Shown: positions 1 to 27,688 of the stretch, piece by piece
Layout of the letters: each line of letters begins with the position of its first letter
Numbering within the stretch: position 1 is the stretch's first letter
IMG/VR virus record: IMGVR_UViG_3300031890_000042
Span: 1-27,688 of that record
DNA length: 27,688 nucleotides
Reading direction: 5' to 3' (one strand)
Source: a virus
Taxonomy: Duplodnaviria; Caudoviricetes
The notes under the pieces: generated by a model
The model's input: the letters and a program-made list of their open reading frames with translations, nothing else
Told to the model about the DNA's origin: nothing
Database searches by the model: none
Position numbers and translations under genes: made by a program

Positions 1-40
1 TGTCGGCTTTGCTGGTTCTGGTTTTGCGAGGTATGGATGA
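1..40 (+). CDS. 3' end of an upstream gene (partial, ...VGFAGSGFARYG*)
   Basis: Frame open from nt 2 to TGA 38-40, overlapping the ATG at 37 in the ATGA coupling used elsewhere in this operon. Confidence 0.35.
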   Translation, partial: VGFAGSGFARYG

Positions 41-531
41 GCAATGTTCCGACGACCTACGCGATTGACTATGTCACCACGACCGGTACCATCGATCATC
101 TGATCCGGCTCGATGCGCCGCTCGATCAGCCTGATTTATGGGGGCCGGATAGCGCGCTGACTGATGGCACGTTTCCGATCGAGAGCGGAATATCACGTCT
201 GATCCAGCCACTCGGGGCGCCGGCCGGAACTGAAATCGATGTCAGCCTCGCGACGCTTGAGGCAATCGTTCAGGCCAATACCGGCCTGTCGCCTCTGCGC
301 CCGCGATGTGGCGTGATCGACATGGTTACCAACAAGGTAATCGATGTCATCGCAGCTGATCCAGCGGTGGCGCGCCTGCCTGGGTTTATTCTCGCCTCGC
401 ATTCCAATGTCGCGATCGGCGATACCTATGATCCGGCTACGCAGATGCTTGCGCGCGCGTCGATCAGCGTTCCTGAAAAGGATAGGACTGTCCCAGGTTT
501 CAGTTTTAGGGCAAACGCCGTTGTTACATGA
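37..531 (+). CDS. Hypothetical phage protein, possible partner or chaperone of the glycine-rich fibre protein
   Basis: 164-aa ORF, ATGA-coupled to the next gene; C-terminal 'VIDVIAAD...IGDTYDP' segment resembles small proteins that accompany Gly-rich phage fibres (recollection, not searched). Confidence 0.6.
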   Translation: MSNVPTTYAIDYVTTTGTIDHLIRLDAPLDQPDLWGPDSALTDGTFPIESGISRLIQPLGAPAGTEIDVSLATLEAIVQANTGLSPLRPRCGVIDMVTNKVIDVIAADPAVARLPGFILASHSNVAIGDTYDPATQMLARASISVPEKDRTVPGFSFRANAVVT

Positions 532-2429
532 CGCAAATCGCCAAATTCAACGGCACCACCAGCTTCGTCATTCCTGGTGACTGGAGCAATACCAATCAGA
601 TCGAGTGCGTAGGCGCAGGGGCTTCCGGCTCTGCTTCCAACGTAACAAACGCTGAAGGAACGGGAAACGGCGGCGGCGCCTATTCCACCTCATCCAACCT
701 CACTGGCCTCAGCGGCACGATTACGATCGCCATCGGAGCAGGCGGAACCGGCGGCAATAATCTCGGAACGGCAGGAGGAAATACTTACTGGAACGGAGCG
801 AGCCTTGCCGGCTCGCAGGTTGGCGCTCAAGGAGGTCAGATTGGCACGGCGACTACCGCTGGAGCTGGCGGCGCAGCGTCCTCGGGGACGGGCACGACCA
901 AACATAACGGTGGGGCCGGAGGCGCGTTTCTGGCGACTGTCGTTGATGGCGGTACGGGCGGTGGCGGTGCGGCGGGACCGCAGGGTGATGGCGGACCAGG
1001 AGGAACTCTACCCGCCGCTAGTTCTGACACTGGCGCCGCTGGTGGCGGCGGTGCGGGTGGCGGCGGTTCCGGTACGGTTGGTGGCACCGGCAGCAATCCG
1101 CCGAATACGAGCGGCGGCGCGGGAGGCGCAGGCGGAAATAATGCGGCCGGCAGCGGCAGCGGGGCTGCCGGCACGGCCGGTGGTGGCGCTGGCACGGCCG
1201 GCACGGTGGGTGGCGGCGGTGGTGGCGGCGGTTCGAACGCAGCCGGTAATGCCACGACCGGCAACGGCGGCAATGGAGGTAATGGCAATGACTGGTCCGG
1301 CGTCAGCGCGGGCGTAGGAGGAGGAGGAGGCGGCGGCGGTTGCACCAATACGGCCACTGTCGTTCCTGGCAACGGTGGCAACTACGGTGGCGCCGGCGGC
1401 GGCAGCGGGAATCAGGGCAATACGTCGGCCGGCAACGGCGCCAATGGCGTCCTGATCATCACCTATACGCCGCTGGCTGGCGTTGCCGGCAATCTGATAG
1501 CGGCCGATCTGCCGCAGCGACTCCTTGATCCGATCCCGCACTTACGTACGTTTACGGCCAGCTATAATCCAAATCTGATCGGCAAGGATGTACTGCCGTT
1601 TCGCAATCCAACGCATGATCTGCCGCTCGATTGGCGCACTGACCGCTATGCCGCGCTGCGGCGCTGGGAATGGAAGTATCTGCAAACTCTCATCGGCCAG
1701 GACCAGATCCCTGGCGCGCGCGCATTCGAACTGCCGATAGGATGGAGGACAGACAGATATCCGCGACCGTGGGAGTGGTCTTATAATCCCAATCTCATTG
1801 GTCAGGACGCGCTGCCGGTTGGCGCCATCTGGGACGATCTTGCGCCGCCGGCGCGCCGGCCCATCGATTGGCAGCAACCGGTCGACCTGCTCACGAGCAC
1901 ACTGGCTGCGCCTATTGTTCTGCTGCCGCCTGGGCAGTTTCTCTATGACCTGGCGACCGGTTGGCGTGCCGATCCATATGTGGCCCAACGCGGCTGGGCC
2001 TGGAGCTACAATCCCAATCTCATTGGTCAGGACGCGCTGCCGGTTGGCGCCATCTGGGATGATCCTCCGGCTGCTTGGTGGGCGCCATCGCGGCCAGATT
2101 GGCGGCCAGTCAATCTGTTCGCCTCGACCCTGGCGCCAACGGCGCTGCTGCCTCCAGGGGTTGGCCTCTACGATCTGCCGCGGCTCGGCCTGCGGCTTGG
2201 GGCAGCGGTCGATTGGCAGCCAGATAACCTACTGACGACGACGCTTTTCATTCCGCCGGCACCACCTCCTCCTGGCCAAGCCTATTTCGCCCTGCCCATC
2301 CCTGGCCCGCAGCAGATGCCGCCGAGCGCAGCACTCAATCTGCTGCAGAGCACGCTCACACCGCCACCACCACCCGTCCTGACTGGCGGCGAGTGGATCA
2401 TCAAAGCACGCCGACGAGGCCGAAGATGA
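528..2429 (+). CDS. Glycine-rich fibre/appendage-like protein with Trp/Pro-rich repeat region and basic C-terminal tail
   Basis: N-terminal 'IECVGAGASG...GGGAYS...ITIAIGAGG...GANGVLIITY' Gly-rich domain; repeated WSYNPNLIGQDALP motifs; ends in KARRRGRR. Confidence 0.75.
   Translation: MTQIAKFNGTTSFVIPGDWSNTNQIECVGAGASGSASNVTNAEGTGNGGGAYSTSSNLTGLSGTITIAIGAGGTGGNNLGTAGGNTYWNGASLAGSQVGAQGGQIGTATTAGAGGAASSGTGTTKHNGGAGGAFLATVVDGGTGGGGAAGPQGDGGPGGTLPAASSDTGAAGGGGAGGGGSGTVGGTGSNPPNTSGGAGGAGGNNAAGSGSGAAGTAGGGAGTAGTVGGGGGGGGSNAAGNATTGNGGNGGNGNDWSGVSAGVGGGGGGGGCTNTATVVPGNGGNYGGAGGGSGNQGNTSAGNGANGVLIITYTPLAGVAGNLIAADLPQRLLDPIPHLRTFTASYNPNLIGKDVLPFRNPTHDLPLDWRTDRYAALRRWEWKYLQTLIGQDQIPGARAFELPIGWRTDRYPRPWEWSYNPNLIGQDALPVGAIWDDLAPPARRPIDWQQPVDLLTSTLAAPIVLLPPGQFLYDLATGWRADPYVAQRGWAWSYNPNLIGQDALPVGAIWDDPPAAWWAPSRPDWRPVNLFASTLAPTALLPPGVGLYDLPRLGLRLGAAVDWQPDNLLTTTLFIPPAPPPPGQAYFALPIPGPQQMPPSAALNLLQSTLTPPPPPVLTGGEWIIKARRRGRR
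1785..2059 (+). repeat. Exact 50-bp direct repeat (1785-1834 and 2010-2059) within the Gly-rich protein gene
   Basis: aatcccaatctcattggtcaggacgcgctgccggttggcgccatctggga occurs twice, in frame, 225 nt apart. Confidence 0.9.
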
Positions 2430-2827
2430 AATACCTGACGCTGTTGCTTTTGCTCTTGCTTCCAACACCGGCAGACGCACAGACCGCTATTCCTTATCAC
2501 TTCCTCAGCGCGGCCACGACCAATGCAAATGTGGTGGTTGCCGGCACGCGAGTGGTTGATAGTATTCTGGCGGTCAACACGGTGGCCGCAATCTACTATC
2601 TGAAACTTTATGACAAGGCCACGGCCCCGGTCTGTAATACCGATCCGGTGGTCTATACCGCACCCGTTCCATTTGCGGCCGGTAGCGCTGGCGGCGGCGT
2701 ATTTTTGCCGTTTCCGAATGGCCTTAGATTTCAGAATGGTGTTGCGTTCTGCCTGACTGGCGGCCTCGCCGACAATGACAATACCAATGCGGTTGTTGGT
2801 GTTGTGATCAGCTTTGGCATCAAATGA
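2426..2827 (+). CDS. Exported beta-rich hypothetical protein with Sec signal peptide
   Basis: Start at 2426 (ATGA overlap): MKYLTLLLLLLLPTPADA|Q fits a basic/hydrophobic/AxA signal; mature part YYLKLYDKATAP...GLRFQNGVAFCLTGG has 2 Cys. Confidence 0.75.
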   Translation: MKYLTLLLLLLLPTPADAQTAIPYHFLSAATTNANVVVAGTRVVDSILAVNTVAAIYYLKLYDKATAPVCNTDPVVYTAPVPFAAGSAGGGVFLPFPNGLRFQNGVAFCLTGGLADNDNTNAVVGVVISFGIK

Positions 2828-3762
2828 ACATGCTCCGCATATTTACGCTTTTGGTCACCTGTCTGTTTGCGACGACAGGTCAAGCCCAATTTTTGATTAG
2901 GGGTATTGGCTCAGGGGCTGCCAGCAACGGAACTTATACCGGCCCAGGAAATGTTGTAGGGGCCATTTTTTGGTGGGGGTTGCGGGCATATAACACGGCG
3001 GGCGCTGGAACAGCAAAGCTGGTGCAGTTGCAGCGCGCTTCGGATAGCCAAACATGCGATATCATAGCGTCGGTAACGGGAGGATTTGGAAACACAGCAA
3101 ACTGCTCTGGGGCTGCTAACGGACAGACTGCGGCAGTATTCTGTAATGCGACCATATGCAGTGTGATGAGGTTATATGAGCAGACTGGAAATCTGGCTTG
3201 CACTGCTACCGCTTGTGACTATGCCCAAACCGGAGCGCCTCCTGTGCTTACGCTGAATTGCATCGGATCGCAGCCTTGCATGACATTCAATGGCACGACG
3301 CAGGAATTGCGAACTGGAAACAATTCAGGATCGGCTCAGGCCCAGCCGCTTACGATTGTTAGCGCTTCACGGACTAACGCTGGATCGGGAAATCAAACTA
3401 CGTTCGGTATATCGAGTGCGCAGGTTCAAACGGGTTATAACGTTCCTACCGGATTTTTCTTCTTTGCAGGCAGCGAAGTATTCCCAGCAACGCCTCTCAT
3501 TGTGCTTGGCACATGGTATGCGCGGCAGGATTTGTTCAATGGCGCTTCAAGTGCCGGTTTTATCAATGGGGCGGCAACGGCTGCTCCAGGCAACCCAGGA
3601 GCAGTCGGCCTGACAACTGGCACCATCTTAACCCTTGGTTCCTCTAGCAGTGCCAATTTTCTAAATGGTCCCATAGTCGAGGGCGGTGTCTGGGCTGGTG
3701 CATTTTCGGGCCCGCAGCAAACTTCCATGGACAACAACATCCGTAGCTATTGGGGTTTTTGA
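2824..3762 (+). CDS. Exported Cys-rich protein, ConA/LamG-like (arabinofuranosidase-B catalytic-like) beta-sandwich
   Basis: Signal-like MNMLRIFTLLVTCLFATTGQA|Q; WWGLRAYN...QRASD...RLYEQTGN...FNG...FLNGPIVE...IRSYWG pattern; 8 Cys in the mature chain. Confidence 0.65.
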   Translation: MNMLRIFTLLVTCLFATTGQAQFLIRGIGSGAASNGTYTGPGNVVGAIFWWGLRAYNTAGAGTAKLVQLQRASDSQTCDIIASVTGGFGNTANCSGAANGQTAAVFCNATICSVMRLYEQTGNLACTATACDYAQTGAPPVLTLNCIGSQPCMTFNGTTQELRTGNNSGSAQAQPLTIVSASRTNAGSGNQTTFGISSAQVQTGYNVPTGFFFFAGSEVFPATPLIVLGTWYARQDLFNGASSAGFINGAATAAPGNPGAVGLTTGTILTLGSSSSANFLNGPIVEGGVWAGAFSGPQQTSMDNNIRSYWGF

Positions 3763-3763
3763 T

Positions 3764-4072
3764 ATGAGCGTAATGATGCGAACCGTAAATCCGGAGGCTA
3801 CGGCGGAGCTTGAGGCTGGCCGCGATCGCCGGCTTCCCCACGTAGCCCAGATGCTCCTCTATCACGCTCGGCCTGGCGAAGGCCGGAGAGGCAGGCTTGA
3901 GGCGCCCGCGGTCTGTAACGCCGTTCTGGATGAGGATCACGTCGATCTGACCGTGATCTGGGAAGGCGATGAGCTGGTGACCTGGCGAAATGTGCCACGC
4001 CGGACCGACCAGAACACGTTCAACGCCTGGACGTTCAATGCGGTCGACCAGAAGCATTACGTAAGCCCCTGA
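3764..4072 (+). CDS. Hypothetical protein
   Basis: ATG 1 nt after the previous stop; 102 aa; fills the gap before the portal gene. Confidence 0.65.
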   Translation: MSVMMRTVNPEATAELEAGRDRRLPHVAQMLLYHARPGEGRRGRLEAPAVCNAVLDEDHVDLTVIWEGDELVTWRNVPRRTDQNTFNAWTFNAVDQKHYVSP

Positions 4073-4105
4073 AATCCCCTGAAATTATTGAGTTGATTAG
4101 TTGGT

Positions 4106-6433
4106 ATGGCTCTCACCGGCTCGACCATCAACGTCACCACTGCACCAGGCGCGCCGCCACGGGCCGCTGATCCGGCCATTCAGGAGACGTTGGGCGGCAG
4201 CGAGGACGTCACCCGCGAGGACGCACGGCCATCAAAGCTGCCGAAGGACAAGCTCTTCGATTGCTTAAAAGGATGGTTCCGCTCCGATAGCACGCACATG
4301 ACCGCCTGGCTGGTCGAAGCAAAGGAGATGTACGATTTCCGTGCCGGCGACCAGTGGGCACCCGAAGACCGCCAGATCCTGAATTCGCAAAATAGACCGG
4401 AAATCGTTTTCAACCGTGTGTTGACGATGTTGAAAGCGGTCGCCGGCATGGAGATCAATGGCCGGCACGAGGTCAAATATATCCCGCGGCACAACGAAGA
4501 CACCTCAATCAATGAGCTCCTGAGCGGCGCCGGCAAATGGCTCACGGACGAGTGCGACGCCGAAGACGAAGAGAGCATGAGCTTCGACGATGCCAATACC
4601 TGCGGGCTCGGCTTTACCGAACACCGGCTCGATTACGAGCTCGACAAGCGCGGGACATATATCGAGGAGCGCGTCGATCCCCTCGAGATGCGGGTTGACC
4701 GGAATGCCAAGCGCAAGAACCTGATCGATGCGCGGCGAATGGCGCGGGTGCGCAAGATCCCGCTCGCCGACGCGATGCAGCTGTTCCGCGGCAAGAGCCG
4801 GACTGCGTTAGATGCCACTTGGGCAATTGGCACCGAGATGGAGGCCACCACCAAGACCTTGGAGGAGAAACGCAAGCGCGAGGAAAACACGACTGATACT
4901 ACGTACGACGACCTTTATGAAATCACACTTGTAAATTTCCAATGGTGGGAGCGGGAGACTTATTGGCTGCTCGCTGATCCAGTCACCAATCAAACAGTGG
5001 AGCTATCGACCGAGGAATATCACCTGTTCCACGTGATGATGCAGCGGCTCGGAGCGCTCGGCTCGCCGATACAGCACATGGCGGTCGAGATGACGCGGCG
5101 AGTCTACAAGGAAGCCTACTTGGGCGGCGAGGTGTTGTCGATCGGCGATGCGCCATTTGGCTGCTTCAAGTGGACCGCAATCACCGGCGAATACAATCGT
5201 ACGAGAGGACAGTGGTTTGGATTAGTCAAGATTATGAAAGACCCACAGATGTGGGCGAACAAATGGTTGTCCCAGAGTTTGCACATTCTCAATACGACCG
5301 CCAAAGGCGGCGTGATGGCCGAACAGGATGCATTCGAGGATGTAAGAGAGGCCGAAGATAAATGGGCGCGCCCCGATGCAATCATTTGGATGAAGCGCGG
5401 CGCGTTGGGCGGATCAAGTCCGAAAGTCATTCCGCGGCCAGGCGGGACATTTCCGCAAGGCCACATGGATCTGATGAACTTCGCGATCTCGGCAATCAGA
5501 GACGTGACCGGCATCAACCTCGAGCTCCTCGGTCTCAAAGATCAAAATCAACCAGGCATACTCGAGGCGCAGCGCAAGCAAGCCGGCATGACAGTGCTGG
5601 CAACCGTATTTGATAGCTTGCGACGGTTTAGAAAGATTGGCGGCCGGATCAGATTGATCGTGATCCAAAAATTCCTCTCTGACGGCCGGCTTGTCCGCAT
5701 CGTCGGACCGCAGGGCGCGCAAGCGGTGCCGCTGATGCGGGACAAATGCATCGGTGACTACGACGTCGTCATCGATGATGCGCCCACCTCGCCAAATCAG
5801 AAGGAACAGAATTGGGCGATTATCTCGGCGCTGCTGCCTGCATTCCGCGATCAGCTGGTGCAAAACCCAGACTTGTTGATGGCGGTCCTCAAGTATTCGC
5901 CGCTGCCGGCAGGGCTGATCGACGAGATGGAGAAAACCATGCAGATGCTGGCGCCGCAGACGCAGGGCCAGCAAGGGCTGCAGCAGGCCGCGGCGACCGC
6001 CAAGATAAACAAGGACCAAGCACAAGCCGAACTGTTCCTTAGCCAGGCGCGCAAGCAAGAGTCGACCGCCATGTACGATATTGCAATCGCCATGGCACAG
6101 TTCACCAAGGCTCACATGGACAACGATTACACGGCGGCCAAGGCGGCACATGAGCGCGTCAAAGCGATGGCCACGGCCATGCAGCCGCTGCCGGCCAACG
6201 CCAATCCGCTGGCGGACCAGGCGCACGAGGCTGCCCTGCAGGCCTCGGATCAGGCGCACGAGGCCACCATGCAGGTCGGCCAGCACCGCATGGATATGGT
6301 GCAGCAGCTGCTCAAGCAGCAGCACGAGCGGACGATGCAGGAACTCCAAAACCTACAGGCAGGGACAGCAGGCGGTGCGCAGGCCTCGCCGGCCGGCGGC
6401 TCGCCAGGCGTGGGAGCAACGGAGGCCGCATGA
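4106..6433 (+). CDS. Portal protein, P22 gp1-like
   Basis: 775 aa; motifs YDFRAGDQW, RPEIVFNRV, GLVKIMKDPQMWANK, IRDVTGIN, YDVVIDDAPTSPNQKEQ; Gln/Ala-rich helical C-terminal barrel-like region. Confidence 0.9.
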   Translation: MALTGSTINVTTAPGAPPRAADPAIQETLGGSEDVTREDARPSKLPKDKLFDCLKGWFRSDSTHMTAWLVEAKEMYDFRAGDQWAPEDRQILNSQNRPEIVFNRVLTMLKAVAGMEINGRHEVKYIPRHNEDTSINELLSGAGKWLTDECDAEDEESMSFDDANTCGLGFTEHRLDYELDKRGTYIEERVDPLEMRVDRNAKRKNLIDARRMARVRKIPLADAMQLFRGKSRTALDATWAIGTEMEATTKTLEEKRKREENTTDTTYDDLYEITLVNFQWWERETYWLLADPVTNQTVELSTEEYHLFHVMMQRLGALGSPIQHMAVEMTRRVYKEAYLGGEVLSIGDAPFGCFKWTAITGEYNRTRGQWFGLVKIMKDPQMWANKWLSQSLHILNTTAKGGVMAEQDAFEDVREAEDKWARPDAIIWMKRGALGGSSPKVIPRPGGTFPQGHMDLMNFAISAIRDVTGINLELLGLKDQNQPGILEAQRKQAGMTVLATVFDSLRRFRKIGGRIRLIVIQKFLSDGRLVRIVGPQGAQAVPLMRDKCIGDYDVVIDDAPTSPNQKEQNWAIISALLPAFRDQLVQNPDLLMAVLKYSPLPAGLIDEMEKTMQMLAPQTQGQQGLQQAAATAKINKDQAQAELFLSQARKQESTAMYDIAIAMAQFTKAHMDNDYTAAKAAHERVKAMATAMQPLPANANPLADQAHEAALQASDQAHEATMQVGQHRMDMVQQLLKQQHERTMQELQNLQAGTAGGAQASPAGGSPGVGATEAA

Positions 6434-6678
6434 CGACGGATGACGAGACGATCGGTCAGTGGCAGAGGCGAAAACAAGCGCAAGGAGTGCGCATCGTCGG
6501 GCGCCTGCCGCATCTGAAGATCGATAACAGCCTCGATTATCACACCAAGTTCGTGCTGGTCGATGTCGAGCATCTGATTGCAATCATCTATGGCCAGCTT
6601 GAGTGGCACGACCAGCACCAGCCGAGGATCGATCTAACCGACGCGGAAATCGTCAAGGCATTTGCAGAGGCCCCATGA
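6430..6678 (+). CDS. Hypothetical protein
   Basis: 82-aa ORF with ATGA overlaps at both ends. Confidence 0.65.
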   Translation: MTTDDETIGQWQRRKQAQGVRIVGRLPHLKIDNSLDYHTKFVLVDVEHLIAIIYGQLEWHDQHQPRIDLTDAEIVKAFAEAP

Positions 6679-7028
6679 GCAAGAGAATGGACTTTCCATC
6701 ATCCGGCAATCTGCTCGAGGCAGACCTGCCGCCGATGCAGAACGCAGCGGTCAATTCGATTTACGGCAAGATATCGGCGGTCGGCGCCAAGTACGGTTTT
6801 GAGGTGAAGTCGATCGAAATGTTCGACGGCAACCGCAGACTTGAGGTTGGCGTGGAACCGCTGACGACGGTCATCCACAAGGAGCATGGGCCGCTTTTCA
6901 AGAGCTGCTCCGTGAGCACCAAGGTTGAAGGGCGCACGATCGCCGAGATTGGTGCCGAACTCGCTCATGGTCTCGAAGACTGGGCAATGGCCAAGCTTCG
7001 CGTATGCGACAAAAGCCAGACGAATTAG
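6675..7028 (+). CDS. Hypothetical protein
   Basis: ATG 6675 overlaps the previous stop and is preceded by GAGG; 117 aa. Confidence 0.65.
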   Translation: MSKRMDFPSSGNLLEADLPPMQNAAVNSIYGKISAVGAKYGFEVKSIEMFDGNRRLEVGVEPLTTVIHKEHGPLFKSCSVSTKVEGRTIAEIGAELAHGLEDWAMAKLRVCDKSQTN

Positions 7029-7288
7029 GCCTGTGTCACTCCGATGGCTGCGGAGAGCCCGCCGAGTGGTCGGTGAAGCTTGTCCTGCGCGGCTCGGCGA
7101 TCAAAGCCAGCACGACATTGAAGGTCTGCTCGAGGCATCAGCAGAAAGCTGTCGCGTTCGTCCTTGGCGACGATAATCGCAAGGCGCTCGTCAATCACTT
7201 GGTCGATGACAACTGGGCGGACCACCAGACCGCGACGCGCCTCGTGCACAATGGTGCGCATATCGAGTTTGAGCCTCTCCCCAAGTGA
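7004..7288 (+). CDS. Small hypothetical protein, possible Zn-binding (CxxxxC...CxxH)
   Basis: CHSDGC...VCSRH motif; GTGA overlap with the next gene. Confidence 0.6.
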   Translation: MRQKPDELGLCHSDGCGEPAEWSVKLVLRGSAIKASTTLKVCSRHQQKAVAFVLGDDNRKALVNHLVDDNWADHQTATRLVHNGAHIEFEPLPK

Positions 7289-7608
7289 TCCGCGGTCATA
7301 TTGCGCTCGTGCGCATGCTGCAGGCCTATTTTGAAGGCAGCCGGCTGCCTTGGGGCAAGGTCACATTCAAACATGACAAGGATGACGACGACCGCCCGAT
7401 CTACGAGCGCGATCGCGTCGAACTCACATTCACCCATCGCGGCCGCGACATCGGCATCGTGATCTTCGCGCCGGACGAAGAGCGCCCCGAGGAGGGTGCC
7501 GGCCTTCCGAATGGCCGTCTCGCTGCGCGGTTCGACGACGGCAGCATCATCAAGGGCCCGATCGATCAGGCGACGTGGGATCGCATCGTCGCGGCAATCA
7601 ATCAGTAA
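7285..7608 (+). CDS. Hypothetical protein
   Basis: GTG start overlapping the previous stop; 107 aa. Confidence 0.6.
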   Translation: MIRGHIALVRMLQAYFEGSRLPWGKVTFKHDKDDDDRPIYERDRVELTFTHRGRDIGIVIFAPDEERPEEGAGLPNGRLAARFDDGSIIKGPIDQATWDRIVAAINQ

Positions 7609-7632
7609 GCGTTGCGTAAAAGGACGAGTGTC

Positions 7633-8754
7633 ATGGCTGACAATCAGGAGCTCCATATCGACGACGGAATGACGCCTGCCGAGCGAAGCTATTTCCAGAG
7701 CGGCGGAGACGTGAGCGACCAGCTGTCGCAAGAGAACCGTGATCAGCCGGCACCGGCTGAGCCACCAGCTGAAGGCACGCCGCATGAGATGCCGAGCTAT
7801 GGCGACGAGGTGGTGGCGGGCGAGCCGCATCCGCGGCGTATTGATTTCCAAAAGTATCAGGCCGAGCAAAGCGCGCGCATGGAGGCCGAGCGGCAGCTTC
7901 ATGAAATGCGTGTCGCCGGCGCCCGCGTCGAGGAGCGCCTCAATATTTTGCAGCAGGCCATCGCTGAGCCTGAAAGCGCTCCTGCAGCACCGACGCCTCG
8001 GCGCGAACGGCCGGATCCCCAGCAGGATATTTTTGGCTACGCCGCCTGGCTCGAGGATGGGTACAACGAACAGCAGGCCCAGCTCGCTGAAATCAATCGG
8101 CAAATCGCCGAATACAGAGACAACATTTCAACCGGCCAGGCCGAGTGGGAGCAGCGGACCGCGTATCTCAATACGCTCAACAACCAGGCCGGCCGCGATC
8201 CGAACTTCCTGCCTGCCTATTCGTATCTGATGCTCAACCGCGCAGCCGAGCTGATGGCGAACAGCTATCCAGGCGCCACCCGCGACCAATTGCTGCAGGC
8301 CGCGCAGAGGGATCTTCCGGTCGATGTGCAGAACATCATCCAGCAGGAAGAGCGTGACCTTTATCGCAATGCCTTCGAGGCAAACCGCAATCCTGCCGAA
8401 GACATCTATCGCCTCGCGCGGGTGCGCGGGTTCCAGCCCCAGCCGCAACAACAGCAACCTGCCGCGCAGCCACAGCGCCAGCAGCAGCCGGCGAGGCCTG
8501 GTACGCCGCTGAGCGGGACACCGGCACCCGCTGTACCCCGTCCTGGCAGCCAGAGCGCCACCGATGTCATCAACCAAATCCGCAATGGACAGGTTGCGGC
8601 TCGATCGCTCTCGCAGGTGTCCGGCAATGCTGCGCCTGGCGGCCTCACCGCAGAGATGCTGGCCAATATGTCGGACGACGAGTTCGCGGCTGCATACGCC
8701 GAGCTCATGTCGAAAGGGAACAAGGCTCAGGTCAAGCAACTGTTCGGGAATTGA
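7633..8754 (+). CDS. Capsid scaffolding protein
   Basis: Lies between portal and capsid genes; acidic N-terminus, coiled-coil middle, C-terminal 'LTAEMLANMSDDEFAA' helix typical of podovirus scaffolds; AAGGA upstream of ATG 7633. Confidence 0.8.
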   Translation: MADNQELHIDDGMTPAERSYFQSGGDVSDQLSQENRDQPAPAEPPAEGTPHEMPSYGDEVVAGEPHPRRIDFQKYQAEQSARMEAERQLHEMRVAGARVEERLNILQQAIAEPESAPAAPTPRRERPDPQQDIFGYAAWLEDGYNEQQAQLAEINRQIAEYRDNISTGQAEWEQRTAYLNTLNNQAGRDPNFLPAYSYLMLNRAAELMANSYPGATRDQLLQAAQRDLPVDVQNIIQQEERDLYRNAFEANRNPAEDIYRLARVRGFQPQPQQQQPAAQPQRQQQPARPGTPLSGTPAPAVPRPGSQSATDVINQIRNGQVAARSLSQVSGNAAPGGLTAEMLANMSDDEFAAAYAELMSKGNKAQVKQLFGN

Positions 8755-8779
8755 CAAGAATAGAACGGTGTTCTAAAAC
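8751..8779 (+). promoter_or_regulatory. Sigma70-like promoter upstream of the capsid leader, with a palindrome in the spacer
   Basis: TTGACA (8751-8756), 17-bp spacer, TAAAAC (8774-8779); inverted repeat TAGAAC-ggt-GTTCTA at 8761-8775. Confidence 0.6.
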
Positions 8780-8785
8780 CGAGTT

Positions 8786-9105
8786 TGCGATTGCAGTTTA
8801 TCGCGGCAGTGTCGCTGAGGGCATCTACAAAGCTCCGGACCAGAAGTTGGATCACTGCAGTCGGCGTTGCCGTACTTCGCGCGGCTAGTTGCGATTGGTC
8901 GGACGTGGCGGCTCGGAAACTCGCCACCCTGTGAACCGCAGGGGCCTGCTGAAGAAGCAGGTCGCAATGGCCGGTCGGGGCCACCATCGGGCAATCGGTG
9001 GCACGCCGCGCGAACGGGCTTTTTCGCGCACTCACCCATTCGATCAACTAGGGCGTTGCAGCCGCAAGGTTGCGCGCGCCCTCAGTCATATGGGGATGCG
9101 CCCAC
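8786..9105 (+). ncRNA. Putative structured RNA / long 5' leader of the major capsid gene
   Basis: Only long non-coding gap in the window; nested helices, two GCAA tetraloop hairpins, and a 10-bp long-range pairing 8876-8885/9005-9014. Confidence 0.55.
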
Positions 9106-10209
9106 ATGGCAATGACCAACTTCGGGACCAATGATCCGCTTGCGGTCAAACTTTGGTCCAAGAGCTTGGATGTCGAAGCTCTCAAATATACCGACATTTT
9201 TCCGTTAATCGGCGACGACGCCAACGCAATTCTGCATCGTAAAACAGAGAGTTCGAAAGGCGCTGGCGACAAAGTCACCTACGGGCTGCGCCTTCAATTA
9301 ACTGGTGCTGGTTTCACGGAAAATCAGTTAGCTGAAGGCAATGGCGAAAGCCTCACGATCTACTCCGACGCCGTTGTCATCAACGAGCTCGGACATGTTG
9401 TTGGTGTAAAATCAACCAATACAATCGACGCTCAGCGCGTGCCGTTCGATCTCCGCGAGGAGGCTCGCGATGGGCTTGCTGATTGGTACGCGAAGCGCTT
9501 TTCTCAGGCGGCGTTCAATCAGTTTTGTGGGTTCACCCCTCAAACAGATATTCGCTTCACCGGCTTGCAGGCGGTGCCGGCGACGACGCGCATTGTCAGA
9601 CAATCAAGTCGGACTGACGATGCAGCCCTGACCTCGGCGGACGTTTTCTCCCTGCAATTGCTCGATAAATTGAAAGAGCAAGCAATCACGGCGACGCCGA
9701 AAATTCGTCCAGTTCGGATTACTTCAAAGCCTGGACCAGGTGGTCGGCGCGACTACAACGCAACGTTAACCGACAAATACGTCGTCTATCTCCATCCTTT
9801 CCAAGTCACTGATCTGCGCACATCAACAAGCACTGGTCAGTGGTTGGATATTTCCAAAGCAGCGATGACGGGCGGCGAAATTACCAACAACCCGATATAT
9901 ACGGGCGCATTGGGAGAATACAACTCAGTCATCATCCGGCAGGCCTACGACCTACCAAATGGCGTCTCCAACGCCGGCGCGGTCGTGGCCAACACATTCC
10001 GCGCCGTGCTGCTCGGCGGCCAGGCCGGAATGATGGCGTTCGGGCAACGCGACGCTCCAGGCAAATACAGATGGAACGAGGAGCTCTTCGATCACAAGAG
10101 GCGCCTCGAGGTCAGCGCCTGGACCATCCATGGGCTTAAACGAACCCAGTACAACGCGATCGACTACGGCACGGTTGTTTGCTCGACCTACGCCGCGGCG
10201 CATACGTGA
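9106..10209 (+). CDS. Major capsid protein, N4-gp56 / DUF4043 family (HK97 fold)
   Basis: MAMTNFGTNDPLAVKLWS, KGAGDKVTYGLRLQLTG, EGNGESL, QRVPFDLREEARDGLADW, YVVYLHPFQVTDLR, NPIYTGALGEYN, RAVLLGGQAG, WNEELFD. Confidence 0.92.
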   Translation: MAMTNFGTNDPLAVKLWSKSLDVEALKYTDIFPLIGDDANAILHRKTESSKGAGDKVTYGLRLQLTGAGFTENQLAEGNGESLTIYSDAVVINELGHVVGVKSTNTIDAQRVPFDLREEARDGLADWYAKRFSQAAFNQFCGFTPQTDIRFTGLQAVPATTRIVRQSSRTDDAALTSADVFSLQLLDKLKEQAITATPKIRPVRITSKPGPGGRRDYNATLTDKYVVYLHPFQVTDLRTSTSTGQWLDISKAAMTGGEITNNPIYTGALGEYNSVIIRQAYDLPNGVSNAGAVVANTFRAVLLGGQAGMMAFGQRDAPGKYRWNEELFDHKRRLEVSAWTIHGLKRTQYNAIDYGTVVCSTYAAAHT

Positions 10210-10224
10210 GAGGAGCTGACCATC

Positions 10225-11070
10225 ATGGCAACTAATGTCCCTGGCGTCGGCGCCCGCATCTTCCCGTGGCAAATGCGACACTACATCCAGCGCGGCGGGC
10301 CTAATGATCCCACTGCGCAGGCAGCCTATAGCACTCACTGGGGCGGCACTTCCGGCTCGCCATTGGCCTCCGGAATACTGTCGTGGAACAGCGTCGTCTC
10401 ATATGGCGCAGTTCCTGGGCCACTGTCACCGCCAACCCAAGCACTGCCGCGAACGATGTCGCCGAACTCGACCGGCACATTGACGGCTACGACTGGCACG
10501 CTTGCTACCAACACCGGCGGCATCCTGATCGGCACCATTCCAGGCGGCGCCTGGATCGACAATGTGTCGATCTTCTGTCTGGAAGCTATGTCAGGCGGCA
10601 CGTCGACGAGCTTCGGCCTGTTCTACGCGCCAGCGAACACGTTCAGCACTACCAACACAGCTGGGCTGCAGCCGGCTACGCTCTATGTGCTCGGCTACAT
10701 CACGGCTCCAGTTGCTGGCACTGAATACGGTGCTTACGCCGCTCCAGCGGCGAATGCGGTTACGACTGTTGGGTGTCTGCGGTCAGTGCTGACCGGTTAT
10801 CAGGTCGGTCCTGGCATTCCGGCTGCTTATCAGGCGGCCATTACCGGCGGTCCGGCGTCAGCATCACAGACGCTGTGCTCAGCCGGTCCTCCTGAAGGCG
10901 AGGGCTTCGCCGGCATGGCGCAAGCCCAAGCGAGCGGCGGCGCGGTGCCCACACCAGCTCAGGGCGACATCGACGTCTATGCCGTCATGTTCCTGGTGGC
11001 GGGAGCGGGCACAGCTCCGACACAGGGCTCTTTCGAGTGCCTGGTCGATTTCACCGGCCATGAAGGCTGA
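10225..11070 (+). CDS. Putative capsid decoration / cement protein
   Basis: Directly follows the capsid gene with strong RBS GAGGAG; beta-rich 'IGTIPGGAWI...DIDVYA...GAGTAPTQGS' pattern. Confidence 0.6.
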   Translation: MATNVPGVGARIFPWQMRHYIQRGGPNDPTAQAAYSTHWGGTSGSPLASGILSWNSVVSYGAVPGPLSPPTQALPRTMSPNSTGTLTATTGTLATNTGGILIGTIPGGAWIDNVSIFCLEAMSGGTSTSFGLFYAPANTFSTTNTAGLQPATLYVLGYITAPVAGTEYGAYAAPAANAVTTVGCLRSVLTGYQVGPGIPAAYQAAITGGPASASQTLCSAGPPEGEGFAGMAQAQASGGAVPTPAQGDIDVYAVMFLVAGAGTAPTQGSFECLVDFTGHEG

Positions 11071-11075
11071 CAGCT

Positions 11076-11107
11076 ACGGGGCGGCCGAGCGCCGCCCCGC
11101 CCCGTTT
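11076..11107 (+). terminator. GC-rich hairpin, probable weak intrinsic terminator or RNA-stabilising stem
   Basis: CGGGGCGGC-cgagc-GCCGCCCCG, with an alternative register ACGGGGCGG/CCGCCCCGT ending in a short T run. Confidence 0.5.
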
Positions 11108-11130
11108 CCAACAATCAAATGGAGGGCCAC

Positions 11131-11667
11131 ATGCGGCGCCTCATTTCAGCGCTCAGCGCGGTCTCGATCGCGAGCGCGATCGCCTATGCAGCAGCGGTCA
11201 ACACGACACCGATCGTCACCCTCACCGAGACCGGCGAGAACAGTATGGGCGCGCAGCAGCCCACCGACATGTCCCGCTTGAAGCTCGGGGCATGCGCAGT
11301 CACGGCCGGCGGCACCGGTGCCCAGACCGTGGCGTGCAATGGCGCAGCCGGCGCGATCACGCTCCCGTCGCAGACCTTTGCGGCGTTATCGGCCACCGTC
11401 ATCACGGTCAACAACACCAAGGCTCAGGCCTTTACGGCGGCGCCAGTGCCTGGGGTGCCGGTGGCCGACATGGTGCTGTGCACGGTCGATGCCCATGCGG
11501 CGGCAGTGGCTTCGGCGCTCGTCTGTTCAGCCCAGAACAACACCACTGCTGGAGTTAGCCCAGGACAGCTGATCCTGACGCTGACTAACCCTAATGCCAC
11601 GACGGCCACCGGCGCGATTGTCCCGATCGTCTATTTCATGCTCGCCACGACCGGTAATCCGAACTGA
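11131..11667 (+). CDS. Exported beta-rich hypothetical protein with Sec-type signal peptide
   Basis: GGAGG at 11121 favours ATG 11131: MRRLISALSAVSIASAIAYA|A; 4 Cys in the mature chain. Confidence 0.7.
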   Translation: MRRLISALSAVSIASAIAYAAAVNTTPIVTLTETGENSMGAQQPTDMSRLKLGACAVTAGGTGAQTVACNGAAGAITLPSQTFAALSATVITVNNTKAQAFTAAPVPGVPVADMVLCTVDAHAAAVASALVCSAQNNTTAGVSPGQLILTLTNPNATTATGAIVPIVYFMLATTGNPN

Positions 11668-11677
11668 GGGCCGTGTC

Positions 11678-11917
11678 ATGGCGGTCCTCACCGCAGCGGC
11701 GCGTAAGCACATCGAGACGAGCAACTTCGCGCTGCCGAAGGAGCGGGCCTATCCTATCCATGACCCCCCTCACGCCAGAAACGCTTTAGCACGAGTGAGC
11801 CAGCACGGTACCTCGGCTCAAAAGGCCCAGGTGCGCGCAGCTGTGCATCGCAAATATCCAAACATGGGCAAGGCAGGTGGCGCTGAGAAATCGCGCCGCT
11901 TCGGACAATTGGGCTGA
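11678..11917 (+). CDS. Small basic phage protein (DUF6582-like)
   Basis: LTAAARKHI..SNFALPKERAYPIHD..HARNALARVSQ motif; GAGGG RBS. Confidence 0.7.
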   Translation: MAVLTAAARKHIETSNFALPKERAYPIHDPPHARNALARVSQHGTSAQKAQVRAAVHRKYPNMGKAGGAEKSRRFGQLG

Positions 11918-11920
11918 ACC

Positions 11921-12937
11921 ATGCCAGACATCACCGGTCCTCCCCTCGTAGGTTTTGCCGGCGGCATGTATTCCGGCCGTCTCGAGATGACGATGCGCGA
12001 AGAAGCGCAGATGACCTATTACAATCTGACTTCAGTTGATGCGGGGCCACTCGGAACTGGTGCCAATATCACCAGCGCACAGACATCGCAGACGAACGGC
12101 TATCAGATACAGGCCTCCAATACGCTATTCTCGGCCGTAAGCGGTGTGCTCACCCTTACGGTGACGGCCGGCGGTTCCGGCTACACCGGCAGCACATTCA
12201 CTGCTGTGCCGGTGACCGGTGGTAGCGGCAGCGGGCTAACTGTCAGCGGCACGATCTCAGGCGGCGTCGTCCAAGCTGGTGCCACGGTGGTGGCCCCTGG
12301 CGTTGGCTACAAAGTCGGCGACGTTGTCACTCCCGTCATTCCTGGCGGTTCTGGCGCGCAGCTCACAATCGCCACCATCAGCGCCGCTGCGTGCATTCTG
12401 CCGCAGACCTATCGGCCGCAATCCTTTGCAGGACTAGTTATCTATATCGCAAACACGAGCGTAAATGCGATCAACTGCTATCCGCATCCCAGTGATCCGA
12501 GCAATTCGATCAACGGCCAAAGCGTCAATGCGTCGGTTTATCTAGCAGGCAGCACGACAACACCCTTCCAGTGCTTCACGCCTGGCATTTGGTTCGCTGA
12601 CGGCATCGGTACCGGCTACTCAGGCTCGCTTGAGACCATCATTACGCAAGGCAACGCCTCAACAAACGGCAGCAACGCCGGCACGGCGACGCCGATCACT
12701 CAGAACTCGGTTAATTTCACCTCGATTACCACTGGGACGACGCCGACAACCGGCGGCACGCTGATGCCAGCGAGGTCAGGATTGCAGGTCGCAGTCGCAA
12801 ACAACACGGGTTCGACCATCACGGCCTATCCGAATGGTACTGACACCATCAACGGCGCCAATAGCGGCGTCACCATCACCACTGCCATCATCACGCTGTT
12901 CTTCAGTTTCGCAAACGGCGCGTGGCTGACCAAATAA
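11921..12937 (+). CDS. Virion structural protein with two related beta domains and one inserted Gly-rich module
   Basis: Internal repeat 'LP...GL.I..AN.....I..YP...IN' twice; the GGSGYT module interrupts the first copy. Confidence 0.7.
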   Translation: MPDITGPPLVGFAGGMYSGRLEMTMREEAQMTYYNLTSVDAGPLGTGANITSAQTSQTNGYQIQASNTLFSAVSGVLTLTVTAGGSGYTGSTFTAVPVTGGSGSGLTVSGTISGGVVQAGATVVAPGVGYKVGDVVTPVIPGGSGAQLTIATISAAACILPQTYRPQSFAGLVIYIANTSVNAINCYPHPSDPSNSINGQSVNASVYLAGSTTTPFQCFTPGIWFADGIGTGYSGSLETIITQGNASTNGSNAGTATPITQNSVNFTSITTGTTPTTGGTLMPARSGLQVAVANNTGSTITAYPNGTDTINGANSGVTITTAIITLFFSFANGAWLTK

Positions 12938-12940
12938 ACT

Positions 12941-13963
12941 ATGGCGACCTCTTGGCCATCGACGCATGCTTGGGGCACGATGGGCTTCATGCTCGATCGC
13001 ATTGACGACGAGCTGAAGCGCCAGCACACCATCGATGACCGCATCCAGATTGCGGTCTGCGATGCCATCGACATCTATGCGCAAGAGCGGTTCAGGTTCA
13101 ATGAGACGTTTACAACAACATTCCTGACCACCGGCGGCCAGCAGAACTACAACATTTTTTCCGACATCAACTTTCCGGCCGTGCAGGGCCCAATACAGGT
13201 TTATCACATCGACTTTCTGACGATCACGATCCCGCCGGCGGTGTTCGACATGCCGCGCGTGCAGCCCGAGGAAATATTGATCCTCACGCAGACCGGCACC
13301 CAGATGGGGCAACCCTACATCTACAGCTTTATGAATGAAAACATCATGATCTATCCCGTGCCTCCAACGGGCACTCCAGGCACTGGACCGGTCACGCAGC
13401 TCGGGCTTCTCGTTGGCGGCACCGGTTATACGCCAGGCGTTTACGCGGCGGTTCCTGCGGTGGAGGCCGGCGCCGGCAGCGGCACCGGACTTGTTCTCAA
13501 TGTCACCGTCAACAGCTTCGGCCAGGTGCAGGCGACGACGATCGCTAATGGCGGTTTCAACTTCAAGGTCGGGGATGTCATCACAACTTTCCTGCTTCCA
13601 GGCGGCGGCTCCGGTTTCCAGCAAACAGTAACGGCGATTAGCACAACCGGCCAAGGGCCGTTCTTGATGACTGTCGGTGGCCACGTCCACCTCGCCGCGC
13701 CGATGCAGCCAGTGGGCGCGAGCGGTGCCGATGTCATCGGAAATCGCTGGTTCACGGACGGGGAAAAACTGATCCGCTCGAGAGCAAAGTTCGAGCTTGC
13801 CATCAATGTGCTGCGCGATCCCGATCTCGCCAGGCTGATGTCACCGTTTGCGCCTGAGTACAACGGCGGCATGGTCGGCGCGACCTATGATGCTTACGAG
13901 GCAATCCAGGCGCAGGCTAATCGAATGAATTCGATGGGCCGCATAAGGCCGATGTTATTCTGA
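12941..13963 (+). CDS. Head-tail adaptor (P22 gp4 / T7 gp11 position) with inserted module
   Basis: Helical N-terminus MLDRIDDEL...IQIAVCDAI...RFRFNE, G.P..Y...IYPVP, NRWFTDGEKLIRSRAK; directly upstream of the nozzle gene. Confidence 0.7.
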   Translation: MATSWPSTHAWGTMGFMLDRIDDELKRQHTIDDRIQIAVCDAIDIYAQERFRFNETFTTTFLTTGGQQNYNIFSDINFPAVQGPIQVYHIDFLTITIPPAVFDMPRVQPEEILILTQTGTQMGQPYIYSFMNENIMIYPVPPTGTPGTGPVTQLGLLVGGTGYTPGVYAAVPAVEAGAGSGTGLVLNVTVNSFGQVQATTIANGGFNFKVGDVITTFLLPGGGSGFQQTVTAISTTGQGPFLMTVGGHVHLAAPMQPVGASGADVIGNRWFTDGEKLIRSRAKFELAINVLRDPDLARLMSPFAPEYNGGMVGATYDAYEAIQAQANRMNSMGRIRPMLF

Positions 13964-16437
13964 TGCCTCCCTATCTGCAGCGCATGCCGTTCCCGCCTTG
14001 GGTTCCTGATCGGGCTGATCAAGAGACCCAGGTGTCGGCCAATGTTAGCAACGTGCTGCCGCGCTCGGACGGCTGGCTGCCGTTCATGTCCTTCCGGCAA
14101 TTCACGCAGGCATTGCCGGCACCCTGCCGCGGCTTCTTCTTCGCTCGCAATGCAGATGGGACCGTCAGTTTGTTTGCCGGCACCGCAGTGTCGCGGCTCT
14201 ACAAGCTGGACAATACGACCTTCAGCTGGAACGAGGTGTCGCAAGTCAGCATCACTCTTGGCACTGTCACCGGCGGCGCAGGCTATACGAATGGCACCTA
14301 CACCGCAGTGCCGGCGACCGGCGGCAGCGGGACGGGAATGCTGCTCGATATTACTATTGCCGGCGGCGCGGTCACGTCGGCAGTGGTCCACGCCGGCGCG
14401 CCTGGCACCAACTATATTGTGGGCGATGTCATCAGCGCGAGCGCAGGCCTCGGAGCTGGGGCCGGATTTCATGTGTCTATAACGGCAATCACAGTTCCCA
14501 GTTATGGATCGCTCGCCTCTGATGCCAATTGGCAATTCGAGCAGTACAATCAGATTGTGATCGCGGTGCAGGGCAATGTTAATCCGCAGAAATTCTTTCT
14601 GCAGACCGGCGGCAATTTCTACGACCTTGGCGGCAATCCGCCGCGCGCAGGCTTTATCGCCATCGTTAATCGATTTGTGGTTCTCTCCGGTCTGACCAAC
14701 GGCACGTTCGGTGTCGCAAATGCCATTCCAAATTTCCCCTACAGCATCGCGTGGTCCGATCTCAGCCAGCCTGAAGTGTATGGCGCAACCGCTGGACAGT
14801 CCGACTTTCAGGAGCTCCCAGACGGTGGCCGGCCCAAGGCGGTTGCGGGTTTCGATTTATATGGTGTGATCTTTCAGGACAATATGGCCCGCTTGTTGAG
14901 CTACGCGCCAGGCTCGCCGGTCGTGTTTACAATTACCAAAATCACGGGCGGCGACGGCAATGGTCTTTATGCCAACTACGGGTGGGTGATCGACCAGGAT
15001 AACCTCTTCTGGTTGTCCCAGGAGGGGTTTAAGCAGATGGCACCAGGCAATGCGCCCACGCCGGTCGGCAAGGAAATGGTCGACCGTTACATCTTTGCCA
15101 ACCTCGACACCTCCAACACTCAGCTCATCATCGCGACTACCGATCCAGTCGCGAGCCGCATGTACTTTGCGTTCAAGTCGCTCGCCGGCCTAGCTGGTTT
15201 GTTTGACACGATCCTCATCTATGACTGGCTGCTCAAGCGCTGGAGCAAGGTCAACTTCAGCGGCGAATGGCTCGACGTTCTTTCGCGTCCAGGCAAGACG
15301 CTCGAGCTCATGGACGTGACCACCTCGATTGGCGTGACGCCGAGTGCCACCGCGGTGCCGAGCATCACAAACATCACGTCCGGTGGAGGTGGGGTCATCA
15401 CGCTTACGCTTTCATCGACCGCCGGCTTGTCGACCGCCACGCAGCAGACCTTGTATGGCAAATGGAATATCACGCGGGTTCCGCTCAACGCCGGCGGCGT
15501 GCCGCCTGCAACCTACGGCGCCAACGGTGTGCTGCTGGCTGCGCTTTACAACATGCCGGCTCCGCAGGGCGCGCCAGGCGAGTGGATGACGAATACAATT
15601 GGCGCGCTGGTGCCAGGCTCCGGCTACACGGCCAACACCTACACTAATGTAGCAACAACCGGCGGTGCTGGCAGCGGCATGACGCTCAATGTCACGGTTG
15701 CTGGCGGCGTAGTGACCGTGGCTACAATCAACAATCCAGGCAACGGATTGTATCTCGTCGGCGATGTGCTGACCGTTTCCAATACATTGATCGGAGGCAC
15801 TGGTTCCGGTTTCAGTGTCACTGTTCAGCCAGGCGCCATCTGGGGACAGTGGGCGATCACCAACATCACAGGTGGCACAGTCGATCTCGTCGGATCGGTC
15901 TTTCCAGCCGGTGGCGTGTACACGGCATTCGCCGGTTCCTCGGGCGGTGTCTTCGGCGCTAACATCGACGGCGTGCCGCCGGCCACCAACCCCTTCCTGC
16001 CGCAACCGCCTGGGCTTATTCCGTTCAGCCTCGACACGGTGTCGAGTGCAACACTGCCGTCGCTCGGTGCGATCGACAGCAACAATACGCTCGGCTTTTT
16101 CAACGGGACGCCGCTCGAGGCGATCATCGAGACTGGCGAGGAGGGTGGCAACGACAGGCGGCTCTTTGTCAAAGGCTTCCGTGTCATCACTGATGCCACC
16201 CGCGTGCTAAGCGACAATGCCCCCTCGGTCTTCGGCTCGGTGTCCTACCGCGATAATCCGCAATCGGCCTACAACTATACGAGCGAGGTGGCGATCGATG
16301 TCACCGGCACCTGCCTTGTCGCCGGCGGTGGCATCGATACCCGCTATTCACGCGCGCGCATCCGCATTCCAGCCGGTACGACATGGAACTACGCGCTCGG
16401 CGTCGAGCCGGATGGCACGCTGACGGGGAGCTACTAA
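13963..16437 (+). CDS. Tail nozzle / stabilisation protein (P22 gp10 / T7 gp12-like beta-propeller) with inserted domains
   Basis: PWVPD, ANVSNVLP, WQFEQY, LGGNPPRA, IAWSD, SDFQELPDGG, LIYDWLLKRWS, RYSRARIRIPAG; 824 aa; synteny. Confidence 0.75.
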   Translation: MPPYLQRMPFPPWVPDRADQETQVSANVSNVLPRSDGWLPFMSFRQFTQALPAPCRGFFFARNADGTVSLFAGTAVSRLYKLDNTTFSWNEVSQVSITLGTVTGGAGYTNGTYTAVPATGGSGTGMLLDITIAGGAVTSAVVHAGAPGTNYIVGDVISASAGLGAGAGFHVSITAITVPSYGSLASDANWQFEQYNQIVIAVQGNVNPQKFFLQTGGNFYDLGGNPPRAGFIAIVNRFVVLSGLTNGTFGVANAIPNFPYSIAWSDLSQPEVYGATAGQSDFQELPDGGRPKAVAGFDLYGVIFQDNMARLLSYAPGSPVVFTITKITGGDGNGLYANYGWVIDQDNLFWLSQEGFKQMAPGNAPTPVGKEMVDRYIFANLDTSNTQLIIATTDPVASRMYFAFKSLAGLAGLFDTILIYDWLLKRWSKVNFSGEWLDVLSRPGKTLELMDVTTSIGVTPSATAVPSITNITSGGGGVITLTLSSTAGLSTATQQTLYGKWNITRVPLNAGGVPPATYGANGVLLAALYNMPAPQGAPGEWMTNTIGALVPGSGYTANTYTNVATTGGAGSGMTLNVTVAGGVVTVATINNPGNGLYLVGDVLTVSNTLIGGTGSGFSVTVQPGAIWGQWAITNITGGTVDLVGSVFPAGGVYTAFAGSSGGVFGANIDGVPPATNPFLPQPPGLIPFSLDTVSSATLPSLGAIDSNNTLGFFNGTPLEAIIETGEEGGNDRRLFVKGFRVITDATRVLSDNAPSVFGSVSYRDNPQSAYNYTSEVAIDVTGTCLVAGGGIDTRYSRARIRIPAGTTWNYALGVEPDGTLTGSY

Positions 16438-16772
16438 TGGTCGCCGCGCTCAGCCTGCGTGAGAACAAACCGGTTGTCATCAATGAAGCGATCCGCCAGC
16501 TCCAAGAGGGTCGCGACAATGCATCAGGCCAGGTCACTTTGACGCCGAATGCAAGTTCGACAATCGTGACAAGCCCGAACTGTAGCGCGCATACCACTCC
16601 TGTAGGTGTCGCCATCCCCAGCTCGGTGCTGATGTTTCCACAAACCGCGCACGCCGCAGCCGAGGTCACAACGACCTATGCGGTCGCCGGCAAAGGGGTT
16701 TTCACTGTCTTTCACGCGAACAATGCCATCGCTGACCGCACCTTCTACTGGCGCATCTCGGGCGGCAACTGA
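16437..16772 (+). CDS. Small virion protein (tail plug/needle position)
   Basis: TAATG coupling; short helix then beta domain GQVTLT...FTVFHANN..DRTFYW. Confidence 0.6.
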   Translation: MVAALSLRENKPVVINEAIRQLQEGRDNASGQVTLTPNASSTIVTSPNCSAHTTPVGVAIPSSVLMFPQTAHAAAEVTTTYAVAGKGVFTVFHANNAIADRTFYWRISGGN

Positions 16773-17140
16773 TGGCTGGTCCCTTCACGGTGCGCGCCTA
16801 TGTTTATCGCGGCATGATGCAGGCACCTGTTCGTATTCCAACCCAGGCCTCAACCGACAGCGTTTTTCTCCTGTATCAGCCGTACGAAGGGCGCATGTTT
16901 GCGACCACCAACGGCATCACTCCGGTGACCATGGGCCCCGTTCCCCTCAATGTGCCTGATCAATCATGGCTTTTGCGGATCGAGGTGCCTGACGCCGGTG
17001 TCATTCGCTACGAGTGCGTCATCCCGAATGCGGCGACGCCCCGTGTTGCTGATGCCAACAGCCCGCAAATCCAGGGCGTCCAGCATATTCAATGGGGTTT
17101 AAACTGGGCGTTGAGTTTTATCGATGCTGCCGGCACGTAA
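16772..17140 (+). CDS. Hypothetical virion-associated protein
   Basis: TGATG-coupled 122-aa ORF. Confidence 0.65.
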   Translation: MAGPFTVRAYVYRGMMQAPVRIPTQASTDSVFLLYQPYEGRMFATTNGITPVTMGPVPLNVPDQSWLLRIEVPDAGVIRYECVIPNAATPRVADANSPQIQGVQHIQWGLNWALSFIDAAGT

Positions 17141-17564
17141 TGGGGCGCGACTTTTGTATATCGCGCCCGAGCAGGTCGAGGCGCTATGGCCACATGTGCA
17201 TTATCTAATCGAGCACTCAATCTTCCGGTCACAATCAGATTACACGATCGACAATATCAGGACACGCATTAACGACGGCACCGCGCGTCTATGGATCATC
17301 TGGAACGAAAAAAAGCCGGAACTGATCGCGGCCGCGACCACTGAGTTCCAACTACTTCCTGATGGGCGCCGTGTGCTGGTCATTGCCCAGTTGGCTGGTC
17401 GTGACGTTAATCGGATGAAACGTGACTTCTTCCCCGATCTGGTCCGATACGCCCGCGACGAAAAATGTAGCGCAGTGCGTTGCTACGGGCGGCGTGGATG
17501 GTCGCGCTATCTGAAAGACATCGGCTTCGAGGAAGTCTGGATGTGTACTGAAAGGCCACTCTGA
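17124..17564 (+). CDS. GNAT-fold-like phage protein (P22 gp14 / T7 gp13 position)
   Basis: LWIIW...AAATTE...LVIAQLAG...YARDEKCSAVRCYGRRGWSRYL..GF; lies just before the ejection genes. Confidence 0.65.
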   Translation: MLPARNGARLLYIAPEQVEALWPHVHYLIEHSIFRSQSDYTIDNIRTRINDGTARLWIIWNEKKPELIAAATTEFQLLPDGRRVLVIAQLAGRDVNRMKRDFFPDLVRYARDEKCSAVRCYGRRGWSRYLKDIGFEEVWMCTERPL

Positions 17565-18814
17565 TGGGCGCAAATACACAGACAACTGACCAAACTACAT
17601 CCCAGCAGCAGAAGACGACGGGCCAGCAGAACGTCACGACTGGCGGGACGCAGCAGCAGGGGCCGTATGCACCGACCGTTCCGTATTTGAATAATATTCT
17701 GTCGCAGATGCAGAACCTGCCGACGTCGATCACGCCGTCGCAGTCTACAGCGCTAGCAGGGTTTCAGTCGCAAGCGAATACAGTGCCAGGGTTCGGATCA
17801 CTGGCGGCCGGCGCAATTCCTAGCTTCTTCAACACCGGCTCGACGCAACCGCAGATCGGGATGCTGGGACAGGCCAATGCCGATCTACAGGCAAGGCTCT
17901 CTCCCTACTTTGGGCAGAACTACACGGACCCACTCACCACTCCAGGCCTCGGCGACACGTTGGGGGCGACGCAACGCGATATCACCAATTCGATTGCTGG
18001 CATGTGGTCCGGCGCCGGCCGGCCGCTCAGCACCGCGGGGGGCGGCGCGAGCAATGCAGCAGGCAACTATGCGCTTGCTCGAGGCCTGGCTGCCGGCATG
18101 GGACCGCTCGAGACTGCCCAATACAATGCGCTCGCTGCTCAACAGCAGGGTGCCATCAATCAGGCTTTTGGCGGCGAAAGCCAGGCGGCTCAACAGCAGG
18201 CGATGCTAGGGCAGATCCCGCTCTCGAATGTCTTGAGCGGCATCCAGGGCGCCGGCGCAATCCCAGGCCTGTGGACCGCGCCTGGCGCGACGGCGCTCAC
18301 CGGTGCGAACGTCGGCGCCCAGCTGCCGTGGGAAATGCTGCAGCCCTACATGACCAATCTGACCGACCTCGCGCGTCTCGGCGCCACCGGCACGACCACC
18401 GGCACGCTGGCCGGCACCACCGCCGGCACCATGACGGGCACCGGTCAAGGCACATCGACGACGACACAGCCCATCAATCCGCTGTCGACCGCGCTCGGCC
18501 TAGGCCTAGGCATTGCAGGTCTCGGCATGCCAGGCGGCGGCTCGGTCGGCGGCTCGTTGTTGAGCATGATCCCAGGTCTAAGCGACGAGCGACTGAAGGA
18601 AGACATCCATCCGATCGGCATGCTGTTCAATGGTCTGCCGTTCTATCGTTATCGCTTCAAAGACGATGACACGACGCGCACTGGCGTGATGGCGCAGGAC
18701 GTTGAGAAGGTCATACCAGATGCAGTCCACAATATCGGGCTCTGGAATGGCGGCCCGACCGTCAAGGTGGTCGACTACGCGCGCGCGACTGATCCAACGG
18801 CAATGGCGGCATAG
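17564..18814 (+). CDS. DNA-ejection/pilot-like internal virion protein with C-terminal peptidase S74-like (intramolecular chaperone) domain
   Basis: Thr/Gln/Gly/Ala-rich body, hydrophobic Gly-rich segment, then SDERLKEDI..IG...GLPFYRYRFK...GVMAQDVEKVIPDAV...VDY. Confidence 0.75.
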   Translation: MGANTQTTDQTTSQQQKTTGQQNVTTGGTQQQGPYAPTVPYLNNILSQMQNLPTSITPSQSTALAGFQSQANTVPGFGSLAAGAIPSFFNTGSTQPQIGMLGQANADLQARLSPYFGQNYTDPLTTPGLGDTLGATQRDITNSIAGMWSGAGRPLSTAGGGASNAAGNYALARGLAAGMGPLETAQYNALAAQQQGAINQAFGGESQAAQQQAMLGQIPLSNVLSGIQGAGAIPGLWTAPGATALTGANVGAQLPWEMLQPYMTNLTDLARLGATGTTTGTLAGTTAGTMTGTGQGTSTTTQPINPLSTALGLGLGIAGLGMPGGGSVGGSLLSMIPGLSDERLKEDIHPIGMLFNGLPFYRYRFKDDDTTRTGVMAQDVEKVIPDAVHNIGLWNGGPTVKVVDYARATDPTAMAA

Positions 18815-18823
18815 GAGCAGACA

Positions 18824-19342
18824 ATGGACGGGCCCTTTGATTGGCTGTCAACGCTCTACAATCCAGCGCCGCTCTCAAGCTCGGCGTTCGGTAGCCTGGG
18901 GGCTAGTAACACTGTCGCCGGTAGCAATACCGGACAGGCCTTCAATGACCGCTGGAATACGTTGCTCGGCATCAAGCCACCTAGCCCGCCTCCGCCGCCG
19001 GCGCTTCCGCAAGGTATGACGCGCGGGCTTGGGCCAGTCCAGCCTGGTGCTGCCATTCCAGGCATCGGCGCTCCGGTAACGCCACCTGGCGCTCCAATTC
19101 CAGGCATTGGGCAACCAGCAAATCAACCAGCGCTTCCGATGCCGATCGGCCCACCTGCCGTGCCACTGCCACCTGTTCGTCCTCCACAGGCCGGTCCTCC
19201 TGCCGTGACACCGATGCAAAAGTCGCCTGGCATGTGGCAGGGGCAACAGCAGGCGGCTAATCCATTCCTGCAACAAACCTCGCAAGCGCTGCTGCAGCCG
19301 CTGATGAAGCCGAACTTCCAACCGGTCAAATGGATGGTCTGA
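18824..19342 (+). CDS. Proline-rich low-complexity protein
   Basis: AGGAG RBS; 172 aa; duplicated PGAxIPGIG. Confidence 0.65.
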   Translation: MDGPFDWLSTLYNPAPLSSSAFGSLGASNTVAGSNTGQAFNDRWNTLLGIKPPSPPPPPALPQGMTRGLGPVQPGAAIPGIGAPVTPPGAPIPGIGQPANQPALPMPIGPPAVPLPPVRPPQAGPPAVTPMQKSPGMWQGQQQAANPFLQQTSQALLQPLMKPNFQPVKWMV

Positions 19343-19650
19343 TGACCGACCAAACAAACGGCGGCGCGCCTCCGATTTCGGTGCCGGTGGGCGATGCGAA
19401 CCTGATCAAGACGTTGCAGCATTTTCTCACAATGGCCGAGCGTGGCCAGATTTGCGGCTGCGCGATCGTCGCGCTCGAGACGATGGGCGGCGTACAAATA
19501 GCGCCGGTCGTGCCGCCAAATCCTGGTGCCTTCTATGTGCTGATGGGCGCGCTTACGAGCCTCAGCATGCTTCTTAATATGAAAGTGCAAGAGTTCGCGC
19601 AGCAGCGACAGCCTTCATCGATCCTGCGCCCGAATTTAGGGATGCGCTGA
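19342..19650 (+). CDS. Hypothetical protein
   Basis: TGATG coupling; L..AERGQICGCAIVAL motif. Confidence 0.65.
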   Translation: MTDQTNGGAPPISVPVGDANLIKTLQHFLTMAERGQICGCAIVALETMGGVQIAPVVPPNPGAFYVLMGALTSLSMLLNMKVQEFAQQRQPSSILRPNLGMR

Positions 19651-19651
19651 C

Positions 19652-21607
19652 ATGGCTTTAGAGGACATTTTCGGCCCCCAGGCACAGCAGCAGCTCCCGC
19701 TGCCGTGGCGACGCGGTGCCAACAATACGGCGATGGTGCGTGTGCTGGATGCTCCAGCGCAGCCAGGGCCAGGGTCTGATGTGCCGTTGTCCGATCCGGT
19801 GCCTGGCGTGCCGCACGGAGCGATCCCAGGATTGCTAGGGGTCGGATCGCCTTCAACTCCGCCTGGAGGTCGCCCTGGCCTGCTTGGTATGGGATCGCCC
19901 TGGCGTGGACCTTTTCCATTAGGAACCCATCCCGTGAGTGGCCCCGCCGGCGCGGCTTGGTATGATCCACGATTGTCGCTTGGGCAATACCAAGTAACGG
20001 GGCCGAAGCCGGAAAATGCAGCCCTAGCCTTTCCCCACAGCGGCCCCCCTGTTCCTTTGCCATCCAATCCCGCCGCGCTGACCGGCGGCCAGATGCAAGG
20101 TACGACCGGTGCCGATTGGGCCGGCCTACCTACGGGCCCGATCACGGCGCCAGAGGCGCAGCCCGAGCCTGAGCGCGTTCCTCTCCCGCGGCCTGATGAG
20201 CGGCGCAGCGCAATGGCGCAGGCTCAGGATGGCGGTGGCTTGGGCGGCATTCTCGGCAACTTCCTGCGCAACGCCGGCGGTTTTGTTGATGCCAATCGGA
20301 TGGCGCTGCTCAACATCGGCGCCGGCATGATGGGGGCACAATCGCTCGGCCAAGGCCTCGGCCGCGGTTTCCAGATGGCGGCGCAGCGCGGAGCGCCGAT
20401 GGATATCCAGCTGCAGCAGGTCAACAGAACAGCACAATGGCTGCAGCAGCAGTTCCCGAACATGACGCCCCAAGAAGCGATGATGTACGCCAACAATCCG
20501 CAGGCCATGCAGCAGATCATGACCTACTCGATGGGCATGCGGCCGATGCAATGGACGCAGATCGGAGAGGATTGGCTAGGCAACAAGCGGTTTGGATTTG
20601 TTGATCCTGTAAGCCACCAGATCATTCCATTCGAGGGTTCGAGCCCGATGGGCGGCATGGGCGGTGCCGGTGGCGGCGGCGGCACGATCGGCCAAGGCGG
20701 TCCAGCAGAACCTCCGACTGGCGAGGCCGGCGCAACCGGTGCCGGTCCAGATGCTGCTCGGGCTTATCTCAGCCAGTTCCCAAAAGAGATACAAACAGCC
20801 GTTGAAGACTATGCTGCTGGTCGCACAATGCCAACGGGCCGTGCCGGTATGATCCAAAACGTCCAACTGATCGCACGAACCTACGGTAGAATTCTGGGCA
20901 TACCGGTCGACGATAGTTCGTTCTTCGCCCGTAAAAACCAACGTACGCAGTTCGGCGCCACCGGCGCTGGCACTGCTGGTGGGCAAATCAATTTTGCCAA
21001 CACCTCGATCGGCCACCTTGCCGACATGAGCGACCAGGTGCTGAAACTTCCGAATGTCGGCACCGGCTGGATGGGATGGGCCCCAGGCTCAGCTCAAGTC
21101 GCTCACGGCATCAATCGCGCGATGGGTAGCGAAGGCCAATATTCGCCCACTGTGAATGCCTTCAACGACATTCGGGAACGCTATGTCGCTGAAATCACAA
21201 AATTCTATTCAGGCAGCCCAGGCGCCGAAGCAGAGCGGCAGCGCGCAATCGATGTCTTCGATAGTGCGAAGACCCCCCAGGAGCTCGCCGCTGCAATTGA
21301 GGCCGAGGCCCATCTTATGCGGGCGAAGATGTCGGCTCTAGACTCGCAATGGCGCGACGTACAAGGGCCAGGAACGGCGCCCTTTGTCACCTTGAAACCA
21401 GAAAGTGCTGATGCTCTCCGTCGCATTGAAACAAACGTTGCAAAAATTCGCGGGCAACCGGCACCGACTACTCCTCCTGGCGGACAGCTCAAGCCTATGC
21501 CGCAGTCAGTGATTGATGATGCCAGGAACGCTCTTAGGCAAAACAAGCCGCGCGATCTCATCATCCAGCGTCTGCAGCAGCAGGGCTACGATCCATCAGG
21601 ACTTTGA
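19652..21607 (+). CDS. Internal virion / DNA ejection protein
   Basis: 651 aa; Pro/Gly-rich N-terminus, ALLNIGAGMMG..SLGQGLGRG segment, helical C-terminus ending DARNAL...IIQRLQQQGYDPSGL; synteny. Confidence 0.65.
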   Translation: MALEDIFGPQAQQQLPLPWRRGANNTAMVRVLDAPAQPGPGSDVPLSDPVPGVPHGAIPGLLGVGSPSTPPGGRPGLLGMGSPWRGPFPLGTHPVSGPAGAAWYDPRLSLGQYQVTGPKPENAALAFPHSGPPVPLPSNPAALTGGQMQGTTGADWAGLPTGPITAPEAQPEPERVPLPRPDERRSAMAQAQDGGGLGGILGNFLRNAGGFVDANRMALLNIGAGMMGAQSLGQGLGRGFQMAAQRGAPMDIQLQQVNRTAQWLQQQFPNMTPQEAMMYANNPQAMQQIMTYSMGMRPMQWTQIGEDWLGNKRFGFVDPVSHQIIPFEGSSPMGGMGGAGGGGGTIGQGGPAEPPTGEAGATGAGPDAARAYLSQFPKEIQTAVEDYAAGRTMPTGRAGMIQNVQLIARTYGRILGIPVDDSSFFARKNQRTQFGATGAGTAGGQINFANTSIGHLADMSDQVLKLPNVGTGWMGWAPGSAQVAHGINRAMGSEGQYSPTVNAFNDIRERYVAEITKFYSGSPGAEAERQRAIDVFDSAKTPQELAAAIEAEAHLMRAKMSALDSQWRDVQGPGTAPFVTLKPESADALRRIETNVAKIRGQPAPTTPPGGQLKPMPQSVIDDARNALRQNKPRDLIIQRLQQQGYDPSGL

Positions 21608-21610
21608 TTG

Positions 21611-23776
21611 ATGGGAATGTTTGACGATATTCCCTCCGGCGCGCCAGGTGCTTCAGCCCCGCCAGCTGGTGGCATGTTCGCCGACATTCAGCCGGCCAAG
21701 CCGGACTTCGGCTCGGACGCCTACATCAGCTCGATGGCGGCCAAACACAACGTGCCGCCTGGCCTCGTGCATGGCTTGGTGCATAATCAGATGGGCCAGG
21801 CCGGTGTCACCAGCGTGCCGCTTGCGGGCGCGCTCACGACCCGCATGGGACCGGCGATGTCCGCGACCTTTGGCGGTGGGGCTCCAGGCGCGACCTGGGG
21901 CGAGCGTTACGGGCGCAACCTCGCGCTCGAGCAGGAGGTGCAATCTGACTGGGATGCGGCCCATCCGATCGGCTCGACCGCGGCGCACCTCGCTGGCGGC
22001 CTCGCCGGTACCGGCAGTATCGCTGCCAACCTCGGCACGCGCGCGGCCTCAAGCCTCGGTTCCAAACTCCTCGGCATTGTCGAGGGTGGTGCATGGAAGC
22101 AAGCGGGAGCTGGCGCGCTATCTGGAACCGCGCTGAACACACTCGATGCGTTGGCGCGCGGGGAACCGATCGGACCGGCGGCCACGACCGGTGGCCTCAT
22201 CGGGTTTGGTGCTCCGTTTCTTGGGCGCGCTGTAGGCACGCTTGGCCAAGGCGCTGCTCGCTTTGCTCGTGGCGGAACACCGCCATCGGCGCCGCAGAAC
22301 GTCACGCGCGTCGGTAGCGTCGATGTCCCGATCTCGGGTGGCCAAGCGAGCGGCGATGTCGTGCAGCAAATGCAAGAACAGGGCGCCCTTCGAGGCGCTT
22401 TGGGCCAAGGGCCGGCCGATGTGGCCAAGGGGTTCTTTCAGGGCGAACAAGCGCCCGCAGCTGAGCTCGCCCGCGCCAGGATCGGAGAGAGCCTCGACCC
22501 CTATCACCAGGCTGTTGCAACCTCGCCGATCGAAGCCGGCGAGATTGTGGGCCAGGACGTCGGCGCGCTCGCTCGGGCATCGAAGGCGAACTATCAAGAC
22601 CTCTACAAGCAGGCGCTTGCGCTTCCTGGCGAAATCCATGCCGGCGCTTTCGAGGGCATCGGGCAGCGCATCAAGGGCGAGCTCTCGATGTCGCGTAATC
22701 CTGTCGTCATCGATGATGTGACGACACCGATCGCCTCACGCATGGTGCAACAGATCGACAACCAGATTAGCCAACTACGGGTGCAGAACCGCGCTAGTCC
22801 ATTCGGCGCACCAGATCCGCAGCGCATCGTCGGCATCAATCTCGCTGGCATCGACCAGACGCGCAAACAGCTCATCGCGATGGCGCGCGGAGCTCAGGCC
22901 GGCTCAGCTGATGCCCGCGCAGTAGGTCGCGTGATCGGCGAATTCGACGGCCAGGTTGAGGACGCTATCGCGGACGGGTTGTTCACAGGCGACGATCGCG
23001 CACTCGACTTGCTGCAGGACGCGCGCGCCGCCTATTCGCAGCATCAGAACCTTTTCAAGGCACAAGGGGCTGGTGACGATGTTGGACGCGCGATGGAGCG
23101 CATCGTCGGCATGCGTAACCGCGATCCAGCCACGCCGAATGAAATCGCAAACTTTCTCTATGGCGCCGGCAAGGTGGGCAGCAGCGGTTTGTCAGTTCGG
23201 CTCGCCGATCACATGCGCGACCTCCTCGGGGCCAATTCCGAAGGATGGTCGGCGATCCGGCAAGGCCTGTGGGCACGGCTCACCCAGGCGACCGAAGGTA
23301 CCACTGAGATGGGGCCGCAGAAGATAGCCGGTCGCGTCGGCGAATTTCTCAACGGTTCCGGCGCGCCGCTTGCGCAAGCGATGTTCTCGCCGGCCGAGCG
23401 CAATATGATGAACCAATATGCGGCGCTGCAGCGTCAGCTCATTCCAGCTGCGGGCGCGGTCAATTATTCAAATACTGCCGGCACATTGCGGATGATATTG
23501 GGGCACACCACACGGGCGATCGGCGCCGCGCTAGGTATGGGCATGGGCGACTTTACAGGCGCCATCTTTGGGCACTTTGCAGGACAAGGCGTAACGAAGG
23601 CAACGCAGGCGCTGGGTGAGCGCTCGCAGGCCGGTATGATTGCGCGTTCGCTCTATCGCAAGCCGGCTCAGAACGCTGCTGATGCCGCCTTCATCCAGCG
23701 GATGGGGGCCCTTGGTTCAGCGGTGGCCAGACCGTTGGCGTTGCCTCCCTCCGTTCCTGCTCTTCAGCAGCAGTAA
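21611..23776 (+). CDS. Internal virion / DNA ejection protein (P22 gp16 position)
   Basis: N-terminal MFDDI/MFADI repeats, Gly/Ala-rich membrane-active-like segments, helical core, NYSNTA motif. Confidence 0.65.
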   Translation: MGMFDDIPSGAPGASAPPAGGMFADIQPAKPDFGSDAYISSMAAKHNVPPGLVHGLVHNQMGQAGVTSVPLAGALTTRMGPAMSATFGGGAPGATWGERYGRNLALEQEVQSDWDAAHPIGSTAAHLAGGLAGTGSIAANLGTRAASSLGSKLLGIVEGGAWKQAGAGALSGTALNTLDALARGEPIGPAATTGGLIGFGAPFLGRAVGTLGQGAARFARGGTPPSAPQNVTRVGSVDVPISGGQASGDVVQQMQEQGALRGALGQGPADVAKGFFQGEQAPAAELARARIGESLDPYHQAVATSPIEAGEIVGQDVGALARASKANYQDLYKQALALPGEIHAGAFEGIGQRIKGELSMSRNPVVIDDVTTPIASRMVQQIDNQISQLRVQNRASPFGAPDPQRIVGINLAGIDQTRKQLIAMARGAQAGSADARAVGRVIGEFDGQVEDAIADGLFTGDDRALDLLQDARAAYSQHQNLFKAQGAGDDVGRAMERIVGMRNRDPATPNEIANFLYGAGKVGSSGLSVRLADHMRDLLGANSEGWSAIRQGLWARLTQATEGTTEMGPQKIAGRVGEFLNGSGAPLAQAMFSPAERNMMNQYAALQRQLIPAAGAVNYSNTAGTLRMILGHTTRAIGAALGMGMGDFTGAIFGHFAGQGVTKATQALGERSQAGMIARSLYRKPAQNAADAAFIQRMGALGSAVARPLALPPSVPALQQQ

Positions 23777-23987
23777 TGGGTGGAAACTTGCGCTCGAGCC
23801 ACAGGACTAGGCCCATGAGCGCGGCCATAATGCCGAGGCTGATTAAGACACCGGTAGAGAGGCCGAAGCTGAGTGCCCACTTAGACACATAGTACAGAAC
23901 CACCATTCCAGCCGCCTGTGCCAGAAGCTTGAACAGACGCGGATAGTGGAAGACGGGCTCGCCCCGCCGCACATCTTTGTAGAGCAT
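23691..23987 (-). CDS. Small two-TM membrane protein on the opposite strand (possible superinfection exclusion / moron)
   Basis: ATG at 23987 preceded by AGGGGGAA; 98 aa with two hydrophobic stretches; fills the 23777-24002 gap between + genes. Confidence 0.55.
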   Translation of the reverse strand: MLYKDVRRGEPVFHYPRLFKLLAQAAGMVVLYYVSKWALSFGLSTGVLISLGIMAALMGLVLWLERKFPPITAAEEQERREATPTVWPPLNQGPPSAG

Positions 23988-24002
23988 GGAATTCCCCCCT
24001 AG

Positions 24003-24977
24003 ATGAGCGACCAATCCAGCACATTCGACCTCAATGCGCAATACCCTGAATATATCGGGCGCACCGGCACGCTCGAAAGCGGCTGGAACCCGCACAACGT
24101 CACCGGCAGCAATCGTGGGCTTTTTCAGTGGGGCCCACCCGAAGAGCGGATGTATGGCATCACCAATTGGCTCGATCGCGGTCAGCAGATTTCGGCACTA
24201 AACCAGGAAGCAGGCAGAAATTACAAGGCACTCAATTCGGCACTTGGCCAACCTCCGACCGGAAGCCAGCTCTATCTAGCTCATCAGCAAGGGCTCGGCG
24301 GGGCACGGGCCCTGCTCACGGCCGCACCAGATCAGCCCGCTTGGATGGCAGTCCGGCCGTTCTATAAGTCCGATGCCGTCGCGCAGAGGGCGATCAGCGG
24401 CAATATTCCCAGCAATCATTACCTGTTCGGCAGCGATCCCAGCAAAGTCAGCGCCGCTGATTTCCGTGGCCTATGGGACGCCAGATACAATCGAACTCCC
24501 TACGAACCGAGCGTCGTCGTGGGCAATTATCCGCCCCCTGGAGGGCCCAGTGGTGGCGGGGCGGGCTTGGGTGGCCTAGTCGCGTCCAGCGCGCCTGGAG
24601 GCATCCTGGCGATGATGCGAGGCACTGGCGGCGCGCTAGCCAGCGCTGCCCCACCGGCGGCCGGCGAGCCTCCTCCCCCTGCCGCGCCGCCGGCTCCTTC
24701 TCAGCAGGGCCAGGGCAACCCCCTCGCAGGCCTCGGCGCGCAGCTCGCGCAGCAGCCCGAGCTCGAGCCGGCGCCCATGATGCAGCTCAGCCCGATGGCG
24801 CCCCCAGCGCCGATGATGATGCCTCCGACGCCGCCGCCGCTCACGCCGCAGACTGCCATGGCTACTCGCCTGGCGAATATCATCGGCGCCCGCGGCGGCG
24901 GGCTTCCTGGTGGCCGGCCGATGCCGCCGACAGTCGCGCAGCGGATCGCGGCGCTGATGGGACGAGGAGTGGTCTGA
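24003..24977 (+). CDS. Virion-associated lytic transglycosylase / lysozyme-like protein with Pro-rich tail
   Basis: Catalytic-type LESGWNP, GLFQW and LYLAHQQGLGGA motifs. Confidence 0.75.
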   Translation: MSDQSSTFDLNAQYPEYIGRTGTLESGWNPHNVTGSNRGLFQWGPPEERMYGITNWLDRGQQISALNQEAGRNYKALNSALGQPPTGSQLYLAHQQGLGGARALLTAAPDQPAWMAVRPFYKSDAVAQRAISGNIPSNHYLFGSDPSKVSAADFRGLWDARYNRTPYEPSVVVGNYPPPGGPSGGGAGLGGLVASSAPGGILAMMRGTGGALASAAPPAAGEPPPPAAPPAPSQQGQGNPLAGLGAQLAQQPELEPAPMMQLSPMAPPAPMMMPPTPPPLTPQTAMATRLANIIGARGGGLPGGRPMPPTVAQRIAALMGRGVV

Positions 24978-25513
24978 TGGCGAAGGTTACCGTAGCCCCA
25001 AAGCTTGAGCGGGTTCTAGCATTACTCAGATATTCTGAGGAGACTGGAGACCTACGTTGGACAGGTTTTGGGCAACAGGGCAGAGGCACACACAAACGGT
25101 CAGGCCGCGCTGGTCATGTTCACGCGCCGACGAAGGCAAAGAATAGGCCATACGTTCGGGTGACAATCGATGGCGTGCGCTACATGGCGCATACGCTAAT
25201 CTGGTACATGCAAACTGGAGAATGGTTGTGGTGCGAAATAGATCATTGCGACGGCAATGGTCTCAACAACAGATGGAACAACTTAAGACGCTGTACGCCA
25301 TCGCTGAATAATGGCAATCAGCATTTCCGCAGCGACAATACTTCTGGCGCAAAGGGTGTCTGTTACAAAGGCGATGCGTATAGATCACGTCCATGGGTGG
25401 CTGTTTGCGAGGGCCGCCATATTGGTTATCTCGCCACCGTCGAAGAAGCCGGTGCAGCATATGATCGCGCTGCTAAAGAAGCATTTGGCGACTTCGCTTT
25501 GACGAATAGCTAA
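24977..25513 (+). CDS. HNH homing endonuclease with C-terminal AP2-like domain
   Basis: Start 24977 (TGATG); YMAHTLIW, EIDHCDGNGLNNRWNNLR, NTSGAKGV, EEAGAAYDRAAKEAFGDFA. Confidence 0.9.
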   Translation: MAKVTVAPKLERVLALLRYSEETGDLRWTGFGQQGRGTHKRSGRAGHVHAPTKAKNRPYVRVTIDGVRYMAHTLIWYMQTGEWLWCEIDHCDGNGLNNRWNNLRRCTPSLNNGNQHFRSDNTSGAKGVCYKGDAYRSRPWVAVCEGRHIGYLATVEEAGAAYDRAAKEAFGDFALTNS

Positions 25514-25526
25514 AGGAGTACGTGTC

Positions 25527-26675
25527 ATTGCACTCTGGTCATGGTCGAAGACGCCGGCGAACAACGCAACGGCTGACACCAGTATGAATTGGGCTGAGGG
25601 TATGGCCCCGAGCCTAATCAACGACAATATCCGCGCGATGATGGCGAGGATTGCCGAATGGCGCGACGATATGTCGGGCGTGCTGACGACCACCGGCACC
25701 GGCTTGCCTTACAATCTGACAACCAATCAAGGCCTGTCGACGCCGACGCCAATGACTGGCCAGGCGATTGCTTTTAGCGTCAATATCGCAAGCCCGCTAA
25801 ATGCGACCTTGGCGGTCGATGGTGGGAGTTCGTATCCGCTCAGAGTTGGGGGCGCTGGAGTTCTCGCGGGCGATTTGGTTATCGGCTTCCCATACACTGC
25901 GGTTTTTAGCGGCACGGCTTGGCTGCTGCGTGACTTCTATTCGCTGCCGCCATCGCCGGCCTTGATCCCGATCGGCGGCCTCATCGATTGGACGAGCGCA
26001 ACGCCGCCGACCAATTTTGCTTTCGCAAACGGCCAGTTTATTCCGCAATCGACTTACAACGCACTTTATGTCTTGTTCGGCCCAAATCGGTTTGCCACTG
26101 ATGTCGGTGCTACGTTCGCGCTTCCAGACCTCAATGGCCGCGTCGTCGCCGGTCTCGACAACATGGGAGCCGGCGGCAGCGGTGCGGTCCGCATCAACGG
26201 CGCTGGCGGCATCAGCGGCGCCTTGGCATCAGCCGGCGGCTACAACACCCATTCACAGACGATCCCTGAAACGCCCGTGCATTATCATTGGGGCCGCAAT
26301 GACGGCGGGGCGAGCCCAGGCACTATGAACAACATTAGTTCTGCATTTGCTTCGACTTCCCATATCAGCATCACAGACACCCACACACATAGCCTTCCAG
26401 GCATTGGATTTGCCGATATTTGGGCGCAGGCCGGTTTTGCAGGACAAGCCGGCACTGGGATTGGGCTGGTAGCAACACCCTGGCCAAGCGCCACTCTTGG
26501 CACAAATGCGGGTGCTGTTACTGCAGCCTTGGACAATGCTGCGCTCGCCAGCACGCTCGCCAACAACACCTACGTCGGCAACGGCACTGATTTGTCCGGA
26601 ACATTCTCAGCCGGAACTGCAATGTCGTTCATGCAGCCCACCATGTGCCTCTACAAGATCATCCGGATCCTCTGA
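25527..26675 (+). CDS. Tail fibre protein with tail-collar domain (probable ATT start)
   Basis: WSKTPANNATAD..NWAEG..PS.IND..RAMMA attachment-type N-terminus; collar motif IPIGGLI...PTNFAFANGQ...Y.ALY...TFALPDLNGR; C-terminal MQPTMCLYKIIR. Confidence 0.8.
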   Translation: MALWSWSKTPANNATADTSMNWAEGMAPSLINDNIRAMMARIAEWRDDMSGVLTTTGTGLPYNLTTNQGLSTPTPMTGQAIAFSVNIASPLNATLAVDGGSSYPLRVGGAGVLAGDLVIGFPYTAVFSGTAWLLRDFYSLPPSPALIPIGGLIDWTSATPPTNFAFANGQFIPQSTYNALYVLFGPNRFATDVGATFALPDLNGRVVAGLDNMGAGGSGAVRINGAGGISGALASAGGYNTHSQTIPETPVHYHWGRNDGGASPGTMNNISSAFASTSHISITDTHTHSLPGIGFADIWAQAGFAGQAGTGIGLVATPWPSATLGTNAGAVTAALDNAALASTLANNTYVGNGTDLSGTFSAGTAMSFMQPTMCLYKIIRIL

Positions 26676-27688
26676 TGCCTATCCGCACCGACTGGGGCGA
26701 CCTGCGCGAGAGCGCGATCGAATTGCGTGCGCAGAAGCAGGGTCCGCTGATCGGCACTTCGGTGCAGCAGGACCTGCTGCAGATTGCCAGCGCCGGCTAT
26801 GTCCTGGTGCCGCCTCCGATCGATGGCAACCTGTACGGCGTGACCAACGCTGCATGGGTTAGCGGCGGACAGATGATAAACCCTCTGACGATCGCACCAC
26901 AAATCAGCGGCCACAACGCCACCATCACTCTCAACAAGCCGCTGCCGGCCGGCACCGCTGCCGATCAGATCATTGGTCAGAGTGGTGGCAGCAATCGGTG
27001 GGCTCTTCTCCTGGGTGATACTGCGGCAGAGACTGGGAGCAACGCAGGATCAAATTTACAACTCATAGCCTTCAACGATGCCGGCAGCCAGATCAGCAAT
27101 CCTCTAGAAATCATTCGCGCGACTGGACAAACTATTGTTAATGGCAATCTGAATATTGTAGGCACAAGCAACGGTTTTTGGATCATTCCGAGCGCCTATG
27201 ATGCATTCATCAATCTGCAAAAACCTGCCGCTGGTTATGCTGACATTATCTATGCTTACACCGGCGCCAATCTGCGATGGACGCTACAGCTTGGCGACCG
27301 CTCCAACGAAACCGGCAGCGATACCGGTTCTAACTTCCTGATCCAGAACTATCACGACAACGGAACGCTGATTGATACCCCACTGACGATCATCCGCGCG
27401 ACCGGCGGCGCCACCTTCTCGAGCACTCTCAACGTCACCGGTGCCACGACGCTCAGCAGCACCCTCAGCGTCACCGGCGCCTCTACCTTCAATGGTACCG
27501 TCACTTTCAACAGTGGCGTCAATTTCGATGGCTCGCCGGTTACCATCTCGCCGGCATCCGGAAACAGCGCGCTCGTTCTCAACAAGCCGGCATCCGGTCA
27601 AGCCGATCAGGTCATCGGCCAGACCGCAGGCCTCAACAGGTGGGCGGTTGTGGCTGGCGATAGCTCGGCCGAAAGCACTGGCAACGCC
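26675..27688 (+). CDS. Second tail fibre / spike protein, truncated at window end
   Basis: TGATG-coupled ATG 26675, read open to the window end (absent from the ORF track); MPIRTDWGDL..., PPIDGNLYG...W, three RWxxxxGD..ETG repeats at 26996, 27275 and 27638. Confidence 0.8.
   Translation, partial: MPIRTDWGDLRESAIELRAQKQGPLIGTSVQQDLLQIASAGYVLVPPPIDGNLYGVTNAAWVSGGQMINPLTIAPQISGHNATITLNKPLPAGTAADQIIGQSGGSNRWALLLGDTAAETGSNAGSNLQLIAFNDAGSQISNPLEIIRATGQTIVNGNLNIVGTSNGFWIIPSAYDAFINLQKPAAGYADIIYAYTGANLRWTLQLGDRSNETGSDTGSNFLIQNYHDNGTLIDTPLTIIRATGGATFSSTLNVTGATTLSSTLSVTGASTFNGTVTFNSGVNFDGSPVTISPASGNSALVLNKPASGQADQVIGQTAGLNRWAVVAGDSSAESTGNA

Follow-up and report, generated by a model that had tools for sequence, protein, structure and literature searches.

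A covarying array of predicted mini-pseudoknots in the leader of a phage major capsid gene

Structured leaders close to the start codon have been described in several phage mRNAs. The gene 32 leader of phages T4, T2 and RB69 contains, in the account given by PMC3014915, an H-type pseudoknot a few tens of nucleotides before the start codon, followed by a G-poor, unstructured A+U-rich spacer, and this pseudoknot has been linked to protein binding and mRNA stability. The same account describes hairpins that hide the Shine-Dalgarno (SD) sequence of the late genes e and I-TevI of T4, from which escape is provided by a late promoter within the hairpin. The scaffolding protein of P22 has been implicated in translational autoregulation. 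Bcep22-like phages, which share the capsid family studied here (about 29-31% identity), carry a promoter-like site and an RNA hairpin in the same slot (PMC9144972), and that paper, where it deals with phage CsrA, treats it as a moron gene. Fremin et al. (2023) tabulated DNAVirus_3698, DNAVirus_865 and DNAVirus_5613 as uncharacterised candidate structured RNAs before capsid_maj_N4 (37 and 4 cases) or capsid_maj_Podo (52 cases); DNAVirus_3698 is 85 nt long, and 175 of 180 are aquatic (PMC10690425).

The leader analyzed here lies in a 27.7-kb phage contig (27,688 nucleotides, hereafter the window), where the flagged stretch takes up the 351 nt that separate a putative scaffold gene from the capsid gene. 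Comparison with related loci indicates that it is a real, covarying and apparently uncatalogued leader RNA. In its presumed mode of action it comes closest to the T4 gene 32 leader and shares with it the pseudoknot before the start codon and, in distant relatives, the G-poor spacer, yet it fails the defining features of that family. The pseudoknots are tandem, about 25 nt each, built on a CG/CG core and placed before a capsid gene instead of an ssDNA-binding protein gene; they have no Rfam match, and the spacer is C/A-rich or folded over the SD sequence, not unstructured and A+U-rich. Unlike in genes e and I-TevI, the pseudoknots abut the SD hairpin, and the promoter-like site precedes the leader as a whole. 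The Bcep22-like phages differ in having no pseudoknot array (0-1 descriptor matches per leader in seven phages). The VIPR RNAs, as described in bioRxiv 2026.10.15.759431, were considered and are unrelated to the leader.

The sequence is present in soil metagenome DNA runs, and no RNA run is among the 24 runs listed with it. Contigs from four other DNA runs cover the region with zero letter differences within the overlap. Among cultured phages, the capsid is closest to those of Rhizobium phage RHph_Y1_10 (53% identity), Mae-JY35 (43%) and Paracoccus phage KLEP18-1 (41%), and the host is likely an alphaproteobacterium. A prophage search in one bacterial order matched 4 of 401 genomes. The leader precedes many kb of virion genes. 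The putative scaffolding protein encoded upstream matched neither Pfam nor PHROG; a homologue lies upstream of the capsid gene in 113 of 141 loci, its C-terminal motif is conserved, and its nearest named Atlas cluster is Phage-scaffold (0.92), the family being found on only 13% of cluster members. No small RNA-binding gene was conserved within about 2.5 kb of the leader among the neighbor ORF families of the array loci. The features of the window are as follows.

4106-6433: P22-like portal gene.
7612..8754, + strand: gene for a putative scaffolding protein of 380 aa, lying between the portal and capsid genes; its product is a candidate to bind the leader.
8751..8779, + strand: predicted sigma70-type promoter, with − 35 TTGACA (8751-8756), a 17-nt spacer and − 10 TAAAAC (8774-8779); start predicted near 8786.
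8787..8860, + strand: 5′ domain with a predicted stem, 8791-8797/8854-8860, in the minimum free energy (MFE) fold; it differs between relatives.
8869..8894, + strand: module 1, predicted H-type pseudoknot matching the descriptor; stem S1 8869-8872/8882-8885, stem S2 8877-8881/8890-8894.
8900..8927, + strand: module 2, predicted mini-pseudoknot; S1 8900-8902/8913-8915, S2 8905-8910/8922-8927.
8928..8961, + strand: two inserted hairpins, 8928-8942 and 8945-8961, with pair probability 1.00.
8976..9002, + strand: module 3, predicted mini-pseudoknot; S1 8976-8978/8987-8989, S2 8980-8985/8997-9002.
9004..9029, + strand: module 4, the last and degenerate; CG/CG core 9004-9005/9015-9016, S2 9008-9013/9024-9029 overlapping the anti-SD strand.
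9026..9101, + strand: long irregular hairpin with base 9026-9039/9090-9101 and inner arm 9050-9082, predicted to sequester the SD sequence (about 9092-9098; probability 0.87).
9106..10209, + strand: major capsid protein gene, N4-gp56 / Phage_capsid_3 (DUF4043), 367 aa (PF13252, E 1.3e-86; phrog_334; TIGR04387 above cut-off).

Two further open reading frames of the window were recorded: a 94-aa frame at 7004-7288, whose Cys/His spacing is suggestive of a zinc finger and which has no family match, and a frame ending at 25513, whose C-terminal part resembles, by inspection, the HNH-type proteins inserted at the capsid starts of relatives.

The promoter pattern was found in 36 of 132 leaders and in none of 132 capsid coding controls. 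A stricter generic scan of 8600-9300, which needs T at − 7, gave no promoter, and the call rests on the looser pattern. A generic terminator scan of the same interval found no terminator ahead of the capsid start. An inverted repeat (8762-8776; 6-bp arms, 3-nt center) overlaps the promoter spacer and − 10 element and is a possible operator; longer inverted repeats, likewise possible operators, span the promoters of L031 and L059. A conserved translated ORF in the leader was considered and rejected. The overlapping frames of 81-106 aa have no counterpart among the 22 largest neighbor ORF families, and leader lengths vary freely.

The original prediction, made from the window alone, described one multi-branched RNA with an outer helix (A, 8845-8853/9042-9049), a 10-bp long-range helix (B, 8876-8885/9005-9014) and a helix closing a three-hairpin junction (C, 8889-8894/8962-8967). 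All quoted strands were located in the window and all are complementary. The stretch folds more stably than expected by chance as + strand RNA (MFE − 151.6 versus − 132.8 ± 5.7 for shuffles, z − 3.32, 0 of 100 shuffles as low), and the proposed strand preference held, with a z of only − 0.46 for the fold of the − strand. The single nested architecture was not supported by comparison. Helices A and C had a probability of 0.00 in the nested ensemble, and imposing A costs 13.5 kcal/mol. Helix B is part of the MFE fold with a probability of 0.96, but inspection of L002, L003 and L081, the closest homologues (85-86% capsid identity), shows none of A, B and C to be kept. What these homologues do keep, through compensatory change and again as judged by inspection, is the local pairings in which those strands take part. 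Helices B and C reuse strands from modules 1 and 4, and the conserved unit is a repeated mini-pseudoknot.

The smaller elements were retained in whole or in part. Both inserted hairpins form in the nested ensemble, and hairpin 9050-9082 is in the MFE fold. Hairpin 8905-8927 and the first GCAA hairpin (8984-9001) are reassigned as S2 of module 2 and S2 of module 3, respectively. Hairpins with GNRA-like or boxB-like pentaloops were considered as the units and rejected, as their loops proved to pair with the 5′ flank. The pseudoknot pairings, the SD helix and the promoter-like site had been missed.

One large nested RNA, possibly a stand-alone RNA acting in assembly or packaging, was an alternative put forward at the outset, and in a weaker form helix B would be an off-fold alternative in one lineage. 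We regard this explanation as improbable. Helix B comprises 10 perfect pairs and would free the entire anti-SD strand, and nested folding prefers it over the local stems, with modules 1 and 4 broken by it, by about 11 kcal/mol, a value in which pseudoknot energy is uncounted (ViennaRNA does not score pseudoknots). Because the nested model prefers B and module 4 is degenerate, B could be a real alternative fold in the lineage of the window. Long-range helices of at least 10 bp arise in 11 of 300 dinucleotide shuffles and in 8 of 136 other 320-nt leaders. Besides the loss of A, B and C in the close homologues, leader length and content vary widely. A stand-alone RNA is unlikely because no terminator precedes the capsid gene, the spacing between the last module and the start codon is narrow, and the 3′ end pairs with the SD sequence in the clade of the window. 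Stand-alone phage RNAs of the pRNA, GOLLD or ROOL type are marked by a discrete transcript that has its own 3′ end and a conserved global fold; for the leader, neither a terminator nor a conserved long-range fold was found.

We collected capsid relatives (319 sequences, 297 with a usable capsid start), and 141 loci were left after removing 90%-identical leaders. Ten loci with an HNH insertion or remnant were left out of the per-leader counts of units, spacing, GC competition and promoter–SD-helix association and out of the last-module tree. The unit reads, in order, pyrimidines, CG-N, 0-3 nt, a 4-7 bp stem strand, N′-CG, a short A-rich loop and the partner strand. It is predicted to be an H-type pseudoknot of about 25 nt (CG-N...N′-CG with an A-rich loop), a class assigned from its interleaved covarying stems. 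With a descriptor that does not require the N-N′ pair, 257 units were found in 119 of the 141 leaders. N-N′, the third pair of S1, was Watson-Crick in 65% of these units and occurred in all four forms, compared with 14-35% at six off-register controls (G 181 versus 14-35). With a looser descriptor, N-N′ was Watson-Crick in 57% of matches in leaders, against 29% in shuffled sequence and 18-37% in controls drawn from coding regions and the reverse strand.

The third pair also covaried in alignments. In a gapless alignment of 36 units it was formed in 28, with 12 double changes, a result reached by 0 of 500 shuffles. Among last modules it was Watson-Crick in 66 of 80, and on the capsid tree 25 of 35 tip-disjoint pairs of last modules, which are not strictly independent, were compensatory. 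It differed between copies of one leader in 38 of 56 multi-unit leaders. S2 was evaluated on units chosen by S1 and motif only; at least 4 bp formed in 81 of 95 units, compared with a mean of 30.7 (maximum 43) when partners were swapped. The covariation anticipated in homologues was therefore found, in both stems of the module. It is also compatible with S1 and S2 forming alternately. S1 is just 3-4 bp, two of its pairs being invariant. A sequence-only RNA model was built as well, reached 0.5 bits per position and was not used.

In the window, the close homologues show the same behavior. By inspection, both stems of module 1 are kept in L002, L003 and L081 with changed S2 letters. The third S1 pair of module 2 is G-U in the window, G-C in L002 and A-U in L081 and L003. 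Both inserted hairpins are found in L002, the second with a wholly changed stem (by inspection). Module 4, the positional homologue of the conserved last module, was missed by the strict descriptor; it has a C.A third pair and a U-rich loop, the third S1 pair and the A-rich loop being lost.

At least one module was detected in 108 of 131 leaders, at least two in 55 and none in 23; module-bearing leaders had 1-4 detected copies. Unit density at − 150 to − 50 was 0.48-0.50 per locus per 50 nt, compared with 0.00-0.18 elsewhere within 1 kb, and the peak 50-150 nt before the capsid start is about ten times background. Thus, comparative analysis shows a repeated module with covariation of both stems, enriched 50-150 nt before the capsid start. 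The distance from the last loop CG to the ATG was 35-59 nt in 41 of 54 distant leaders. In a strict cluster scan of both strands of the window, the leader was the only cluster of two units. The same scan found the leader cluster in Mae-JY35 and not in RHph_Y1_10 or KLEP18-1, and one cluster outside the leader in each of these phages; both the sensitivity and the specificity of the descriptor are therefore incomplete. The AT-rich locus L331 (45% capsid identity) lacks the pseudoknot array and carries a terminator-like hairpin ahead of the capsid gene instead.

The original prediction did not recognize the RNA as a known family, and Rfam 15 gave no match in the window at E up to 1. In 12 related loci, two sub-threshold Rfam matches were obtained, neither informative. 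The preQ1-I, guanidine-III and SAM-II riboswitches share the H-type topology, a similar size range, an A-rich loop across S1 and a position near the SD sequence. Tandem aptamers sensing a small molecule or ion, the last copy controlling the SD sequence, would accordingly resemble the array in its invariant CG/CG core, A-rich loop and topology, and the last module abuts the anti-SD strand. Nucleotides of a ligand pocket are not evident, though: the only invariant positions in the unit alignment are two CG dinucleotides, both required by the search, few unpaired positions are conserved and loop 1 is not. The copies are in tandem and the regulated gene encodes a capsid protein, not a metabolic one, and we consider this reading highly improbable. 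Type III antitoxin RNAs (ToxI-like) also comprise tandem pseudoknots behind a promoter, and they differ in that the units here are not direct repeats, no terminator is present, the capsid gene comes next and Rfam gives no match.

We then compared the 3′ part of the leader with the SD sequence. In the clade with at least 58% capsid identity, a GCACCC-type strand is complementary to a GGGUGC-type SD sequence, and in 17 of 25 leaders this strand starts 10-11 nt past the last loop CG. The six core anti-SD/SD pairs are formed in 37-41 of 42 aligned leaders. Their covariation was not above that of shuffles (the score was reached by 38 of 500), and swapped SD partners paired equally well; the helix is thus supported by conservation and not by covariation, and both strands are possibly conserved for other reasons. 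By pattern, a helix of the GGGUGC type is absent from 77 of 131 leaders. The mean unpaired probability at − 14 to − 5 was 0.24 in SD-type leaders and 0.36-0.38 in others. In distant leaders the spacer is mostly open and C/A-rich (C 446, A 372, T 211, G 159).

The promoter-like site was present in 30 of 48 leaders with a pattern-defined SD helix and in 5 of 75 others. Those five (the window, L004, L036, L280 and L087, the last two distant) also show an SD-pairing helix, which is consequently seen in all 35 promoter-bearing leaders of this comparison. Sequence comparison thus shows that anti-SD/SD complementarity is conserved in the clade of the window and that the promoter-like site co-occurs with the SD helix. 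Most of this link comes from a single clade; KLEP18-1 and L280 may be independent cases.

In nine loci (L021, L073, L175, L189, L012, L176, L186, L191 and L217) an HNH-type endonuclease gene lies between the leader and the capsid gene, and L019 has a remnant. In four loci, the HNH gene begins 1-9 nt after the GGGTGC SD sequence and thereby occupies the regulated start, the capsid ATG being 2-15 nt past the HNH stop. In RHph_Y1_10 the HNH gene lies upstream of the array instead.

Cis-regulation of capsid synthesis, one of the roles originally suggested, is the most likely reading. Feedback by scaffold or coat, the example named with it, is a plausible candidate mechanism. From DNA-level data we infer, tentatively and with somewhat less than even confidence, a translational gate that is off by default and that a factor bound to the pseudoknots, likely the scaffolding protein, would open. 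A capsid transcript would start near 8786 from the promoter-like site (8751-8779), the modules would fold into pseudoknots during transcription, and the SD helix would hold initiation low. A ligand on the modules would stabilize the last one, whose S2 would take the first GC of the anti-SD strand; this could loosen the base of the helix and keep a 30S subunit beside the start site. The ligand may be free scaffold, matching coat output to scaffold supply, or alternatively host S1 or 30S. In distant relatives without the promoter and with an open SD sequence, the array would serve mainly as an enhancer or binding platform.

We favor this gate because the position of the array follows the start codon, a host-type promoter accompanies the hidden SD sequence and the last module overlaps the anti-SD strand. 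Scaffold is the favored ligand because its gene is the only upstream neighbor conserved in most loci and because of the P22 precedent. In 20 of 26 modules picked automatically, some of them wrongly, the last S2 opens with a GC that could pair competitively with the first two bases of the anti-SD strand. The competition between the last S2 and the anti-SD helix involves just 2-4 base pairs, and the two folds of the last domain of the window are of nearly equal energy (− 52.4 and − 52.2 kcal/mol), with the SD sequence partly paired in both. Counting against the gate, four loci have an HNH gene interposed between the element and the capsid gene, no module was detected in 23 of 131 leaders, and the fourth module of the window is degenerate. 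A more specific version, a device widespread among phages in which the tandem mini-pseudoknots are repeated sites for free scaffold and the assembly chaperone turns on translation of its coat protein by prying the SD helix open, appears doubtful at present.

The strongest competing explanation is that the modules protect the message, a possibility that we take seriously while judging it less likely than the gate. Here the tandem pseudoknots would be coaxial obstacles to RNase E scanning or to a 5′ exonuclease, with the SD hairpin secondary, and the capsid message would outlive the upstream scaffold and portal RNA and yield a large excess of coat protein. According to PMC9943677, H-type pseudoknots hinder the scanning of RNase E to a degree proportional to their coaxial length, whereas stem-loops do not, and tandem copies could be additive. 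The T4 gene 32 mRNA, which exceeds every other T4 mRNA in stability, is cleaved at − 71, directly upstream of its pseudoknot, as reported in PMC3014915; by inspection, several distant arrays start shortly past the scaffold stop codon, as after a processing cut. The free variation of module copy number and stem sequence also fits. However, an 11-bp pseudoknot was merely a modest obstacle in the data of PMC9943677, these modules have about 8-11 coaxial pairs, and protection has no need of the narrow start-codon spacing or of the link between promoter and SD helix. Protection and the gate are not mutually exclusive.

An antiterminator acting on nascent RNA like HK022 put, or a nut/boxB-like protein site, could modify RNA polymerase for the downstream virion operon. 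In the near clade the array does come directly after the promoter-like site, with many kb of virion genes downstream, and one hairpin of the window has a loop that we take to be boxB-like. This loop is missing from L002, the array keeps its position relative to the start codon, and it occurs also in leaders without a detected promoter; we give this explanation hardly any weight.

In seven phages of the sister family (L319-L322 and L324-L326; PBC5, Bcep22, POI1126, Itty13, Mwe-JY25, GP4 and SopranoGao), a promoter-like site and a small hairpin starting with GCGCA lie about 100 nt before the capsid gene. The hairpin loop contains GGA in Bcep22 and GP4, where a CsrA-like gene is annotated just upstream. 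This loop resembles a CsrA site, and phage CsrA may regulate capsid translation in the sister family. No CsrA-like family was found among the conserved neighbors of array-bearing loci. A CsrA-like protein in the same slot seems to point to capsid translation as a recurrent control point.

A literature search that covered the candidates of Fremin et al. (2023) by their table rows found no description of the leader; an earlier computational listing of the leader motif among those candidates is possible.

Outside P22 and T4, there is little understanding of the balance that tailed phages strike between coat and scaffold, or of the way in which a capsid gene that has its own host-type promoter is silenced until needed. 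The leader described here offers a small, repeated RNA module that comparison strongly supports. It occurs in uncultured soil phages and also in cultured phages of Rhizobium and Paracoccus, and can therefore be studied at the bench. At about 25 nt and with a stem of 3-4 bp, the predicted pseudoknot approaches the minimum size of the fold and is of structural interest. If the array does bind scaffold, it would constitute an activating, stoichiometry-sensing link of capsid assembly to gene expression, and would allow a host-type promoter to be kept harmless in the prophage.
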